Origin: an uncultured Halobacteriales archaeon
GTDB lineage: Archaea > Halobacteriota > Halobacteria > Halobacteriales > Hikarchaeaceae
NCBI GenBank assembly: GCA_964597855.1
Contig: CAZQZO010000001.1
Span: 267,702 to 331,701, forward strand
Direction of reading: 5' to 3'
DNA length: 64,000 bases
Part shown: positions 1 through 64,000 of the stretch, in pieces
How positions within the stretch are numbered: position 1 is the first letter of the stretch
Layout: each line of letters starts with the position of its first letter
Made by a program: the position numbers and the translations under genes
Notes under the pieces: generated by a model
Told to the model about the DNA's origin: nothing
Databases searched by the model: none
Seen by the model: the letters and a program-made list of their open reading frames with translations, nothing else

Positions 1-169
1 ATAATTATGCTGAAAATATATAGAGTCAGACATGTGTCAGACAGAGGGTAAAAGATAAAAAAAATGAAAATGTGGACACTGTGAGGCGATAAATATACTT
101 TACTGTATATATGAGAGTGATCAGAATATTAGGAACCTTTATTAGTTAAGTGGCCTACTTGGTAGACGT

Positions 170-1405
170 ATGTCATCAGGTGACAACATTACAAAGAGAG
201 GGAGCTCCCGAAGGAAATTCCTCGCAATAACATCCACTGCTGCCGCAGCAGGCATAGCCGGCTGTACAGGTAGTGGAGGCAGCGATAGCGGAGGATCCTC
301 CGCTGCTCCTGCTGCATCGAAACCAGAATCAAGTGCACCTGCTCCAGCAGCATCTGCAGGATTACAAGTTGGATCTATTACGATCCCTAGTGATATTGTA
401 GCGGCTGCACAAGCAGAGGGAGAATGTTCCCTATATGGTGCAATGGACGAGCCAGATATGCTCGATCCAATCAAACCAGCGTTCGAAGAAGCCGTTCCTG
501 GTGTAAAACTTACACCATGGGGAGGAGGTTCTTCTGAAATCGCATCTAAACTCATTGCAGAGTTTAAAGCTAACATCGTTAGTTCTGATGTAAGTCTTTA
601 CTCACTCCCAACCGGGCGTGCTGCAGCAAGTGCCGGTGTGTATGTAGAGTATGCAAATGATCACTGGCTCAAACAAGTAGCCAATGATCTTGGATACCCA
701 GCGGGTAGTTGGCAGTCTCCAGAGGCTCCAGCGTACGAATTCCCAGCATATGGGCTTCCATACACCCTACACTACAACACCGACATGATCTCTGAAGGAG
801 ATGTTCCAAGTACATACGAAGAATGGACTGGAGGACAATACACAGGGACAAACGGATTTGTTATGCAAGACCCACGACAACTATCTTCAATCGGATCTCT
901 ATTCGCCACACTATATGGCCTATGGGGAGCAGAAAAGATGGCATCATGGGCAAAAGACTTCATGGCAAACAAACCACAGTTTACCACTGGTAACACTGGT
1001 GCTTACAACGTCTGTGTGTCTGGAGAGAAAGCTCTCTGTAACACATACATCAACGACCTTGTTGGACAAACAGCAGCTGGAGAATCTATCCCACTCAAAC
1101 TCAAGTGGATCGACCCAGCATTGTCCTCAATGGTTCCACTCCACATGACAGCTGGCGCTCCTCATCCAAATGCAGGAGAAGCTTTCTGTGCATGGATGAT
1201 GTCCGAAGACGGTCAAGAGAAAATTGCAGATACAGGTCGTACACCGGCCCACGGACCATCCGCTGCAACACATGCAGACTTTGCTGCATTTATCCCATCC
1301 GACCAGGTTATTTTACCATACGCGTACAACAACCCAGTCTACGGTGGAAAGACATACATTCAAGAGCCAGCAGCATTCCTGCCACTCTTTGAAGAACTCT
1401 TCTGA
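170..1405 (+). CDS. ABC transporter substrate-binding lipoprotein (family-1 solute-binding protein, Fe3+/thiamine-like) with Tat signal and lipobox
   Basis: 411-aa ORF. The N-terminus SRRKFLAITSTAAAAGIAGC has a twin-arginine motif, a hydrophobic region and a lipobox Cys, followed by a Ser/Gly/Ala-rich linker. The remainder resembles periplasmic binding proteins. The substrate is not determinable by eye. Confidence 0.7.
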   Translation: MSSGDNITKRGSSRRKFLAITSTAAAAGIAGCTGSGGSDSGGSSAAPAASKPESSAPAPAASAGLQVGSITIPSDIVAAAQAEGECSLYGAMDEPDMLDPIKPAFEEAVPGVKLTPWGGGSSEIASKLIAEFKANIVSSDVSLYSLPTGRAAASAGVYVEYANDHWLKQVANDLGYPAGSWQSPEAPAYEFPAYGLPYTLHYNTDMISEGDVPSTYEEWTGGQYTGTNGFVMQDPRQLSSIGSLFATLYGLWGAEKMASWAKDFMANKPQFTTGNTGAYNVCVSGEKALCNTYINDLVGQTAAGESIPLKLKWIDPALSSMVPLHMTAGAPHPNAGEAFCAWMMSEDGQEKIADTGRTPAHGPSAATHADFAAFIPSDQVILPYAYNNPVYGGKTYIQEPAAFLPLFEELF

Positions 1406-1410
1406 GTTAC

Positions 1411-1433
1411 GAGCGAAACCCGCTCATTTTTTT
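1411..1433 (+). terminator. Hairpin plus oligo-T tract downstream of the binding-protein gene
   Basis: GAGCG-aaacc-CGCTC stem-loop at 1411-1425, followed by a T7 run at 1427-1433, a few nt after the stop codon. Oligo-T is the usual archaeal termination signal. Confidence 0.45.
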
Positions 1434-1479
1434 CTTTCCTAATAAGAGAGTAACAACTATTTTTACTGTTGATTAAAAA

Positions 1480-1553
1480 TGCCGGTTCGCAGATTTGAAC
1501 TACGGACGGCTCGATCTTCAGTCGAGTGCTCTCCCAGGCTGAGCTAAACCGGC
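1480..1553 (-). tRNA. tRNA-Phe (anticodon GAA)
   Basis: The reverse complement GCCGGTTTAGCTCAGCCTGGGAGAGCACTCGACTGAAGATCGAGCCGTCCGTAGTTCAAATCTGCGAACCGGCA folds as a cloverleaf. It has a 7-bp acceptor stem, anticodon loop CTGAAGA and T-loop TTCAAAT. No CCA is encoded. Confidence 0.93.
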
Positions 1554-1810
1554 TTAGTGTTGAATGGGGAGAGAGCAAGAAAAAGGATTTCGAACTTTAA
1601 AAAGAGCTAACTAAAGGGGGATTATTAAAAGAGTGGCATAATATGAGGGAGGATCATGACAAAACTCCGCCAAACCACTCAAGTGGACATGGCCCAATCT
1701 GTCCGGGGAGAGGAAGATTGCGTAGCCGTATCCAAATGAACTCAGATTGTCTGCAAATATATAACTAGCTGTTATTGAAGGGTTGTTGAGAAATAGAGGG
1801 ATTGGAAGGG

Positions 1811-3070
1811 TTATTCAAAAGGCATGCTTTTAAGGATATCACGTTTTTCGATTGCAGTGACTGCCTTGACTAGATCTTCTTGATTTAGAACGGTTCTATC
1901 TTCACTCAAGGCTTCTAGTACGGCTTCTCGTAAAACGAGTCGGATATCACTACCGGAAAGCCCCTCTGTCAAATCTGCGAGAGCAGATGGTTCGAAATTT
2001 TCGATTGCCATGTATTTTGTTGTGACTTCAAATATTTTCTCTCGCATGTTGACGTCTGGAAGGGGAAAATGGATTATGTCGTCGAACCTCCTCCAAGCCG
2101 CAGTGTCAAGTTGATCAGGATGATTTGTAGCCCCGATAAGAAGGACTTCGTCTCGAACGAGACTTATTTCATCTATGCTTTTGAGTAATGTATTTACAGC
2201 ACGTTTTAATGCTGCGTGTTCATCAGATCTTCGGGTTTTTGCGACTGAATCGAACTCATCTACAAATAAAATACAAGGGGATAGACGTTTGGCGACTTCA
2301 AATGTTCGATCGATGTTTTTCGAAGTTTCGCCCAAGTATTGGCTTGTCATCATGGAGAGTTTTACTTCTACAAAAGGTAAACTAAGAGAATGTGCCAAGG
2401 CACGGGCGACAGAAGTTTTTCCAGTTCCAGGAGGGCCTATGAATAATAATTTTCCGACCTCCCTAAGCCCGATTTCGGCTAAATATTCACGGTTTTTTAT
2501 AGCTAAGCGTATTTTTTCAAGTTCATCTGTTTGATTGGTTGTCAATACTAAATCGGGAAGTGTCGTTTCTATTTCTTCTGGTGCTTTTATATCGACTAAA
2601 TCTAGCATTTCTTGATCATCTTCAGTAAAATACTCAGATAGAAGGCTATCTATCCAGAAACGATCTGCTTGGATCGGTCTGTTCGATGTATTAGAGTCCT
2701 CGTAGGAGATATCTAGAGAATCATTTTCTTGAAAGACATATGCTAATGTGGGATTGGTGAGAATGAGATCTGGTGTGGTATTTTTTAAGAACCATTTTTC
2801 TGCAAGATCAAGTTGGGTTAAGCTCATTTCACTACTAAAATTATCTTTTTCGGTGAACATCAAATCGCTAATAGAATCCCACGGGGATTCGACTCCTGTT
2901 GCTTTTTTTGCCATATTTTCATTTACAGACAGTGGGCGTTTTATTTCACCTTTTTTATCAAATGCTTTCCTGATTTGAGGGGGTAAGTCATCAGGGGTCA
3001 AATTTGATAATTTGGTGTAGTGTTTTGCGGTCAGTAATAGCTCAACAATGGCGATGGTGCTATCATTCAT
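1811..3070 (-). CDS. AAA+ ATPase (classic AAA clade, single ATPase module) with an unassigned ~190-aa N-terminal domain
   Basis: Walker A GPPGTGKT, Walker B ILFVDEFD, and second region of homology ATNHPDQLDTAAWRRFD. The longest ORF begins at a TTG (3091); an ATG at 3070 (MNDSTIA...) is the more likely start. Confidence 0.8.
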   Translation of the reverse strand: MNDSTIAIVELLLTAKHYTKLSNLTPDDLPPQIRKAFDKKGEIKRPLSVNENMAKKATGVESPWDSISDLMFTEKDNFSSEMSLTQLDLAEKWFLKNTTPDLILTNPTLAYVFQENDSLDISYEDSNTSNRPIQADRFWIDSLLSEYFTEDDQEMLDLVDIKAPEEIETTLPDLVLTTNQTDELEKIRLAIKNREYLAEIGLREVGKLLFIGPPGTGKTSVARALAHSLSLPFVEVKLSMMTSQYLGETSKNIDRTFEVAKRLSPCILFVDEFDSVAKTRRSDEHAALKRAVNTLLKSIDEISLVRDEVLLIGATNHPDQLDTAAWRRFDDIIHFPLPDVNMREKIFEVTTKYMAIENFEPSALADLTEGLSGSDIRLVLREAVLEALSEDRTVLNQEDLVKAVTAIEKRDILKSMPFE

Positions 3071-3169
3071 TCTCCAGGAAGTAGTATTCAAGGGCTGATA
3101 AGTACATCGAGATTGGCGTAGTAAAAAGGGGAGATGTTTATGTTCAGAGAATCTATTTAAACTAGTGTA

Positions 3170-4318
3170 ATGAGTACTAAAATCAAGCCAGTTGTCGTTG
3201 CGGCCATGAGAACTCCACAGGGAAAGAGAAATGGCATGTTTTCAAGTACGAGGGCGGAAGATCTGTCTATCGAGATCATAAATAAGGTCCTCCAAACAAC
3301 AGAAGTTGAACCAAAAGAAATTGATGACCTCATATGGGGATGCGCACTGCAACGGGGGGAGCAAGATAATAATATAGCTAGAATTATTGGGTTAATGTCT
3401 TCATTGGGGGAAAGCGTGCCTGCGACTACAGTTAACAGGTGGTGTGCGTCGTCTATGCAAGCCATAATGACAGGTAGTGATGCAATTAGTGCAGGTCAGA
3501 GAGATTGTGTGATTGCAGGAGGGGTAGAACATATGACCCGAGTTCCCATGGATGAAGCTTCTTCATTTACTAAAATACATCCAGAATTTATGCAAAAATA
3601 CAATATATTTGAATTGCAAATGGGCATGACTGCAGAAGCTGTCGCAGGGGAATTTAACATTTCGAGAATGGATCAAGATTTGTATGCACTTAGAAGTCAT
3701 GAAAGAGCAGATTCTGCGACGAAAAGTGGTAAATTAAAAGAAGAAATTGTCCCGATAGAAGTGGAAGGTGAAATAAAAGATGAGGATGAGGGAATTCGAG
3801 AAAATACATCTATAGAAAAGCTCGAGGGATTGCAGCCAGTATTCAGAGGGGATGGGACGGTTACAGCAGGTAATTCTTCTCAGATTTCAGATGGCGCTGC
3901 GGTGGTGATGATAACGAGTGAGAGTTTTGCAAAGGAGAGGGGTTTAGAAATATTGGCAGCAATAAATGGCCATACTGTTGCGGGGGTGGATCCACGTTTG
4001 ATGGGGGTGGGGCCCATCCCAGCCACACAAAAATTACTGTCCCGTGTTGACAAACAAATTGGAGATATCGATCTAGTTGAATTGAATGAGGCATTTGCAT
4101 CCCAATGTCTACACTGCCAGCGTGAATTAAAAATACCAGAGGAAAAATTCAATGTAAATGGAGGGGCCATAGCAATTGGCCATCCATTGGGAGCGAGTGG
4201 TGCTAGATTGCCAGTATCACTGATTCACGAAATGAATAGGAGAGATGTAAAGAGGGGATTGGCGACTATGTGTGTAGGGTTAGGACAAGGGGCTGCCATG
4301 ATATTTGATAGAGATTAG
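3170..4318 (+). CDS. Acetyl-CoA C-acetyltransferase / 3-ketoacyl-CoA thiolase
   Basis: 382 aa. Thiolase signatures are present: active-site Cys context NRWCASSMQA, NEAFASQ, GGAIAIGHPLGASGARL and the C-terminal CVGLGQG. Confidence 0.9.
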   Translation: MSTKIKPVVVAAMRTPQGKRNGMFSSTRAEDLSIEIINKVLQTTEVEPKEIDDLIWGCALQRGEQDNNIARIIGLMSSLGESVPATTVNRWCASSMQAIMTGSDAISAGQRDCVIAGGVEHMTRVPMDEASSFTKIHPEFMQKYNIFELQMGMTAEAVAGEFNISRMDQDLYALRSHERADSATKSGKLKEEIVPIEVEGEIKDEDEGIRENTSIEKLEGLQPVFRGDGTVTAGNSSQISDGAAVVMITSESFAKERGLEILAAINGHTVAGVDPRLMGVGPIPATQKLLSRVDKQIGDIDLVELNEAFASQCLHCQRELKIPEEKFNVNGGAIAIGHPLGASGARLPVSLIHEMNRRDVKRGLATMCVGLGQGAAMIFDRD

Positions 4319-4321
4319 ATA

Positions 4322-5989
4322 ATGGAAGGGAATAGACTCATTGCGACGAAGAAAATAATTGTTGTTTCGAGACAAGGATGTGAGAATCAAGTTGAAAATA
4401 TAAAACAGTGGGCTTCTAAAAAAGGCATTGAGTTTTTGGCAGTTCAAACTGGAGAAAATATTGATGAGAACGATGGTGAATGGGAAGGGAGAACTATCGG
4501 GATTACTATCGGGGGGGATGGGACATTTCTAGAGGGGGTAAGGATATTTTCACCTAGAAAAATTCCATTTATTGGTGTGGGTTCAGGAACGTTGTCATTT
4601 CTAGCTCGCGTGGAGCCGGAAGAAATTTTTGACGCATTGGAAGAAATTTTCCAAGGAGGGTCACATATTGATGAACTTCAAAGGGTTTCGGTTAAGGTTG
4701 ATTCTTTTGATGCAGAGGGTCTTAATGAAGTTGTCATAGGTCACGTCTGGCCAAAAAAACCAACTGAAAGGAAAATCAGTTCAATTGATGTGTTTGTAGG
4801 AGAAGAACATATAGGAAAATATGATGGCACAGGCATTGCAGTGACAACTCCCACGGGGTCTACAGGGCTTTCTCTGTCGGCGGGTGGGCCAATACATTAT
4901 CCTATGTTAAATGAAACGATTCAGTTGACACCACTACACACACATAATATAGGAGTACGCCCGTTGGTTTTTGGGGCAGGGACAGAGCTCAAAATAATAC
5001 CAGATACTGAAGTTTATGTGTTGGTTGATGGTGGGAGGGCTACAAATTTACTTAAGACCAAAAAAGTGATCACTATTACCGGTTCAAAAATGCCAGCATA
5101 TCTCATTAAGACATCTCAAAGTAGAGGATTTTTTGATAGATTGGGAACAAATTTGGGATGGGGAATTGGGGGGCAAGAGGGGGAAGCGAATCAAAAAAAT
5201 GAATATGGGGAAAAAACATTTGAAGAGGTTGCTTTGGAACTAGCTAGAAACGCTGCATTGGGTGCAGGGGACGTTCTTAGAGAATTGCACCGGAAAGAAG
5301 AGATAGAGATATTTGAAAATCCAAAAGGAGGGAAGGTAACAGAGGCAGATTATCTTTCTGAAAATATAATCACATCCTTAATTCGAAATAAATTTCCAGA
5401 TCACGATATTATATCGGAAGAAACTGTTTGGGAAGATAATAATTCAAAGTATAGGTGGGTAATAGATCCATTGGATGGGACTGGGAATTTCATACACAAA
5501 AATCCCAATTATTCTGTTTCTGTTGCTTTGTTGGAAGAAAATGATCCGTTGGTCGGGGTCATTTACATTCCAGAAATTGATCAGTTGTATTCTGCCGTGA
5601 GAGGGGGAAATGCAATGGTTAATGGAAATGTTATTAAAACGACGAATAGAGAGGAAATTCAAGAAAGTATGTTGATAACAGGTCACGATCCAAAAGGAGA
5701 ATTGTTATCGAGCTTATATCCAGTGGTCAAGGGAGTGAGAAGATATGGTTCTGCTGCGATCAATCTAGCGTACTTGGCGTGTGGGAGTGCAGATGTCGTG
5801 TGGGAGTGGGATACAAATCCATGGGATGTTGCGGCAGGTATCTTGATGGTTAAGTGTGCAGGGGGAAGAGTTACTAAGAAAAATGGGGAAGAATATATAT
5901 TAGATTTTAAAATTGACAACGTCACCGAACTGTTGGCTTCTAACGGTCAACTCCATTCAAATATTTTAGTGGAAATTAATAAAGACTAG
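4322..5989 (+). CDS. Bifunctional NAD kinase (N-terminal) / inositol-monophosphatase-family phosphatase (C-terminal) fusion
   Basis: N-terminal half has NAD kinase motifs IGGDGTFL, NEVVIG and TPTGSTGLSLSAGGPI. C-terminal half has IMPase/SuhB motifs IISEE, WVIDPLDGTGNF and WDVAAG. It is one uninterrupted 555-aa ORF. Confidence 0.85.
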   Translation: MEGNRLIATKKIIVVSRQGCENQVENIKQWASKKGIEFLAVQTGENIDENDGEWEGRTIGITIGGDGTFLEGVRIFSPRKIPFIGVGSGTLSFLARVEPEEIFDALEEIFQGGSHIDELQRVSVKVDSFDAEGLNEVVIGHVWPKKPTERKISSIDVFVGEEHIGKYDGTGIAVTTPTGSTGLSLSAGGPIHYPMLNETIQLTPLHTHNIGVRPLVFGAGTELKIIPDTEVYVLVDGGRATNLLKTKKVITITGSKMPAYLIKTSQSRGFFDRLGTNLGWGIGGQEGEANQKNEYGEKTFEEVALELARNAALGAGDVLRELHRKEEIEIFENPKGGKVTEADYLSENIITSLIRNKFPDHDIISEETVWEDNNSKYRWVIDPLDGTGNFIHKNPNYSVSVALLEENDPLVGVIYIPEIDQLYSAVRGGNAMVNGNVIKTTNREEIQESMLITGHDPKGELLSSLYPVVKGVRRYGSAAINLAYLACGSADVVWEWDTNPWDVAAGILMVKCAGGRVTKKNGEEYILDFKIDNVTELLASNGQLHSNILVEINKD

Positions 5990-7845
5990 TCGTGGGGGTG
6001 GAAAAGTTTTATTGCTGTTTTTACATCTTCTTTTCGTCCGAGAAGTGTAATGTGATCTCCACGTTCTAGGGTAAAATCTCCATGGGGAATGAGATCTTCA
6101 CTATCACGTCTGATGAGTGCTATTAGACAGCTAGAAGGTAGAGTGGAAGCAATGGAACTGACTGTTTTTCCGGTGAATTGGGAAGATGTTAATATTATTT
6201 CTTGTACATCTCCTGTGCGGCTTAGTTCGGTCATCCATGCGTTTAATGCGGGTCGCTCGATTATGTTGTCTATTGCAAGTGCAGTGGCGTGGGAGGATGA
6301 AACTGCTATTACACCCATATCTTCAAATTGGGGTACGTTATCAGGATTATTAACTCTAGAAAAGATTGTATCAATGCCAAATTCATTTTTGGCTAATTGA
6401 GATATCAGAAGGTTTGCCCCATCATCTCCTGTGGCCGCAATGAGTATTTTTGCATTGTTTGCTTTGGCTTTTTCTAGGGTCTTTATACGAGTCCCATCTC
6501 CAAGTACTGCGGAAAAGCCGCCAGAGGATAGTGATTCAATCTGAGCTTCGTCTTGTTCTATAATCAAAATACTCTCACCACGGTCAGATAGGCGGGAAGA
6601 AAGGGAACGGCCTACTCTCCCACCTCCAATGATTATTACACGCATGGGTATCACATCTAAATATTCTGCTATATATCTAGAAAAGCCGGCTTCTAATGAA
6701 ACTGTTGTGAAAATGACTAGGAACACGGTTCCAACTACTACACTTGCTTCACGGATGAGGCCCAGAGATTGGAGATGTATAGCAAATAACATAGATATTG
6801 ATGCGGGAATGATTCCACGAGGAGCCACCGCCATCATAAATATTTTTTCAGCCAAAGTGAATCGATTTCCAGTTATTGAAAGGTAAACAGATAGAGATCG
6901 AACAAAGACCATGATGAGGACCACAACCAATACTCCAGAAATGCCTAGGGACAATAGAATTTGTAGGTCGAGCAAAGCTGCCAGGATTATAAAAATAAAA
7001 GAAAGAACTAACAAAGTTATATCTCCTTTAAACTCAGAAATTTCACGTTCGTAGGAGATCGAAGAATTTCCTATCATAATCCCCGCAGTTGCTGCTGCGA
7101 CTATCCCAGATTCGGGAGTGATGTAATTTGAAATTGCAAACGAAGCGATTGCAACCATTAAAACCAATAATCGGGTTAGTTGAGGGGCATTTGAAGGGGG
7201 AATGAGAGATAATTTGAGGAAATTTAATAAAGCAAGTGCAGTTAAAATACCAACCAAGAGCCCAACCCCAAGTTTAAGAATGAAAATTGGGAAAAGATCG
7301 AAAATAGAACTTGTATTCATCAATATTGCTTCAAAAAAGACAATAGCCAAAATTGCAGCAGTAACATCGTTTACTATCCCTTCTGTTTCTAGGATTGTAG
7401 CGACCCGTTGCCGTACAGGGACCACTTTTAAAATTGGCATGATGACAGTTGGACCAGTGGCGATCAACAAAGAACCAACAAGTAAAGAAACCATCCAGTT
7501 TACATGGAGTAAATAATGCACGAGTGCGGCAGTTCCAATTAATGAAACGGCTGCTCCGATCGTTAGAAGCCTTGCCGTCTCTGTGGGAACTTTAAGGAGT
7601 TTTTTTATTCGGATATGGAATGCGCCTTCAAAGATAATTATTGCCACAGATATCCCCACGATATCATTTAAAGCATTCCCAAAGGATAGTGGATTGAGGA
7701 GGCCAATTCCATAGGGGCCGAGTAGGACACCGAAAGTTAATAGAAAAACTACACTAGGTATTGAAAATCTAGCCGCGATGAGTTGGGCTATCACTCCTGC
7801 GATGATTATAACTGCAAATATGGTAATTAGGTTTGACTCGATCAT
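5986..7845 (-). CDS. Cation:proton antiporter (CPA1/NhaP-like) with C-terminal TrkA-N/TrkA-C (RCK) regulatory domains
   Basis: About 400 aa of polytopic membrane domain, followed by the Rossmann motif IIIGGGRVGRSL and a TrkA-C-like tail. It overlaps the upstream gene end by 4 nt. Confidence 0.8.
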   Translation of the reverse strand: MIESNLITIFAVIIIAGVIAQLIAARFSIPSVVFLLTFGVLLGPYGIGLLNPLSFGNALNDIVGISVAIIIFEGAFHIRIKKLLKVPTETARLLTIGAAVSLIGTAALVHYLLHVNWMVSLLVGSLLIATGPTVIMPILKVVPVRQRVATILETEGIVNDVTAAILAIVFFEAILMNTSSIFDLFPIFILKLGVGLLVGILTALALLNFLKLSLIPPSNAPQLTRLLVLMVAIASFAISNYITPESGIVAAATAGIMIGNSSISYEREISEFKGDITLLVLSFIFIILAALLDLQILLSLGISGVLVVVLIMVFVRSLSVYLSITGNRFTLAEKIFMMAVAPRGIIPASISMLFAIHLQSLGLIREASVVVGTVFLVIFTTVSLEAGFSRYIAEYLDVIPMRVIIIGGGRVGRSLSSRLSDRGESILIIEQDEAQIESLSSGGFSAVLGDGTRIKTLEKAKANNAKILIAATGDDGANLLISQLAKNEFGIDTIFSRVNNPDNVPQFEDMGVIAVSSSHATALAIDNIIERPALNAWMTELSRTGDVQEIILTSSQFTGKTVSSIASTLPSSCLIALIRRDSEDLIPHGDFTLERGDHITLLGRKEDVKTAIKLFHPHD

Positions 7846-7888
7846 ATTAAATTGGGAAGGTGAAAGTGTGGAAAATTGAAGTCACTAT

Positions 7889-9796
7889 TCAAGAATACAT
7901 ACTTTTAATCTCTTTGGTATATTTATCCAAGATATTTCTCCGTTTCTTTTTGAGAGAGGGAGTTAGTAGATCATTTTCTTCTGTGAATTCCTCGGGAATG
8001 ATACGAAATTGTTTGATTTGTTCGTGGGGTTCAAAATTTAAATTAATTTCATCTATGATTTTGGAAAAATGATCGATTGTTTTTTTATGGGCGCATAAAT
8101 CATTGATATCAAGGGATGGTTCGTTTGCCCAAGATTCCAAAGCTGCGGTGTTTGGGACCAACAATGCGCTAATGAATTTCTTTTCGTCCCCAATAACGAT
8201 GCTTTGTTCTATAAACTCATTTTGGATGAGTGCATCTTCCAAGGGGGTTGGTGCGATGTTTTTCCCAGTTGAAAGGACTAATATTTCTTTGATGCGTTCT
8301 AAAAATGTCACATATCCGTCGGATTCTAGTAAAACCATGTCTCCTGTTTTGAACCAATCGCCATCGAAGGATTCTTTTGTTTCTTTGGGTTTATTCCAAT
8401 ATCCAGAAAAAACACTAGGGCCACGAACGAGAAGTTCCCCAACTTCACCTAAGGTTGAAAATTCAGAATCCTTTCCAGAAGTGGGGTCTATTTTAATTTC
8501 GAGATTTGATAAAGGGGGACCGACAGATCCTATACGTGGTGCATCGGGGTGATTAACAGTAATTACAGGAGAAGTTTCAGATAGACCATATCCTTCCAAA
8601 ACTAAAATTCCGGCTCCATGGTATAGTGCGCATAAATCTTTAGAGAGTTTTCCCCCGCCGCTGATTAAAAATTGGATATTCCCCCCAAGTGCGCTTTTGA
8701 CTTTAGAATAGACAAGTCGATTGGCGATGGCATGTTTAACTGATAAAGCGGGATTTAGATTGGTCGAATGTGCTTTTTGTTTCGCTATTTTAACCGCCCA
8801 ATTAAAGATTCGTAGTTTTACAGAAGATGCAGATGCTTGGTCCCTCATTGCAACATACATTTTTTCATATACACGAGGGACACTGGATCCTGCGGTTGGG
8901 CGGACTTGAAGAAAATCCTCTTTGAGTGTGTCGGGACTCTCGGCATAGGCTATTGTTGCGCCGCTTTGGAGCATTAGGAAATGTCCTGCCATTCGTTCCA
9001 ATATATGTGACAAAGGTAGGAAAGATAGAATTCGTGTAGAACTATCAAGGGTGGGGGCTCCTGGGTTGCTGCTACGAGGGCCAAACCGTAACTGAGAGTA
9101 ATCAACATTAGATTTTATATTCGAATGAGTCAGCATGACTCCTTTTGGATCTCCCGTCGTGCCAGAAGTGTATACCAATGTTGCGAGGTCAGAGGGAGAT
9201 TGTGCGTCGATCCAAGATTGGTATTTAGAATCTTTGAAAGATTTCTTTCCGAGGGAATAGACATCACCAAGGGTGAGAACTTTTTTGGGATGTTTTGAAG
9301 AGAGGGCGTCGATACTGATGATGAATTTAAGAGATTTTGCGCTTTTTGTTTTTAATACTTTTTTAACTAAATCTTCATTTTCTGCTATGATTCCTATAGA
9401 TTTTGAATCAGTAAGTAGATAGTCAATCATAGAGGGAGAAGAATTTGGATAAATGGTAACAGGAACCCCTCCTGCAGATAAAATGGATAGGTCGGATTGT
9501 GCCCACTCCATCCTAGTGTTGGAAAATATTGCGATTTTGCTTCCTTTTCGAAGGCCCAAATCGCGTAACCCGGTCGCTATGTACTGAACAGTTGAATTTA
9601 AAGTCGAGTAGCTTAATGTGGCAAATTCATTGGGTTTTGCAGGGGGGAAAGCGAGTTTTGATAAACTTCTTTCATAAATACCGCCTTTATACATTTGGGC
9701 AGGTAGATCTTCATGTAATTTTGCGCTCTCTGCGAACATTTTTGCTAGTGTCAAATCCCCAAGTAGAGTTCCTTGTCCGATGTCTTTCCAACTCAT
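7889..9796 (-). CDS. Long-chain-fatty-acid--CoA ligase (AMP-forming acyl-CoA synthetase)
   Basis: AMP-binding motif YTSGTTGDPKGV, plus YGLSET and GWFKTGD-like GDWFKTGD motifs. The longest ORF starts at GTG 9817; ATG at 9796 (MSWKDIG...) is preferred. Confidence 0.88.
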   Translation of the reverse strand: MSWKDIGQGTLLGDLTLAKMFAESAKLHEDLPAQMYKGGIYERSLSKLAFPPAKPNEFATLSYSTLNSTVQYIATGLRDLGLRKGSKIAIFSNTRMEWAQSDLSILSAGGVPVTIYPNSSPSMIDYLLTDSKSIGIIAENEDLVKKVLKTKSAKSLKFIISIDALSSKHPKKVLTLGDVYSLGKKSFKDSKYQSWIDAQSPSDLATLVYTSGTTGDPKGVMLTHSNIKSNVDYSQLRFGPRSSNPGAPTLDSSTRILSFLPLSHILERMAGHFLMLQSGATIAYAESPDTLKEDFLQVRPTAGSSVPRVYEKMYVAMRDQASASSVKLRIFNWAVKIAKQKAHSTNLNPALSVKHAIANRLVYSKVKSALGGNIQFLISGGGKLSKDLCALYHGAGILVLEGYGLSETSPVITVNHPDAPRIGSVGPPLSNLEIKIDPTSGKDSEFSTLGEVGELLVRGPSVFSGYWNKPKETKESFDGDWFKTGDMVLLESDGYVTFLERIKEILVLSTGKNIAPTPLEDALIQNEFIEQSIVIGDEKKFISALLVPNTAALESWANEPSLDINDLCAHKKTIDHFSKIIDEINLNFEPHEQIKQFRIIPEEFTEENDLLTPSLKKKRRNILDKYTKEIKSMYS

Positions 9797-9893
9797 GATA
9801 GAAATGTTATGGTTCACGTACCATGAATCTTACCCTAGATTTAAAGGTGTGTGGTGAAAATTACACGTAGGTTTAGCGGTTAATAACATAATA

Positions 9894-11123
9894 ATGGGAA
9901 TTTATACAAAAATGGGGAGGGTATTCGGAGGATATCGGGGGAAAATGTTGGTGATTGTTGCGATGGGGTGGGCGATAACACAGACAGGTAGGTTCTTACT
10001 ACCACCTTTGTTGCCAGTTATAATGGAAGAGGTGGGAATATCAGTGTTAATTGCAGGAGTGGTTTTAACAATTATGCAAGTGGTATATGCAATCGCACAA
10101 TATCCAAGTGGGAAGTTGTCGGACTGGAGTGGTAGGCCAATTATTATAATCCCAGGAATGGTTTTGATAGGGTTGAGTTTTTTCATTATTGCAGGGATAA
10201 CAACTACATTTATGTTGGTATTTGCAGTGGTGTTGTTAGGATTAGGAAGGGCCATGTATAATGTCCCTTCCAGGGCGTTGATTTCAGACCTGTACACAGG
10301 AAGAAGGGGAAGGGCCATGGGCATATTTACAGCGGGGAGTGATTTGGGAGGCATTTTTGCAGGGATACTTTCAATTGTTTTGGCAATGGCATATTTGGTA
10401 TTGGTAGAAGGCATACCTAATTGGAGAATTGTTATGGGTATTTGCGGGATTGCTAGTTTTGTGTTGATAGGAACTTTCGTGGGAATAAATCGAGAAAAAT
10501 ATAAATGGGATTGGGAGATTGCAGAAAAGGTGAAATCATCGGTGAGAGGTGATGTGATGTATATAGTAGGGGAGAGAGGTCAAAGGGAAACTATCTTGGC
10601 TTTTGCTTTGTTTATCTTCGTTGCCACTGCGATGGTGAATTTTCTCCCATTATATTTGATAGAAGGAAAAGATTTTGAGTTTGAAATTGCAGGATCTATT
10701 TTTGGTTGGTTTTTTTTATTAGGGATGGTAGTCAAGCCGATAATTGGGGCGTTATCGGACCGTGCCCCCAGGTATTTAATTTCAATAGGAGGGTTATTTG
10801 TAAGTACAGCGGGGGTTGGTTTGTTAATCATGGTGGACTCGGTGGTGGGAGTAATGATTGCTATTGCCATTTTTGCAATAGGGTACAAAGGACAGTTTCC
10901 AGTTATTGATGCCATTTTGATGGATTCGGCGCCGGAAAATTCGACGGGGAGTCACATAGGTGCGGCGAGGAGTATATTCTTCACATTGGGAGGGTTGGGT
11001 GCGGCGTATATGGGATTTGCAATACAAAATTATAGTTATACAGTGGGAATGGCGGGATTGGGGGTGGCTTTATTACTTGCAGCTTTATTATTAATTCGGA
11101 ACTATCAGAGTTCGCAGATATGA
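9894..11123 (+). CDS. MFS transporter
   Basis: 409 aa with about 12 predicted TM helices. It has an MFS loop 2-3 motif (GKLSDWSGRP) and a repeated half-structure. Confidence 0.75.
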   Translation: MGIYTKMGRVFGGYRGKMLVIVAMGWAITQTGRFLLPPLLPVIMEEVGISVLIAGVVLTIMQVVYAIAQYPSGKLSDWSGRPIIIIPGMVLIGLSFFIIAGITTTFMLVFAVVLLGLGRAMYNVPSRALISDLYTGRRGRAMGIFTAGSDLGGIFAGILSIVLAMAYLVLVEGIPNWRIVMGICGIASFVLIGTFVGINREKYKWDWEIAEKVKSSVRGDVMYIVGERGQRETILAFALFIFVATAMVNFLPLYLIEGKDFEFEIAGSIFGWFFLLGMVVKPIIGALSDRAPRYLISIGGLFVSTAGVGLLIMVDSVVGVMIAIAIFAIGYKGQFPVIDAILMDSAPENSTGSHIGAARSIFFTLGGLGAAYMGFAIQNYSYTVGMAGLGVALLLAALLLIRNYQSSQI

Positions 11124-11130
11124 GAAGGGG

Positions 11131-11802
11131 TTATTTGGGGAAAATGGGAGTTCCAATCTGATAAGAGGACGCGGGTTTTCCTGGGAAATTTACATATCGA
11201 TATAATTTAGCATGGGCATCATCCAAAACATTTGAACCGTGGAAAAGTAATGCTGAATTGAAATCATATTGTAGTATTTTCTCTAAAGTTTCTTCTGCTT
11301 GATTTAAATTTATAGTATGGACAGCAGGGGGGAGGTGGAATTCGCCAGCGGGCAGTCCACGCTGATCCGCTCCAGAAATTGCATCCCCAGGTATGATGAT
11401 TTTGGCTTTTTCGTCTATTAAACCATAATTGTCATCTTTATGACCAGGGAGATAGATTGTTTGGAACCTACCAATCTGTTCCCCTTCTTGGTATCGGTGG
11501 TCAGGGGTGTGGTCGGAGGAAAAATCAGACTCCACAGGGACCCAAGTTTCTACATCATAAGTGTCCACCAACGCGTCGAAAGCGCCTACGTGGTCTCCAT
11601 CCCCATGGGTGATGATCAACCTACCAGGCGTTAGGCCAGATTCTTCAATTCCTTTGAGCAATGCCTCAACAGTATCTCTTCGGGCACAATCAACTAAAGT
11701 TGGGACATCGTCATCGAATAGATATGCACGGTATCGGTTGTTTCCTTCAGCTACTAGACAGGTTATGTCATAAACACCTGGAAAAATTTCTTCAACAGAC
11801 AT
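11131..11802 (-). CDS. MBL-fold metallo-hydrolase
   Basis: HxHxDH-type metal motif ITHGDGDHVG, with downstream His/Asp ligands (LPGHKDD, FHG). Confidence 0.75.
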   Translation of the reverse strand: MSVEEIFPGVYDITCLVAEGNNRYRAYLFDDDVPTLVDCARRDTVEALLKGIEESGLTPGRLIITHGDGDHVGAFDALVDTYDVETWVPVESDFSSDHTPDHRYQEGEQIGRFQTIYLPGHKDDNYGLIDEKAKIIIPGDAISGADQRGLPAGEFHLPPAVHTINLNQAEETLEKILQYDFNSALLFHGSNVLDDAHAKLYRYVNFPGKPASSYQIGTPIFPK

Positions 11803-11901
11803 ACTATAGATATTAATGTCGAAGATAATGATAGTTATCCTTTAAATTAAATTTTTAAAAAATGTGTTTGTTTTAAGTTGATCGGGGGGAATATTGCAGA
11901 T

Positions 11902-12270
11902 ATGGAAAAATATAAAATGGCGTCTATTGGAGAGATGGAGAAGGTAAAATCAAAATTTACTGAGGTTTTTAATTCAGGTTTGACAGAGGTATTGGAATTA
12001 AAAACTATGAGGGGGAAATTTTGGTATGTCCCACCAGGAGAAGAGATAGTTTTCCACAAGCATGGTGTCCAAGAAGAAATATATTATCAGATAAAAGGAC
12101 CGGGTAAGATATTATTTGGAGAGAATAGAGAAGAGGTCGTTGAGGTGCCAGAGGGATCCATAGTTAGTGTCCCTCCAGAAACGTGGAGGCAAGTGGTAAA
12201 TGACACAGAAGAAGAACATATTTGGCTTATAATAGGTTCACCCCCGGTAGATAAAGATGGAATTCATTGA
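11902..12270 (+). CDS. Cupin domain protein
   Basis: A small beta-barrel protein with the cupin-like motif PPGEEIVFHKHGVQEEIYY...VP. The longest ORF starts at TTG 11878; ATG 11902 is preferred. Confidence 0.6.
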   Translation: MEKYKMASIGEMEKVKSKFTEVFNSGLTEVLELKTMRGKFWYVPPGEEIVFHKHGVQEEIYYQIKGPGKILFGENREEVVEVPEGSIVSVPPETWRQVVNDTEEEHIWLIIGSPPVDKDGIH

Positions 12271-12319
12271 TCAAATTTGGTGAGTATATTTATTCGTGAT
12301 GGTTAGGGGAATAAAATAA

Positions 12320-12736
12320 TTAGATATACCCAGGGACTTGGATCACATAGTGCCCATCTTCTTGAATTGCAATAATACATTCATCTCGGTTGTATAGCTC
12401 CATTAAATTAAGTTCGTACTGGCCTGGTTCAAGAATTTTAATACTTTCAAATTGAGTACTCAACTCAACTTGGAGTTTTTCTATATACTCGGGAGTGGGG
12501 GGAGTGGGGGGAGTGGGGGTAGGAGATTCGTAATGATAATTTAAATTTAAATTTTTCGGAGGAGGGGGAGAGTGGTCAGGAGGGGCTTCAATAATTGGTG
12601 ATTTATGGAAGAGTTCTGGGTCGGCCCCAACGGGGATGAATTGAAATTTTTTCCCCCCACAAGCGGTGCATCCAGCTAGCATTTTTTTGGAGCCATCAGA
12701 AAATAGTTCCCCACAACTAGTACATTGGTGTGGCAT
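12320..12736 (-). CDS. oapC: Zn-ribbon protein OapC (origin-associated protein C family)
   Basis: N-terminal CxxC...CxxC zinc ribbon (CTSCG...CTACGG), a Pro/Thr-rich linker (PTPTPPTPPTP) and a conserved C-terminal domain. It is the last gene of the GTPase-DUF2073-Zn-ribbon operon next to orc1. Confidence 0.7.
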   Translation of the reverse strand: MPHQCTSCGELFSDGSKKMLAGCTACGGKKFQFIPVGADPELFHKSPIIEAPPDHSPPPPKNLNLNYHYESPTPTPPTPPTPEYIEKLQVELSTQFESIKILEPGQYELNLMELYNRDECIIAIQEDGHYVIQVPGYI

Positions 12737-13125
12737 TAGCTTTGAGATATGAAAGTTGTTATCAACTTTTCATCTTTATGAAGTGTTTCGATTCGGTTAG
12801 CAGGTCCGATGACAGTTAATTTGGAAGGGGTCCTTCGGCCCATTAACTTATTGATAAATGCAGACCCACTCGGGGTGGAAGGGAGATGTGTTTCAATTTC
12901 AATTCCAGTGAACCCATCAGGATTAATTTCAGACATGGTTACCTCAATAAGTTTGGATTCTTCATCAGGTGAGAGGCCGGTTTCTAGTATAACAATTTTA
13001 TCACTCCGTACACCATCTAAAATCATTCTAATTTTTTCCATTGTGGTTAGTTCATCCATTTTTTGGCTACTAATTAGATCAATTTGTATTCCAGTTTTAT
13101 GTTTTAATTTTTGCATTTTTATCAC
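12736..13125 (-). CDS. oapB: DUF2073-like protein OapB (origin-associated protein B family)
   Basis: A 129-aa ORF that overlaps both neighbours (4 nt and 1 nt). Its position between the Era-like GTPase and the Zn-ribbon protein matches the haloarchaeal oapABC arrangement. Confidence 0.65.
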   Translation of the reverse strand: MIKMQKLKHKTGIQIDLISSQKMDELTTMEKIRMILDGVRSDKIVILETGLSPDEESKLIEVTMSEINPDGFTGIEIETHLPSTPSGSAFINKLMGRRTPSKLTVIGPANRIETLHKDEKLITTFISQS

Positions 13126-13766
13126 CCGAAATAATCTGCTATTTTATCATATACTTCATCCATATTTTCCCCTTCTAATGCAGATAGTGGTACGGTTTTG
13201 TGTTGGGGGAAGGATTGTTCAATTAAAGTTGGATCTGACTTCTTCAGATCGATTTTATTAGCAAAAATTAGAACGGGTAGTTTCCTACTTTCTATAATAC
13301 CGATCAACATTGTGTTGACTTGGGTGAATGGGTCTTGTGTGGAATCTAACACATAAATTACACCATCAATATCTTCACGCAACCAATGCATGGCTTCTGC
13401 GACCCCTTCTGTAGCTTCGCGGGATCGACGTATCGCGTCTTTCTTAGACATTCCAAAATCAAGAAATTCACGATAATCAATTTTAGTGGTTACACCTGGG
13501 GTGTCTACAATATCAATAGTGACAATTTTACCATCCCGCTCGATTTCTATATTTTCTTTTCTTCTGGCCCTGCGCGTCTCGTGGGGAACTTTGCTTTCTG
13601 TTCCAACAATATCACCAGTCCAGTCTCGTGCTATACGATTTGCGAGTGTTGTTTTTCCTGCATTTGGTGGACCATAAATTCCAATACGTTTTGGTTTGGA
13701 CCCAGAAAAAAGTTTATCAGTAGCTCGCGAAATGCTATCTCTAAGTTGTTTTAGTAAACCCATCAT
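13122..13766 (-). CDS. oapA: Era-like small GTPase OapA (origin-associated protein A family)
   Basis: G1 GPPNAGKT, G3 DTPG and G4 NKID motifs. It is transcribed divergently from orc1 across the origin. Confidence 0.8.
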   Translation of the reverse strand: MMGLLKQLRDSISRATDKLFSGSKPKRIGIYGPPNAGKTTLANRIARDWTGDIVGTESKVPHETRRARRKENIEIERDGKIVTIDIVDTPGVTTKIDYREFLDFGMSKKDAIRRSREATEGVAEAMHWLREDIDGVIYVLDSTQDPFTQVNTMLIGIIESRKLPVLIFANKIDLKKSDPTLIEQSFPQHKTVPLSALEGENMDEVYDKIADYFG

Positions 13767-13898
13767 TTACATTGCCTCACAGATGAAACCAAATTATACT
13801 ATATTTGGCATCTTCTCATCTATGACATAAATCCTATGCCTAATCACTTAAACTTATGTCAGACGTTTGTCTGCCCTATAAATAATATCTTACAGGTA

Positions 13899-13918
13899 CC
13901 CCCCCATTTCCAGTGGAG
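13899..13918 (+). promoter_or_regulatory. ORB element (C-string orientation)
   Basis: CCCCCCCATTTCCAGTGGAG. The reverse complement CTCCACTGGAAATGGGGGGG fits the archaeal ORB core plus a G-string. Confidence 0.8.
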
Positions 13919-14100
13919 TTTTTATATTCATTATTTTCGTTGGAATTAACATTAAATATGTTTTATTTCACATTATTTTCAGATGGTTTTAAGTATTAAT
14001 TTCACATTATTTTCGGTGAAATTTTTATCTTTTATAGGGATGAATCGTTATAAATATTTCTCTTTAAAAAACCTGTAATAAAAAAATATATTTTATTAAT
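13919..14100. other. AT-rich putative duplex unwinding element
   Basis: Hand count gives about 32 G/C in about 182 nt (roughly 18% G+C). The element is bracketed by inverted ORBs. Confidence 0.7.
13927..14020 (+). repeat. Three related direct repeats (mini-ORB-like) inside the AT-rich core
   Basis: TTCATTATTTTCGTTGGAATT (13927-13947), TTTCACATTATTTTCAGATGG (13966-13986) and TTTCACATTATTTTCGGTGAA (14000-14020). The last two are 34 bp apart. Confidence 0.7.
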
Positions 14101-14130
14101 AATTCCACTTGAAACAAAGGGGGGTGGGGG
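14101..14130 (+). promoter_or_regulatory. ORB element with G-string (inverted relative to 13899-13918)
   Basis: AATTCCACTTGAAACAAAGGGGGGTGGGGG matches the haloarchaeal-type ORB pattern TCCACnnGAAAC...GGGGG. Confidence 0.85.
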
Positions 14131-14133
14131 ATC

Positions 14134-14148
14134 ATTTCCATTGGAATC
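14134..14148 (+). promoter_or_regulatory. Mini-ORB-like element
   Basis: ATTTCCATTGGAATC lies immediately after the G-string ORB. Its core is the same as ATTTCCAGTGGAG at 13906. Confidence 0.6.
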
Positions 14149-14202
14149 TGAAAAAAACAACTATTATAAAAAAACAACATATGTAGTTTGGTTGTGTGTT
14201 TT

Positions 14203-14238
14203 TTATATATTTTTACATTTTTATATATTTTTACATTT
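14203..14238. repeat. Perfect 18-bp tandem duplication (TTATATATTTTTACATTT x2)
   Basis: Read directly from the sequence. It is the source of the KNVKIYKNVKIYK repeat in the spurious minus-strand ORF 14064..14339. Confidence 0.9.
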
Positions 14239-14267
14239 TTTAATAAATATTTTTTAGAGAAACCTTT

Positions 14268-14282
14268 ATTTCTATTGGAAAT
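14268..14282 (+). promoter_or_regulatory. Mini-ORB-like element abutting the longest-ORF start of orc1
   Basis: ATTTCTATTGGAAAT has the same core as the elements at 13906 and 14134. Confidence 0.55.
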
Positions 14283-14323
14283 ATATGAAGACATTACTAG
14301 AAATTTATAAAAATGGGGCAAAA

Positions 14324-15790
14324 ATGATGGACAATACACAAAAAAACAATACCCAATATATTTCCAACCAAAATTTAAATACCTCCACTCCTGGTGGTTT
14401 GTTTGAAAATTTACTTAGTGTTGAACCAATTTTTAACAATAAAGAACTACTAAGACATTCTTTTACACCTGAAATTCTACCCCACCGCGATACCCAAATT
14501 CAAACTTTGGCTAGTATTCTTGTACCAGCACTTCGTGGGGACACTCCCTCAAATATCCTTATTTATGGGAAAACAGGAACTGGTAAAACTGCAAGTGTCA
14601 ATTTTGTAACTCGTGAGTTGGAACAAACTTCCACCAATTATGAAACTCCATGTGATGTTAAATTTATTAACTGTGAAGTTGTTGATACAAAATACCGAGT
14701 TTTAGCAGAATTAGCTAATAATTTTATAGATAAAAATAAAGAATATGTACTTAACCAAATTATTCAACTTGAAACTTCATTAGCCAATTGGAGCGTTCAA
14801 GGTAGAGGTGATTCTCTGGATTTATCCTCCTTCGACAACCGGGCGGTTCTCCAGGATAAAATTACCCAACTTAACCAAGACCTCGATTCCTTCACAAATG
14901 TACCCATGACCGGGTGGCCAACTGATACTGTATACTCAACTTTAATCAAAGCAATTGATTATCGCGAGCGTGTTGTTGTAATCGTCCTTGATGAAATAGA
15001 CAAACTTGTAGAAAAAAGTGGAGATAATATTCTCTATAATCTCTCTCGGATGAATTCCGATCTAAACCAATCCCGAGTGTCTATTAAAGGAATTTCAAAC
15101 GATCTAACTTTCACAGAGGATCTAGACCCCCGTGTCAAATCTTCATTAGGTGAAGAAGAAATAATCTTCCCTCCTTATAATGCCCATCAATTGAATGATA
15201 TACTTGAAAATCGTGCTACAGAGGCATTTAAAGAAGGTGTTCTATCTGAAGGTGTGATCAGATTGTGCTCCGGGTTCGCCGCAAAAGAACATGGGGATGC
15301 ACGACGCGCTTTGGATTTACTAAGAACTGCCGGTGAACTCGCAGAGCGCGCGGGTTCTGCTACTGTGACTACTGATCATGTTCGAGCAGCACAACAAAAA
15401 ATAGAACTCGACCGCGTTGTCGAAACTATTCGAACTTTACCAGACCAATCTAAATTAGTACTTCGCGCAATCCTTACTTTAACCCAAAATGATATTTCCC
15501 ACATCACCACTGGAGAAGTATACAAACAATATCGCCAACTTTGTAAACAAAGATCTGATTCTATACTCACCCACCGGAGAGTCACCGATCTGATTTCAGA
15601 ATTAGATATGTTGGGAATTGTCAACGCGGTAGTTGTAAGTAAAGGTCGATATGGGCGAACCAAACAAATCGCCCTCTCCGTCGACCCAAAACATGTTGAG
15701 AATGTATTATCTGCAGATAAACATTTATTCGAGGGCTCAGAAGACATACCCATCGAATATCAAAGCCAATTTAAACCTTATTTTAAATAA
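14324..15790 (+). CDS. orc1: Orc1/Cdc6 replication initiator (origin-adjacent copy)
   Basis: Walker A GKTGTGKT, Walker B VVIVLDEID and a C-terminal winged-helix region. The longest ORF starts at 14285, but that ATG sits on a mini-ORB, so the MMDNTQ start at 14324/14327 is preferred. The start is uncertain. Confidence 0.9.
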   Translation: MMDNTQKNNTQYISNQNLNTSTPGGLFENLLSVEPIFNNKELLRHSFTPEILPHRDTQIQTLASILVPALRGDTPSNILIYGKTGTGKTASVNFVTRELEQTSTNYETPCDVKFINCEVVDTKYRVLAELANNFIDKNKEYVLNQIIQLETSLANWSVQGRGDSLDLSSFDNRAVLQDKITQLNQDLDSFTNVPMTGWPTDTVYSTLIKAIDYRERVVVIVLDEIDKLVEKSGDNILYNLSRMNSDLNQSRVSIKGISNDLTFTEDLDPRVKSSLGEEEIIFPPYNAHQLNDILENRATEAFKEGVLSEGVIRLCSGFAAKEHGDARRALDLLRTAGELAERAGSATVTTDHVRAAQQKIELDRVVETIRTLPDQSKLVLRAILTLTQNDISHITTGEVYKQYRQLCKQRSDSILTHRRVTDLISELDMLGIVNAVVVSKGRYGRTKQIALSVDPKHVENVLSADKHLFEGSEDIPIEYQSQFKPYFK

Positions 15791-16382
15791 AATTCCCTAC
15801 AATTTCATTAAAAATTAATTTAATATATCCTATCCACGGTATTCGGGCTTCTGCAGTCCCTTTCACCCATGAAGGTTTAACCGGTCCACTAATCCCCTGA
15901 GATTGGTCGTAGACTTCATTCCCATCCCCCTTCGTGATGTAACCACTATGGGGCGCAGGACAGTTTAACATTGACCCACAATTTTTTCCCACAACCCAAT
16001 TTGGATCTCCCCTATCATACCAATCTTCACCACCTTCCACCCAAAATTCCGCTCTATGTATCACCCCATTATTTGGATTTCCATCCACACCAAAAACAAT
16101 AACATCCCCCTTTCCCCCAAATTTATAATATTCTCCTACCTCATCTCCTGTCACAACACCCCCACTCCGATCATTACTCATAATAAAAACCAAATCCCCT
16201 TGATGTAGATTTGGTTCCATACTCTCACTCTCTATGGCTACTAACGGCGGCCAAACTCCACTAATCCCAAATAAAATCCCTCCGATCAGTAAAATAAAAA
16301 ATAAATCTTTTAAAATTATTCTACCAATCCCTCCTTCTTCAAAAATTTCTGTTATATATCTAATCATCCCTCCAATCTCCAT
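15783..16382 (-). CDS. Signal peptidase I, archaeal Sec11 type (S26B)
   Basis: An N-terminal TM helix followed by the catalytic Ser box ESESMEPNLHQGDLVF and the downstream His box (VIHRA). It converges on orc1 with an 8-nt overlap. Confidence 0.8.
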   Translation of the reverse strand: MEIGGMIRYITEIFEEGGIGRIILKDLFFILLIGGILFGISGVWPPLVAIESESMEPNLHQGDLVFIMSNDRSGGVVTGDEVGEYYKFGGKGDVIVFGVDGNPNNGVIHRAEFWVEGGEDWYDRGDPNWVVGKNCGSMLNCPAPHSGYITKGDGNEVYDQSQGISGPVKPSWVKGTAEARIPWIGYIKLIFNEIVGNFI

Positions 16383-16470
16383 TTTCTACTCTATTATACT
16401 TCTAACTACCTCTACATCAACCTTTCCGGGCCGCTACATTTTTATCTTCCCCCCCGTTCTCTCCCTCCAC

Positions 16471-17880
16471 GTGCCGCCAAACGAACTTTCTAATGTTATC
16501 CAAGAGTTGGTAAAACATGGGTACAATGCCGAACCTAAAGTGGTGCAATTTATCAATAACACCCCCGATCCCCATTCTACAATCCAATTTTTAATTTCCA
16601 ACACCCCTGAGGGAACTTTCACCCTCACCATGTCTCATATATCCAATATTTACGACAAGCCCACTCCCCCTCCCCACTCCCTCCCTTCTATATCTATATT
16701 AAATGATATGACTGGAAACAGTACTGGTTCTGGAACCTATGACGATTTCGTCTCCATTTTTCAAGACAGACTATCTAAACTTTCAGCCATTCTATCCAAC
16801 CGAATAAAACCACATCCCCTCAATTCTCTTGGAAAAAATTCTGGTGAAATTGGAGTTGTAGGGATGGTTTCTGACATCCAAAAAACAAATTCCAACCACA
16901 TTTTACTCGAACTGGAAGACACTACCGGGACATTTTCAATATTGGTAAATAATAATAGTGAAATTTTCCATTTAGCAGATGAGATACTCTTAGATGAAGT
17001 GATCGGCGTTAAAGGAAAACTCTCCCCCGATTCTGAGATTCTGTTTGCGGAGATAATTTATTTCCCCGATGTTCCCCCCAATTTCCGCCCACCCCGTGCT
17101 GATAGATCTGTCCAAGCAGCATTGTTGAGTGACATACATGTCGGATCTAAACATTTCACATCTGAAATTTGGTCTGATTTCACACATTGGCTCAAAACCC
17201 CCGAAGCAGAACTTATTGAATATCTCTTAATCGCGGGAGATTTGGTTGAAGGTGTTGGGGTTTACCCTGGACAAGACACAGACCTTGCGATCATTAACAT
17301 ATACAAACAATATGAGGCGTTTACTGAATGTTTAAAAGAAATCCCTGGAGACATTTCTATTATTATGATCCCTGGAAACCACGACGCTGTTAGGCTAGCA
17401 GAACCCCAACCCGGATTTGATTCTGAAATTAGAAATTTACTCTCTTCTTCCAATACTCACCTCACATCAAATCCCTCAACTGTGGTTGTAGAAAAGGTCC
17501 CCATTCTAATGTATCATGGAGTATCTTTAGATGAAATAATCGCAGAAACATCTTCTACCCAGGTTAGTTATGAAGCCCCTCAAAATGCCATGATCCAACT
17601 CCTTAAAAAACGCCATTTGGCCCCCCAATTTGGATCAAGAACTAGAATTTCCCCCGAGGAAAAAGATTATCTAGTCATTGATCAAGTCCCCTCCGTTTTT
17701 CACTCCGGGCATGTTCATAAATTTGGCTGTGGGAAATATCGTAATGTGTTGGTTGTTAATTCCGGCTGCTGGCAATCCCAAACCGATTTTCAAAAACGTG
17801 CTAATATCACCCCCGATGTTGGGTATGCGCCCATCTTAGATTTGGATACGTTGGATCTAACCATTCGAAAATTCTCTTAA
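16471..17880 (+). CDS. polD1: DNA polymerase II (PolD) small subunit DP1
   Basis: Calcineurin-like phosphoesterase motifs (LSDIHVGS, GDLVEGVG, GNHDAVR, GHVH) and an OB-fold region. The conserved N-terminus begins at in-frame GTG 16471 (VPPNELSNVIQELVKHGY). The longest ORF (16234) would overlap the Sec11 gene by about 150 nt. A TATA-like ATTTTTAT sits at 16438-16445, about 26 nt upstream. Confidence 0.88.
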   Translation: MPPNELSNVIQELVKHGYNAEPKVVQFINNTPDPHSTIQFLISNTPEGTFTLTMSHISNIYDKPTPPPHSLPSISILNDMTGNSTGSGTYDDFVSIFQDRLSKLSAILSNRIKPHPLNSLGKNSGEIGVVGMVSDIQKTNSNHILLELEDTTGTFSILVNNNSEIFHLADEILLDEVIGVKGKLSPDSEILFAEIIYFPDVPPNFRPPRADRSVQAALLSDIHVGSKHFTSEIWSDFTHWLKTPEAELIEYLLIAGDLVEGVGVYPGQDTDLAIINIYKQYEAFTECLKEIPGDISIIMIPGNHDAVRLAEPQPGFDSEIRNLLSSSNTHLTSNPSTVVVEKVPILMYHGVSLDEIIAETSSTQVSYEAPQNAMIQLLKKRHLAPQFGSRTRISPEEKDYLVIDQVPSVFHSGHVHKFGCGKYRNVLVVNSGCWQSQTDFQKRANITPDVGYAPILDLDTLDLTIRKFS

Positions 17881-17957
17881 TTTCTTTTCATTATCACCCC
17901 AATCCCTGGAAAACACCGAATGATTCAAGTCCCCTCAACTTCCCTGATGGTTATATA

Positions 17958-19148
17958 GTGCGCGTAGTTGTAAAGTTTGGAGGAACCAGTGTCGCCACTG
18001 GAGATCGCATCGAACGAGCAGCAACTTCTATAGAAAAACTAGTCAAAGAAGGACATGAAGCAATTGTAGTTGTAAGCGCAATGGGGTCTACCACTGATGA
18101 TTTATTTGATCAAATCACATTTGAAGCAGATCCCCAAGACCAAGCAGAAATAGTTAGCATGGGGGAACGAACCTCTGTGAGGATGTTAAAAGCTGCACTA
18201 ACATCTAAAGGCCTCAATTCCATCTTTCTAGAGCCCCAACACCCTCAGTGGCCAATCATCCTCGATGAAAATGGAATTGTTTCTATAACTGAAACTACAT
18301 CCCGATCTACCAAATTAAAAGACATACTCCACGACACGGTACCTGTAGTCACTGGATTCTTGGCTGAGGACACTTCTGGAAATGTAACAACCCTTGGGCG
18401 TGGAGGTAGCGACACGACTGCTGTCATGCTCGGCAACTATCTAAACGCCGACGAAGTTGTAATCGTAACTGACGTTTCTGGTGTGATGACTGGGGATCCA
18501 AACGCTGTTGAAGGCGCTATGAATGTTGGAAAAATAAGTGTAGATGAATTACGCAGTCTATCTTTCCGTGGAGCTGAAGTCATAGCACCTTCTGCACTTT
18601 CTTATAAAACCGAGGAATTTGGCCTTAGGGTGCTCCATTATCAAAATGATGGGCTTCTAACTGGTGGGACCGATGTTACTGGGAAATTTCAAAATTTGAT
18701 AGACATGCGCGAACGTGCCGTAACAGGTGTTACTGTTGCTGGAAGATCTGTGAGAAACACACCCCACATCTTAAGAGATTTATCTGTCATTCTAGGGGAT
18801 TCTAATGTTAATATCCAAGCCGTGTCTAGTGGACTTGATAGTATCACTTTTTATGTTGATAATGTGGATGGGAAAGGCGTTGAATCCACTCTACACACCG
18901 CTGTGATTGACATACCCACTCTCTCTAGTGTAACCGCCGAATCCCCCATCGCAGTAATTAGAATTTCTGGCGGTGTTGTAACTGACCAAACCACTGTGTT
19001 GAGGGATCTTATACTCACTCTATCAGAACATAAGATTCGTCTAAACGATCTCATCACCAGCGCCACTTCTATAGGCGTTTTTGTCAATTGGAATCAACGC
19101 AAAGAAGCATTAAGTGTGGTCCAACAATTGTTTGATAACTTTGATTAA
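17958..19148 (+). CDS. Aspartate kinase
   Basis: N-terminal VVKFGGTSV kinase motif, GRGGSDTTA, and C-terminal ACT-like repeats. GTG start. Confidence 0.88.
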   Translation: MRVVVKFGGTSVATGDRIERAATSIEKLVKEGHEAIVVVSAMGSTTDDLFDQITFEADPQDQAEIVSMGERTSVRMLKAALTSKGLNSIFLEPQHPQWPIILDENGIVSITETTSRSTKLKDILHDTVPVVTGFLAEDTSGNVTTLGRGGSDTTAVMLGNYLNADEVVIVTDVSGVMTGDPNAVEGAMNVGKISVDELRSLSFRGAEVIAPSALSYKTEEFGLRVLHYQNDGLLTGGTDVTGKFQNLIDMRERAVTGVTVAGRSVRNTPHILRDLSVILGDSNVNIQAVSSGLDSITFYVDNVDGKGVESTLHTAVIDIPTLSSVTAESPIAVIRISGGVVTDQTTVLRDLILTLSEHKIRLNDLITSATSIGVFVNWNQRKEALSVVQQLFDNFD

Positions 19149-19717
19149 ATTTCTTTATTATCCAAACTAAATTCTACAACTTCTCCCTTTACAACCCCGA
19201 ATGCACATATTGAATGTTCAAACCCCATTCCATACATTCGATCAATAACCTCTCTCCCCGATTGCGGTTTGAAATTAAATACCTCTGGGCTATTTTTTTC
19301 ATAAGTTGAAACAAACATAGGCTCTCTCACCTTTTGTACTTCAATTCCATCCTTCCTAATAATCCCGATGAACGACTCTTTCCCCACAATCCCCGCAATC
19401 CTTGGGGTGTCGTATTCATCTTTCTCATATCCTGACACAACTAACCCTTCTGTCAATGCATCTTCTGAATTTCTTTTTAACACGAGCTGCTCCACTATTT
19501 GGTCTACATGGTCCCCATTCCCAATCACAACACAATCCCCCTCCACCCTAGCACAATTATATGCAACATATGGATTTTCTGTCTCTTGAGCCTCTGGTTT
19601 AAGTTCAATACTCAAACATTCTTCTCTTTTCACCACACACCGATCTGGGAAAGAACGTGAACAAACACAATATCCTCCAAAATTCTCACCAACAACAATA
19701 AAACGACCTACATACAT
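19145..19717 (-). CDS. purO: IMP cyclohydrolase, archaeal type
   Basis: 190 aa. The N-terminus MYVGRFIVVG...SRSFPDR is characteristic of archaeal PurO. Confidence 0.8.
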   Translation of the reverse strand: MYVGRFIVVGENFGGYCVCSRSFPDRCVVKREECLSIELKPEAQETENPYVAYNCARVEGDCVVIGNGDHVDQIVEQLVLKRNSEDALTEGLVVSGYEKDEYDTPRIAGIVGKESFIGIIRKDGIEVQKVREPMFVSTYEKNSPEVFNFKPQSGREVIDRMYGMGFEHSICAFGVVKGEVVEFSLDNKEI

Positions 19718-19817
19718 ATTTTACAATCAATTATATTGCCGCATGTATGTATCGATCTGCCTGCACACAAACAACAAAAAACTTTTAACATGAATCAGAG
19801 CCAACCTATTTTTGGAC

Positions 19818-19890
19818 AGTCCCATGGGGTAGTGGCCAATCCTGTCGCGTTCTGGGCGCGACGACCCCGGTTCGAATCCGGGTGGGACTA
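19818..19890 (+). tRNA. tRNA-Gln (anticodon CUG)
   Basis: AGTCCCATGGGGTAGTGGCCAATCCTGTCGCGTTCTGGGCGCGACGACCCCGGTTCGAATCCGGGTGGGACTA has acceptor AGTCCCA/TGGGACT, anticodon loop TTCTGGG and T-loop TTCGAAT. Confidence 0.92.
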
Positions 19891-19950
19891 TACCCTTATC
19901 ATTATCTTTGCATCGGCAACTTAATAGATCGCCCCTTGAATTATAATCAC

Positions 19951-21354
19951 ATGTCCGTAGATTTAGTTATTAAAAACGGAACAATTCACACTTCTAGTAA
20001 TAGTTATGCGGCAGATATAGCTATTAAAGATGGAATAATTGTCCACATTGGGACTTCTACAACCACTCCCTCTGCGACCGAAACAATAGATGCCACCGGG
20101 AAAGAAATTCTACCAGGGTTGGTCAATCAGCATGTCCATTTCAGAGAACCTGGACAAACACATAAAGAGGATTTCGAAAAAGGGTCTCAAGCAGCAGCAG
20201 CAGGAGGCTACACCATGTATATGGACATGCCAAATTGCACGCCTATAACAAACACACTTGAACGTTACCAAGATAAAGTTGCTCTTGCATCTGAAAAATC
20301 TTTAATTGACCATAATAGCTGGGCAGGGGCAACAGATCCAGACGAAGTTGTTAAGATTTACAATAATACTGGAAATATAGGCTTTAAGATATTCATGCAT
20401 CGCCACCCAGAAGTAGAATACCCCTATGTTCCAGAACTAGCCGTTTACGAAACCAATCGACTATATAATATTTTTGACGCCATTTCAAAAATGGATAAGA
20501 ATATCCCGATATCCATCCACCCCTCTGATGTACCGTTGGCAGATGAGCTTTTTTACCGTCTCAAAGCTATGGGGGCTGATGATTATTCGGCATTGCGTGA
20601 GGGAAAGGACGGTATGAACATGACACTAGGGTGTTTTGAAGCCGCATTCCTTGCCCATATAACTGGATTAAAACATCTAAATATTCTACATTTAGGTTTC
20701 AACGAAATAACACCAAAACCCCACCTAGATTTTGAAAACCGTGTCACACTAGTTGATCTTGTGAGAAAACTTAAAAGTTGGGGCTGGGACTTACATGGAG
20801 AAGCAGAAGCTTCCACATTTCTCCAACGAGATTCCAGCATTAATTGGAAACGAAGATGGTACACACCAGATCATGAAAAACTCTGGAAAGCCCTGGACGA
20901 CGAAGTTTTTGATTTAATGTTAATCGAACATGCTCCACAGTTAGAGGAGGAGGCAAACAAATCGGATGTCTGGGACGCCGCTTCTGGACTTTTAGGGGCA
21001 CAGGACTTTTTACCACTCATTCTAACAGAGGTCAACAACGGCAGATTGACGATAAATAAACTGGTAAAAATGACCTCTGAAAACCCTGCAAAATTTCTGG
21101 GAATCTATCCTAAAAAAGGAGCAATACAAGTAGGCTCTGACGCAGATATAACTATAGTAGATTTAAACAGAAAATCTGTTATAGACGAATCGAAAACCTT
21201 TGCCAAAGCCGGATGGTCTAGCTTTGATGGTTATGATGTAGTTGGGGTTCCAACACAAACTATAGTCCGAGGAACTGTTGTTTACGACGAAGGTGAAATA
21301 ACCGCCGACCCTGGATATGGAAAATATGTAGATAAAAACGAGTATTTCCACTAA
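19951..21354 (+). CDS. Cyclic amidohydrolase (dihydroorotase / allantoinase / dihydropyrimidinase family)
   Basis: Metal-binding motif VNQHVHFREPG, followed by AAAAGGYT. The longest ORF (19882) overlaps the tRNA-Gln gene, so ATG 19951 (MSVDLVIKNG...) is taken as the start. Confidence 0.8.
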   Translation: MSVDLVIKNGTIHTSSNSYAADIAIKDGIIVHIGTSTTTPSATETIDATGKEILPGLVNQHVHFREPGQTHKEDFEKGSQAAAAGGYTMYMDMPNCTPITNTLERYQDKVALASEKSLIDHNSWAGATDPDEVVKIYNNTGNIGFKIFMHRHPEVEYPYVPELAVYETNRLYNIFDAISKMDKNIPISIHPSDVPLADELFYRLKAMGADDYSALREGKDGMNMTLGCFEAAFLAHITGLKHLNILHLGFNEITPKPHLDFENRVTLVDLVRKLKSWGWDLHGEAEASTFLQRDSSINWKRRWYTPDHEKLWKALDDEVFDLMLIEHAPQLEEEANKSDVWDAASGLLGAQDFLPLILTEVNNGRLTINKLVKMTSENPAKFLGIYPKKGAIQVGSDADITIVDLNRKSVIDESKTFAKAGWSSFDGYDVVGVPTQTIVRGTVVYDEGEITADPGYGKYVDKNEYFH

Positions 21355-21360
21355 TTACTT

Positions 21361-22272
21361 TTACGATTCTTCAATAATTTTTAATCCTTCATATTTCAAA
21401 TGTTCTTCAAACCATTCTACTATTTGAGGCCCAACCGAGTCAATATATTTCCCATAAGCTGCGTAATGTGAAGTTCCTCTCTGGATTATGATTTTTTTAG
21501 GCGACGACGCCTTTTCATACAATCGAATAGTTTGACGTTCAGGTGTTGTGTCGTCATTTTCAACACAAATAAATAAAACCCCCCCTTCTATTTGCCCAAC
21601 AACATCTTCTGGGCAATATTCTATTATGGCTTCTGCACAAGATAACGGCAATTCTTGTGGTATTTTTGTGTCCACATCACTTTTCACACTTGTCGTCATT
21701 CTTTCAGGTGTTGGGATCTGTAGCCCCTCCAATCCCCTAGATGGTATCATTTTACTTTTCCCCGTAAGGGCACGCTGTCTACGATCCTCTTCCAGTGCGT
21801 CGAGCAAACCAAGCCATTCATATTCCCTGCGCATTCCCCTTACCCATTCAGCTCCATCTGCAACAGCATTGTTGGCTACCATACATTGTACCCTTTTATC
21901 CCGCGCCGCAGCAACAACAGCATTCCCCCCACCCGTACCACCTGAGCCAAACAAACCAATCCGGTTATTGTCCACTTCATCTCTAGTTTCAATATAACTA
22001 ACCGCATTGCGTATATCTGCTATCTGGCGCTCTGGATATAGGACCGAATCCCCTTCACTATCTCCAAACCCTCTATAATCAAAAACCAATACCACAAAAC
22101 CCGCATCTATCAACAAATCATGATATTGTTTGTATAATTTACCACCTTTTAATCCTAAAAAACCTGGTCCCTGCACGATTCCTGGGGCTGGCCCATCCAT
22201 TTTATCTGGTAATCTAAGTATGCCTGCAATTTTGTCCCCCTCGCTATAGAACGTAACATTTTCTTCTATCAT
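21361..22272 (-). CDS. Alpha/beta-fold hydrolase
   Basis: VLVFDYRGFGDSEG and a nucleophile-elbow region IGLFGSGGTGGG (non-canonical). The overall layout is that of a dienelactone-hydrolase/CocE-like N-terminal domain. Confidence 0.6.
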   Translation of the reverse strand: MIEENVTFYSEGDKIAGILRLPDKMDGPAPGIVQGPGFLGLKGGKLYKQYHDLLIDAGFVVLVFDYRGFGDSEGDSVLYPERQIADIRNAVSYIETRDEVDNNRIGLFGSGGTGGGNAVVAAARDKRVQCMVANNAVADGAEWVRGMRREYEWLGLLDALEEDRRQRALTGKSKMIPSRGLEGLQIPTPERMTTSVKSDVDTKIPQELPLSCAEAIIEYCPEDVVGQIEGGVLFICVENDDTTPERQTIRLYEKASSPKKIIIQRGTSHYAAYGKYIDSVGPQIVEWFEEHLKYEGLKIIEES

Positions 22273-22377
22273 TCTTAATTATTATAGCCACCGTCTATTG
22301 TTAAAACAATCGCTATTCTCATGTGTATATACTAGCAACAATCTATCTTTTGTCCACTCCCATTCAATAGACCGTAT

Positions 22378-22659
22378 ATGCCTACTAAAAATATAGCAGT
22401 CGTTGTACACATTAAAAGTGATTTTGAAAGCTGGGAAAAATTAATGCTGTCTAGCCTTGATAATCAAGACGCGGTTAATTCTGGAAAACAAATCTACGCA
22501 AAAGTAAACGATAAAAAAGCAATTCTAATACGATATGATATGGATATGGAAGAGATGGCTGCCCGTGCTGGCAATCCTGATTTTAAAAAACTAATTGAAA
22601 ACGACGTCGAGCGTCACGAATTCTACATCTTAGAAGAACTGAAACCCCCTTCCAATTAA
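22378..22659 (+). CDS. Hypothetical protein (93 aa)
   Basis: A clean ORF in an otherwise unoccupied gap. No motif recognised. Confidence 0.4.
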   Translation: MPTKNIAVVVHIKSDFESWEKLMLSSLDNQDAVNSGKQIYAKVNDKKAILIRYDMDMEEMAARAGNPDFKKLIENDVERHEFYILEELKPPSN

Positions 22660-22667
22660 TCTCTCAC

Positions 22668-23654
22668 TTACCTCGGGCAGTTAGGGAGTATATCTTGCCC
22701 TAGTAAATCCAAACAATAGTCCCAATCATCAAATCTCATCCGTAGGTCGAACACAAGATGATTAAGCCCACTTTGAACAAATTTCTCTACACCCTCTACT
22801 ATGTCTTCTGGCGTACCTGCTAATAATACTCCATCAAGATCTTCAACTTTAGTAAATTTCCCACCTTCTGGTTTGACCCATTTATCTCTTTTATTAGATG
22901 AATCTAGAAGTCCTTGAACATTTGCAGAATCAAGTGCTTTCTGTCGGTCCTCATCTGGACTTGTAATCGGAATTGCACCCACCGTTGGCCGTGGCCTCCC
23001 ATGTTCTTTTGCTTCCCTTTCGAGCTTTTTAATGGCTTTTACAAAAGTTGGCATATTAATTCTACCTGGGAGCCACCCATCACAGAATTCGGCCGCCCAA
23101 GAAACAGCTAATGGAGTTGAACCCCCATACCATATGGGAATGTCACTAACTGGCTGAGGTCGAACCCATACATCCTCAAATGAAAATACATCTCCATCAT
23201 GACTAAAGACATCTTCATTCCATGCAGCTCTTAATATGTCTACATTTTCCCGCACAACCCCTGTTCTATTCTCATAACCCTCTGGAAAACCAATGGCGTC
23301 GAATTCATGTTTAAAGTTTCCTGCACCAAGGCCGCAAATTGCCCTACCATTTGACATCCAATCTAAACTCGCAAATTGATGTGCAAGATGTAGGGGGTGC
23401 CTTAGTGGTATCACTACACCGGTTCCAAGTTCAATCTTTTTCGTAACAGTTGCCAACCCTGCTAATACGGCAAATGTATCCACGTGTGTTTTGTCTGCAC
23501 CTTCCATGCCATGCGGTTGAAATATCAAATGATCTCTAATCCATACAGAGTCAAGCCCATACTTCTCCGCCTTTATCGTTCCCTCGACTAATTTTTCCAC
23601 CGATGCATGTTCACCAAAATTGGGAAGTAATATTCCATATTTTTGTTTCTCCAT
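22668..23654 (-). CDS. LLM-class (luciferase-like) flavin/F420-dependent oxidoreductase
   Basis: TIM-barrel LLM pattern: GILLPNFGEH...KAEKYGLDSVWIRDHL and later GLGAGNFKHEF. Confidence 0.75.
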   Translation of the reverse strand: MEKQKYGILLPNFGEHASVEKLVEGTIKAEKYGLDSVWIRDHLIFQPHGMEGADKTHVDTFAVLAGLATVTKKIELGTGVVIPLRHPLHLAHQFASLDWMSNGRAICGLGAGNFKHEFDAIGFPEGYENRTGVVRENVDILRAAWNEDVFSHDGDVFSFEDVWVRPQPVSDIPIWYGGSTPLAVSWAAEFCDGWLPGRINMPTFVKAIKKLEREAKEHGRPRPTVGAIPITSPDEDRQKALDSANVQGLLDSSNKRDKWVKPEGGKFTKVEDLDGVLLAGTPEDIVEGVEKFVQSGLNHLVFDLRMRFDDWDYCLDLLGQDILPNCPR

Positions 23655-23708
23655 ATTATTACATCTCCCACAACTGTAATTAATTTGTTGAAGTCCCTGT
23701 TTGGGGTA

Positions 23709-25025
23709 TTATTCTTCTTCTGGAAGCGTTATTAATACCTTTAAAATGCGCGTGTTATCGACCTCCTCTACTGCAATGTTAATATTCTCATATACGATAG
23801 ATTCGCCCTCTTCTACTATTCTTCCCGCCTGATCTAAAATAAACCCTGCAATTGTTTCAAACTCATTTCCTTCTGGAAGTTCAATCCCCAACACAGAATT
23901 TATTTCATCTATATTGACATCTCCTCTTACTGCAATGATATTTGAAGATATGTGCTCTATTGGGACTTGTTCTTCACTTTCAAGAATTTCCCCAACAATT
24001 TCTTCGAGTATGTCTTCCAATGTGATTAAACCCTCTGCGGTGCCAAACTCATCCACCACGATTACCATCCCCAACCTCTGATTCTGCATTTCTTCCAATA
24101 ATTCATCAATCTTTTTAGACTCAGGCACATGCATTGTAGGTTCTAAAATGCTTTTCAATGATGTTTCAGCCCCTTTTGATTTACTTTCTCTCAGTAAATT
24201 TCCTATTGTAACTACCCCTAGTATTTTGTCCAAATTATCCCTATAAACTGGAAGGCACATATGACCAGAACCCACACAAATATTTATTGCATCTGATACA
24301 CTTGATCCCGCAGAAACTGCATCAATATCCAACCTGGGGGTCATAATCTCTTTAGCTATTGTTGTATCAAGATCAAATATACCTTGTAACATTTCAAGCT
24401 CTTCTTCTTCTATCACTCCCTCCACTTTCCCCACTTCTAATATATCTTGAATTTCATCTCGGGTAACATAGGGACTCTGTATGACTGCATCTGAATCTTC
24501 TTTTGTGATTATTTGGGCCAATCTGATAAAAATAAACACAACGGGGGCAAACACTGACTCAAAAGCATCTACCACACGGGCAATCTTAACTGACCACGAT
24601 TCTGGATTTTTTATGGCATATGATTTGGGAATTATTTCTCCAAAAACCAATACTAGTATTGTGATGGTAAATGTGGCCAGCGCAATTGCAATTCCCTCTG
24701 TAAAATAAAGTGCTAAAACACTCGTAGTCACAGAAGCCATTGCAATATTTACTATATTATTTCCTACAAGCAGCGTTACCAACAAATTTTGCGGACGTTC
24801 TCGGAGCCCTAACACTATTTTTGCATTTGGAATATTTTCTGTCGCCATCGCATCAATCCGATGTTTTGAAAGAGAAAACATGGCTATTTCTGCAGAAGAG
24901 AAAAACGCAGACAATCCTAGTAGAACCAATATCAAAGTTATAACTACTATTATCGCTAGCGAATTTGCAGGGATTATCCCCCCTGCGCCTTCCAATATTG
25001 ACAGCCCATAAATCCAAGCGGACAT
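23709..25025 (-). CDS. CNNM/HlyC-CorC family transporter (DUF21 + CBS pair + CorC_HlyC)
   Basis: A 4-TM DUF21 N-terminus (SAFFSSAEIAMFS), a tandem CBS region and a C-terminal transporter-associated domain. Confidence 0.8.
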   Translation of the reverse strand: MSAWIYGLSILEGAGGIIPANSLAIIVVITLILVLLGLSAFFSSAEIAMFSLSKHRIDAMATENIPNAKIVLGLRERPQNLLVTLLVGNNIVNIAMASVTTSVLALYFTEGIAIALATFTITILVLVFGEIIPKSYAIKNPESWSVKIARVVDAFESVFAPVVFIFIRLAQIITKEDSDAVIQSPYVTRDEIQDILEVGKVEGVIEEEELEMLQGIFDLDTTIAKEIMTPRLDIDAVSAGSSVSDAINICVGSGHMCLPVYRDNLDKILGVVTIGNLLRESKSKGAETSLKSILEPTMHVPESKKIDELLEEMQNQRLGMVIVVDEFGTAEGLITLEDILEEIVGEILESEEQVPIEHISSNIIAVRGDVNIDEINSVLGIELPEGNEFETIAGFILDQAGRIVEEGESIVYENINIAVEEVDNTRILKVLITLPEEE

Positions 25026-25138
25026 TCGATTCTATCTCATTTACACTTTAAGATCTATTAAAAGTTCCTTTGACCCTTCACAATCTGTAAAATTAAATAT
25101 ATTCAAATCACATATCTTTGTAATCAACGACAATTAAG

Positions 25139-25735
25139 ATGAATCATATACACAATGCTGCAATATCAATAAACTCTGGGCATCTGATAGTCTACCCGAC
25201 TGAAACCACATATGCACTTGGGGCAAACCCTCTCGATTCTCAAGCAATTCAAAAATTATTCCGCGCCAAAAAAAGAGATCCAAAAAACCCCCTATCTATC
25301 GCTTTCCCCACACTCACCGCCGCATCTTCCTACGTACTCCTATCTGCAAAAACAAAATCTTTTGCAGATCACTTCCTCCCTGGCGCAGTAACCATTTTAT
25401 GTGAACCAACAAACTCCCAACTCAAACCCCTAACCAAATGTGGAAAAATAGGCATTCGGATACCTGACCACCCACTCGCACTCGACCTATTAACTCAAGT
25501 CAGTCCTCTCACAGCAACCAGTGCCAATATCAGTGGAAAACCCGGGGCATGTACTATATCCGAAATAGATCCTGAATTACTATCTTCTGTTTCCACTATT
25601 ATTGATGGTCAACAAACCCCTGGTGGCAAAAGCACTGTAATCGATGTAGATGAGTCAACCATCCTCCGGAAAGGTTCTCACTACGAGGAAATCAAAACAT
25701 GGGTTGAAGATAATTCTTCATTTCCTCTTGAATAA
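25139..25735 (+). CDS. L-threonylcarbamoyladenylate synthase (YrdC/TsaC-type, no Sua5 extension)
   Basis: YrdC-fold motifs are present: VYPTETTYALGANP, KKRDPKNPLSIAF and SANISG. Confidence 0.8.
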   Translation: MNHIHNAAISINSGHLIVYPTETTYALGANPLDSQAIQKLFRAKKRDPKNPLSIAFPTLTAASSYVLLSAKTKSFADHFLPGAVTILCEPTNSQLKPLTKCGKIGIRIPDHPLALDLLTQVSPLTATSANISGKPGACTISEIDPELLSSVSTIIDGQQTPGGKSTVIDVDESTILRKGSHYEEIKTWVEDNSSFPLE

Positions 25736-25802
25736 AACCTACCTTTTAATAATCGTAAGACCAATCAGATATCATTTGAATTATATCAAATATTGATACC
25801 CT

Positions 25803-27875
25803 ATGACTCCTATTCCCCCTGAAGATGTGATCACGAGACCAATTTTTTGGGAAATAGGACCTGTTGGGGAACTCATATTCTATTTTTTGGCAATTCTCAC
25901 TGTAATCATATTTCTCAATGGCATTCGTTTACGCCTGAATCGTTATTCATCTGGACGTGAAGACCCCACCAATAGATTGGATAATCTACCCCGTAGAATA
26001 ATATACTCAATCAAATTCATTGCAAGAAACACTGGCCAATTTGACAGGGACATTTATGCTGGCATTATGCACAGTTTGATTCTCTGGGGATTTCTCACGT
26101 TGACCATCGGCACTACCATTCTCGCAATAGATATAGATCTCTACCGCCCCTTAACAAAAAAATCATTTTTCGTGGGCGATTTCTACCTAGTATATTCTTT
26201 TGTAATGGACGCGTTAGGTTTTCTTTTAATAATCGGCCTAGTGATGGTCATTTATCGTCGGTATTGGGTCAGAACAAAAAGACTTCATGGCAAACACACT
26301 AGCCTTGAAGATGACTTATTTATTTTTTCTTTATTATACCTCTGCATAGGTGGGTACCTCTTAGAAGGAGTACGTATATTGGGAACGTCATTCCCTTCCT
26401 TTGAGAAAGTTAGTTTTGTAGGGTGGTTTGTTGCAATATTACTCTTCAAAAGTGGTATCTCTCCCCTTGTATCTCAATCACTATACCCTCTATTGTGGTG
26501 GAGCCACGCAATAATCGCATTATTGTTCACGGCAACAATTCCCTACGCAAAACCATTCCATATGTTCTCCAGTTTAGCCAACGTCATAGCCCGAGACGAA
26601 CTTTCTGGAATTCGTTTACCTAGGATCCCTGAAAACGCAACACCCGAGGAAATTGGACCTACTAATATTGAAGATTTTTCTTGGAAGCAATTACTCGACC
26701 ACGACGCCTGCACAAAATGTGGGAGATGTTCCGAGGTTTGTCCGGCCAAGGCGTCTGGCAGGGACCTCGACCCCCGTGATGTTATTCTAGACTTAAAACG
26801 ATACAAAGACGAACTCGATTCTGGATCTGGGTCAAGACGTCCCATTATCTCTGATGGTGGAAGTGTGATTTCAATAGGATCTATGGATTCTTGCATGTCG
26901 TGTTTGGCTTGTGTAGACGCTTGCCCCGTCGGAATAGAACATGTAACCCAATTCACAGAAATGAATAGGAGACTCGTAGAATCAGGCAAACTCAATGAGA
27001 ATCTTCAATCCATTATGACTGACATATTTACTCATGGAAATTCATTTGGACTTTCTGAGAGAAAACGACCAGAGTGGACAAACGATCTCCCGTTTACGAT
27101 TCCTGACGCCCGCGATTCAAAGGTACAATATTTGTGGTATGTGGGAGATTTGCCTAGCTATGATCCACGCAATCAAAAAATAGCCATAGCCCTGGCACAT
27201 ATCTTTCACGAGGCGGGAATTTCTTATGGAATCCTTTACGAGTCTGAGAAAAATGATGGAAATGATGTAAGAAGGATAGGTGAAGAAGGATTATATGAAA
27301 TGTTAGCAGAAGGGAATATTGAACTTTTTAATCAATGTGATTTCGAAACCATAGTCTGCACCGATCCACACTCTTATAATACAATCAAAAATGAATATTC
27401 TCAATTTGGATTTGAAGTAGATGTTTGTCACTATACTAGTATGTTAGAAGATTTAGTCAATTCTGGAAAATTAACCATACCCCCTTCTCTGGACTATTCC
27501 GTTACTTATCACGACCCATGCCATCTCGGTAGGTACAACCATGAATATGAATCCCCCCGTGAACTTATTCAAAAAACAGGGTGCGTTTTACACGAAATGC
27601 CCCGGAATAGAAGAAATTCTTTTTGCTGTGGTGGTGGTGGAGGAGGACTTTGGATGGATTTCCCCGATACAAAAAAACCATCAGAGGAACGTCTAAGAGA
27701 GGCGTTAGAAGATACAAAAAAAGCTGCAGAGAAATTTGTTGTATCTTGTCCCCAATGCATGACGATGTATGAAGATGGTAGAAAAACAGGTGGATTCGAA
27801 AATCAACTTGAAATCATAGATGTGGCAGAATTAGTAGCAGAAGCAATCATAACTAACAATCTCACCAAAGCGTAA
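25803..27875 (+). CDS. Membrane-anchored Fe-S oxidoreductase: NarI/DsrM-like membrane domain fused to an HdrD/DsrK-like 2x[4Fe-4S] + CCG domain
   Basis: N-terminal ~270 aa has 5-6 TM helices with conserved His residues. Two ferredoxin motifs follow (CTKCGRCSEVCP, CMSCLACVDACP). The C-terminal CCG domain is YHDPCHLGR...FCCGGGGG...SCPQC. Confidence 0.75.
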   Translation: MTPIPPEDVITRPIFWEIGPVGELIFYFLAILTVIIFLNGIRLRLNRYSSGREDPTNRLDNLPRRIIYSIKFIARNTGQFDRDIYAGIMHSLILWGFLTLTIGTTILAIDIDLYRPLTKKSFFVGDFYLVYSFVMDALGFLLIIGLVMVIYRRYWVRTKRLHGKHTSLEDDLFIFSLLYLCIGGYLLEGVRILGTSFPSFEKVSFVGWFVAILLFKSGISPLVSQSLYPLLWWSHAIIALLFTATIPYAKPFHMFSSLANVIARDELSGIRLPRIPENATPEEIGPTNIEDFSWKQLLDHDACTKCGRCSEVCPAKASGRDLDPRDVILDLKRYKDELDSGSGSRRPIISDGGSVISIGSMDSCMSCLACVDACPVGIEHVTQFTEMNRRLVESGKLNENLQSIMTDIFTHGNSFGLSERKRPEWTNDLPFTIPDARDSKVQYLWYVGDLPSYDPRNQKIAIALAHIFHEAGISYGILYESEKNDGNDVRRIGEEGLYEMLAEGNIELFNQCDFETIVCTDPHSYNTIKNEYSQFGFEVDVCHYTSMLEDLVNSGKLTIPPSLDYSVTYHDPCHLGRYNHEYESPRELIQKTGCVLHEMPRNRRNSFCCGGGGGGLWMDFPDTKKPSEERLREALEDTKKAAEKFVVSCPQCMTMYEDGRKTGGFENQLEIIDVAELVAEAIITNNLTKA

Positions 27876-28392
27876 CCAACTTGAGAGCGGCCAAAGCGAG
27901 AATTGTTTCAAAAACGAGTGTTCCCAATGCGGACAAAACTATGAATTTTTTATCTCCCATTTTTGCTAGCCCTGCAGGAACTGTCAACATACCTCTTGTA
28001 AAAAACATAGTATTCGAGATTGGTATTACTATTGCACCCCATTGATAAAACCACCCATCGAACTTTTCCAAATGGGATTCTTTAACCCGAAACCATTTCT
28101 TTTTTAACAAACCCTCCCTCCCTATCCTCTTTGCAACTAGAAAAAGTGAATACTGTCCTATAGTCGCTCCAAAAACCGCAATGCAAATAACCAACGCATA
28201 TTCTGCTGGAGAATTCGCCAAAAAAACAACCGCTATAGGGACTAGACTTTCTGAAGGTGCAAAATACAATAACATAGCGCCCTCTAATATAAAAACCAAA
28301 AACAAAGCCAAATATCCATATTGTGATAAAAATTCTTGCACAAAAATAGTAGAAGTTGAAACTATTGCCAAAACTATCTTTATTTTAGCCAT
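27862..28392 (-). CDS. DedA/SNARE-associated family membrane protein
   Basis: DedA signature region YGYLALFLVFILEGAMLLYFAPSESLVP, with 4-5 TM helices. Confidence 0.7.
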   Translation of the reverse strand: MAKIKIVLAIVSTSTIFVQEFLSQYGYLALFLVFILEGAMLLYFAPSESLVPIAVVFLANSPAEYALVICIAVFGATIGQYSLFLVAKRIGREGLLKKKWFRVKESHLEKFDGWFYQWGAIVIPISNTMFFTRGMLTVPAGLAKMGDKKFIVLSALGTLVFETILALAALKLVTLW

Positions 28393-28475
28393 CCTCCTTC
28401 AAAGAGATTCCGGCAAAATCATCTCTTTTTTCAACATCGAATGGTGTTTAATCGTTGGAATCCCCATTAATCAAT

Positions 28476-29387
28476 ATGAAAAAGAGGAAGGTAATCACTC
28501 TTGCAATTGAAGATTCACTTTCCTCTATCCAACGAGTAGATGATATCAAAACAAAACTCGAATCCCGTAATTATACTGTAGAACTACAAAAAACCAAAAA
28601 ACCCGACACACCACCTTCTAAAAATTTCACCGACCGCATCAAAAAACAAGAGAAATTTATTAAACATTTAAATCAAAAAGTGTTGGAATCTGAAGTCGAC
28701 GGAGCCGTCTACTCTTTAACCCATTTCCCAACTAATTCACCTCCTGAATTGATTTTATCAAGCATAACCCGACAAGATGTCATCCGAGATGTGTTGCTCA
28801 CTTTTGACGGAAGCACCCTATCAAAATTGCCCAACAAAACTATTGTTGGATTGTCTAATCATAGAAACGCCAAACAACTCCATTCTATTCGCCCAGAACT
28901 CGCACAAGAATTTTTGTTCGAAGAACCACACTCTCAATTTGAAAATTGGTTTTCACATGACCAAAAAAACAAAGCACTTCTATTACCTTTTGAAGACTTA
29001 AATCCTGAAAAATTTTCAAACCAAGCAAAAACTTTTTTTGTCCCTCTAAAACACTTCGTTCCAGCGCCCTGCCAAGGAACTTTGTCGATAGCCTCTCTCG
29101 ATGACACCAAATTAAGCACAACCCTGTACAACCTATTAGACAATCCCCGGTCACGCGTCGAGGCAATAACTGAAAGAGTAATCTTATCTCATATAGACTC
29201 AAAATTGGTTCCTTCCGCTGGGATTCACGCAACCGTAAGAGGCGAAACTGTACATGTAATGGTTCAATTCTTCAGCGATCTCCCTGATAAAAATATCAAT
29301 ACACACCGAGATTTACCCATTAGAACTTATTTAGAGTCTGCAACCGAGTTCGCCACCGATTTGAACACAATGGTGAACGAATCTTGA
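28476..29387 (+). CDS. Hydroxymethylbilane synthase (HemC)-like protein lacking the canonical catalytic and cofactor residues
   Basis: Collinear similarity to HemC: FVPAPCQGTLSIAS vs LPAVGQGA(L/V)xIE; AVYSLTHFP vs AVHSMKDVP; ERVILSHIDSKLVPSAG vs ERAxxxxLEGGCQVPIG. Asp84, several Arg residues and the dipyrromethane-binding Cys are substituted. The longest ORF starts at TTG 28455; ATG 28476 is preferred. Confidence 0.6.
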   Translation: MKKRKVITLAIEDSLSSIQRVDDIKTKLESRNYTVELQKTKKPDTPPSKNFTDRIKKQEKFIKHLNQKVLESEVDGAVYSLTHFPTNSPPELILSSITRQDVIRDVLLTFDGSTLSKLPNKTIVGLSNHRNAKQLHSIRPELAQEFLFEEPHSQFENWFSHDQKNKALLLPFEDLNPEKFSNQAKTFFVPLKHFVPAPCQGTLSIASLDDTKLSTTLYNLLDNPRSRVEAITERVILSHIDSKLVPSAGIHATVRGETVHVMVQFFSDLPDKNINTHRDLPIRTYLESATEFATDLNTMVNES

Positions 29388-30835
29388 CCGATTCATCAAT
29401 CACCCAATTAAAAAATAGAGCAACACAATGTGCCAAATATATTCTAGACTCTAACTCTGTCCTATGCATTTCCCATATAGATGCTGATGGCTTAACTAGC
29501 GCAGCAATAGCAACTCAAGCTATCAAACGAGCGGGAATTCCAATTTCAACTGCATTTTCTAAGAGATTAGGCGAACCAGAACTACAACAATTGACAAAAA
29601 CTAATTATGACACAATTCTTTTCACAGATTTTGGAAGTGGGCAATTAGAACAAATAATAGAATATGGTGAAAAAGGAAACTTTACACCTGTCATTTGCGA
29701 TCACCACCAACTCTCAGTCACCCCTTCTGATTCTTCACCACTCTCAAACGATTTTGACTTTCATTTAAATCCACTTTTATTTGGAATTGATGGGGCATCT
29801 GAGCTGTCTGGTGCAGGAACCTGTTATTTACTTGCAAGAGCTTTAGAGTCCGAAGGGGTCGATAATAGGGACTTAGCAGCACTTGCTATTATAGGCGCAA
29901 TCGGGGATATGCAAGCAAGGACAGAAGGATTGATTGGCCCAAATAAACAAATAGCACAAGAAGGCGCAGAAAAAGGCGTATTGAATATAAAACTTGGTTT
30001 GGCTTTTTATGGAAAACAAACTAGACCTCTACCCAAATTACTAGAATATTCTTCTGAATTTGGGATACCTGGTATCTCTAATGACTCTTCCGGTGCTATC
30101 CATTTCCTCAAAAGTTTAAACATCGACCTACGTGGGAATGGTAAGTGGAAAGCTTGGGCGGAGCTTTCCCATTCTGAACAAAAAACAATACTTAACGGTT
30201 TAGTTAGACATTCAATTTCCCGCGGAATCTCCCCCGATAAAATAAATTCTTTTGTTTCCCCTATTTATGAATTAGAAAATGAAATTATAGGAACCGAACT
30301 CCGAGAGGCAAATGAATTTTCTACAATTTTAAATGCAACAGCAAGGTACGGACGCCCCGACGTTGGTTTGTCCATATGTCTCGGCGACCGCGATAAATCA
30401 TTATCAAGGGCAAAAAATTTGCTAGCCATACATAGAAGAAATCTAGCTGAAGGAATTGGTTTAGTTAATAGGGACGGTGTCCAAATGGAAGAAAACTTTC
30501 AATGGTTCCACGCAGAAGACAAAATCCGAGACACAATCGTGGGTATTGTTGCGGGGATGGTTTTGGGAATGGATGGAACTGACCCAAACAAACCCATTTT
30601 TGCCTTTGCAAAAACCGAAGAAGGCGATTTAAAAGTATCATCTAGAGGGAATTTATCCTTAGTAAAACAAGGATTAAATCTATCTGAAATAATGAGATTA
30701 TCTGCACAATCTGTTGGAGGAGAAGGTGGCGGACATGACATAGCAGCTGGAGCAACCATTCCTTTAAAAACAGAAAAATTATTCCTTGAACAAATCAAAA
30801 CCATACTCGAAGCTCAACTCTCCACCCAAGGTTAA
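29384..30835 (+). CDS. RecJ-like DHH/DHHA1 nuclease (archaeal GAN / Cdc45-RecJ homologue)
   Basis: DHH motifs I-IV are present (SHIDADG, FTDFG, CDHHQ, GAIGDMQ) along with DHHA1 GGGH (GGEGGGHDIAAGA). The TTG start overlaps the stop codon of the upstream HemC-like gene. Confidence 0.8.
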   Translation: MTDSSITQLKNRATQCAKYILDSNSVLCISHIDADGLTSAAIATQAIKRAGIPISTAFSKRLGEPELQQLTKTNYDTILFTDFGSGQLEQIIEYGEKGNFTPVICDHHQLSVTPSDSSPLSNDFDFHLNPLLFGIDGASELSGAGTCYLLARALESEGVDNRDLAALAIIGAIGDMQARTEGLIGPNKQIAQEGAEKGVLNIKLGLAFYGKQTRPLPKLLEYSSEFGIPGISNDSSGAIHFLKSLNIDLRGNGKWKAWAELSHSEQKTILNGLVRHSISRGISPDKINSFVSPIYELENEIIGTELREANEFSTILNATARYGRPDVGLSICLGDRDKSLSRAKNLLAIHRRNLAEGIGLVNRDGVQMEENFQWFHAEDKIRDTIVGIVAGMVLGMDGTDPNKPIFAFAKTEEGDLKVSSRGNLSLVKQGLNLSEIMRLSAQSVGGEGGGHDIAAGATIPLKTEKLFLEQIKTILEAQLSTQG

Positions 30836-30840
30836 CAAAT

Positions 30841-31161
30841 ATGTCTGAATTTAATCCATCCTCCTTTGAAAATAAATATGTCAATTATCTCCTAGAATTA
30901 GAAACCGCTTATAAAAACGCATTTTCTACTATGTTAGAACGGTTTGACTCCAAAGTTATTCACGCAATCGATCAAGGAGTTCTAGTTAAAAGTGAACCCA
31001 TCTATGAAAACGGAGAGTTTCAGATCATCTTACCCGAAAACCCCGGGGCATTAATGGGATCTGTTTTAATTGACAACGAAACTTTGAACCAAATCCTAGA
31101 AGAATACACGATTGAATTAACAAGAGAATTAAAATTTATCTTTGGAATGGACTCACAATGA
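30841..31161 (+). CDS. Hypothetical protein (106 aa)
   Basis: The ORF starts 5 nt after the recJ-like stop codon, so it is probably co-transcribed. No motif recognised. Confidence 0.45.
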   Translation: MSEFNPSSFENKYVNYLLELETAYKNAFSTMLERFDSKVIHAIDQGVLVKSEPIYENGEFQIILPENPGALMGSVLIDNETLNQILEEYTIELTRELKFIFGMDSQ

Positions 31162-31180
31162 GGGAATTTATTTTTTATAA

Positions 31181-32695
31181 ATGGGGCATTTCAATATGGT
31201 AATCAAAAATCAGAATATACTTCTCATTGTGATGGACACCGTGCGAAGAGACCGCCTCTCAATTTATGGATATGATAAAGAAGTGTGCCCATCTTTGGAA
31301 GAACTATCCAAAGAAGCTCTGGTTCTGGAACATGCCATCTCTCCCGCACCCTGGACGCTCCCTGTACATGCTTCTTTATTCACAGGTCTATACCCTAGTG
31401 AACATGGGGCAAGTCAAGAGCGACCATATCTTCCAAAAGACTCTGTCACTCTAGCCACTTCCCTATCTAAAAGTGGATATTCGACCGCTTGCTATTCTTC
31501 AAACGCATGGATAACACCATATACTGGTTTGACATCCGGATTTGAGGACATAGACAGTTTTTTTGAAATCATTCCCCGGCCCCTGCTATCTAAACCAGTA
31601 GCAGCATTTTATGCCTGGTTTTGGAGAAAAATAAATTCTCAACCACGATTCAATTCCTTCGCAACCAAATTAGTTGAAATGGGAAATGAAATCCATGAGT
31701 ATCTCTCAGTTAATAGCAAATTATCGGATTCAAAAACACCAACAGTCATTGATAAAACTATCAATTTCATAGATTCACATGACCAATATTTTGTATTTAT
31801 TAATTTAATGGATGCTCACCTTCCTTATAACCCCCCTCAAAATTGTAGAGATAAATTTGCCCCCAATGCCGATCCAAATTCTGTGTGCCAAAACTCTAAA
31901 GAATACAATTCTGGAGCCCGAGATATTTCTCAAGATGAGTGGGATCAAATCCGTCAATTATACGATGCTGAAATATATCATCTGGACTCGCAACTAGGTA
32001 GGCTATTCGATTGGATGAAAGCAAACAAAAAATGGGATGAAACATTGATAATAGTCTGCGCCGACCACGGAGAACTACACGGAGAACACGATCTATATGG
32101 GCACGAATTTTGTATTTATGATCAACTTGTCCACGTCCCCTTATTGATCAAACACAATGACATCTCTAAAAACATCCAAAATTATCAAATAGAACTAATT
32201 GATTTATACCATACTATTATAGATGCCGCTGGAGGTTCGGTTGCGAAGAATGGAACTCCATTCAATAAAAAACGATCCCTTTTGTCTCCAAACTATCGTA
32301 AATTTGAAGGGTCCGAATTCGCATTTATTGAATATTCAAAACCAATTGTGGAGTTGCAACAACTAGAATCGAAAGCAAAAAAATCTAATATAACCATCGA
32401 TGAAAATTCTCGTTTCTATTCTCGAATGAGGGGTATACGAACTAAAGAAACAAAGTATATAAAAAACGAAACGATCATAGATGAATTTTATCAACTAGAC
32501 GAAGATCCTTGTGAATTAAAAAATAAAATTCATTCCAAAAATTCTACCATTCCCTTTCTTAAAAATTCCCTAGTTTCCTTCGAAACGGCCACTGGGGCAA
32601 ATTGGGATTCTGACACCGACCCCACTGAAGACACAACCTCTAACATGGATGAACAAGTACGCGATAGATTGCGAGATCTCGGCTATCTGGATTAA
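31181..32695 (+). CDS. Sulfatase-family (alkaline-phosphatase superfamily) hydrolase with a Thr nucleophile motif
   Basis: N-terminal metal site LLIVMDTVRRD. The nucleophile region PWTLPVHASLFTGLYPSEHG has TxPxH instead of the sulfatase C/SxPxR. A later CADHGE motif is also present. Confidence 0.7.
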   Translation: MGHFNMVIKNQNILLIVMDTVRRDRLSIYGYDKEVCPSLEELSKEALVLEHAISPAPWTLPVHASLFTGLYPSEHGASQERPYLPKDSVTLATSLSKSGYSTACYSSNAWITPYTGLTSGFEDIDSFFEIIPRPLLSKPVAAFYAWFWRKINSQPRFNSFATKLVEMGNEIHEYLSVNSKLSDSKTPTVIDKTINFIDSHDQYFVFINLMDAHLPYNPPQNCRDKFAPNADPNSVCQNSKEYNSGARDISQDEWDQIRQLYDAEIYHLDSQLGRLFDWMKANKKWDETLIIVCADHGELHGEHDLYGHEFCIYDQLVHVPLLIKHNDISKNIQNYQIELIDLYHTIIDAAGGSVAKNGTPFNKKRSLLSPNYRKFEGSEFAFIEYSKPIVELQQLESKAKKSNITIDENSRFYSRMRGIRTKETKYIKNETIIDEFYQLDEDPCELKNKIHSKNSTIPFLKNSLVSFETATGANWDSDTDPTEDTTSNMDEQVRDRLRDLGYLD

Positions 32696-35600
32696 TTTTC
32701 TCCTTTTATTTCCACAGGGGCAGAACTAAAATAACTTAGATCACTCTGTTTATTCTTATCATTCTCAAAAATGCTTTTCAACGATTTTTCAATGATATTC
32801 AATCGTTGTTTTGTATATTCTCTACATTCAAATTCATCTGCCATAAACTTCGCCGCTTCAAGATATTTCGAAATGGATTTTTGATGAACTGTTAAATGAA
32901 CTTTCCCTCCACATTGTCTACAGGTTCTTGATAACGGCATTCTTCTATATTTTATACTGCATGCAGGACAACGAGTTTCTTGACGCGAAAACGCACGAAG
33001 GTTTCCCAAAAGATCTGGAAGAAAATGATACTCGATAATTCGTTCTGCGACATCTGTTTCATCAACTGCTCTAATTTTTCTTGCTAGTCCCAACTGGGCA
33101 TCCAATTTATCTAACATAGGACCTAGGGTTTTGTAAGCCGATAATCTTGGACCCGATGCTATGTCGGAAGTGTCGTGTGTGTGTAAAAGATCTGCGTACA
33201 ATTTTCCTTTTTCAATGTCATCCCTGGCAAGTTTAACACTCACAGTGCTCGGATGTTCCAAACACATCGCCGCTTCGTAGAATTCAATTGGATATCTCTC
33301 AACACTATCAAGATTTTGCGCTTCGTCATCAATTTCAGTTGGATTAAGCACCGCAGACATCACTAGAGGTGCATCCATTTTACCTCCTCTCTTATCAGGT
33401 AAATAACTTCTACTGAAGTTTAATAAACCATCTAGAAGAAGCATCACACAATCTTCATCACCATCGCAATTTCTCCTTTTTGCTGCATGGAAATATGGAT
33501 GGGCATATCCCACTGATGCATTTGTGAATCCCAATATCCTTCCAACAACAGCAGCACTAGTATGCGGCGCTAGTCCTAACACCAATTCCCCGATCAAATC
33601 CTCATCACTTTGAATCTCATAAAATGGATCCAACCCATAATATTTCACCAACAAATCATCAATGAAATTCGCAGTATGTTTCAAATGCTCTGCAGCACCT
33701 TGGGATAATATAAGATCTTGAACACGTATTGGAATAAGCTGCTGCTCATCTTCTAATGGCTCCCCCTTTATATCAAATTCATATCCTATTTCTTGCAATT
33801 TTGCAATTGAAATTCCCAATTCAGCAGCACGAAAACTAGAAACTGGGAGGTCTGTCATATCATACCTTATAGTCCCATCTTTGAATGTGGTAACATTGTG
33901 TTTTGCTCTAAGAATTCCTTTTTCTATTGGTTCTGGAGTTTTATTCTTAGAAGTAAGTGCCTTTACACCTTTGAGGATCTCAAATGCACTTTCTCTTTCG
34001 TTTACCATCTTTAATGCCTCCTTGTATATCTCTTCTAATCCAATCTTATCAAAAAATTCAGGCCGGGATTTCGACCCACATCTGGGGCACGGCATCTCTA
34101 CGCCTTCGCTATTTTGACCATACCTTGATTTGCACTTTCCACAACGATATATTTGAGAAGCTTTCTCACCACATTGTTGACAAAAAAACCGATGGGTTTC
34201 TACATGACAACCGGTGCACATCCTCTTTCCAATTTCAGTTTTTATCAATCCTTTCTTGGCATACACACGCTCGAATGATTTTGATGCGAGGGATATATTC
34301 CTCCTGTCTCCTCCCGCTTCTCCCAATGGAAAAAGAGAGTGAACCGAGGGGCTCATTTCACGTGACTCCGATTTCTCGGGCCTTCCCATTCTCCCACCCA
34401 TTCGCGTCGGAGCCCGTTCTCTAATAGTGAATGGGGATACTTCATTAACAACTTTCATAGCATTTGGCCATGCCGCTGCCTCTGGGGTAATCGATTCCCA
34501 CAACTTAGTTAGGTCTTCAGAAAGACCTAACGAGATAATAAAAGGGAAGGGATCTTTGATCTCAATCTCTTCTAAAATCTTATGTTCTATTAACAAAGAC
34601 TCGAGAATTTCTTTAATACTTGAACTAAATTCTATAAACAAAGCCCCATCTGAGATATGCCCCTTTGAAACTCCATCACTAATTTCTTCAAATTGCATCG
34701 GTGTGATGTCGTGCCATAAATACGTATATTTTGGGTGTAGTGGGATTTTTAATTCTTTTGACCACTTAACAACTTGGGTGGAAGTTGGGTCTTCAAATTT
34801 GATATCCCCTGCGTCCAACAAAGATTGCATATCTATTCCTTCTTTTTCACCGTCTAAAATCCACCATTCTACCACATACGACGAGGGTAACAAATCACGA
34901 TTATTCTCTACAAACTCTCCAAAACCAATTAAACACTCTCCCACATCAATGATGCTGTCTATCTCCCCCTTAATGCCTACAACCTCTTCAATAGTCTTCA
35001 CACGGAGAACTTCCCCTGAATTCAATCTTACAGTTGGGCCTTCTATAGTATCCACTGGAACAACACCTGCAGCTTTACCTGGATATTCTGTTTTCAACTG
35101 AGTCCCCGGAGCAAGAAAGTCATCAAGTATGTGCATAGTGGCTGGATGTATTCCTATAGTTGACAAACCTGTATTTCTAGCCCGTCCATATCTCAGCCTA
35201 AATCCACCCGGACGAGAGGGATGTGAAAAAACAGGCCTTCCTGCAATCAAATCCCGTAAATATTTATCTTCTGGTTTAGCACGTTTGGGACCTTCTTCTC
35301 CATCTGTTATTTCCTCCACTTCTTTCGGCGCATTTTCTTCTGAAAATTTCCCTTTGATAAGATCATTTAACCATGGCCATTCAATTCCTTTCAATTGCGA
35401 AGTGTATCTCTCAATTTTTGGAGCCTTCAGGGCAATTCCCTCTGCGAGAACAAGACACATACCGCCTCTGGATTTATTGGTTTTCACACGAGTCAAATCC
35501 CTATAACCCGATACTTCCATTTTCCCAGTTGGCTCCCCATCCAACATTATAGGGCAATTACGAGCAATAAATTTCGTCTCTTCAGCCGATGGGAGGTATT

Positions 35601-36183
35601 GCAAACTTGTCTCCCTAGCATATAGTTCAACCTCCTCGGCATAGCGCTCAATTTCTTCTTCTAATGGCTTGTAATTAGAAATACCTAGTATAGTCCGGAC
35701 ATAATCTGCAACTAACACCGACAACGCTTGTGCAGTCCCACCTGCAGATCGTATTGGGCCTGCATAAAAAACACGAACAAATTCAGTCCCATCACTATTG
35801 CCACAGATCTCAACTCTGTCTATCCCTTCCAGTGGTGCCGCAACTACCCCTTCTGTCAACAACGCCACAGCAGTTCGGATAGCCCCTTCGATTATTCCCT
35901 CATGCGTATCATAATCTCCGACCTTTCCCTCTGCAAAATCTTTGGCCAATTCCAGTGCTATTTCTTCTCTCCCCATATTTTCTTCAAGTTCCCTAATCCG
36001 ATCTGAGAGGCCACTTATCCCAAGTAAATTTTCTATTCTTCCTGCCATGTCGTTCGCGATTGGTATTTCCACCTTAGAACTAGGATCTTTACCCATCTTT
36101 CTCGCAGTTTTAGCAACAAGTAAACATTCCTCCACTTGACTCTCTATTTGTTCAAAATAAGAATCATATTCTGGACGCATCAA
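32692..36183 (-). CDS. polD2: DNA polymerase II (PolD) large catalytic subunit DP2
   Basis: 1163 aa. The conserved N-terminus is MRPEYDSYFEQIE...AKDFAEGKVG. Zn-finger clusters are present (CTGCHVETHRFFCQQCG, CGKC...CPRCG, and C-terminal CPACS...CRQCGG). No intein-sized insertion is apparent. Confidence 0.93.
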   Translation of the reverse strand: MMRPEYDSYFEQIESQVEECLLVAKTARKMGKDPSSKVEIPIANDMAGRIENLLGISGLSDRIRELEENMGREEIALELAKDFAEGKVGDYDTHEGIIEGAIRTAVALLTEGVVAAPLEGIDRVEICGNSDGTEFVRVFYAGPIRSAGGTAQALSVLVADYVRTILGISNYKPLEEEIERYAEEVELYARETSLQYLPSAEETKFIARNCPIMLDGEPTGKMEVSGYRDLTRVKTNKSRGGMCLVLAEGIALKAPKIERYTSQLKGIEWPWLNDLIKGKFSEENAPKEVEEITDGEEGPKRAKPEDKYLRDLIAGRPVFSHPSRPGGFRLRYGRARNTGLSTIGIHPATMHILDDFLAPGTQLKTEYPGKAAGVVPVDTIEGPTVRLNSGEVLRVKTIEEVVGIKGEIDSIIDVGECLIGFGEFVENNRDLLPSSYVVEWWILDGEKEGIDMQSLLDAGDIKFEDPTSTQVVKWSKELKIPLHPKYTYLWHDITPMQFEEISDGVSKGHISDGALFIEFSSSIKEILESLLIEHKILEEIEIKDPFPFIISLGLSEDLTKLWESITPEAAAWPNAMKVVNEVSPFTIRERAPTRMGGRMGRPEKSESREMSPSVHSLFPLGEAGGDRRNISLASKSFERVYAKKGLIKTEIGKRMCTGCHVETHRFFCQQCGEKASQIYRCGKCKSRYGQNSEGVEMPCPRCGSKSRPEFFDKIGLEEIYKEALKMVNERESAFEILKGVKALTSKNKTPEPIEKGILRAKHNVTTFKDGTIRYDMTDLPVSSFRAAELGISIAKLQEIGYEFDIKGEPLEDEQQLIPIRVQDLILSQGAAEHLKHTANFIDDLLVKYYGLDPFYEIQSDEDLIGELVLGLAPHTSAAVVGRILGFTNASVGYAHPYFHAAKRRNCDGDEDCVMLLLDGLLNFSRSYLPDKRGGKMDAPLVMSAVLNPTEIDDEAQNLDSVERYPIEFYEAAMCLEHPSTVSVKLARDDIEKGKLYADLLHTHDTSDIASGPRLSAYKTLGPMLDKLDAQLGLARKIRAVDETDVAERIIEYHFLPDLLGNLRAFSRQETRCPACSIKYRRMPLSRTCRQCGGKVHLTVHQKSISKYLEAAKFMADEFECREYTKQRLNIIEKSLKSIFENDKNKQSDLSYFSSAPVEIKGEN

Positions 36184-36278
36184 CTATCTAGAGGAACGGG
36201 TATGAGATACAATCTTCGGAGATATTTTTGAACCCCTTCCGTAGCAAGGCATATGTGCGCTGCCACCAATTGTCTCCC

Positions 36279-36482
36279 ATGTTCAATTCCGAACCATGCG
36301 ATGGATGTTCTCGATCAATATCTGATGCCCTTTCTCGAACTGTCAGATTGATAGTCGATCAAAGAGACGTGGATGCTCAACGATTATGCCCCGATTGCTT
36401 CGCATCTTGGATTCGCCGTTATGAATCTGAAATGCAACTTTCCCATCAAGTCGTTAGTACAGATGATATAATTGTTGATTAG
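36279..36482 (+). CDS. Small zinc-ribbon protein (CPxCG-related type), hypothetical
   Basis: CDGC...CPDC pair in a 67-aa product counted from ATG 36279. The longest ORF begins at TTG 36228. Confidence 0.4.
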   Translation: MFNSEPCDGCSRSISDALSRTVRLIVDQRDVDAQRLCPDCFASWIRRYESEMQLSHQVVSTDDIIVD

Positions 36483-36490
36483 AATTCTAT

Positions 36491-36994
36491 CTATTCTATC
36501 CCTATCTTTCTAACAAAATCTAGTGATATCAACTCATTGACCAGTTCACCTGGTAATTGCTCATCAGTAATTATATATAATTTTGGTTCATCTGTAAACT
36601 CTGGATCTTCACTTATCGTTTGACGTATTGATATATTTTGTTTTGCTATCAACGATGTGACTGTTGAAACAATACCTGGGTTAGCAGCGTGATTTACCTC
36701 GACAGTTAACACAGATAGTTTTAACACTGGGGCCAAATCCCGAAGACTAGGTATGGATGAAATATTTTGAAAAATGGGTCTCAATTCCTCATCCTGAAGT
36801 ATGGTATTTGTAGTCGAATCCACCACCCTCCGATCAATCCCCAACTCTCCTGCAATTTGTGTGTGTGGAATTTCAATCGACCCTGATACCACTCTCCCAG
36901 TATCGTTGACAGAGAACCCTCTAGTTAATAAAAGTCGAATAACTTCTTGCTGACTAGGACTCCCTTTAAATTTCCGCATAATTATATCAAACAT
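36491..36994 (-). CDS. ACT-domain regulator of amino-acid metabolism (COG2150-like)
   Basis: N-terminal HTH-like segment (SQQEVIRLLLTRGFSVNDTGRV) and a C-terminal ACT-like ligand-binding domain. Confidence 0.6.
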   Translation of the reverse strand: MFDIIMRKFKGSPSQQEVIRLLLTRGFSVNDTGRVVSGSIEIPHTQIAGELGIDRRVVDSTTNTILQDEELRPIFQNISSIPSLRDLAPVLKLSVLTVEVNHAANPGIVSTVTSLIAKQNISIRQTISEDPEFTDEPKLYIITDEQLPGELVNELISLDFVRKIGIE

Positions 36995-37034
36995 TTTATC
37001 TTACCTATACCCTCCTGAGCCTTAGTCGTATGGG

Positions 37035-37727
37035 CTAAAGCCCCCCTTTCGTACTTGGAGTCCCCTCTCTTCTCCCATCTATCTGGCTCGCATCGTCGAT
37101 TGCTTTACCAACTGCTTTGAATAAAGCTTCAATTTCGTGATGCGCATTTTCACCCTTCACGGAACAGTGTAATGTGACCCCTGAACTCATGGCAAAACTC
37201 CTAAAAAAATGAGGTGCCATGCCACTTGTGAAATTCCCTATTTGCTCTTCACTAAATATCCCTTCAAATGAGAAATATGGCCTCCCACTGATATCAAGAA
37301 CAACCGAAGCCATTGACTCATCCATGGGGATATCCCTTTGAGCAAAACGGTTTATGCCAACTTTATCTCCCCACGCATCACAAAACGCTTTGCCCAATAC
37401 TATCCCGACATCTTCTATCGTGTGATGACTATCTACTTCTATATCCCCCTCTGCTTGTATTTCCAAATCAAACAAACCATGTGTTGCAAACGATTCTAGT
37501 ACGTGATCAAAAAAACCTATCCCTGTGTTTATATCCGACTCACCACGCCCATCGATATTCAATGCAAGTTCGATAGTAGTTTCATTAGTTTCTCTTCTTA
37601 TCTCCGCTTTTCTAGCTCTAGAACCTCCTTCTTCATTGTAAGAACCAACTCTACCTTTACACCACCTTTTGTGGGTTCCAATACCCCGCTCCGAAAAGCT
37701 TTCATTACAATATTCACATGTTGGCAT
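37035..37727 (-). CDS. hisB: Imidazoleglycerol-phosphate dehydratase with an N-terminal C2HC zinc-finger extension
   Basis: The HisB core starts at about residue 40 (AEIRRETNETTIELALNIDG, GIGFFDHVL, HHTIEDVG, HHEIEALFKA). Residues 1-38 (MPTCEYCNESFSERGIGTHKRWCKGR...) form a Cx2Cx11Hx3C pattern. There is no in-frame ATG/GTG/TTG between the first ATG and the core. Confidence 0.9.
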   Translation of the reverse strand: MPTCEYCNESFSERGIGTHKRWCKGRVGSYNEEGGSRARKAEIRRETNETTIELALNIDGRGESDINTGIGFFDHVLESFATHGLFDLEIQAEGDIEVDSHHTIEDVGIVLGKAFCDAWGDKVGINRFAQRDIPMDESMASVVLDISGRPYFSFEGIFSEEQIGNFTSGMAPHFFRSFAMSSGVTLHCSVKGENAHHEIEALFKAVGKAIDDASQIDGRREGTPSTKGGL

Positions 37728-37767
37728 GTCGCTACACTTAGCTACTACCTTACATAAACATTTCTTT

Positions 37768-37839
37768 TTATGCGGACTCTATATGCGGATTATATATTTT
37801 TAAAAACATCTTATGGGGACTCTATATGCGGATTATATA
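37768..37839. repeat. Two copies of a 29-bp direct repeat (1 mismatch), 43-bp period, in the hisB-hisA spacer
   Basis: TTATGCGGACTCTATATGCGGATTATATA (37768-37796) and TTATGGGGACTCTATATGCGGATTATATA (37811-37839). Each copy contains the TATGCGGA half-site twice (the first half-site of copy 2 is TATGGGGA). Copy 2 overlaps the hisA stop codon. Confidence 0.85.
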
Positions 37840-38561
37840 CTTTTGATCCATTCTCTTATTTCTTCAAATAAAATTGATCCTTCATACAACGCACTCCCTA
37901 CTACTGCCGCAGATGCGCCCGCCTGATAAAATATCTCTAAATCCTTCAAAGAAGCCACTCCTCCACTAGCAACAATTGGTATCTTCACCGATCTAGCCAT
38001 TTCTTCAATCACTCCCCCTCGTACCCCCTCTAATCTTCCTTCAACGTCCACGTCTGTAAACAAAATACCAGCCGCACCCAATTCTTCATACATTTTCGCT
38101 GCTTTTACTGGATCCAGGTTGGTCTTTTTTTCCCAACCTTCCACCACAATTTCTCTACCTTTTGAGTCTAGACTAACCATGATGCATTTTGGATGTTTAT
38201 TACTCAGCATTTCTACCAATTTTGGATTTTCTATTGCAGCGGTTCCTAAAATAACTCTTTCTGCCCCCATTTCTAACAATTCTGTTACCCTTTCTTCCGT
38301 TCTAATTCCACCTCCCACTTGCACCGATATGTCAATTTTTTCTAGAATTCTCTCTATTATTGATTTATTCTTAATTTCTCCTTCAAATGCGCCATCAATA
38401 TCCACTATGTGTATCACTTTTGCACCCAATTCTTCCCATTGCAAGGCACATTCTATCGGGTCTCCATAATATTTTTCAGTCCCTCTTAACCCTCCCACGA
38501 GTTGCACAGTCTTCCCATTTTGAATATCTATAGCCGGGATCACTTCAAATGGCGGGTTCAT
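37833..38561 (-). CDS. hisA: ProFAR isomerase HisA
   Basis: N-terminal VIPAIDIQNGKTVQLVGG, plus internal GGGIR and C-terminal SGGV motifs of the HisA/HisF barrel. The N-terminal pattern matches HisA. Confidence 0.88.
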   Translation of the reverse strand: MNPPFEVIPAIDIQNGKTVQLVGGLRGTEKYYGDPIECALQWEELGAKVIHIVDIDGAFEGEIKNKSIIERILEKIDISVQVGGGIRTEERVTELLEMGAERVILGTAAIENPKLVEMLSNKHPKCIMVSLDSKGREIVVEGWEKKTNLDPVKAAKMYEELGAAGILFTDVDVEGRLEGVRGGVIEEMARSVKIPIVASGGVASLKDLEIFYQAGASAAVVGSALYEGSILFEEIREWIKSI

Positions 38562-38660
38562 GCGTTTCGGTTCGTCTTACTCCACGTAAAGTCACCGTTT
38601 TCTGTCTCGCCAAAATCAGAACAGCAAGATCTAACAATACCCGCGTAAAATAACCACTCG

Positions 38661-39050
38661 ATGCCAACAGTCGAATATCTAAATTACGATGCGCTAACAG
38701 ACAACGAATGGGACATAGACGACGACGATCTCTTCGAAAAAGCCGCCAACGCTGGACTCTCTGGTGAAGATTATGGTTCTCTTGATGTCAACGAAGGAGA
38801 ATACATACTTGAAGCTGCAGAAGTCGAAGGATTTGATTGGCCATTTTCCTGCCGAGCAGGTGCATGTGCCAATTGCGCTGCCATATTAAAATCCGGTGAG
38901 ATTAACATGGATATGCAACAAATTCTTTCAGACGACGAAGTAGAAGAACTCAACGTCCGTCTCACGTGCATTGGGTCTCCCGAATCCGAAGAAATAAAGA
39001 TAATTTTCAATGCTAAACATTTGGATTATCTTCAAAATCGAGTAATTTAA
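38661..39050 (+). CDS. fdx: Plant-type [2Fe-2S] ferredoxin with the haloarchaeal-type acidic N-terminal insertion
   Basis: MPTVEYLNY... start, cluster ligands [10 protein letters not shown]...C, and a very acidic N-terminal extra domain as in Halobacterium/Haloarcula ferredoxin. Confidence 0.9.
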
Positions 39051-39131
39051 TTTACTCTTTAACCCCCAAAGTAATTTTATTGCTATTAAATAAGGGAAAT
39101 ATCTTTCTACACCCTGCGCGTCCAATTATTT

Positions 39132-39503
39132 GTGTCTAACTCTTTCGAAATATCATTTGGAGCTGATGGTCTAGTCCCTGTTGTCACCCAGAATATAGAA
39201 ACAAATGAAGTTCTCATGCTCGCTTATGCCGATTCTACCGCACTATCTCTAACCCGGGAAACCGGATTGGCACATTATTTTTCACGTAGCAGGAATGAAC
39301 TCTGGAAAAAAGGCGAAACTAGTGGCAATATCCAACATGTCCATGAAATACGTGTGGATTGTGACGGAGATGCAATTTTGTATATTGTTTCACAAACTAA
39401 TAATGCATGCCACACCGGCAAAATGTCCTGTTTCCATAACCAAATTAAAAATGTCGCTTCTGACAACTCTTCTACTTTAAAATTCTCTACAGAACCCATT
39501 TAA
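39132..39503 (+). CDS. hisI: Phosphoribosyl-AMP cyclohydrolase
   Basis: Motifs [26 protein letters not shown] and DCDGDA...C. GTG start. Confidence 0.85.
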
Positions 39504-39982
39504 TGTCCATGCTGAACCTTTCCAACATTAAACAACAATTCACTCTGCCACTCCTCCCCCTAAATCTAACCATACTCGCTTCTGGATTACATTTCTATTG
39601 GGGCGCCCCTCGACTTTTATTATATTATCAATCCGGTGTTTTCTCCGATTGGAGGCCCTATGCCCTTACCATCTCTGCAGTTACAATTTGGGTAGTTTTG
39701 TTCACTTTCCGTAGAAATGCCCTTTCAAATTGGATTTATTTTTTCTGCCTGAGTCTGATGTCTATTCACATTGTGGGATATTGCACGTGGCATCTCCTGG
39801 GGCATCCTATATTTGACCCTGTTACTGGAAATTTATTATTCCATCTGCATCCAAATACCACCTTTCTAACCATTATTGAACACCTTCGATACGATAATTT
39901 TGCGCTTATTACTATTATCCTTGAATTAAGTTCTGTGATATTGTTCTTGTATTTAATTTTTAAATCAATTCTCTCAAAATAG
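39503..39982 (+). CDS. Hypothetical membrane protein (4-5 TM)
   Basis: A hydrophobic 159-aa ORF. Its ATG overlaps the hisI stop codon by 1 nt. Confidence 0.5.
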   Translation: MSMLNLSNIKQQFTLPLLPLNLTILASGLHFYWGAPRLLLYYQSGVFSDWRPYALTISAVTIWVVLFTFRRNALSNWIYFFCLSLMSIHIVGYCTWHLLGHPIFDPVTGNLLFHLHPNTTFLTIIEHLRYDNFALITIILELSSVILFLYLIFKSILSK

Positions 39983-40040
39983 TAACTTATTGAAACTTAT
40001 ATTCACGTGTTTTTAAATATCCGCGCAAAAAAGTAGTTGT

Positions 40041-40886
40041 ATGATCATTAGTGGTTCTGCATCTATTTCTCTTGCATCTTCTTTGTCTTCTCATTCCAAA
40101 ATACCTCTTGGAAAAACCACCCATCAAATTTTCCCTGACGGGGAATTCATGGTACAGACAAATTTTCAAGGCAACCATGGAATTATAGTTGCAGCAACAC
40201 GTTCTCCTTCAGATCATTTGGAACTTCTACAACTTCAAGATGCAGTCCGAGAAGCCGGGGCGGAAAAAATAACCACCATTTTGCCGTACATGGGGTATGC
40301 TCGACAAGATACTGTTTTCGAACCCGGGCAGTCTTTATCAGCACGCGCAATGGCACGATCGATAGGAACCGGAACTGACAGAGTCATCGTCATAAATCCT
40401 CACAAAAACACCGTATGTGACTACTTTGGTGTACCTACAATTGCTCTTGATGCTTCTTCAGTTTTGGCACAAACCCTCCCCGCCGATTTAGAAAACCCTC
40501 TTTTTCTCGCACCCGATTCTGGGGCCATTTCACTAGCAGAATCCGTTCGCGACGCTTATGGGGTGGGTGACTCTGATTTTTTCGAAAAGGACCGCATCTC
40601 TAGCACCGAGGTCCACATATCCCCTAGTGCCGTGGATGTGGCTGGAAGAGACGTAGTTTGTGTAGATGATATCATCTCTACTGGAACCACTACTAGTAAA
40701 TCTGCCAGTATTTTACACGATCGTGGGGCAAAAAAAATATTTGTCACTTGCGTCCATGCACTTTTGGTCGAAGACGCACGAAAAATGTTGTCCGGTTCCG
40801 GAGTTGATGCAATCTACACCACTGATACTATCGTAACCCCTGAAACCAAAGTATCAGTCGCTCCCTTACTTGCTGAACTATTGTAG
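40041..40886 (+). CDS. prs: Ribose-phosphate pyrophosphokinase
   Basis: The N-terminal pattern (IISGSAS..LA..L...........FPDGE) and the PRPP-binding loop VVCVDDIISTGTT are both present. Confidence 0.88.
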   Translation: MIISGSASISLASSLSSHSKIPLGKTTHQIFPDGEFMVQTNFQGNHGIIVAATRSPSDHLELLQLQDAVREAGAEKITTILPYMGYARQDTVFEPGQSLSARAMARSIGTGTDRVIVINPHKNTVCDYFGVPTIALDASSVLAQTLPADLENPLFLAPDSGAISLAESVRDAYGVGDSDFFEKDRISSTEVHISPSAVDVAGRDVVCVDDIISTGTTTSKSASILHDRGAKKIFVTCVHALLVEDARKMLSGSGVDAIYTTDTIVTPETKVSVAPLLAELL

Positions 40887-40893
40887 CTAATTT

Positions 40894-43800
40894 TTATCTC
40901 TGCTTAATTTTTATCTCTATGGGAATTCCTTCAACGACCCACTCTTTCATGTCTTTTTCTTTCTTTTTTATTATCTCAGTCGCTCTAACTTCTTGTTTTA
41001 TCAATCCTTCATGCAACATTATTAATTCTAAAATTCTTTCATCTAAAATTGAAACTATAACTGAAATTTCCTGATCGACTACCAACCCTTGCTCTTTTCT
41101 CATCTCTTGTATCCTTCTAATTACCTCTCTGGTGTATCCTTCTGATTCTATCTCTTCAGTCAGAGTCGTGTCTATGTAAATAACTCCAAATTCACACGTA
41201 GATTTAGCAACATTTTCAGGAAATATTTCTCTAAACTCAATCATTTCTTCAGTAACTGAAATTTCTTTGTTCAAGTTCTTGCTCAATACTTTGGATAATT
41301 CTTCTACATCTGGAGCTTCCAATTCAATTTCATTCAGAACACCAACGATTTCTGCTGTTGATTTCCCATAAATTGGACCAATGATATTCATGCGCCCAAT
41401 TGCTGAATATCTGACATCAAAACCCCGTCCTCCTGATTTTATCAACTTAATTTCTTGTGCATTTACTCTCTCTGACAATAATACTTTATATTTTTCTATG
41501 ACTTTGCCAATTTTATCATTTTTTGCTCTTATCTCCACCCCATAAATTGGCCAACGCAATTTCCTCCCCGCCATTTGACGTGCATGAGCTATTGATTCTT
41601 CTAAAATTCTTACTATTTCGATTTCATCTTCTAATTTTTTATCTTGAAGTTGCAGATCAACAGCTGGGAAATCACACATATGCACTGTTAGATTTTCACT
41701 CCTTTTCGTTAGATTTTGGTATATGTCCTCCGCTATGAATGGTGCAAACGGAGCAAGTAATATTATAGCTTCCAACAACACGTGGTGAAGCGTCACATAT
41801 GCAGCAGTCTTACTATCTGTATCCGAATCTGTCCACATCCTTTCTCGAACAATTTTAATATAATATCTGGATATGTCTTCCACGATAAGGTTTAGAATTG
41901 CATCTATAGCTTGATCTTGTCTGTATGCTTCCCACCCCTCTTTTGCAATTTGTTTAACTGTCTGCAAACGAGAAATAATCCATTTATCTATAGTTTCTAA
42001 AGCTACTTCTTCTAAAGTGAAATCCTGTGGATCAAATTCATCAATTTCCATATATGGAATTGGGAACCGAAATACATTCCATAAAATATTTAATCTACGA
42101 TTCATCTCTTCAATTTCTTCCCACGAAAACCGCATGTCTTCTCCCTGTGGATTCACCGACAACAAAAACAGACGCATTGGATCTGCACCATATTTTTCTA
42201 TAGCCTCTCTTGGGGAAACGATATTACCTAGCGACTTGGACATTTTTCTCCCATCTTCTGCCAGGGCCCAACCATGCATGAGTACATTTTCATAAGGTGA
42301 CTTTCCCATCGAAGCACTAGACATACCTAACTGAGACCAAAACCACCCTCTAGTTTGATCATGTGCTTCCATAATTAGATTGGCCGGCCAGACAGCCTCA
42401 AACTCTTCCTTTTTCGATGGATACCCTACCGTGCCCCATGTGGCAACCGATGAATCAATCCACACGTCAAATACATCTGGAACTCTTGTATATTTTTTAC
42501 CATTTTTAGTAATTGTAAGCTTGTCAACAGTTGGTTTGTGCAAATCTACACTTTCTGGATCAATTTTTTGATCTACCAACTTAGCTAGCTCCTCCCTCGT
42601 ACCCACTACAATCATGTCTTTAGATTCTTCTTCTAAACTAGCTCCTTCTGGAGTCCAAATTGGAATGGGTATCCCCCAATATCTCTGACGTGACACATTC
42701 CAATCTGGGGCCTCCTTGACAAACTCATAAAATCGATTATCTCTAGCCCACCCTGGATACCAACTTGATTTAGTTATATTTTTAATAAGTTCTTCTTTTA
42801 TTTCCGTTATTCTGATGAACCATTGATCTGTAACAATCTGAATTATGTTTGTATTACAACGCCAACACTTACCATAATCATGGGTGTATTTCTCTTTTGC
42901 AAGCAGTAAGCCTGAATTCTTCAAATCCTCAATAATCTCTTCGTTTGTATCTTTAACAAATTTTCCCTCATATTTTCCTGCATCCACTGTGTATATCCCA
43001 TCAGTGCCAACTGGGCAAAACAATTCCAAACCCATTTCTTTCCCAGCACGAAAGTCGTCTTCTCCGTGACCTGGGGCAGAGTGAACCAAACCCGTTCTAT
43101 CTATCTCCACGAAATCCGCCGAATAAACCCGCAATGATCCATCGTCTTTCGCATGATCGGGAACCTCCTGACTTAGCGGGTGTTTATACTTCCACCCTCT
43201 CATATCCTTTCCCTTCAATTCTTGCTCTACCTCAAAACTATCATATTTTCCCTTTTCAATTACTGGCTCCACGAGCGATTTTTCTATCCAGAGTCTTTCT
43301 TCTTTACCATCTTTCACACCCACAACTTTTTGATATGTGAACTCTTCATTCACGGCCACAAATGTGTTTGCCGGGAGAGTCCACGGAGTGGTAGTCCAAA
43401 TAACTAGAAATCCTTCCTCATCTTCTAATTCGAATTTAACATAAATAGAAGGATCCTTCACTTGGTGATATTCAATTTCATTTTTTGCAATAGAAGTTTC
43501 ACACCTTGGACATTGACTTATAGATCTTTTCCCCCGCTCAACCAATCCTCTTTCATGGGCCTGGGAAAACCCCCACCACGCAGCTTCCATATATTCTGAC
43601 GTAACTGTTTTATAGGCATTTTCCCAATCCATCCATACCCCAAATGAAATAAAATCATTTTGCAATCCTTCCCGTTGGAAATCTGCAAATTCTTTGCATT
43701 CCTCAATAAATTTTTCAATACCAAATGCTTCTATGTCCTTTTTATTTTTAAATCCAAGTTTTTCCTCCACTTTCGTCTCAATGGGGAGTCCATGCATGTC

Positions 43801-44061
43801 AAAACCCGGACGATCATATACTCGATATCCCTTCATACGATTATATCGAATATATCCATCTTTCAATGTTTTATTCCAAGCTGTGCCCATATGGGCAGCC
43901 CCCGAGGTGTAAGGGGGCCCATCCACAAAGAAAAATGGTTTCCCCTTCGCTCGATGCTCTTTCGTCTTTTCGTACGCTCCACTTTGCTTCCAGTACTCTT
44001 TCACACGTTCCTCTAACAATTGGGCTTCATATCTCCCACCAACTTCTACATCTTTTTCCAT
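40894..44061 (-). CDS. ileS: Isoleucine--tRNA ligase
   Basis: 1055 aa. A class I HIGH-type motif (PPYTSGAAHMGTAWN), KMSKS and an editing-domain insertion are present. Confidence 0.95.
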   Translation of the reverse strand: MEKDVEVGGRYEAQLLEERVKEYWKQSGAYEKTKEHRAKGKPFFFVDGPPYTSGAAHMGTAWNKTLKDGYIRYNRMKGYRVYDRPGFDMHGLPIETKVEEKLGFKNKKDIEAFGIEKFIEECKEFADFQREGLQNDFISFGVWMDWENAYKTVTSEYMEAAWWGFSQAHERGLVERGKRSISQCPRCETSIAKNEIEYHQVKDPSIYVKFELEDEEGFLVIWTTTPWTLPANTFVAVNEEFTYQKVVGVKDGKEERLWIEKSLVEPVIEKGKYDSFEVEQELKGKDMRGWKYKHPLSQEVPDHAKDDGSLRVYSADFVEIDRTGLVHSAPGHGEDDFRAGKEMGLELFCPVGTDGIYTVDAGKYEGKFVKDTNEEIIEDLKNSGLLLAKEKYTHDYGKCWRCNTNIIQIVTDQWFIRITEIKEELIKNITKSSWYPGWARDNRFYEFVKEAPDWNVSRQRYWGIPIPIWTPEGASLEEESKDMIVVGTREELAKLVDQKIDPESVDLHKPTVDKLTITKNGKKYTRVPDVFDVWIDSSVATWGTVGYPSKKEEFEAVWPANLIMEAHDQTRGWFWSQLGMSSASMGKSPYENVLMHGWALAEDGRKMSKSLGNIVSPREAIEKYGADPMRLFLLSVNPQGEDMRFSWEEIEEMNRRLNILWNVFRFPIPYMEIDEFDPQDFTLEEVALETIDKWIISRLQTVKQIAKEGWEAYRQDQAIDAILNLIVEDISRYYIKIVRERMWTDSDTDSKTAAYVTLHHVLLEAIILLAPFAPFIAEDIYQNLTKRSENLTVHMCDFPAVDLQLQDKKLEDEIEIVRILEESIAHARQMAGRKLRWPIYGVEIRAKNDKIGKVIEKYKVLLSERVNAQEIKLIKSGGRGFDVRYSAIGRMNIIGPIYGKSTAEIVGVLNEIELEAPDVEELSKVLSKNLNKEISVTEEMIEFREIFPENVAKSTCEFGVIYIDTTLTEEIESEGYTREVIRRIQEMRKEQGLVVDQEISVIVSILDERILELIMLHEGLIKQEVRATEIIKKKEKDMKEWVVEGIPIEIKIKQR

Positions 44062-44200
44062 AGTTAATTCCTCTCCTCCTGTAACTAAAGATTAATTGTT
44101 TGTGTTATCTTCCCCCCTCTCCCTCAACACGAGTTCGAGATTTTACATATTCAAAGTCGATCAGCGAGTATTTTTTCATGTGACAGGACCAACTAGCCTT

Positions 44201-44620
44201 ATGGAATCCTGTATTTTCTGTGCTATTGCTGAAGGTAGTATCCCTAGTCATTCTATTTATGAGAATGAAACAACCATGGCGTTTCTTGATATCAATCCAC
44301 TATCTACTGGACACACTCTTATAATCCCCAAATATCACTCTTCAAAACTCAATCAACTCCCCATTTCATTTGCAACTTCTTTGATGAACACAATCTATAC
44401 TTTAACTGGACCAATTGAAGAAGCAGTTGGTGCAACTGCCACCACAATAGCCTTTAACAACGGAAGTGCAGCAGGACAGGAAGTTCCCCATGTCCATTGT
44501 CATATTATCCCCCGATTCGAACAAGATGGTGGCAAGTCTGTTCACTCTATAGTCGAGAACCCCTCTCCACCTTCTGCAGATTTATCCAACATAGTGCTGT
44601 CAATCAAAAACCTGATTTAG
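44201..44620 (+). CDS. HIT-family (histidine triad) nucleotide hydrolase
   Basis: CIFCAI...FLDINPLSTGHTLIIPK and the triad HVHCHIIP. The longest ORF (44096) adds 35 non-conserved residues; ATG 44201 is preferred. Confidence 0.85.
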   Translation: MESCIFCAIAEGSIPSHSIYENETTMAFLDINPLSTGHTLIIPKYHSSKLNQLPISFATSLMNTIYTLTGPIEEAVGATATTIAFNNGSAAGQEVPHVHCHIIPRFEQDGGKSVHSIVENPSPPSADLSNIVLSIKNLI

Positions 44621-44644
44621 TTTCTCACCCGCCAAATCAATAGC

Positions 44645-46744
44645 TTATGTAAGCCTGAAATAACCGTCAGATGGACTAAAGATACTGCCATGTTCTGACA
44701 TTTTCTTTACCATGTGTTCAGTTTTATCCTTAGGGATTCCTTCTTTCTCTGCATGTTCAATAATATCTAAAATGGCAGCACCAGCTGGGTTACCTCCCTG
44801 TAATTCTTGTATTATCGATATGATGATCCTATGACGCTCATCTTGAGTTTTCGACGTTCCCATATCAATTACCCTAGCATCAAACATTCCAGTTTCTGGA
44901 TCGATACCTACCTTTTCGAGGCTAGAACGAACGAGTTCAATAACCCTTATAGCATCTTTTTTCTCAACAACATCTGCAAGACGGACCTTTGCGCTTGCTT
45001 CTGCTAATCTAACCAATGCCTCTAATTTACGAGCAGTAACTGGAATCGGACCCCCTGCCTCTCTCACCGAACGAAGCCCCACATAAAATTTCTTGATTTC
45101 CTCTTGCGCCTCTTCACTCATGATGGGGAAACAATTCCTCTTTGCAAACGCAATATATTTTCTAAATAACTCTGGTTCTATTTCCGGTTTAACCTCTTCA
45201 ACCATTTCCCCCAATTCGACTAAATTTTTCCCCGCATCAACTGCATGCTTTTCTCTTGTCCCCTGCTCTCCTATGTAATTAGTTTTAATTATATGTGCAG
45301 CTATCTTCTTATCTAGTTCTTCATCTACTTCATCTAGAATTCTAAATATCAAATCAAACCGGGATATCAACGCGGGCTCGAGATCGATTTGATCCCCAAT
45401 TGATCCATAGGTATCGTAAGATCCATATTTTGGGTTTGCCGCCCCCAAAAGTGAACATCTACTTTTCAATGTGGCATTGATTCCTGCTTTTGCTATGCTC
45501 ACTGTTTGCTGTTCAAGTGCTTCGTGCATCGCGGATCGATCTTCTACCCGCATCTTATCAATCTCATCAACCGCAGCTATTCCTTTATCTGCCAATACGA
45601 GGGCACCCGCTTCAAGTGACCATTGCTGACCCCCTCCAAAATCATCTTTCACCGCCGCCGCAGTTAGACCTGCACTCGAACTACCCTTTCCAGAAGTGTA
45701 TATTGAACGTGGTGCTATATGCCGAATATATTGTAATAATTGAGATTTACCTGTACCCGGATCTCCCACTAGTAATATGTGCACATTCCCCCTGATCCTT
45801 GTGCTATCTGGCAAATGCTTTGTTACTCCTGAAAATAATTGCAATGCAATTGCCAATTTTTCCTGTTCATATCCATATATCGATGGAGCAACAGACCCTA
45901 TCATTTTTTGATATATATCTTCTTTTTTTGAAAGTTCAAGAATGACCTTTTCATCTTCTTCTGATATCTCTATATTTTCAAATTCTAAATCTTCCGATGT
46001 TATAGAAATACCTTCCATATATACATCAAAAACTCTCAATTTTTCAGTCCCTCTTTTTCTCTGTTCAAGCCTCAACGTCCCCGTCGCAACAACCCGGTCC
46101 CCCGGGCTGATCAAACCACTTATGTCATCCTCTATGTGGATTTCTATACTCTGCGGTTGTTCTCCTCCTCTCAAACCTTCTGGGGATTCTTGTATGAGCA
46201 ATGTTTGTGTATCCGAGAACGTTGATTTCTCGAACTTAATCTCAAATGGACCCTGGCGTTCACACCCACCACACATGTACGGTTCTTGGTACCCTCTGAT
46301 CTGCGGCACATTTGTTACAGTTGCACAACGTTGACATTCAAATGCGGCGATATCCACCTTTGGACGCACATTAGTAGCCTTTCGTATTAGTCCTTCAACC
46401 GATACAAGGGTATTCACATCTTTAGACCTAATCTCCCGTATTTCTGTGAATTCTTGCAAGTTGTAAATTCTAATATGGGCTTTCTCTAGCATGTCATCCG
46501 TTTGATACCGCAAATCCCCTACATTTACCAACGCCTGTTTTGCAGCTTCTCTCACATTATCTGGATGTGTGATGAAATCATCCGCCATGTTCGGATCAAA
46601 TCTATACAGTTCTCCCCAATCTATGTTAAACGATCTTTGTTTTTTTGGATAGTTTTCAAGTAAAACCCCAACCTCTTCTTCACAATACGCACCTATGAAC
46701 TCTTCAAAACGCTCGACCAGTTGTTGATTTATTGCTTGAGACAT
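44645..46744 (-). CDS. mcm: MCM replicative helicase
   Basis: 699 aa. It has a Zn motif CQRC...CGGC, Walker A GDPGTGKS, Walker B DEIDKM, the arginine finger SRFDL and a C-terminal winged helix. No intein. Confidence 0.95.
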   Translation of the reverse strand: MSQAINQQLVERFEEFIGAYCEEEVGVLLENYPKKQRSFNIDWGELYRFDPNMADDFITHPDNVREAAKQALVNVGDLRYQTDDMLEKAHIRIYNLQEFTEIREIRSKDVNTLVSVEGLIRKATNVRPKVDIAAFECQRCATVTNVPQIRGYQEPYMCGGCERQGPFEIKFEKSTFSDTQTLLIQESPEGLRGGEQPQSIEIHIEDDISGLISPGDRVVATGTLRLEQRKRGTEKLRVFDVYMEGISITSEDLEFENIEISEEDEKVILELSKKEDIYQKMIGSVAPSIYGYEQEKLAIALQLFSGVTKHLPDSTRIRGNVHILLVGDPGTGKSQLLQYIRHIAPRSIYTSGKGSSSAGLTAAAVKDDFGGGQQWSLEAGALVLADKGIAAVDEIDKMRVEDRSAMHEALEQQTVSIAKAGINATLKSRCSLLGAANPKYGSYDTYGSIGDQIDLEPALISRFDLIFRILDEVDEELDKKIAAHIIKTNYIGEQGTREKHAVDAGKNLVELGEMVEEVKPEIEPELFRKYIAFAKRNCFPIMSEEAQEEIKKFYVGLRSVREAGGPIPVTARKLEALVRLAEASAKVRLADVVEKKDAIRVIELVRSSLEKVGIDPETGMFDARVIDMGTSKTQDERHRIIISIIQELQGGNPAGAAILDIIEHAEKEGIPKDKTEHMVKKMSEHGSIFSPSDGYFRLT

Positions 46745-46850
46745 ATCTTATGATTAACAATTCTAAACTTATCTCACATAAGTAGCTTTAGCAAGCGTGC
46801 GGACTGGAAGTGAAGGGGGCCATTGAACCCACTATCAAGAATATTTCTGA

Positions 46851-46923
46851 TGGGACCACCCGGATTTGAACCGGGGTCGCAGCGTCCCAAACGCTGAAGT
46901 ATACCAGGCTAACCCATGGTCCC
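46851..46923 (-). tRNA. tRNA-Pro (anticodon UGG)
   Basis: The reverse complement GGGACCATGGGTTAGCCTGGTATACTTCAGCGTTTGGGACGCTGCGACCCCGGTTCAAATCCGGGTGGTCCCA has acceptor GGGACCA/TGGTCCC and anticodon loop TTTGGGA. Confidence 0.92.
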
Positions 46924-46963
46924 GCCTACCCACATTTTCCCGTGAACACCGTAAAGTTTCCGC

Positions 46964-47686
46964 TTATTCTTTTTGAATTTCTACACTAGATCCTCTCCCA
47001 ATGTGGATCTCGTTTGCCATTTTGACGAAGAGACCGTGATCTACCACTCCTGGAATATTTGAAATTTCTTTGCTTAATTCTAATGGGGATTCTATATCTC
47101 CGAAATCACAATCGAGAAGAATATTTCCATTTTCAGTCGAAACTGGACCATCCTTTCTGACCGAATACCGCAGCTCGGGGTTTCCACCTATATTTTTGAT
47201 CCTAGATGAGACGATAGTCCTTGAAGAGAATATCACTTCGACCGGAACTGTTTTATTCAAAACCTCTGATACCTTGGTGGAATCTACCGCAACTATAAAT
47301 TTCTCTGCAGCAGAAGCCACAATTTTCTCTCTTGTATGGGCTGCTCCACCTCCTTTAACCAAATCAAAACCAGCAACTTGATCCGCCCCATCAATAGCGA
47401 TGTCAATGCGGTCTACTTCTGATAATCTCAGTAGTGGGATTCCAACCCCTTCTGCCAATTGACTAGATTGAAACGATGTTGATACCCCTTGTATATCTAA
47501 TCCTTGTTCGATAGCTTTGCCAAGTGTTTGTATGGCATATAATGCCGTGCTACCTGTTCCAAGACCTACAATATCTCCTTCTGAGACCATGGCAGCCGCA
47601 CTCTCTCCTGCCAATCTCTTTTCTTCTTCCGATCCACTAACTGATTTGCTAAAAATATCTCTAGTTGGATCATAAGTATATCTCAT
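46964..47686 (-). CDS. rpiA: Ribose-5-phosphate isomerase A
   Basis: Motifs GLGTGST, DGADQV and KGGGAAHTREKIV. Confidence 0.9.
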   Translation of the reverse strand: MRYTYDPTRDIFSKSVSGSEEEKRLAGESAAAMVSEGDIVGLGTGSTALYAIQTLGKAIEQGLDIQGVSTSFQSSQLAEGVGIPLLRLSEVDRIDIAIDGADQVAGFDLVKGGGAAHTREKIVASAAEKFIVAVDSTKVSEVLNKTVPVEVIFSSRTIVSSRIKNIGGNPELRYSVRKDGPVSTENGNILLDCDFGDIESPLELSKEISNIPGVVDHGLFVKMANEIHIGRGSSVEIQKE

Positions 47687-47689
47687 GTC

Positions 47690-48874
47690 TTATGATTTTA
47701 CGGAATACCTGTCAAGATAAACCTTTACCGCGTCTGGTTTATACAAAAGTTCTATTTCTCTAGACCTCCCCCTCCCTTCTATTGGTTTATACACAGCTGT
47801 TATTATTCCAACTTCCTCGAGCTTGTTTACGATCTCTGAGTATCTAGTATACCCCAATCCCGTCTGTTCGTGGAACACATCGTAGACGTCACCAGCCCTT
47901 TCACCCGAATAACCCACCAAAACATGAAGTAGCCCTCTTTCTGAATCTGTTAGGTTCCGAATACCCCGCGATAGATGCACATATTTTGCAGATTCATACG
48001 CTTTGTCTATATCTTCAATAATCATCTCTCGCGATGCACGCATTTCCGCATTAAGGCCTGCACGCCTTAATAAATCTATTCCCACTCTCAAATCCCCTTT
48101 TTCTGCGGTCAGCTTTGCAGCGTAGTTCAGTACCTTTTCCGAAACAACACCTTCATAAAATCCCCTCTTAACTCTAGTCCCAAGGATATCTAGAATTTCT
48201 GCAAAACCATATGGGGGGAAATAAACTTCTTCCGGTCGAAATACGCTTTGAACACGAGCATCGAGTCTAGACATTGCCTCCAGGGCAGGGTCTGAAGATA
48301 TAATTATCACCCCAATACGGGCACCTTGCTGCACCTCATGCGCACGCAATAATGAATATAATGTGTCCGATGCTTCCTTTTCATAAAACAAATAATTCAC
48401 ATCATCCAGTGCCACTATTAGCGTCTCATCATCTTCCACTATTCGCTCTGTAACCTGCCTAAATAACTTCTTAAAAGAAATCCCACTAGATGGCGGCTCG
48501 TACGAAAAAACTGATTCAAACAATCGTGAAAAAACGGAATAACGTGTAGAATCAACTTGACAATTAATCTGCACTGTCTTTATTTTTGGATAAAATTCCA
48601 ATTCATCAAATAAAAATTTAACAGCTGTTGTTTTCCCTGTGCCAGGAGGCCCCTGAGCATATACGCTCAATGGACGAGATTTTCTAATTGCTGGACGCAG
48701 TGCGAACGTAAAAGTATTCATCTGATTTTCCCGATGAACAAACTTTTCTGGCATGTGGTCCACTTCAAATAACTGCTCGTCCCTAAAAACCGATTCATCC
48801 CAAGACAACATATCTCTCGAAGCGCTGTCTTTCATCACTTTCACTTCACTCTTGTGGCTATTTAAGCTTTGCAT
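47690..48874 (-). CDS. Orc1/Cdc6 paralogue (second copy)
   Basis: Walker A GPPGTGKT, Walker B LIVALDDVN and a C-terminal winged helix. An alternative start lies at 48835 (MKDSAS...). Confidence 0.88.
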   Translation of the reverse strand: MQSLNSHKSEVKVMKDSASRDMLSWDESVFRDEQLFEVDHMPEKFVHRENQMNTFTFALRPAIRKSRPLSVYAQGPPGTGKTTAVKFLFDELEFYPKIKTVQINCQVDSTRYSVFSRLFESVFSYEPPSSGISFKKLFRQVTERIVEDDETLIVALDDVNYLFYEKEASDTLYSLLRAHEVQQGARIGVIIISSDPALEAMSRLDARVQSVFRPEEVYFPPYGFAEILDILGTRVKRGFYEGVVSEKVLNYAAKLTAEKGDLRVGIDLLRRAGLNAEMRASREMIIEDIDKAYESAKYVHLSRGIRNLTDSERGLLHVLVGYSGERAGDVYDVFHEQTGLGYTRYSEIVNKLEEVGIITAVYKPIEGRGRSREIELLYKPDAVKVYLDRYSVKS

Positions 48875-48995
48875 CTATTTGCAAACTTTCCCCCTGAACC
48901 CACAACTATTTCCTTCCAATTTTACCTCTATTCCGACCTCCCTTGGCAGAAATGCATGGCAATGAATTTTTACATCATCCCTCTGATTTAATACT

Positions 48996-49820
48996 ATGCA
49001 GACAAAGCTGATTGAAAAAAAGATTAATTCAATTCAAGCAGCACTAATTCCAAAAACCCGTGTTTTGGTTTCCTTTTCTGGTGGTGTGGATTCTAGCGTA
49101 GTCGCTGCAATTGCCCACGAGGCATTGGGAAAAAACGCAATAGCATGCACCGCAAAAAGCGAAACTCTACCCGAATCCGAACTTTTAGATTCTATTAACA
49201 TCGCCGAAGAAATTGGAATCCAACATGAGATAGTCAATTTTTCAGAACTTGATAATCCCGATTTTGTCGCAAATGATAGCTTCAGATGTTATCATTGTCA
49301 ACACATGCGATTTGAAAAAATGTATGAATTTGCTAGGAAAATGGACATAACCACAGTGTGCGATGGAACCAATGCTTCAGATCTAAATGCAACGCATAGA
49401 CCCGGACTTCGTGCAATAAAAGAACTCCAAGTTTTCTCCCCACTTCTTGAATTCAATGTGACAAAAGAAGGCGTTCGTGATATAGCTCGTTTTTATAATT
49501 TATCTGTGGCAGAAAAACCAGCAATGGCATGTCTATCTTCCCGAATCCCAACCGGAATTTCAGTTACTTCCGAACGATTAGCACGTATAGAACAAGCAGA
49601 ATCAATTATATTCAATCTAGGGTTTTCACAAGTTCGCGTGAGAGATCACGACGGAGTCGCCCGAATTGAAGTTGGGCAACACGAACTGGGCCGTCTAAAC
49701 GATCCAATTTTAACAAAAAAAGCTGAAGATTCTCTACTAACTATCGGGTTCGATCAGGTCATCATCGATCCATCTGGATATAGGACCGGAGGGGCAAACT
49801 TACCCTCAACAAAAAAATAA
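48996..49820 (+). CDS. PP-loop ATP pyrophosphatase, LarE/TIGR00268-like sulfur transferase
   Basis: PP-loop SFSGGVDSS and a conserved ACLSSRIP Cys context as in LarE. No larB/larC is present in the window. Confidence 0.7.
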   Translation: MQTKLIEKKINSIQAALIPKTRVLVSFSGGVDSSVVAAIAHEALGKNAIACTAKSETLPESELLDSINIAEEIGIQHEIVNFSELDNPDFVANDSFRCYHCQHMRFEKMYEFARKMDITTVCDGTNASDLNATHRPGLRAIKELQVFSPLLEFNVTKEGVRDIARFYNLSVAEKPAMACLSSRIPTGISVTSERLARIEQAESIIFNLGFSQVRVRDHDGVARIEVGQHELGRLNDPILTKKAEDSLLTIGFDQVIIDPSGYRTGGANLPSTKK

Positions 49821-49876
49821 TACCCATCAACGTTCAGTAGAAACCTTTTTTTTCAACCGTATAGTTTCTAAGGTGC

Positions 49877-49951
49877 AGCGCGATAGGATAGCCAGGATAT
49901 TCCGCCGGGCTCATAACCCGGAGATCGGTGATTCAAATTCACCTCGCGCTA
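49877..49951 (+). tRNA. tRNA-Met (anticodon CAU), initiator-like
   Basis: AGCGCGATAGGATAGCCAGGATATTCCGCCGGGCTCATAACCCGGAGATCGGTGATTCAAATTCACCTCGCGCTA has an A1:U72 pair and three G:C pairs closing the anticodon stem (GGG/CCC). Both are archaeal initiator hallmarks. Confidence 0.88.
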
Positions 49952-49963
49952 TGCGCATTTGAT

Positions 49964-50902
49964 CTATTCTTTTCCAGCCCATTTTGCTATTAAAAGCGTT
50001 CCTTCAAACAACCCCACCATTGTAAGAGTTACAATCAAAGGGGCCATCCCCGTTGGATCTGGGCTGAAAATAAAAGAAAGTCCCAAGAACCCTCCCCAAA
50101 ATAAAATTCTTCTTTTTACTAGCCATTTCCTAGTCACAATTCTCATCAACAAAGCAAGCATCACAAAAATGGGTATTTGGAATACAATCGCTAGGTATCC
50201 CATTAATACCAATATGAGATTAAACGTCTGCCCTAACCCAAACCCAATTGTTGCTATACTTTCAGAATAGTATAAAAAATATGTAAAAATGACGGGCAAG
50301 ATGATGAAATATGCAAAACTAACACCAACTAGTGCAAGCACCAAACTCGTTGGTATGGCGGCCAAATAATACCGGCGCTCATGCTCGTAGAGCCCGGGGC
50401 GCATGAATACATACGTTTGCCATACTCCAATGGGCAATGCAATTATTAGCCCAACTAAGCTGGCCACTTTAAATTCTGTGAATTTAAGTTCCAATATCCC
50501 GTACAACCTAGGTCTCGTAACATCACTTACCGGAAGTATTGAGTCCCATAAAAAGTTAATTGCCACATCTGCAAAAGGAAATGTAATGACACTGACCAAT
50601 CCTGCAACTCCTACTACTACTGCCAATCTTTTTATTAATTCTCCTATGTGATCTACTATCGGCAACTCCCTGTCATCTTTCGGTCCTTTTTTGCCACCGA
50701 TGAAATCTCCCCCTTCACTATCTTTTTGCAATAGTTCCTGAACCGTTTCTTTAATTTTCCCCGCGAGGTTTTCACCAATTCCTGAAACTGAAGCAAGCTC
50801 ACTCTTTTCTGCAGCTTGAAGAGCCTCAATAGTACTAAAACCAGCCTCATCAAGTGCTTGGGCTTTAATTTTCCCAACACCTGGTATATCTATCAATTTC
50901 AT
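49964..50902 (-). CDS. tatC: Twin-arginine translocase subunit TatC with an N-terminal (HhH)2 domain
   Basis: The C-terminal ~240 aa is a 6-TM TatC (FSPDPTGM signature). Residues 1-55 carry two helix-hairpin-helix motifs (LIDIPGVGKIKAQAL, LASVSGIGENLAGKI) resembling the RadA/Rad51 N-terminal domain. Confidence 0.85.
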   Translation of the reverse strand: MKLIDIPGVGKIKAQALDEAGFSTIEALQAAEKSELASVSGIGENLAGKIKETVQELLQKDSEGGDFIGGKKGPKDDRELPIVDHIGELIKRLAVVVGVAGLVSVITFPFADVAINFLWDSILPVSDVTRPRLYGILELKFTEFKVASLVGLIIALPIGVWQTYVFMRPGLYEHERRYYLAAIPTSLVLALVGVSFAYFIILPVIFTYFLYYSESIATIGFGLGQTFNLILVLMGYLAIVFQIPIFVMLALLMRIVTRKWLVKRRILFWGGFLGLSFIFSPDPTGMAPLIVTLTMVGLFEGTLLIAKWAGKE

Positions 50903-51018
50903 TTCATTAAAGGAACCTTTCCATCCACATGACCCTTAAGCGAGGTAACTGGTATAGATCTTTTTGTAGAGATGCATACCGATAAGGTTCTCCTCAAGAA
51001 AGAAAATATCACAATAAG

Positions 51019-53196
51019 ATGAGTGTCAGTGACTTCTTAAATCCTGATGCACGCAAAACATTCGATAAAGGCAGAAAAACAGCATCAGACATGCTGACAG
51101 CTGCAAGATCGAAACTACGCCATGTGTTTATCGTTTTCGTTGTTTTCCTATTGGCTACTATCTATGCCATGCGTTTATGGATCTGGCCCAGTTTAAAACA
51201 AGATTTACTCTCCCGTGGTGCAGATGTTATTGTACTAACACCTTTTGATGTTATTTTGCTGCAAGCTAAAATTGGTATCCTTGTCGGTATCCTCTTCTGT
51301 ATACCCTTTTTCTTGTACTACTCCAGGGACGCACTCAAAGAGCGCGGGATCTATCCTAAAACGGACATACCTATCTGGAAATTAGTTGGGATGGGGTTAC
51401 TTTCTACATTCCTCTTTTTTGGAGGCATTGCATATTCTTATAGAATTTTTTTCCCATTAATGTTTGATTTTTTGGCTTATAATGCAGTCAGTGCAGGCCT
51501 CTCTCCAACATATTCCATTGTAGAATGGACACAATTTATTTTCGTTCTTGGTTTCGCGTTTGGTCTCGCAGCACAGCTACCCCTGGTTATGACAACATTA
51601 TCCTACACCGAACTTATTCCATATGAAACGTTCAGAGATAAGTGGAAATACGCAGTTTTAGGAATGTTTGCATTCGGAGCTATATTTTCGCCACCCGATC
51701 CATTTACTCAAATTTTATGGGCCGCACCTCTAGTTGTTTTATATGGATTTAGTTTGTACTTATCCAAAATAGCCGTCTCGTTTCGCAGAGGAAAAGACAG
51801 TATTGATATAACCAAAACCGCACGTAAAAAATCTACAATCATTATAGCCACCATAGCGATAATTAGTGCTGTTAGTTACTGGTTATCTACCATTGGGGTA
51901 ACTCAAATTCTCACTTTGGTAGGCTCACTCCAAAATTATGTTACTAGCACACCTTCCAACCTTCTCAATCAATCTTGGCAAGTAACGATAGTCCCCCCTT
52001 TTATATTCGCGCTATTAATCGGGCTTGTCTCTGGACTCTTGGTACTACTATATCACTCTATACCTGAATTAGAGCCTAGAGTTACCTTCGGTGACCCTAC
52101 TGCAATAGATCTAGAATCTCTCGATGTTGAAGGTCTCCAAATGGCCCCTCCTGAAGCTCTCCTTCAGTTAACAGAAGAAAAAGGACTCGCTATGGCATCC
52201 CGCGCAATCGAAGCAGGGGATGCGGAAAGGGCCCAAGCCATCTTACGAGCAGTCGACTCTGCCAATCAAATGCGTGCTGTAGATATGTTATACCATTTTG
52301 ATGAAGAAGAATGGAACCGAATGCAAAAAGAAAGATTAGAACAAAAAAGAAAAAGAAAGTTCGAAGGATCTTTCAAACGAGCAACAGCTGGGATTGTAAG
52401 TTCGGTCTCAGAAAAAGAAGTTGGGGAAGAAGACATAGGTGGATATGCCTACGACATCGCATTCTTATTTGACACCTTACGATCTAAAACTTTCAGAATT
52501 TTTGGAGTATTCATAACAGTCTTGGTAAGTGTTTTTACATTCCTCTATACGGGGGGAATCGGACAATTGAAAAACGATTTTCTTCGACGTCTCCCCGATA
52601 TAGTCCGCCCCGAAGAAGTTAGTATAATAACTCTCCACCCAGTAGAAGCACTCATTTTTGAAATTAAAATTGCGACCCTATTGGGCATTGTTGCAACATT
52701 ACCTTGCATCCTCTATTATCTGTGGCCCGCCCTCAAGAAACGCGGTATAATCAAAGGCGATCGAAACGTAGCATTCAGTTGGGCCGGGGCCATATCCCTT
52801 GGGCTTCTTTTTGGCAGTGCATTGGGATATCTTTATGTTGCCCCTGCTTTCGTTTCATATTTTGTATATGATGGAATCCGAGCAAATATGCTTGTAACTT
52901 ACCGGGTATCTAATTTCTTTTGGCTCATTTTCTTTTGCACCATCGGAATTGGACTTTGGATAGATATTATTGTAACAATGATAATGTTTCACAGAGCAAG
53001 AATAGTTTCTTACACCACCATGTACAAAAACTGGCGTGCAGTGACCGTTGGAACTCTAGTCCTTTCTGCCGTATTCACTCCCCCTAGTGTCATAACAATG
53101 GTTCTAGTCACATTTCCTATTATGATTGCATATGGCATTGGGCTATCTATCTTATCCATCTATGCTAAAATAAAACCGTTTGATATTCCCTCCTAA
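51019..53196 (+). CDS. tatC: Duplicated (tandem-fused) TatC, haloarchaeal TatCt-like
   Basis: 725 aa. The first TatC half has FSPPDPFTQ and the second half has FTPPSVITM. A ~200-aa linker separates them and contains extra TM segments and a charged cytoplasmic stretch. Confidence 0.85.
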   Translation: MSVSDFLNPDARKTFDKGRKTASDMLTAARSKLRHVFIVFVVFLLATIYAMRLWIWPSLKQDLLSRGADVIVLTPFDVILLQAKIGILVGILFCIPFFLYYSRDALKERGIYPKTDIPIWKLVGMGLLSTFLFFGGIAYSYRIFFPLMFDFLAYNAVSAGLSPTYSIVEWTQFIFVLGFAFGLAAQLPLVMTTLSYTELIPYETFRDKWKYAVLGMFAFGAIFSPPDPFTQILWAAPLVVLYGFSLYLSKIAVSFRRGKDSIDITKTARKKSTIIIATIAIISAVSYWLSTIGVTQILTLVGSLQNYVTSTPSNLLNQSWQVTIVPPFIFALLIGLVSGLLVLLYHSIPELEPRVTFGDPTAIDLESLDVEGLQMAPPEALLQLTEEKGLAMASRAIEAGDAERAQAILRAVDSANQMRAVDMLYHFDEEEWNRMQKERLEQKRKRKFEGSFKRATAGIVSSVSEKEVGEEDIGGYAYDIAFLFDTLRSKTFRIFGVFITVLVSVFTFLYTGGIGQLKNDFLRRLPDIVRPEEVSIITLHPVEALIFEIKIATLLGIVATLPCILYYLWPALKKRGIIKGDRNVAFSWAGAISLGLLFGSALGYLYVAPAFVSYFVYDGIRANMLVTYRVSNFFWLIFFCTIGIGLWIDIIVTMIMFHRARIVSYTTMYKNWRAVTVGTLVLSAVFTPPSVITMVLVTFPIMIAYGIGLSILSIYAKIKPFDIPS

Positions 53197-53244
53197 TGTT
53201 TCATACCCTTTTATTTTAATACTCAAACCACTCTAACAACTACT

Positions 53245-53958
53245 ATGTCCACTCAAAATTCAACTACGCTCTCTTCAAAAATTCTCAACGAAGAAACCAT
53301 CCGAATAGGGTTGATAGCTCTATTTATAACTGGTCTTTTAACAGCACAGCTTACAGCAGTAAAAATCCTAGAATTATCCGCCCTAAATCTCGGAATATCA
53401 GTCATGGTCCCTGCGGGAGTACTAGCTTATGCAATCACCTTTTTCGCATCTGATTGTTACGCCGAATTATATGGAAAACAAGCAGCAAGAACAGTAGTTT
53501 CTATAGCATTTGCAATGAATATTGTAATGCTTGTTCTTATTTGGATATCTATCAATGCCCCCGGGTCTGAAGCAGGGGTTTCTCCTGAACTATTTGCCAC
53601 TGTATTGGGGCCCTCTGCAAATGTAGTCATAGCCAGTTTAACTGCCTATCTGATTAGCCAAAATCTGGATATTTTGATATTTGATACCATCCGCGAGAAG
53701 ACCAATGGTAGCAAACTTTGGTTGAGAAATATAGGCTCCACCACAATTAGCCAACTTGTAGATACTATTCTATTTATCACTTTGACATTTTCAATTCTCC
53801 CCTCTATTGTTGGAATCGGAATTGGGCTGCCACTATCTGTTATCGTACAACTCATATTGGGCCAATACCTCGTCAAACTATTAATCGCCCTCGCAGATAC
53901 TCCTTTGATTTATGCTTTCTTTTCCTACTTAAAAAAAGAAAATTTGATGCCTAGTTAA
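53245..53958 (+). CDS. VUT-family queuosine-precursor transporter (YhhQ/DUF165)
   Basis: A polytopic membrane protein with the FASDCYAELYGKQAAR motif typical of YhhQ-like proteins. Confidence 0.7.
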   Translation: MSTQNSTTLSSKILNEETIRIGLIALFITGLLTAQLTAVKILELSALNLGISVMVPAGVLAYAITFFASDCYAELYGKQAARTVVSIAFAMNIVMLVLIWISINAPGSEAGVSPELFATVLGPSANVVIASLTAYLISQNLDILIFDTIREKTNGSKLWLRNIGSTTISQLVDTILFITLTFSILPSIVGIGIGLPLSVIVQLILGQYLVKLLIALADTPLIYAFFSYLKKENLMPS

Positions 53959-54773
53959 TCCTTTTTCTTCACTTCACTCACACAACTTGCAAATCCAAAT
54001 TTTAGTCTCACTTCCTCTATTTTTATCTTCCAAAATTCTCCTATTTTAGATCCCGGAACAAAGACATTATATCCCTCTATATTTGCCATTCCATCTCCCC
54101 TTTTCCCCACCCCTACTATCTCGACCACTATCTCTTCTCCAACTTTGATTGGGGCCGTCAATTTTCCTTTACAAATTATATACACTTCTGCAGATTCTTT
54201 CCGGGACGCACGTGGGTTGAAAACTTTAACAGTTTCAAACTCTTGATTAAGATCTCGCAGAAATTTCTCAATGTCTGTTCCATAGAATGCCTTAACAACA
54301 AAATTTCCTCCATGACAAAGAATTTCCAAAGCACACCCAAGGGCCTCTCGCCCTAGATAAATAGATCTAGCTTGATCCAACGAATATTCTCCTGTTATAT
54401 TCGGTGCTAAATCAGATAACACAACATCTATCGGGCCACCATTTCCCAATTTTTTATCGCCTTTTTTCTTCTTTTTTCCTTCAACAATTGATTTAATTTT
54501 TTCCCTTGTTTTTTCTTTCGTAATGTCTCCTCTTATTGTGATTACTTCTTCTAATGGTTCTATTTTTTGTAGATCAACACCAATCACTATCCCCGATTTA
54601 GATAATTCTCTCGCAACTTGTAACCATCCACCTGGGGCTGCACCCATATCCACAACAGAATCATTTCTTTTGATAATCTTGTGCACCTCATTTATCTGTT
54701 TAAGCTTATACGACGCCCGCGACCGATACCCCTCGACCTTTGCCTTGTTGTAGTAGAAATCTTTTCGGGGCAT
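53955..54773 (-). CDS. rlmE: 23S rRNA U2552 2'-O-methyltransferase RlmE/FtsJ fused to a C-terminal TRAM domain
   Basis: YRSRASYKL, the SAM motif VVDMGAAPGGW and DVVLSDLAP. The C-terminal ~60 aa (GKRGDGMANIEGYNVFVPGSKIGEFWKIKIEEV) is a TRAM-like barrel. Confidence 0.88.
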   Translation of the reverse strand: MPRKDFYYNKAKVEGYRSRASYKLKQINEVHKIIKRNDSVVDMGAAPGGWLQVARELSKSGIVIGVDLQKIEPLEEVITIRGDITKEKTREKIKSIVEGKKKKKGDKKLGNGGPIDVVLSDLAPNITGEYSLDQARSIYLGREALGCALEILCHGGNFVVKAFYGTDIEKFLRDLNQEFETVKVFNPRASRKESAEVYIICKGKLTAPIKVGEEIVVEIVGVGKRGDGMANIEGYNVFVPGSKIGEFWKIKIEEVRLKFGFASCVSEVKKKD

Positions 54774-54921
54774 TATACCTTAACTATACAACTCATGTTG
54801 ATACAATCTTCGCTCAATAACCATCATATAGTGATCTATAAAAACTATCTAAAATCACCTTATAATCTCTCCCAGCGGAACAGATGTCTTTTTATCCCGC
54901 CTATTCGTACCGAGTTCAATA

Positions 54922-55665
54922 ATGTTCAGCGCTACTATCGAAGCAAAAATTCTACAAGAAGCAATCAGCTCTGCAAAAGTACTGGTGGATGAATGTAAAC
55001 TACGTCTCGACAGTGATAGTTTTCGAATTAGGGCTGTCGATCCAGCGAATGTAGGTATGGTCGATCTTGAACTTTCTACATCAGCATTCGTATCATATGA
55101 GTCCGATGGGGTAGTATTGGGAATAAATTTATCCCGACTATCTGATATCACAAACATAGCCCGATCTGACGAAACTATTGATCTAGAATTCGATGAAGAG
55201 GTCCAAAAACTGACTATTCGGGCAGGTGGATTGCAATATACACTATCTTTAATTGATCCCGCATCTATCCGAAAAGAACCCGAGATACCTGATCTAGATC
55301 TCCCCGCAAAAGTTGTGATAGAAGGCAGGAGCTTAGACCAAGGAATCAAAGCTGCAGACATGGTTTCTGACCACATAGCCCTAGGCGTAGATCCCGAATC
55401 TCAAACCTTCTATATACGCGCAAAAGGGGACACAGACAATGTCCAATTAGAACTAAAACAAGACGAAGTGATCAGTCTCCAATCCTCGTTGGCACATTCT
55501 TTATTTTCCCTAGATTATTTCAAGGACATGAATAAAGCAATACCCAAATCCACTCCTGTGACGCTATCTATGGGGGAAGAGTATCCCATCCAAATTAATT
55601 TTCCAATCGCAGATGGAAATGGCCAAGTAACTTATTTACTTGCCCCTAGAATCCAAAGCGACTAG
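54922..55665 (+). CDS. pcn: DNA polymerase sliding clamp PCNA
   Basis: 247 aa. It shows the two-domain PCNA pattern (AKILQEAISSAKVLVDECKLRLDSDSFRIRAVDPANVGMVDLEL...YLLAPRI). Confidence 0.92.
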   Translation: MFSATIEAKILQEAISSAKVLVDECKLRLDSDSFRIRAVDPANVGMVDLELSTSAFVSYESDGVVLGINLSRLSDITNIARSDETIDLEFDEEVQKLTIRAGGLQYTLSLIDPASIRKEPEIPDLDLPAKVVIEGRSLDQGIKAADMVSDHIALGVDPESQTFYIRAKGDTDNVQLELKQDEVISLQSSLAHSLFSLDYFKDMNKAIPKSTPVTLSMGEEYPIQINFPIADGNGQVTYLLAPRIQSD

Positions 55666-55673
55666 ATTTTTTA

Positions 55674-56981
55674 TTACCCATTCGCCTTTCCCACCTGTCT
55701 GTATGGTAATCTAGCGAGGAGTATGACTAATGGGATAAATGCGATTGCCCCCACAACAAATGGAGACCAAATAGCTATCGTGTATAATATAGCCATGAAC
55801 GGCGGACCCATTGTTCTTCCAAGACTTCCTGCACTTTGAAAAATCCCAAATGATACTCCTTGTGTATCTTCCCTAGCAGCTAGTGAAATCAACGTCGACA
55901 ACGACACGCTAAAACAGGCATTTGAAACAGCAAGTATTCCCAAAACCACGAGAAGACTAACCACCCCTGGGTCTATCACATTTCCATTTAATATTATTGG
56001 ACAAAAAGGCATCAGAATCATCGAAGCCATCAACCCAACAGACGAGCCAATAGCAACATTCCTTGGGGAATATTTCTCAATGAGCCTCGGACCAAACATC
56101 CCGTGAGAAACTGCACTAATCACTCCAATATATGTGAGAATCATTCCTGCAGTAGCGGCCCCATACCCATATACATCGGCGATAAAAGGTATGAACATCA
56201 CCGTAATCCCTGAAAACGCGATAGCACCAACCAATGAGACAATGACCACCCCTCTAATCGAATAGTTCTTCAGGGGCTCTAGTAGCTCTGCAAAGTTACT
56301 CTCCCGCCTTTCTACTCCCTCAGATAGATTCGATTCTGGAAGATAAAAAATACATAGGACCATCCCCAAAAAACTCAACAAACCAGCACCAAAACTCGGC
56401 AACGAATAGATAGTTATTGGAATTATTGCTGGAAGTATGGAATCGACAATTCCAATTATATATTCTGTAGCTAAGACTCCTCCAATAGCTGGTCCTATTA
56501 TGAACCCCACTGCGAATGCGGCACCAATATATCCTAGATACCGTGGTCTCTCTTCCTCCGTAGTAACATCTGCGATATACGCATTCGCCGTAGAAATATT
56601 CCCCCCCATCGCCCCTGCAAACATACGGGCTAAAAACAATAATACTAGCCCTCCCATTATACTATATGATCCAATCTCTTCTGCAATTCCAAAGACAAAC
56701 CATGCCACAGAACTTCCCAATAAAGAAATCACCAAAATAGGACGTCTGCCCCATGTATCTGATAACTTACCTAAAAACGGAGATGACACAAATTGCATTA
56801 ACGAATACGACGCTGCCAACAACCCAATTGCAATATCACTAACGCCAAAACTCCTAACATAAAATGGTAAGACTGGTATTATTATTCCAAATCCAATTAG
56901 ATCTAATAGTATGACAAAAAATACTATTGACAACGCCCTCTTTGGATTGGAAATTCCCTTTCTCTTTTCTGGAAGTTTCAT
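55674..56981 (-). CDS. MFS transporter (drug:H+ antiporter-like)
   Basis: 12 TM helices. The motif GKLSDTWGRRP lies between TM2 and TM3. The start overlaps the upstream gene by 4 nt. Confidence 0.78.
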   Translation of the reverse strand: MKLPEKRKGISNPKRALSIVFFVILLDLIGFGIIIPVLPFYVRSFGVSDIAIGLLAASYSLMQFVSSPFLGKLSDTWGRRPILVISLLGSSVAWFVFGIAEEIGSYSIMGGLVLLFLARMFAGAMGGNISTANAYIADVTTEEERPRYLGYIGAAFAVGFIIGPAIGGVLATEYIIGIVDSILPAIIPITIYSLPSFGAGLLSFLGMVLCIFYLPESNLSEGVERRESNFAELLEPLKNYSIRGVVIVSLVGAIAFSGITVMFIPFIADVYGYGAATAGMILTYIGVISAVSHGMFGPRLIEKYSPRNVAIGSSVGLMASMILMPFCPIILNGNVIDPGVVSLLVVLGILAVSNACFSVSLSTLISLAAREDTQGVSFGIFQSAGSLGRTMGPPFMAILYTIAIWSPFVVGAIAFIPLVILLARLPYRQVGKANG

Positions 56982-57565
56982 TCCATCCTCTCAATTACTC
57001 TCTTTGCAGCTTGTGCCTTTTCCATCCACCCATATCCCCCCTCGTATACGTGTTTTTTATTATATATTACGTCTTTGGGAACTGATTCTCCAAATCCACC
57101 TCTCTCCCAACTGCCACTCCGCACAAGCCATTCAGTAACTTTATCTTGTGTCTCCTCCCAGGAAAATCCAACCATTTTGTGCCATGCCAACATAGCAAAA
57201 AGAGCGTTATCGTGACACCCTGGGTAACTCCCTTTTTCATATATGGTTCTCATGGGTTCTGATACTGGTTCTGATATCCTTTCTGCCCTTTCCGCAGGAG
57301 TCAACAATCTAATTTTTCCCAATTCCCCTTGCTCAACACGTTGTTCTCTTGTTAAAATGAACATTATTGCAGAGTGGAGATTCTTCCATTCCGATTGAAT
57401 TTTTCCCGCCATTTCTCTCTGCGTACTCGGATCAACCAAAATCAAAGAAATAATATCAATATATGCTTTTTCGATCTCATCTCTGGGATATAATTCAAAT
57501 TTACATTCTGGAGCATGCATACTACTTCTAGTTCGGCACCCCGGGCAGGGATATGCGAAAAGCAT
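56978..57565 (-). CDS. Hypothetical protein: N-terminal Zn-binding motif plus C-terminal helical domain with PriCT-like pattern
   Basis: CPGCRTRSSMHAPEC at the N-terminus. The C-terminal GCHDNALFAMLAWHKMVGFSWEETQDKVTEWL resembles primase C-terminal (PriCT) motifs. It is divergent from priL. Confidence 0.5.
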   Translation of the reverse strand: MLFAYPCPGCRTRSSMHAPECKFELYPRDEIEKAYIDIISLILVDPSTQREMAGKIQSEWKNLHSAIMFILTREQRVEQGELGKIRLLTPAERAERISEPVSEPMRTIYEKGSYPGCHDNALFAMLAWHKMVGFSWEETQDKVTEWLVRSGSWERGGFGESVPKDVIYNKKHVYEGGYGWMEKAQAAKRVIERME

Positions 57566-57688
57566 AGTACACTATTATACCTTTACCTAGGGTTTAGGTA
57601 CATCGATACACAGAGACTCTAAAAAACATAGGAATCTCCAAACGTCACCGGATAAGTTTATCCTGGATGCAGTTCGAGAGCCTAGTGA

Positions 57689-58699
57689 ATGGAAATTCTA
57701 CATGCAAAATATCCGTTTTTATCCTCTGCAAAAGAGAGCGTAGCGGATTCTGGGTTCGATTTAATTTCTACCATACAAACCAACCAACCAATTGTAAATC
57801 GAGCCCTGGAACGAATTTTGTGTGCAATAGAAGAAGGATCAATAGGCCCAGAACATAGAAATACAACAGTAGAACTTTTGTCATATCCACTCGCGCGAAT
57901 TCTAGTTTCTCTAGTAAACGAACCTGGTCTAACACACCGATATTCTTGGGCAGAATCACAAACTGCTATGTCCCACTTCCAAAACGATCTAGAAGATCAT
58001 ACTGAACTGAAAAGTATCAGCCCCGCCCGTCTATCTCTAAAAACACTCCTAGACGAATTACAAGTCACAAAAAATATAGTCCAGCACGGTGATACTTTTT
58101 CGATTTCAGTTGAAACCTATCTCTCCTTTATTTCTTATCTACCCGGCGCTAGCTGGAAGTTGGTATTTCAAGCACTTTCTCAAGGAAAGATCAATGTCGA
58201 AGAATCTGAATTATATAAACTCTTGGGAGTTGGAATTTTTCGGCAAATAAAAAGTGATCTTCCTCTCAAAGTTCCCAAAGAAGCAGAAAAACTATTGCAA
58301 ACACAATTAAAATCCATCCATAGTTATATCGACGAAATTGATCTCGAACCGGAATTGGGTCCTGTTTCTATCGATTTTTTCCCGCCTTGCATGGTGCATC
58401 TCTTACAACGGATAGAATCCAACGAAAGACTCAATCCACCATCGCTGTTCTCACTGACCTCTTTTCTCATTTCTACCCAAACAAACCCCCAAGACACTCT
58501 TGATTATTTAACAAACAATTCTTTCCATCCTTCTCTGATTCAATCTACCATGGATTATCTCCAAAATAAAGATGGGACACCCCTATATCCCCCGCCGTCA
58601 TGCTCAACAATGCAAGCCTATGGTGATTGTGTTAATATGGATGAAATTTGCCAAACAATATCTCATCCACTTCAATACCCCTCTAAAAAACACTCTTAG
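57689..58699 (+). CDS. priL: DNA primase large subunit PriL
   Basis: N-terminal YPFLSSAKE, a central FPPCM motif and C-terminal Fe-S Cys ligands (PPSCSTMQAYGDCVNMDEIC). Confidence 0.88.
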   Translation: MEILHAKYPFLSSAKESVADSGFDLISTIQTNQPIVNRALERILCAIEEGSIGPEHRNTTVELLSYPLARILVSLVNEPGLTHRYSWAESQTAMSHFQNDLEDHTELKSISPARLSLKTLLDELQVTKNIVQHGDTFSISVETYLSFISYLPGASWKLVFQALSQGKINVEESELYKLLGVGIFRQIKSDLPLKVPKEAEKLLQTQLKSIHSYIDEIDLEPELGPVSIDFFPPCMVHLLQRIESNERLNPPSLFSLTSFLISTQTNPQDTLDYLTNNSFHPSLIQSTMDYLQNKDGTPLYPPPSCSTMQAYGDCVNMDEICQTISHPLQYPSKKHS

Positions 58700-58707
58700 A
58701 AATCTAA

Positions 58708-58917
58708 TTAGTCTTCTATTCTCGAAAGCAAATATCCCGTTCCCATCATCGCCGCTATAAATCCAACTATCACCACAATTATCCACAACGTCCCTTCCTG
58801 AAGAACTCCATCTTGCATAGAATATTTGTTTCCAATATATACTACTGCCACTACAAAAACACTTGCCCAGGCCACCGAGGCGATTATCTCTAATAACCTA
58901 ATTCGCGGTATGCTCAT
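58708..58917 (-). CDS. Small membrane protein (2 TM), hypothetical
   Basis: A 69-aa ORF with two clear hydrophobic helices. No motif recognised. Confidence 0.4.
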   Translation of the reverse strand: MSIPRIRLLEIIASVAWASVFVVAVVYIGNKYSMQDGVLQEGTLWIIVVIVGFIAAMMGTGYLLSRIED

Positions 58918-58992
58918 ACTCTATCTATTTCTTAGAAATAGCAAAAAGGGCTTCGAAGCAAAACAATCTCTTATCCAATACTATTCTGATCC

Positions 58993-59430
58993 CTATTTCT
59001 CCTCACCATAATCTCCAAACGTTGTCTTTTCCGACTCGCCAACCAATTCCTCAAAATCAATCCCCTTCTCGTACATGTCTCCTCGCGAAACGCGATAGTT
59101 CCCACCTTTTGTTATATACAAATCCCCTGGATGGAAAAAATACCATTTCTCATTATTAAATCTCACGCCAATACGCGCTTTGGCACCAAAATTCTGAGAG
59201 AAATAAACTAAAGCTTCTACCTCTTCTCCACTCAAATAGATCTTATCACTGGCACTTGATTTAACTTCAAACGCATAAAATAACTTTCCGTTTCCTGCTA
59301 ATACATCTGGCAATTCTCGCGATGTGGCACCACCACTTGCAGGTGCTCGCATAACCGCAAAACCTGCTTTGTCTAGTAATCTTACCAGTTCTCTTTCCAC
59401 TCGACTCCCTTTTGCCTGGGCCGAGCTCAC
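58993..59430 (-). CDS. hjc: Holliday junction resolvase Hjc
   Basis: [27 protein letters not shown]...D...EVK matches the PD-(D/E)xK Hjc pattern. The ATG overlaps the ahcY stop codon by 4 nt. Confidence 0.88.
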
Positions 59431-60707
59431 GTCCCGAACCCCGACCCTCTCAAATAATTATCTTGTGACTCTGAGAGGTAGTCTATCTCAATCCCCTCCG
59501 ATCTAAGTTTTATTTCTGCTACCTGTGCATCTAGTTCGCTTGGCACTGAATGTACTCCCGGATCATAAGTAGGATTTACAACCATTTCGCGCATACAAAC
59601 TGCTTGCATACCAAAACTTTGGTCCATTATCTCAATTGGATGCCCAAGGGACAATGGGCTGGCCAAATTGACAAGTCTCCCCGAAGCAAGCACGTTAATC
59701 CTGCGACCGTCCCCCAATTGATACTCTCGAACTCCATCTCTTACCATTCGTTCAGATGTGGATAATTTTTCTAGTTCTTTTATATTGATCTCAACATCAA
59801 AATGCCCGGCATTTGCGAGAACAACTCCATCTCGCATCAATTCAAAATGATTTTTATTAAGAATATCACAATTCCCAGTCGTCGTAATGAATACATCTCC
59901 CCGATGAGCCGCTTGAATCATTGGCATCACTTCATAACCCTCCATGTATGCCTCCAAACCCCTCAATGGATCTACCTCTGTAATTATTACCCGCGCGTTT
60001 TGACCGGATATTTTCTTGGCCACTCCTCGCCCACAATAACCATATCCTGCCACGACTACTGTCTTGCCCGCCCATGAAAAATTAGTCGTAACAGCAATGG
60101 AGAGTATGGTTGATTCCCCCGTCCCATGAATATTGTCAAATAAACGCTTCATTGGGGTGTCATTAACTGCAAAAACAGGATATTTGAGTTTCCCTTCAGC
60201 TTCCATAGACTTGAGTCGATGCACACCTGTAGTAGTCTCTTCACACCCCCCAATTACACCCTTTATCTTTTCTTTATGATTTTCATGCAACGCAAAAATT
60301 AGATCCCCACCATCATCCAATGTTAAAGTGGGATTGTGAGAAATCACAGCCTCTATCCCTTTGTAGTATTCTTCATCAGTAATTCCATTTGCAGCATAAC
60401 TCGAAATCATTGGATTGGCATCCAGAGCAAAACTCACATCATCATGGGTTGAAAGGGGATTACAACCAGTCACTACGACCTTTGCACCACCTTCTGCTAG
60501 TAATTCTAATAACACAGCCGTTTTCGCTTCAACATGCAGCGCGACACCTATACACTGACCTTCAAAGGGCTTCTCGCGAATGAATTGCTCACGCAAAAAA
60601 GAAAGAATAGGCATATTGGCCGCAGCCCAATCAATTTTTTCCCTCCCTGTATCTATGTAATTATCCACATTTTCAAGGGAATCTAAAACCGTGGGATAAA
60701 TTGTCAT
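59427..60707 (-). CDS. ahcY: Adenosylhomocysteinase
   Basis: 426 aa with the NAD-binding [14 protein letters not shown] and CNPLSTHDD motifs. Confidence 0.93.
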
Positions 60708-60763
60708 GAGTTCTCTAAGCGACGCACGAAAGAAAAGTGTTTCAAGATTCTATCTATGTTAAA

Positions 60764-62062
60764 TTACCCTCTTTTTCCTACCCGTTCACTAAGATCATTC
60801 GCACACATGCGAGCAGACGCTATGACTTTAGATTCATCCAAAGTTAGTACTTTTCTGTCTTTCATAAGGACCTTTCCATCACAAATAGTATGGATCACAT
60901 CCGAACCCTTTGCCGCATATACCAGGAGATTCACACATTTCCTCATTGGGGTAAGATGCGCAGCTTCGAGATCCAATACTGCCAAGTCCGCAACCAAACC
61001 TGATTCTATTCTTCCTGCCGGTAGGTCTAATATGTTTGCCCCGCCCACCGTGGCCATTGAAAAAACAGATGTGGCATTCACAGCACTAGCACTTTTAGCA
61101 GACAGTTTTCCTACCATAGCAGCGTCTCTCATCTCTCCAAATAAATCTAAGTCATTGTTCGAAGCAGCCCCATCCGTCCCGAGTCCTATTGTCACTCCCG
61201 CATTCTGCAATTTTTGAATTGGGGCAATCCCACTAGCCAATTTCATATTGGACGCTGGACAATGAACAACTCCTATGTCATTACCTGCCAAAATATCAAT
61301 TTCATTTGAATCAACATGAACACAGTGAGCTGCGAAATCTCCCGAACTCAAAATATTATATTTCGATGCAAGCTCTATCGGTCTCACCCCATGCATTTTG
61401 ATAGTTTTTTCGACATCCTCTAACGTTTCATTAGTGTGGAGGTGAATGGGAATTCCCATATCTCTAGCACGGGGAATGTGCTCTTCAAAATATTCTAAAT
61501 CAACTGTATTCATGCTATGAGGCATAAACGCCGTCTTAATTCTGCCATCTGCGAATCCACTATACTCTTCAGCAAATTTTAGTCCCTTTTCGGCATCCAA
61601 ATAAGCATCATTTTCATTTTTACCGACCGTCACCACACCCTGGCCCAAAACCGCACGCATCCCCGAACTTTCAGTAGCCTTTGCGACTTCAGACATGTGG
61701 AAATACATGTCACAAAAAGTAGTAGTCCCCGATTTAATTAATTCAACCAAAGCCAGTTGAGATCCAATATAAACATCTTCAGGTGTCAAATGAGATTCGA
61801 TAGGCCATATGTCTTCTTTCAACCACTCCTCGAGAGGTTTGTCATCTGAATAACCCCGTAAAAGTGTCATGGCCATGTGAGTATGTGCATTCACCAAACC
61901 CGGAATGACCAACCCCCCTCCTGCATCTATTTCTTCATCACCCCTAAGTGACTCCCCCACTTCTAAAATTAGTCCCCCATCGACATCTATGAGGACATCT
62001 GAAAATTCCAGCGTCAAGTCTTCTTGTAAGACTCTGCCCCCTGTGACACTTAGAGTATTCAT
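60764..62062 (-). CDS. mtaD: 5'-methylthioadenosine / S-adenosylhomocysteine deaminase (amidohydrolase)
   Basis: The metal motif PGLVNAHTHMAMTLLRG, HLHTNE and GLGTDGAASNN are typical of the MtaD/DadD/TRZ-ATZ family. Confidence 0.85.
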   Translation of the reverse strand: MNTLSVTGGRVLQEDLTLEFSDVLIDVDGGLILEVGESLRGDEEIDAGGGLVIPGLVNAHTHMAMTLLRGYSDDKPLEEWLKEDIWPIESHLTPEDVYIGSQLALVELIKSGTTTFCDMYFHMSEVAKATESSGMRAVLGQGVVTVGKNENDAYLDAEKGLKFAEEYSGFADGRIKTAFMPHSMNTVDLEYFEEHIPRARDMGIPIHLHTNETLEDVEKTIKMHGVRPIELASKYNILSSGDFAAHCVHVDSNEIDILAGNDIGVVHCPASNMKLASGIAPIQKLQNAGVTIGLGTDGAASNNDLDLFGEMRDAAMVGKLSAKSASAVNATSVFSMATVGGANILDLPAGRIESGLVADLAVLDLEAAHLTPMRKCVNLLVYAAKGSDVIHTICDGKVLMKDRKVLTLDESKVIASARMCANDLSERVGKRG

Positions 62063-62153
62063 ATATTACCTTTGGGATAGAGGACATTAGCCCCTACGAT
62101 ATGATCCTAATATACCGAAAGAGTGTTTCTCGTAGATTACATTAGGTATACTT

Positions 62154-63020
62154 ATGAGAATCGCGTTACCGAATAAAGGCCGTCTCCACACCCCTGCATC
62201 TAATTTATTATCTAGAGCAGGAATCCATGTGAGAGAATCTCAGCAAGACAGGAAACTTTGGGCAGATACAACCATTCCTGATACTACTGTCATCTATGTT
62301 CGATCAGAAGATATTCCTAGATATGTTAGCAGCGGTGCAGCAGACCTAGGAATCACTGGACACGATCAAATCAAAGAAAAGAATTTTGACAATATAGTCG
62401 ATATTTTGGACTTGGATTTTGGAAAATGCAGACTAGTGGTAGCTTCGCTTGATCCCCGTGTCAGCTCCGACGCTTCAATCGATTCCCTTGAAAAATTAAA
62501 AGGAAAACGTGTCGCAACAGAGTTTCCAAACATAACTAAAACATTCTTTGAAAATCAAAATATATCCATCGAAATAGTAAAAGTCGGTGGAGCAACCGAA
62601 CTTACACCTCACGTTCACATGGCAGATGCAATTGTAGATATCGTCAGCTCTGGAGAAACCCTTCGTAGCAACCAACTCATCATCTTAGAAGAGGTATTAA
62701 GCAGCAGTGCCCGATTAATCTCTCGAGATGATGTACAAGACCATCCTTTAACCACAAAAATTGCCGGGGCACTTTCTTCTGTTGTCGCAGCTAAAAATAA
62801 GAGATATCTGATGATGAACGCCCCTCGGCAAAAATTAGAAGATATCACGGCTGTAATACCTGGATTATCTGGTCCAACTGTGATCGATACCACTGGAGAC
62901 TCCACGGTAGTTATCCACGCTGTGGTGGGTGAATCAGATGTTTTCGATACAATTGAACTTCTCAAAGAAAAAGGAGCAACTGGCATTTTGGTAACCACCA
63001 TCGACAGATTAGTCGAATAA
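62154..63020 (+). CDS. hisG: ATP phosphoribosyltransferase (long form)
   Basis: MRIALPNKGRL, DLGITGHD and SSGETLR, plus a C-terminal regulatory domain. Confidence 0.9.
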   Translation: MRIALPNKGRLHTPASNLLSRAGIHVRESQQDRKLWADTTIPDTTVIYVRSEDIPRYVSSGAADLGITGHDQIKEKNFDNIVDILDLDFGKCRLVVASLDPRVSSDASIDSLEKLKGKRVATEFPNITKTFFENQNISIEIVKVGGATELTPHVHMADAIVDIVSSGETLRSNQLIILEEVLSSSARLISRDDVQDHPLTTKIAGALSSVVAAKNKRYLMMNAPRQKLEDITAVIPGLSGPTVIDTTGDSTVVIHAVVGESDVFDTIELLKEKGATGILVTTIDRLVE

Positions 63021-63033
63021 AATTCAATATTTA

Positions 63034-63048
63034 GCCCACTTTGTGGGC
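63034..63048 (+). terminator. Perfect 6-bp stem / 3-nt loop hairpin after hisG
   Basis: GCCCAC-ttt-GTGGGC, 14 nt after the hisG stop codon. No oligo-T follows, so a terminator function is speculative. Confidence 0.25.
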
Positions 63049-63087
63049 ATCGATATCCTCATCATTTATCAGAACTGAATCGCTGCT

Positions 63088-64000
63088 GTGTATGTTCTAG
63101 AACTAGCAGGTGAAAACTACGATTTCGCTGCAACCGAGGCTCAAAATGCAGCAAAAGGAGTACACATAATCGCACCAGGATTGGCTCTCGCGGAAACAGT
63201 TTCTCTCCCTCGGACTATCCATCTAGGCTATACCCATCGAGTCAGTGAGGTTCTCTTACAAACCTCATCTCTCTTATCTGAACTTCTTTCTTCCTTAGAC
63301 GCGATCAGCATAGACCCACCAGGTGCTATCGCCATCCGAGCTAGAGATATTCGGAGATCCACCAATATTGACACACAAAAAGTCGAACGAGAAGTAGGAA
63401 CTGCCTTCGTCAACAAAGGATTTTCTGTTGATCTGGACAACCCCCTTCATGAAATTAGAGTTCTTTTTTCGGGAGACATCTGTATAGTGGGACGCCTGCT
63501 CGAAACGAGTTCGAAGGGACATTCAGATCGCAACCCTACAAAAAAACCTTTCTTTCAGCCCGGAAGTATGGACCCAATCGAAGCACGGGCGATTGCCAAT
63601 TTAGCCGGGGCAAGACCCAACTCCATAATATTCGATCCTATGTGCGGCACTGGTGGAATTCTCATAGAAGCCGCATTGATGGGAGCAACTGTTTATGGTA
63701 TGGATGCACAACAAAAAATGGTAATAGGAGCGAACCAAAACCTTCAACATTACTCTATTAAAAATTTCGTAACCATTCGGGGCGATGCTGCAAATATGCC
63801 CCTTTCAACCAAAATAGATTCAATCTTATTCGACGTTCCTTATGGCCGCCAATCAAAAATAACCGGATATGAGTTAGACGTCCTTATAGAACGCACCCTT
63901 AAAGAAGCATATCTTCTCACTTCAAAAGTAGTTGTTATTTCTGATTTCTCACTTGAAAAATTAGCCAAACAAACCGGATGGGTTCTCAAAAATCACTTCA
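63088..64000 (+). CDS. tRNA (guanine(10)-N2)-methyltransferase Trm11/TrmG10 (THUMP + class I MTase), 3'-truncated by the window end
   Basis: This ORF is not in the supplied track because it has no stop codon inside the window. My own translation from GTG 63088 reads VYVLELAGENYDFAATEAQ...FFQPGSMDPIEARAIANLAG...FDPMCGTGGILIEAALMGA...LFDVPYGRQS. A stop codon at 63076-63078 bounds the frame upstream. Confidence 0.8.
   Translation, partial: MYVLELAGENYDFAATEAQNAAKGVHIIAPGLALAETVSLPRTIHLGYTHRVSEVLLQTSSLLSELLSSLDAISIDPPGAIAIRARDIRRSTNIDTQKVEREVGTAFVNKGFSVDLDNPLHEIRVLFSGDICIVGRLLETSSKGHSDRNPTKKPFFQPGSMDPIEARAIANLAGARPNSIIFDPMCGTGGILIEAALMGATVYGMDAQQKMVIGANQNLQHYSIKNFVTIRGDAANMPLSTKIDSILFDVPYGRQSKITGYELDVLIERTLKEAYLLTSKVVVISDFSLEKLAKQTGWVLKNHF

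Follow-up and report, generated by a model that had tools for sequence, protein, structure and literature searches.

The intergenic region between oapA and orc1 (13767-14326) is very probably the main chromosomal replication origin, of oriC1 type, and its host is a marine archaeon of low G+C related to the haloarchaea, whose lineage is probably Marine Group IV / Hikarchaeia. Elements of the oriC1 type are well known, and what is new here is the lineage, for which none had previously been described. A literature search found no mention of replication in the published genome description of the lineage (PMC7599335). Positions are those of the window, the whole 64 kb of DNA that was analysed; in all, the analysis covered 74 kb of sequence from a contig 322,723 bp long, and other origins may exist elsewhere. 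The gap of 557 bases from oapA to orc1 holds initiator motifs that are statistically unique in the window and conserved, among syntenic neighbours, beside the gene of a homologous initiator, and it coincides exactly with a switch in strand composition. A preliminary description had already read 13767-14323 as a replication origin. Each sequence feature that it listed is present at its coordinates, and its reading is supported, with both a skew inflection and syntenic conservation found. The features of the locus are the following.

12320-12736, minus strand: oapC (Pfam OapC, 1.4e-26)
12736-13125, minus strand: oapB (Pfam OapB, 8.1e-38)
13122-13766, minus strand: oapA/arvA small GTPase (Pfam MMR_HSR1, 9e-14)
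13767-13875, minus strand: conserved oapA upstream region with a TATA-like TTTAAG (plus strand CTTAAA, 13848-13853), a GTCAGAC-N3-TGTCTG motif (13858-13873) and a leader hairpin
13899-13920, minus strand: ORB-L, a mini-ORB dyad with a G-string (G7 on the minus strand), CCCCCCC+ATTTCCAGTGGAG at 13899-13918; the G-string faces away from the AT-rich core
13919-14100, no strand: AT-rich core between the inverted ORBs, the proposed primary unwinding element; 182 nt, 32 G+C (17.6%)
13932-13947, minus strand: degenerate mini-ORB in the core (15.3 bits, rank 6 of 127,970)
13962-14023, plus strand: core repeat TTWATTTCACATTATTTTC in two copies, 95% identical, at a spacing of 34 bp
14101-14130, plus strand: ORB-R, a mini-ORB dyad, AAA spacer, G-string and extended G-string (GGGGGGTGGGGG); sequence AATTCCACTTGAAACAAAGGGGGGTGGGGG
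14133-14148, minus strand: mini-ORB adjoining the ORB-R G-string, 3 nt beyond it (21.9 bits, rank 2)
14149-14266, no strand: second AT-rich tract, holding an 18-bp tandem duplication; possibly an accessory or alternative site of unwinding, or the region upstream of orc1
14267-14282, minus strand: orc1-proximal mini-ORB (20.5 bits, rank 3), lying 45 nt upstream of the conserved orc1 start
14327-15790, plus strand: orc1/cdc6 initiator gene, from the conserved start at 14327 (Pfam Cdc6_C, 8e-32; Cdc6_lid, 7e-29)
15783-16382, minus strand: S26-like peptidase (Pfam), right-hand synteny marker
within 16234-17880, plus strand: DNA polymerase D (polD) small subunit (Pfam), right-hand synteny marker

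Initiator sites were scored by a mini-ORB position weight matrix (PWM) trained on four related marine genomes only and scanned over 127,970 positions of the 64 kb. The four highest-ranking sites, at 20-23 bits, all lie in 13905-14282, while the top score outside the origin gap is 15.7 bits. ORB-L ranks first with 22.7 bits and ORB-R scores 20.2 bits. Allowing up to one mismatch, TTCCANTGGAAA has eight matches in 64 kb, six of them (four sites) inside 13907-14281; for the mini-ORB consensus, 3.5 matches are expected by chance per 64 kb, and those observed cluster at the gap. The inverted ORB pair that had been reported, from 13899 on the left and at 14101-14130 on the right, is confirmed together with its G-strings, which stand at the dyad-distal end of each ORB (G7 on ORB-L, GGGGGG on ORB-R) behind a spacer of 0-3 nt. 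The further mini-ORB-like sites noted at 14134-14148 and 14268-14282 also proved real, as the second- and third-ranked sites of the scan.

The locus was compared with those of four syntenic marine relatives, taken from marine metagenomes that include Tara Oceans, and of the cultivated Haloplanus natans (L016) and Halocatena (L017). Conservation of the repeats in related syntenic regions was looked for and found in all four marine relatives: ORBs and mini-ORBs recur in their oapCBA / orc1 / polD loci, with position, orientation and spacing kept while the surrounding intergenic DNA varies, and their Orc1 proteins are 68-76% identical to the one here. All relatives keep ORB-L in the form TTCCAnnGGAAAy-nAA-GGGG and have GGGG behind a 3-nt spacer. 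ORB-R is conserved in five genomes, the core-to-core distance from it to the mini-ORB at 14133-14148 is 32 bp in 5/5 marine genomes, and the block GAAACCTTTATTTCnAnTGGA at the orc1-proximal mini-ORB is invariant in five. Gene order follows the same pattern. The oapCBA / orc1 / peptidase core is common to L002-L011, Haloplanus and Halocatena, and the polD small subunit comes next in all these loci except that of Halocatena. The oapCBA operon, a left-side marker of haloarchaeal oriC1, has an identical order in all relatives, Haloplanus and Halocatena, and the order of the right-hand markers is unchanged in the relatives and Haloplanus. One further locus (L001), the only one returned by a scan of genome contigs with Orc1 and a distant one at 52% identity, was set aside as a comparator; its single ORB-like site carries a simple GGGGG, its neighbours differ and it shows no clear skew switch.

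Between the inverted ORBs lies the DNA most plausibly opened first. An earlier hand count of about 32 G/C in about 182 nt was exact, and no 182-nt segment of the 64 kb has a lower G+C content than 13919-14100, a rank shared with 14131-14312 (0.014% of segments are as low). In stability, 14005-14104 ranks second from the bottom among 100-bp segments, at -105 kcal/mol (mean -130, sd 6.6). The three related repeats described in this core are real, and by PWM one of them, or at most two, can be counted as mini-ORBs. As a set of three mini-ORBs they were rejected: a good score was obtained for 13932-13947 only, which is weakly conserved in relatives, and 13966-13986 was without a score. A marginal site stands at 14008-14023 (10.3 bits, rank 25). 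As repeats, 13962-13980 pairs with 13996-14014 at 95% identity, and 13929-13947 with 14005-14023 at 89%. The second core repeat also makes an inverted repeat, ATTTCAC-N10-GTGAAAT (14000-14023), whose arms TTTCA...TGAAA are retained in L002, L006 and L008 and not clearly in L010.

In a variant of the origin model, unlikely yet worth serious consideration, unwinding begins not in the ORB-bracketed core but in the second AT-rich tract (14149-14266), which has the mini-ORB 14133-14148 on its left and 14267-14282 on its right. The segment 14199-14298 is the least stable 100-bp segment of the 64 kb and less stable than the core (-100 vs -105 kcal/mol), G+C equals that of the core at 17.6%, and the mini-ORBs on either flank are both conserved and high-scoring. 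It counts against the main model that no inverted full ORBs bracket this least stable DNA. The same arrangement counts against the second tract, whose flanking sites form no inverted pair of full ORBs, whereas the minimal oriC1 of Haloarcula hispanica is the segment between two inverted G-string ORBs (PMC3936714) and the conserved internal elements here sit in the core, 13919-14100. The sequence of the second tract is, moreover, poorly conserved, varying among relatives with many indels. Its perfect 18-bp duplication, noted earlier at 14203-14238, was recovered by Tandem Repeats Finder (14200-14240, period 18, 2.3 copies, 100% match), and is found in this genome alone, with no conservation in the relatives.

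Turning to strand composition, the skew inflection sought at about 14 kb is present at the gap here and in four related genomes. Third-codon-position GC skew passes from about +0.3 to about -0.4 whatever the gene orientation (5/5 marine genomes). On the plus strand it is +0.11 to +0.58 in 11/11 genes from 1.8 to 13.8 kb, with the origin-proximal oapA and oapB at just +0.11 to +0.14, and -0.04 to -0.67 in 40/40 genes from 14.3 to 64 kb. Means for plus- and minus-strand genes are +0.34 and +0.29 on the left and -0.38 and -0.40 on the right, and 1-kb bins differ between the two sides (Mann-Whitney p = 5e-8). AT skew has no switch at the origin. Positive skew runs on for a further 10 kb leftward in the source contig (L012). 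A second switch near 1.5 kb, as from an inverted 12-kb block or near-unidirectional replication, was considered from the first gene, 170-1405 (skew -0.31), and rejected; since positive skew persists 10 kb leftward, this solute-binding-protein gene, next to tRNA-Phe, is taken as a single-gene outlier. An exact-sequence look-up of the 1811-3091 protein found it not on record, probably owing to a differing ORF start.

The sign of the switch deserves comment, as cumulative skew at the origin is a maximum and not a minimum. The raw cumulative G-C curve peaks at 12890, to the left of the ORBs by about 1 kb, an offset attributed to the minus-strand oap genes in an explanation that is not exact. Under the bacterial polarity, with a G-rich leading strand, such a maximum would indicate a terminus. 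The locus could then be the terminus, where forks meet, or a dormant or relic origin, its ORBs being inactive remnants beside orc1; in Haloferax mediterranei, according to PMC4595724, there are origins next to orc1 that lie dormant. This is highly improbable. In haloarchaea whose origins have been mapped the polarity is inverted, with a C-rich leading strand (PMC1868953), and Haloplanus oriC1 has a skew switch of equal sign, albeit weaker. The ORBs, their spacing and the core are under clear purifying selection although Orc1 identity is 68-76%, and it would be an unexplained coincidence for five genomes to have a terminus exactly between inverted ORBs by orc1. Reading the switch as an origin depends on the published haloarchaeal polarity and on the orc1/ORB context.

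The genes on either side fit an origin of this type. The divergent oapABC and orc1 flanks named in the preliminary description are confirmed by Pfam as OapC, OapB, the small GTPase OapA and Orc1/Cdc6. OapA is the vesiculation GTPase ArvA and is not known to act in replication (PMC10927574). The adjoining orc1/cdc6 gene belongs to the conserved Orc1-1 / oriC1-associated clade; its product is 63-67% identical to Orc1 of cultivated Halobacteriales, and its best solved structures are the ORB-bound Orc1-1 of Saccharolobus (Sulfolobus) solfataricus (2qby_A, 2e-105) and ORC1 of A. pernix (2v1u, 9e-99). By homology, this Orc1 groups with Orc1 proteins whose crystals contained ORB DNA. Alignment supports a downstream orc1 start, as had been argued: ATGGAC at 14327 is aligned across all four relatives with sequence over the start, and the ATG at 14285, the longest-ORF start, is missing in L006 and L008. 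The conserved start is 14327 (or 14324, also ATG), for an Orc1 of 487 aa, and not 14285, the start used in the 501-aa database entry P0001, whose annotation is corrected by this.

On the opposite side, the oapA upstream region is almost invariant in five genomes, and its leader hairpin has 23 predicted pairs, with compensatory changes in two. The GTCAGAC-N3-TGTCTG motif has a second copy at 25-40, against 0.08 matches expected by chance. A CTTAAG...GTCAGAC stretch is shared by Haloplanus and Halocatena. Rfam gave no non-coding RNA in 13000-15000 at E up to 1, and a scan for bacterial-type promoters and terminators, whose models are not suited to archaea, returned 7 promoter-like sites vs 5.8 expected. 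That the gap is a divergent promoter/operator region only, its TTCCAnTGGAA palindromes serving as operators for a transcription factor or for an Orc1 that purely represses orc1 and oapABC while replication starts elsewhere, is scarcely credible: both promoters do lie in the gap, its left 110 nt being the conserved oapA promoter and leader, the 14267-14282 site is just upstream of orc1 and palindromic sites are typical of operators, but the sites bear the ORB-specific asymmetric G-string and match functionally tested oriC1 ORBs (PMC3936714), strand composition switches at the gap in five genomes, and the AT-rich core is much larger than a promoter requires.

For an origin at this gap, a sequence of events may be proposed from the arrangement of sites. 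Orc1/Cdc6 from the adjoining gene would bind both inverted ORBs, 13899-13920 (minus) and 14101-14130 (plus), the winged helix touching the TTCCAnTGGAAA dyad and the AAA+ domain the G-string. Extra Orc1 molecules would occupy the mini-ORBs at 14133-14148 and 14267-14282 and, more weakly, the core sites. The distorted 17.6% G+C DNA between or beside the Orc1 sites could then open, permitting MCM loading and replication in both directions. Through the orc1-proximal mini-ORB, 14267-14282, Orc1 would probably repress its own promoter. Binding, the unwinding site, bidirectional firing and autoregulation at 13767-14326 are in this sense predictions from the DNA.

The closest known systems are oriC1-cdc6A of H. 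hispanica and oriC1 of Haloferax volcanii, which likewise have a conserved orc1 adjoining and the oapABC operon opposite, two inverted ORBs with outward G-strings around an AT-rich core of about 180 nt, an extra ORB just upstream of orc1 and a C-rich leading strand. In cultivated haloarchaea, that upstream ORB lies 18-22 nt from orc1 (L016 9972-9983; L017 9969-9980). ORB-R is nearly identical to the Halo-ORB (dyad, 3-nt spacer, GGGG-T-GGGGG) and matches GTTCCACCCGAAAC-GAA-GGGGTGGGGGGG of Haloplanus and Halocatena, where such ORBs flank the oriC1 core in a shared gene neighbourhood. The ORBs here are 182 nt apart, a spacing comparable to that of Haloplanus (177 nt) and shorter than that of Halocatena (274 nt). 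The proposal that the oriC1 architecture of Haloferax and Halobacterium is reproduced stands for the ORBs, G-strings and flanking genes, and in two respects the copy of Haloferax/Haloarcula oriC1 is not exact. The extended G-string is one-sided, on the orc1-side ORB-R only in 5/5 marine genomes, whereas Haloplanus and Halocatena have it on both ORBs; ORB-L has GGGG and then T(A/G) in four relatives and a single G7 run here. In addition, the inner G-rich inverted repeat, an enhancer in H. hispanica, is absent, the core being AT-rich right up to both ORBs, while Haloplanus and Halocatena have C/G-rich blocks inside theirs. Autonomous replication of oriC1 in H. hispanica requires two inverted ORBs with such G-strings, and there the extended G-string is essential on both ORBs around the unwinding element (PMC3936714). 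If that standard is applied, an ORB-L lacking the extended G-string counts against the origin model.

Other differences from haloarchaeal oriC1 are the AT-rich repeats in the core and the additional inverted mini-ORB, 3 nt past the G-string at a fixed 32-bp spacing, which is absent at the equivalent position in Haloplanus and Halocatena. Overall skew is about 0.16-0.20 here vs about 0.08 in Haloplanus, and this 40% G+C genome comes from marine samples, whereas cultivated oriC1 hosts have 56-68% G+C and a hypersaline origin. Further afield, oriC1 of S. solfataricus and oriC of Pyrococcus abyssi also have ORBs of a dyad plus short G-string, an Orc1-1-type initiator, and full ORBs and mini-ORBs around an AT-rich element by the initiator gene (PMC1868953, PMC3528665), but they have other neighbouring genes and lack the extended G-string, and Pyrococcus has bacterial skew polarity (PMC1868953). 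Bacterial oriC is alike in outline, with clustered DnaA boxes, an unwinding element rich in A+T and the initiator gene adjoining; an initiator site in the initiator's own promoter, as at dnaA, suggests autoregulation by an analogy taken from PMC3936714. Bacterial oriC differs in using DnaA and not Orc1/Cdc6, with unrelated motifs and opposite GC-skew polarity.

According to a published proposal, the extended G-string helps Orc1 to bind DNA when intracellular salt is high (PMC3936714; PMC1868953), and its occurrence in organisms of ordinary seawater is a test of that proposal. Here it is found together with the inverted skew, itself much stronger, in a sister lineage of the open ocean that has 40% G+C, is only mildly acidic and is probably Hikarchaeia; the acidity of Haloplanus ORFs was left unused because naive ORF calls are unreliable in a 67% G+C locus. 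The chances are about even that both features belong to replication machinery shared by Haloarchaea and Marine Group IV and do not reflect high intracellular salt or high G+C. If true, the one-sided extended G-string and the clade-specific mini-ORB at a fixed 32 bp would represent a distinct, asymmetric Orc1 assembly. With its strong, orientation-independent and inverted skew, this clade offers a clean natural setting in which to ask what makes leading strands C-rich in this archaeal branch, and placing the origin would anchor the replichore layout of an abundant, uncultured lineage of marine archaea.

The 557-nt gap between oapA and orc1 is, judging from its sequence, very probably the oriC1 orthologue of a marine relative of the haloarchaea: an element of known type in a new member lineage. 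Genes (assigned by Pfam) and the two ORBs, each a mini-ORB dyad with a G-string, are arranged as follows.

12320-12736, minus strand: OapC
12736-13125, minus strand: OapB
13122-13766, minus strand: OapA, a small GTPase
13899-13918: ORB-L, the left ORB, CCCCCCC-ATTTCCAGTGGAG on the plus strand, CTCCACTGGAAAT-GGGGGGG in the minus-strand reading
14101-14130: ORB-R, the right ORB, AATTCCACTTGAAAC-AAA-GGGGGGTGGGGG
14285/14327-15790: Orc1/Cdc6
15783-16382, minus strand: S26-like peptidase, on the same side as orc1
16234-17880 (longest ORF): DNA polymerase D small subunit, on the same side as orc1

The encoded Orc1 shares 63-67% identity with its counterparts in cultivated Halobacteriales; among solved structures its best relatives are 2qby_A (2e-105) and 2v1u (9e-99), the pair of Orc1 proteins crystallised on ORB DNA. 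Since OapA is ArvA, a vesiculation GTPase with no demonstrated role in replication (PMC10927574), the oap operon serves as a synteny marker for oriC1 rather than as functional evidence. The Halocatena oapA/arvA gene (L017, its oriC1 locus, 7814-9010) encodes 398 aa with an intein (Pfam Intein_splicing) versus about 213 aa elsewhere. The polymerase ORF (548 aa) and the minus-strand peptidase gene share about 150 nt; because the ORF is 65-83 aa longer than the relatives' orthologues (465-483 aa), its true start probably lies further downstream.

The strongest independent evidence for an origin is strand composition. The skew inflection anticipated at about 14 kb is present as a sign change of third-codon-position GC skew, located at the same gap in five marine genomes: the window and the syntenic loci of four relatives (L002, L006, L008 and L010). 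In the window, plus-strand skew runs from +0.11 to +0.58 for all genes at 1.8-13.8 kb and from -0.04 to -0.67 for all genes at 14.3-64 kb, irrespective of orientation (plus-strand genes average +0.34 on the left and -0.38 on the right, minus-strand genes +0.29 and -0.40). One-kb skew bins differ accordingly (left versus right, Mann-Whitney p = 5e-8). Haloplanus natans has a weaker switch of the same sign. Asymmetry in the marine genomes is unusually strong, about 0.16-0.20 overall and about 0.3-0.4 at third positions, versus about 0.08 for overall skew in Haloplanus. The raw cumulative G-C curve peaks at 12890 and misses the ORBs by about 1 kb on the left, a shift attributable to the oap genes on the minus strand; AT skew shows no switch at the origin in the window. 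Nearly all runs of at least six G lie to the left of the origin, and nearly all runs of at least six C to the right. The polarity is opposite to the bacterial rule, the cumulative curve reaching its maximum at the origin and the leading strand being C-rich. Norais et al. described inverted polarity in four haloarchaea, including the 48% G+C Haloquadratum (PMC1868953), and it is this published polarity, together with the orc1/ORB context, that leads us to read the switch as an origin and not a terminus.

At the left end, a solute-binding-protein gene (170-1405) has a third-position skew of -0.31, opposite to that of its surroundings. A second skew switch there was rejected since positive skew goes on 10 kb further left on the source contig, leaving the gene as an isolated outlier beside tRNA-Phe (1480-1553, minus strand). 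This leftward extension, L012, comes from contig JBJKYP010000007.1 (322,723 bp, GCA_045560985.1; window position 1 is contig position 78,903), where an exact-protein look-up places the window; skew was followed over 74 kb of this one contig. An upstream paralogue of the gene (region L012 8445-11236) has a skew near zero (0.06). Copies of the window sequence are present in marine metagenome assemblies, and three independent contigs (L013, L014 and L015) end at most about 30 nt after the 170-1405 gene, just before tRNA-Phe, a pattern suggestive of a junction at the tRNA that differs between strains, or of DNA inserted or inverted there recently. Phage_integrase and argininosuccinate-lyase domains occur together in a 669-aa product encoded by L012 1-1449, some 10 kb to the left of the window; this could be either a fusion or an error of gene calling.

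Within the gap, all elements listed in the preliminary description are present where it placed them. The ORBs are mutually inverted with both G-strings pointing outward, away from the DNA between them (13919-14100). This 182-nt core contains exactly 32 G+C (17.6%), as an earlier hand count had approximated, and is the G+C minimum among 182-nt windows in the 64 kb, tied with 14131-14312. The perfect 18-bp tandem duplication also holds, at 14200-14240 (2.3 copies).

Two tests set the mini-ORBs against chance. Allowing at most one mismatch, TTCCANTGGAAA has 8 matches in 64 kb versus 3.5 expected, six of which, representing four sites, lie inside 375 nt. To avoid circularity, a 16-nt matrix was derived from sixteen sites of four other genomes only; its ranks 1-4 among 127,970 positions are 13905-13920, 14133-14148 and 14267-14282 (all minus strand) and 14101-14116 (plus strand), at 20-23 bits, while the top score outside the origin gap in the 64-kb scan is 15.7 bits. 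The core had been described as an array of mini-ORBs, which is only partly right. Its repeats do exist (identity is 95% between 13962-13980 and 13996-14014, and 89% between 13929-13947 and 14005-14023), and 13932-13947 scores well as a degenerate mini-ORB (15.3 bits, rank 6 of 127,970); 14008-14023 is marginal (10.3 bits, rank 25) and 13966-13986 has no score with the matrix. The second and third units fit the description of a TTWATTTCACATTATTTTC repeat better, and its final copy makes an inverted repeat, ATTTCAC-N10-GTGAAAT (14000-14023).

Alignment of the gap with the four relatives bears out the predicted conservation: ORB-L, ORB-R, the mini-ORB after ORB-R and the orc1-proximal mini-ORB are kept in all four. 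The core-to-core distance from ORB-R to the following mini-ORB is 32 bp, and ORB-R carries a bipartite G-string (GGGGGTGGGGG or a close variant), in 5/5 genomes. In the four relatives, ORB-L has a 3-nt spacer and then just GGGG; the window has G in place of the spacer, giving G7. Short ORFs called or listed inside the gap (L002 9783-9986, likewise in the further syntenic loci L003-L005; L006 3834-3944; window 14064-14339, minus strand), some running through ORB-R, are probably spurious since the region, with its indels, lacks in-frame conservation.

The downstream orc1 start favoured earlier (14324/14327) agrees with the alignment. ATGGAC at 14327 has an aligned counterpart in the four relatives that cover the position, with a GAGG/GGGG Shine-Dalgarno-like motif 6-9 nt upstream, and ATG 14285 has none in L006 or L008; the window has a further ATG at 14324, and the database Orc1 copy (P0001, 501 aa) uses the long start. 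A mini-ORB with a high score lies in an invariant block, GAAACCTTTATTTCnAnTGGA, 45 nt before the conserved start and beside an A/T-rich TATA-like sequence, and it is reasonable to suppose that Orc1 may regulate its own gene through this site.

On the oapA side, GTCAGAC-N3-TGTCWG (3 matches versus 0.08 expected) occurs upstream of oapA (13858-13873) and of the solute-binding-protein gene (25-40), which raises the possibility of a promoter or regulator site common to both. Haloplanus and Halocatena likewise keep a CTTAAG box followed by GTCAGAC upstream of oapA. The presumed 5' leader of oapA/arvA contains a conserved stem-loop at 13770-13834 (minus strand; inner stem CCAAAT...ATTTGG, outer stem AGATG...CATCT). 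Across five genomes 23 pairs are predicted, two of them with compensatory changes; the structure ends beside a GAGG Shine-Dalgarno-like motif and has no Rfam match.

By analogy with established Orc1-ORB complexes and haloarchaeal oriC1, Orc1 would bind ORB-L and ORB-R in opposite orientations, along with the flanking mini-ORBs, and deform the DNA, after which the AT-rich core between the ORBs would melt. By nearest-neighbour calculation, the two 100-bp windows of lowest stability in the 64 kb lie at 14199-14298 (-100 kcal/mol) and 14005-14104 (-105; mean -130, sd 6.6). Melting in the second AT-rich tract (14149-14266), right of ORB-R, is the less likely alternative; much of the gap beyond the kept elements, including this tract and the tandem duplication, is variable with indels across the five genomes. 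Once the DNA has melted, MCM would be loaded and forks would leave in both directions.

Haloplanus natans (L016) and Halocatena (L017) share the gene neighbourhood and have two inverted ORBs, GTTCCACCCGAAAC-GAA-GGGGTGGGGGGG, 177 and 274 nt apart respectively, and another 18-22 nt upstream of orc1. In Haloarcula hispanica oriC1, autonomous replication requires both inverted ORBs as well as their extended G-strings, and a G-rich inverted repeat just inside the ORBs is an enhancer (PMC3936714). Unlike this cultivated "Halo-ORB" pattern, the window is without the inner G-rich repeat, has an extended G-string on one ORB only, and has a clade-specific mini-ORB abutting the G-string at the fixed 32 bp.

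Tara Oceans and other marine assemblies supplied the nearest Orc1 proteins (68-76% identical), whose loci are fully syntenic with the window and have 37-40% G+C. The window has 40.5% G+C, and the median pI is 5.3 for its 52 long ORFs versus 4.6 for the Halocatena locus. Marine origin, G+C and pI are consistent with Marine Group IV / "Hikarchaeia", a marine sister group of Haloarchaea with genomes of about 1.2 Mb and about 41% G+C (PMC7599335); a literature search found no paper linking Hikarchaeia with replication origins. The extended G-string and inverted skew, discussed as halophile traits, are both found in organisms of ordinary seawater.

Follow-up and report, generated by a model that had tools for sequence, protein, structure and literature searches.

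The N-terminally extended form of the six-transmembrane (6-TM) TatC was named TatCn in 2019 (Ghosh 2019, PMC6525301), and the name is repeated in PMC13673990. In haloarchaea, TatCn/TatCo is paired with the 14-TM TatCt (Dilks 2005 as cited in PMC13673990; PMC6525301). The published TatCn class is defined by topology and its extension is given no domain: the word "hairpin" occurs 0 times in PMC6525301, and the haloarchaeal extensions are described in the literature only as "long cytoplasmic loops".

Within a window of 64,000 nucleotides (the whole stretch of DNA analysed), we found a gene of a Marine Group IV (Hikarchaeia) archaeon whose product is the TatCn-type receptor of a Tat translocase built in the haloarchaeal style (TatA, TatCn, and 14-TM TatCt). 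The source metagenome-assembled genome (MAG) has a size of 1.21 Mb, a G+C content of ~40% and a completeness of 76%. The protein belongs to the TatCn class: it carries a long N-terminal cytoplasmic region on a 6-TM TatC and co-occurs with a 14-TM TatCt. As in the haloarchaeal TatCn/TatCt systems, the divergent neighbour is a fused double TatC, and the 6-TM subunit retains the signal-binding residues, those of TatCt being degenerate; the core is 60-75% identical to that of the haloarchaeal relatives. Unlike the published haloarchaeal TatCn, the extension is short, not acidic, and made of a folded double helix-hairpin-helix domain, (HhH)2, plus a linker. Furthermore, unlike the haloarchaeal TatCn hosts, the host is a non-hypersaline ocean archaeon. 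What is new is the folded HhH2 on TatCn, the N-terminally extended TatCn being already known as a named class.

The presence of the asymmetric TatCn/TatCt pair in an open-ocean archaeon, the proteome of which is only mildly acidic, bears on the recent suggestion that this asymmetry is an adaptation to molar salt.

Two other described systems present a terminal HhH module on a linker. The first is the extension of haloarchaeal eL32 (H. marismortui 1JJ2 chain X / 1S72 chain Y; 9L94 chain Q), the closest sequence relative of the TatCn HhH2; unlike TatCn, L32e is a ribosomal, non-membrane host and carries two or three tandem cassettes. The second is RadA/Rad51 (M. voltae RadA 1XU4/1T4G; human RAD51 1B22), in which the (HhH)2 domain is also N-terminal, and from which TatCn differs in having no RecA-type ATPase core.

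Architecture of TatCn and its locus

The tatCn open reading frame (49964-50902, minus strand) is continuous and encodes 312 aa. The earlier note on this DNA had read in it two HhH motifs within the first ~55 residues, followed in a single frame by a Gly/Lys/Asp-rich linker and a normal 6-TM TatC, and profile searches and structure prediction agreed with it on each of these points. More precisely, the (HhH)2 cassette covers residues 1-58 (50729..50902, minus strand, the same interval given in the note), as supported by Pfam, AlphaFold2 (AF2), Foldseek, the cassette alignment, and dN/dS. The flexible linker, recognised from low pLDDT and length variation, covers residues 59-83 (50654..50728, minus strand), and the 6-TM TatC core covers residues 84-312 plus the stop codon (49964..50653, minus strand).

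Among the Pfam models, HHH_5 (PF14520) matched residues 2-55 with an E-value of 1e-11 (45.5 bits, cut-off 27), and the N-terminus also passed the cut-offs of HHH_2 (32.8 bits, cut-off 27) and HHH (24.3 bits, cut-off 24). The two hairpins are IPGVG (residues 6-10) and VSGIG (residues 39-43). The TatC model (PF00902) matched residues 84-292 with an E-value of 8.9e-40 (137.2 bits, cut-off 25.1), and positions 1-206 of the 208 of the profile were covered. The stricter equivalog cut-offs of NCBIfam were missed, both for TIGR00945 (120.4 vs 132.7) and for TIGR01912 (80.6 vs 192.6).

The AF2 prediction of residues 1-62, based on a 37-row alignment, returned a confident helical bundle (pLDDT 84.4) in which four helices of at least four residues and a short N-terminal turn form the (HhH)2 pattern. 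In the full-length model, from which the TM helices were taken, the linker residues 61-79 have a pLDDT <50; the pTM of this model is 0.33. The linker closes with the conserved juxtamembrane motif GPKDDRELP, and the linker length differs between orthologues, with a 5-aa in-frame deletion in one of them (L030).

In the alignment to E. coli TatC (9dzz_A), residue 7 of the bacterial protein corresponds to residue 80 of TatCn, and 79 extra residues precede it, so that the extension is absent from the textbook bacterial TatC, in line with what the earlier note had said of the textbook TatC architecture. In the same alignment, the signal-binding residues F94 and E103 of E. coli correspond to F166 and E175; E88 corresponds to E. 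coli E15, as read off the alignment by eye. None of the three residues (E88, F166, and E175) varies in a TatC alignment of 63 sequences. TatCn is a complete, normal 6-TM TatC, and its twin-arginine signal-binding site is intact. Overall, the protein starts with a folded (HhH)2 domain (~58 residues), continues with a disordered linker (~25 residues), and closes with the 6-TM core; the (HhH)2 domain is cytoplasmic and lies beside the signal-binding site.

The tatCn and tatCt genes are arranged head-to-head, in divergent orientation, and are separated by an intergenic region of 116 bp (50903..51018) that is strongly conserved among orthologues. The tatCt gene (51019..53196, plus strand) encodes a 14-TM fused double TatC of 725 aa, matched by the Pfam TatC model in two stretches and by TIGR01912 with 280 bits. 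In its C-half, the position of F166 is occupied by L and that of E175 by D; both signal-binding sites of TatCt appear degenerate, the N-half having been read by eye. A TatA gene is located elsewhere in the genome (PF02416 match, G000:C11:4066-4248, 52.6 bits).

The HhH2-TatC fusion is present in 7/8 genomes of the genus, with a length of 312 aa and the start MKLIDIPG, one copy being split over two contig ends; it is not found in the sister clade. The orthologues are 84-97% identical and come from Marine Group IV archaeon HikBin1/4/5 and from ocean Halobacteriales MAGs, including an ALOHA MAG. The frame is unbroken in seven independent assemblies produced by different studies. Among the orthologues, the dN/dS of the HhH2 codons ranges from 0.10 to 0.33, with dS up to ~1, and that of the membrane core from 0.00 to 0.04, the former being about ten times higher. 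These ratios indicate that the HhH2 domain is translated and under purifying selection, with a constraint looser than that on the core.

Relatives of the cassette and its arrival on TatC

The domain had been described as RadA/Rad51-like, which is correct for the fold and not for the sequence. Indeed, the best PDB fold matches obtained with Foldseek were the RadA/RAD51 N-terminal domains (1xu4: TM 0.85, rmsd 1.1 Å, 57 residues, 35% identity), followed by the HhH2 domains of XPF, UvrC, and Hjm, with FANCM-FAAP24 also listed. By sequence, the best PDB matches were haloarchaeal eL32 proteins (E-values from 1e-10 to 4e-10), ahead of Rad51/RadA (1e-6 to 1e-3). Coherently, the top NCBIfam model was that of the haloarchaeal L32e (PRK12766, E-value 9.5e-13), again ahead of RadA. 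The PRK12766 match involves only model positions 11-69 of 238, with 48.4 bits against a cut-off of 239, and TatCn contains no L32e domain: the homology between TatCn and L32e is limited to the cassette. Similarly, the RadA profile matches only positions 2-58 (33.7 bits, cut-off 361), and no RecA-type ATPase domain is present.

The same genome encodes several other HHH_5 carriers: L32e (two N-terminal copies), S3 (C-terminal), RNA polymerase A'' (C-terminal), RadA, Hef, and UvrC. The TatCn HhH2 is 68% identical to the first cassette of L32e, 63% to that of S3, 44% to that of RpoA'', and 35% to the N-domain of RadA. A RadA-derived domain was considered and ruled out at the sequence level, with 35% identity to the organism's own RadA N-domain vs 63-68% to the ribosomal cassettes. 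In haloarchaea, the cassettes of HhH2-TatC proteins are 70-76% identical to those of S4e, and cassettes also occur on L32e and on SDR oxidoreductases, including in Haloglomus litoreum. On this evidence, we consider the TatCn domain to be a promiscuous, linker-tethered HhH2 cassette of the lineage and no RadA fragment. The domain is part of a mobile cassette common to ribosomal proteins, RNA polymerase, and an oxidoreductase, which points to a general use of tethered HhH2 modules in the lineage.

Across the cassettes, the alignment showed that residues G8, G10, A14, L17, A20, G21, A31, G41, A47, I50, and K51 are invariant or nearly so, and that position 13 (K13 in TatCn) is usually basic. All cassettes are net acidic, with a charge of about −3 in TatCn and from −5 to −11 in haloarchaea, and the RadA N-domain of the same genome has a charge of −8. 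Net charge was considered as a test of nucleic-acid binding and set aside as undiagnostic, every cassette being acidic, including the RadA N-domain.

A word-indexed search with residues 1-62 retrieved the four closest orthologues only, too few words being shared with other sequences. The HMMER search of a representative protein library with the HhH2 gave 358 matches, in proteins from 49 to 3360 aa, with a ranking dominated by proteins carrying multiple HhH repeats; two of the matches were identified by Pfam, P0122 as L32e and P0129 as RpoA''.

The HhH2-TatC architecture is not unique to this gene. Among the 120 best TatC protein clusters, 25 carry the precomputed annotation PF14520+PF00902, of which 6 are from Marine Group IV and 19 are of Halobacteriales type; the latter are metagenome proteins of 319-498 aa, in which the cassette is embedded in acidic tails. 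Of the 22 genera of related genomes searched, only this one and one other (G014) showed the fusion; these prevalence figures cover the 120 best clusters and 30 related genomes. Other relatives have at the TatC N-terminus a DUF5763-like Cys module, or acidic disordered tails only. The architecture is annotated in databases and TatCn is a named class; our literature searches found no paper linking TatC with HhH. Searches on L32e/eL32, on cryo-EM of halophilic ribosomes, and on haloarchaeal ribosomal proteins with HhH returned nothing relevant, and Tat is absent from two papers on Hikarchaeia.

In the TatC-core tree, the HhH2-bearing sequences of Marine Group IV (97/95) and the HhH-less ones (G006 and cluster P0007, 99/97) form sister clades. 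The HhH-less gene of G006 starts with MEKNSAKEDEL and has a 40-residue charged tail; the two forms converge at the conserved GP.DDRELPIVDH motif, and the remaining locus is unchanged in the HhH-less clade. Because this sister clade has a charged tail in place of the domain, and other relatives have a Cys module or acidic tails there, the cassette is to be regarded as accessory, in that evolution has conserved and selected it without making it indispensable.

Upstream of tatCn, a vestigial upstream ORF (uORF) of five codons (MERFL-stop; 50907..50924, minus strand) is out of frame, and 4 nt separate its end from the main ATG. The initiating ATG of the uORF is found at −22 in 5/6 HhH-bearing orthologues, where the peptide reads MERFL, MEKFL, MDKFL, or MGKSL, and in the DNA alignment it corresponds to the codon from which the HhH-less gene starts. 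The uORF is homologous to the beginning of the HhH-less gene and marks its start position.

A tree built from 48 cassettes places the TatCn cassette of Marine Group IV together with the L32e-a, S3, and A'' cassettes of Marine Group IV, in a clade with an SH-aLRT of 99; the clade also holds the A'' cassette of P0129, of unknown origin. The second L32e cassette clusters across lineages with its haloarchaeal orthologues, and the haloarchaeal TatC cassettes are spread over two or three further groups, of which one includes an S4e cassette. The AU test rejected the union of every TatC cassette in one clade (p 0.005), a grouping chosen after viewing the tree. This tree is built on 57 columns, and the clustering by lineage could partly reflect composition or gene conversion.

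Based on these trees, TatC probably gained the cassette more than once. The most economical reading is that one subclade of Marine Group IV gained it from the cassette of a ribosomal protein, with separate haloarchaeal gains; the haloarchaeal TatCn cassettes were apparently acquired separately. Within Marine Group IV, the cassette was most probably copied onto tatC in a single subclade, where it would have been inserted just behind the old start codon. We consider it likely that the cassette originated within the lineage.

Possible roles of the cassette

In textbook terms, the Tat pathway is post-translational and acts only after folding, with TatC as the substrate receptor. We know of no link between TatC and nucleic acids. 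HhH motifs hold phosphate backbones through G-h-G hairpins and a Lys, and in proteins of the XPF/ERCC1/Hef type one (HhH)2 domain pairs with another. In our preferred reading, the cassette would be a weak, sequence-independent handle for nucleic acids, or a generic docking handle, which would hold the Tat receptor in the vicinity of RNA, DNA, or ribosomes and would take no part in translocation itself. This reading comes from the retention of the G-h-G hairpins (G8, G10, and G41) together with K51 and the basic position 13. As a function of the cassette, the nucleic-acid or docking tether is a tentative proposal, which we find somewhat more doubtful than credible. As regards the explanation as a whole, which combines architecture, origin, and function, we see the chances of its being right and wrong as evenly divided. 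A conserved and selected HhH2, a domain of nucleic-acid type, tethered beside the signal-binding site offers a concrete handle on the enigmatic N-terminal extensions of the haloarchaeal TatCn.

The main rival is a neutral, physical appendage: a small, very soluble, fast-folding module that the lineage would add to protein termini in the way it uses acidic tails, with no specific ligand on TatC, and serving at most as a bulky hydrated head or spacer. Several observations on the cassette that run against a function also fit this possibility. The TatC N-terminus accepts very different modules or none, which goes against a specific function: HhH2, a DUF5763-like Cys module, or acidic tails swap at the same position, and the sister Marine Group IV clade is without HhH at an otherwise unchanged locus. 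Two further observations go against a nucleic-acid handle, namely the net negative charge of the cassettes, atypical of a strong binder, and the presence of the cassette on unrelated hosts that include a metabolic SDR enzyme. Moreover, the dN/dS of about ten times the core value, i.e., a weaker constraint than that on the core, speaks against a function of the cassette. However, with a dN/dS of 0.1-0.3 over a dS of up to ~1, the fold is under genuine purifying selection; little or no variation is seen among the hosts at K51 and the hairpin glycines, and position 13 is usually basic; and the cassette is kept by every sampled genome of the HhH-bearing subclade. We regard the neutral appendage as only slightly less likely than the tether; if it were true, the module would be an evolutionary curiosity.

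A second alternative is a handle specific for proteins, in which the HhH2 would bind the cassette of the ribosome or polymerase, a folding or proofreading chaperone of Tat substrates, or the cytoplasmic TatCt loop, and would regulate or localise the receptor. The pairing of XPF-type (HhH)2 domains, with XPF and FANCM-FAAP24 among the fold matches, is coherent with this idea, as is the position at which the tether emerges, beside the signal-binding site according to the alignment and the known TatC topology; a cassette common to ribosome, polymerase, and translocon would also suit a single partner. On the other hand, the cytoplasmic loop of TatCt showed no signal of co-variation with the presence of HhH2: in the HhH2-less genome it has no extra divergence, with 68% identity vs 84% and 73% for the TatC halves. 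In addition, a Tat-specific partner is hard to reconcile with cassettes on L32e, S3, S4e, RpoA'', and SDR. Overall, we judge protein docking of this kind improbable.

A broader version of the tether would see the cassettes on RpoA'', on S3/S4e (mRNA entry side), on L32e, and on the Tat receptor as one shared tethering system, with mRNA, DNA, or a partner common to all of them as the link. If true, Halobacteria and Marine Group IV would hold Tat export physically close to transcription and translation, in a "transertion"-like coupling that would have arisen at least two times in archaeal TatC. We mention it as a speculation with a very small chance of being correct.

Transcripts and the start codon

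Contigs of metatranscriptome libraries from three studies cover the HhH2 codons, and one of them, with ~95% identity, joins the core to the HhH2 (50123-50881); the 49964-50122 portion of tatCn is without cover by RNA-library contigs. In one contig, from a related strain, the linker contains an extra nucleotide inserted at 50686. These contigs represent weak evidence for the expression of tatCn and no proof of its transcription.

The earlier note had also maintained that no alternative start would remove the domain without truncating the context of the first TM helix. This does not hold strictly: an in-frame TTG is present at codon 80, where the canonical TatC begins, in 6/7 orthologues, the codon being TTA in HikBin5. 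A minor short isoform could start from this TTG, and nothing supports its use.

The reading of the fusion as an artefact, in which the HhH2 codons would belong to a small gene of their own, to a mis-joined contig, or to an untranslated leader and the true TatC start would lie at about codon 80, can appeal to this TTG, to the Met found at the canonical start in many haloarchaeal TatC (some database entries begin there), and to the 1-nt insertion at 50686, and is already largely refuted by the uninterrupted frame in the seven assemblies, the purifying selection on the HhH2 codons in the TatCn frame, the linker length variation that stays in frame, the TTA of HikBin5, and the RNA-library contig spanning HhH2 and core, so that we give it almost no credit. 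Conversely, we are close to certain of the architecture and expression of HhH2-TatCn.

Lastly, two RNA-library contigs that are 100% identical and come from a single sample (X16 and X18) both stop at 50928, 26 nt upstream of the ATG, which is a weak hint that this position is the 5' end of tatCn. A TATA-like TCTATA lies at ~50952-50957 on the minus strand, ~25-29 nt upstream of 50928, and from this spacing it may be the tatCn promoter.

Cassettes on ribosomal proteins

In the Marine Group IV MAG (G000), the ribosomal-protein operon carries the HhH2 cassette, a linker-tethered (HhH)2 domain, on two different proteins: the first cassette of L32e (L001:1501-1677; gene G000:C7:23354-24280) and the C-terminal cassette of S3 (L002:1501-1671; gene G000:C7:18470-19426), separated by ~4 kb. 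By sequence comparison, these two cassettes are 89% identical within G000, and those of the sister genome G006 (L040) are essentially identical to each other. Between the two genomes, the L32e and S3 cassettes differ. This combination of likeness within each genome and difference between genomes looks like concerted evolution (gene conversion) across two different ribosomal proteins.

In some haloarchaea, a C-terminal HhH2 cassette is also carried by S4e (L035:1158-1319 in G014; proteins P0277-P0287), and in other genomes (G019, G024) S3 or S4e terminate in plain acidic tails. The cassette and the acidic tails seem to be interchangeable at ribosomal-protein termini.

Cassettes on RNA polymerase and SDR enzymes

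Outside the ribosome, the RNA polymerase subunit A'' of G000 ends in an HhH2 cassette (L007:1498-1674; gene G000:C11:19543-20991), which is preceded by a Lys/Pro/Ser-rich linker and shares 44-51% identity with the TatC, L32e, and S3 cassettes. A representative A'' protein from elsewhere (P0129) bears two cassettes at its N-terminus. The cassette was also found in haloarchaeal SDR-family oxidoreductases (P0286-P0292, one named from Haloglomus litoreum), with 54-74% identity to the haloarchaeal TatCn cassette; here, a metabolic enzyme bears a nucleic-acid-type module.

A long NusA-like protein (L009; G000:C26:3-1322) has C-terminal HhH repeats like those of bacterial NusA. It is encoded on a short contig, which may be a contaminant in the MAG.

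The N-terminal extension of TatC

Sister genera within this GTDB family have a DUF5763-like Cys module in their TatC N-terminal extension, in place of an HhH2 cassette (L044, G016:C5:360029-360121; L045, G012:C54:7361-7453; proteins P0019 and P0053), with the pattern KTCAG..G.PCGR.V...YCYLHEDQ. The module scores under the Pfam cut-off for DUF5763, and it is the sole match to this family in genomes G016 and G012.

Codon 80 of tatCn (window 50663-50665) is an in-frame TTG aligned with the canonical TatC start. In the protein alignment, haloarchaeal TatCn/TatCo mostly present a Met exactly at this start (consensus D.EMPL.DH), and this Met is the first residue of some of their database entries. 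It is possible that one haloarchaeal gene gives both a long and a short isoform.

In the linker-coding region, a metatranscriptome contig of a related strain (run X17, ~95% identity) shows one extra T at window 50686. A frameshift variant, an assembly error, or an effect of aligning the length-variable linker could each account for it.

TatCt and salt

The window also encodes a complete, 14-TM TatCt (51019-53196), in which both signal-binding sites are apparently degenerate. A 2026 Tat review proposed that the asymmetric TatCt/TatCo system is possibly adapted to molar salt. The host studied here is an open-ocean archaeon with an only mildly acidic proteome (D+E 13.3%, K+R 10.2% among the window ORFs), and the presence of TatCt in such a host argues that the system is older than hypersaline life, or independent of it.
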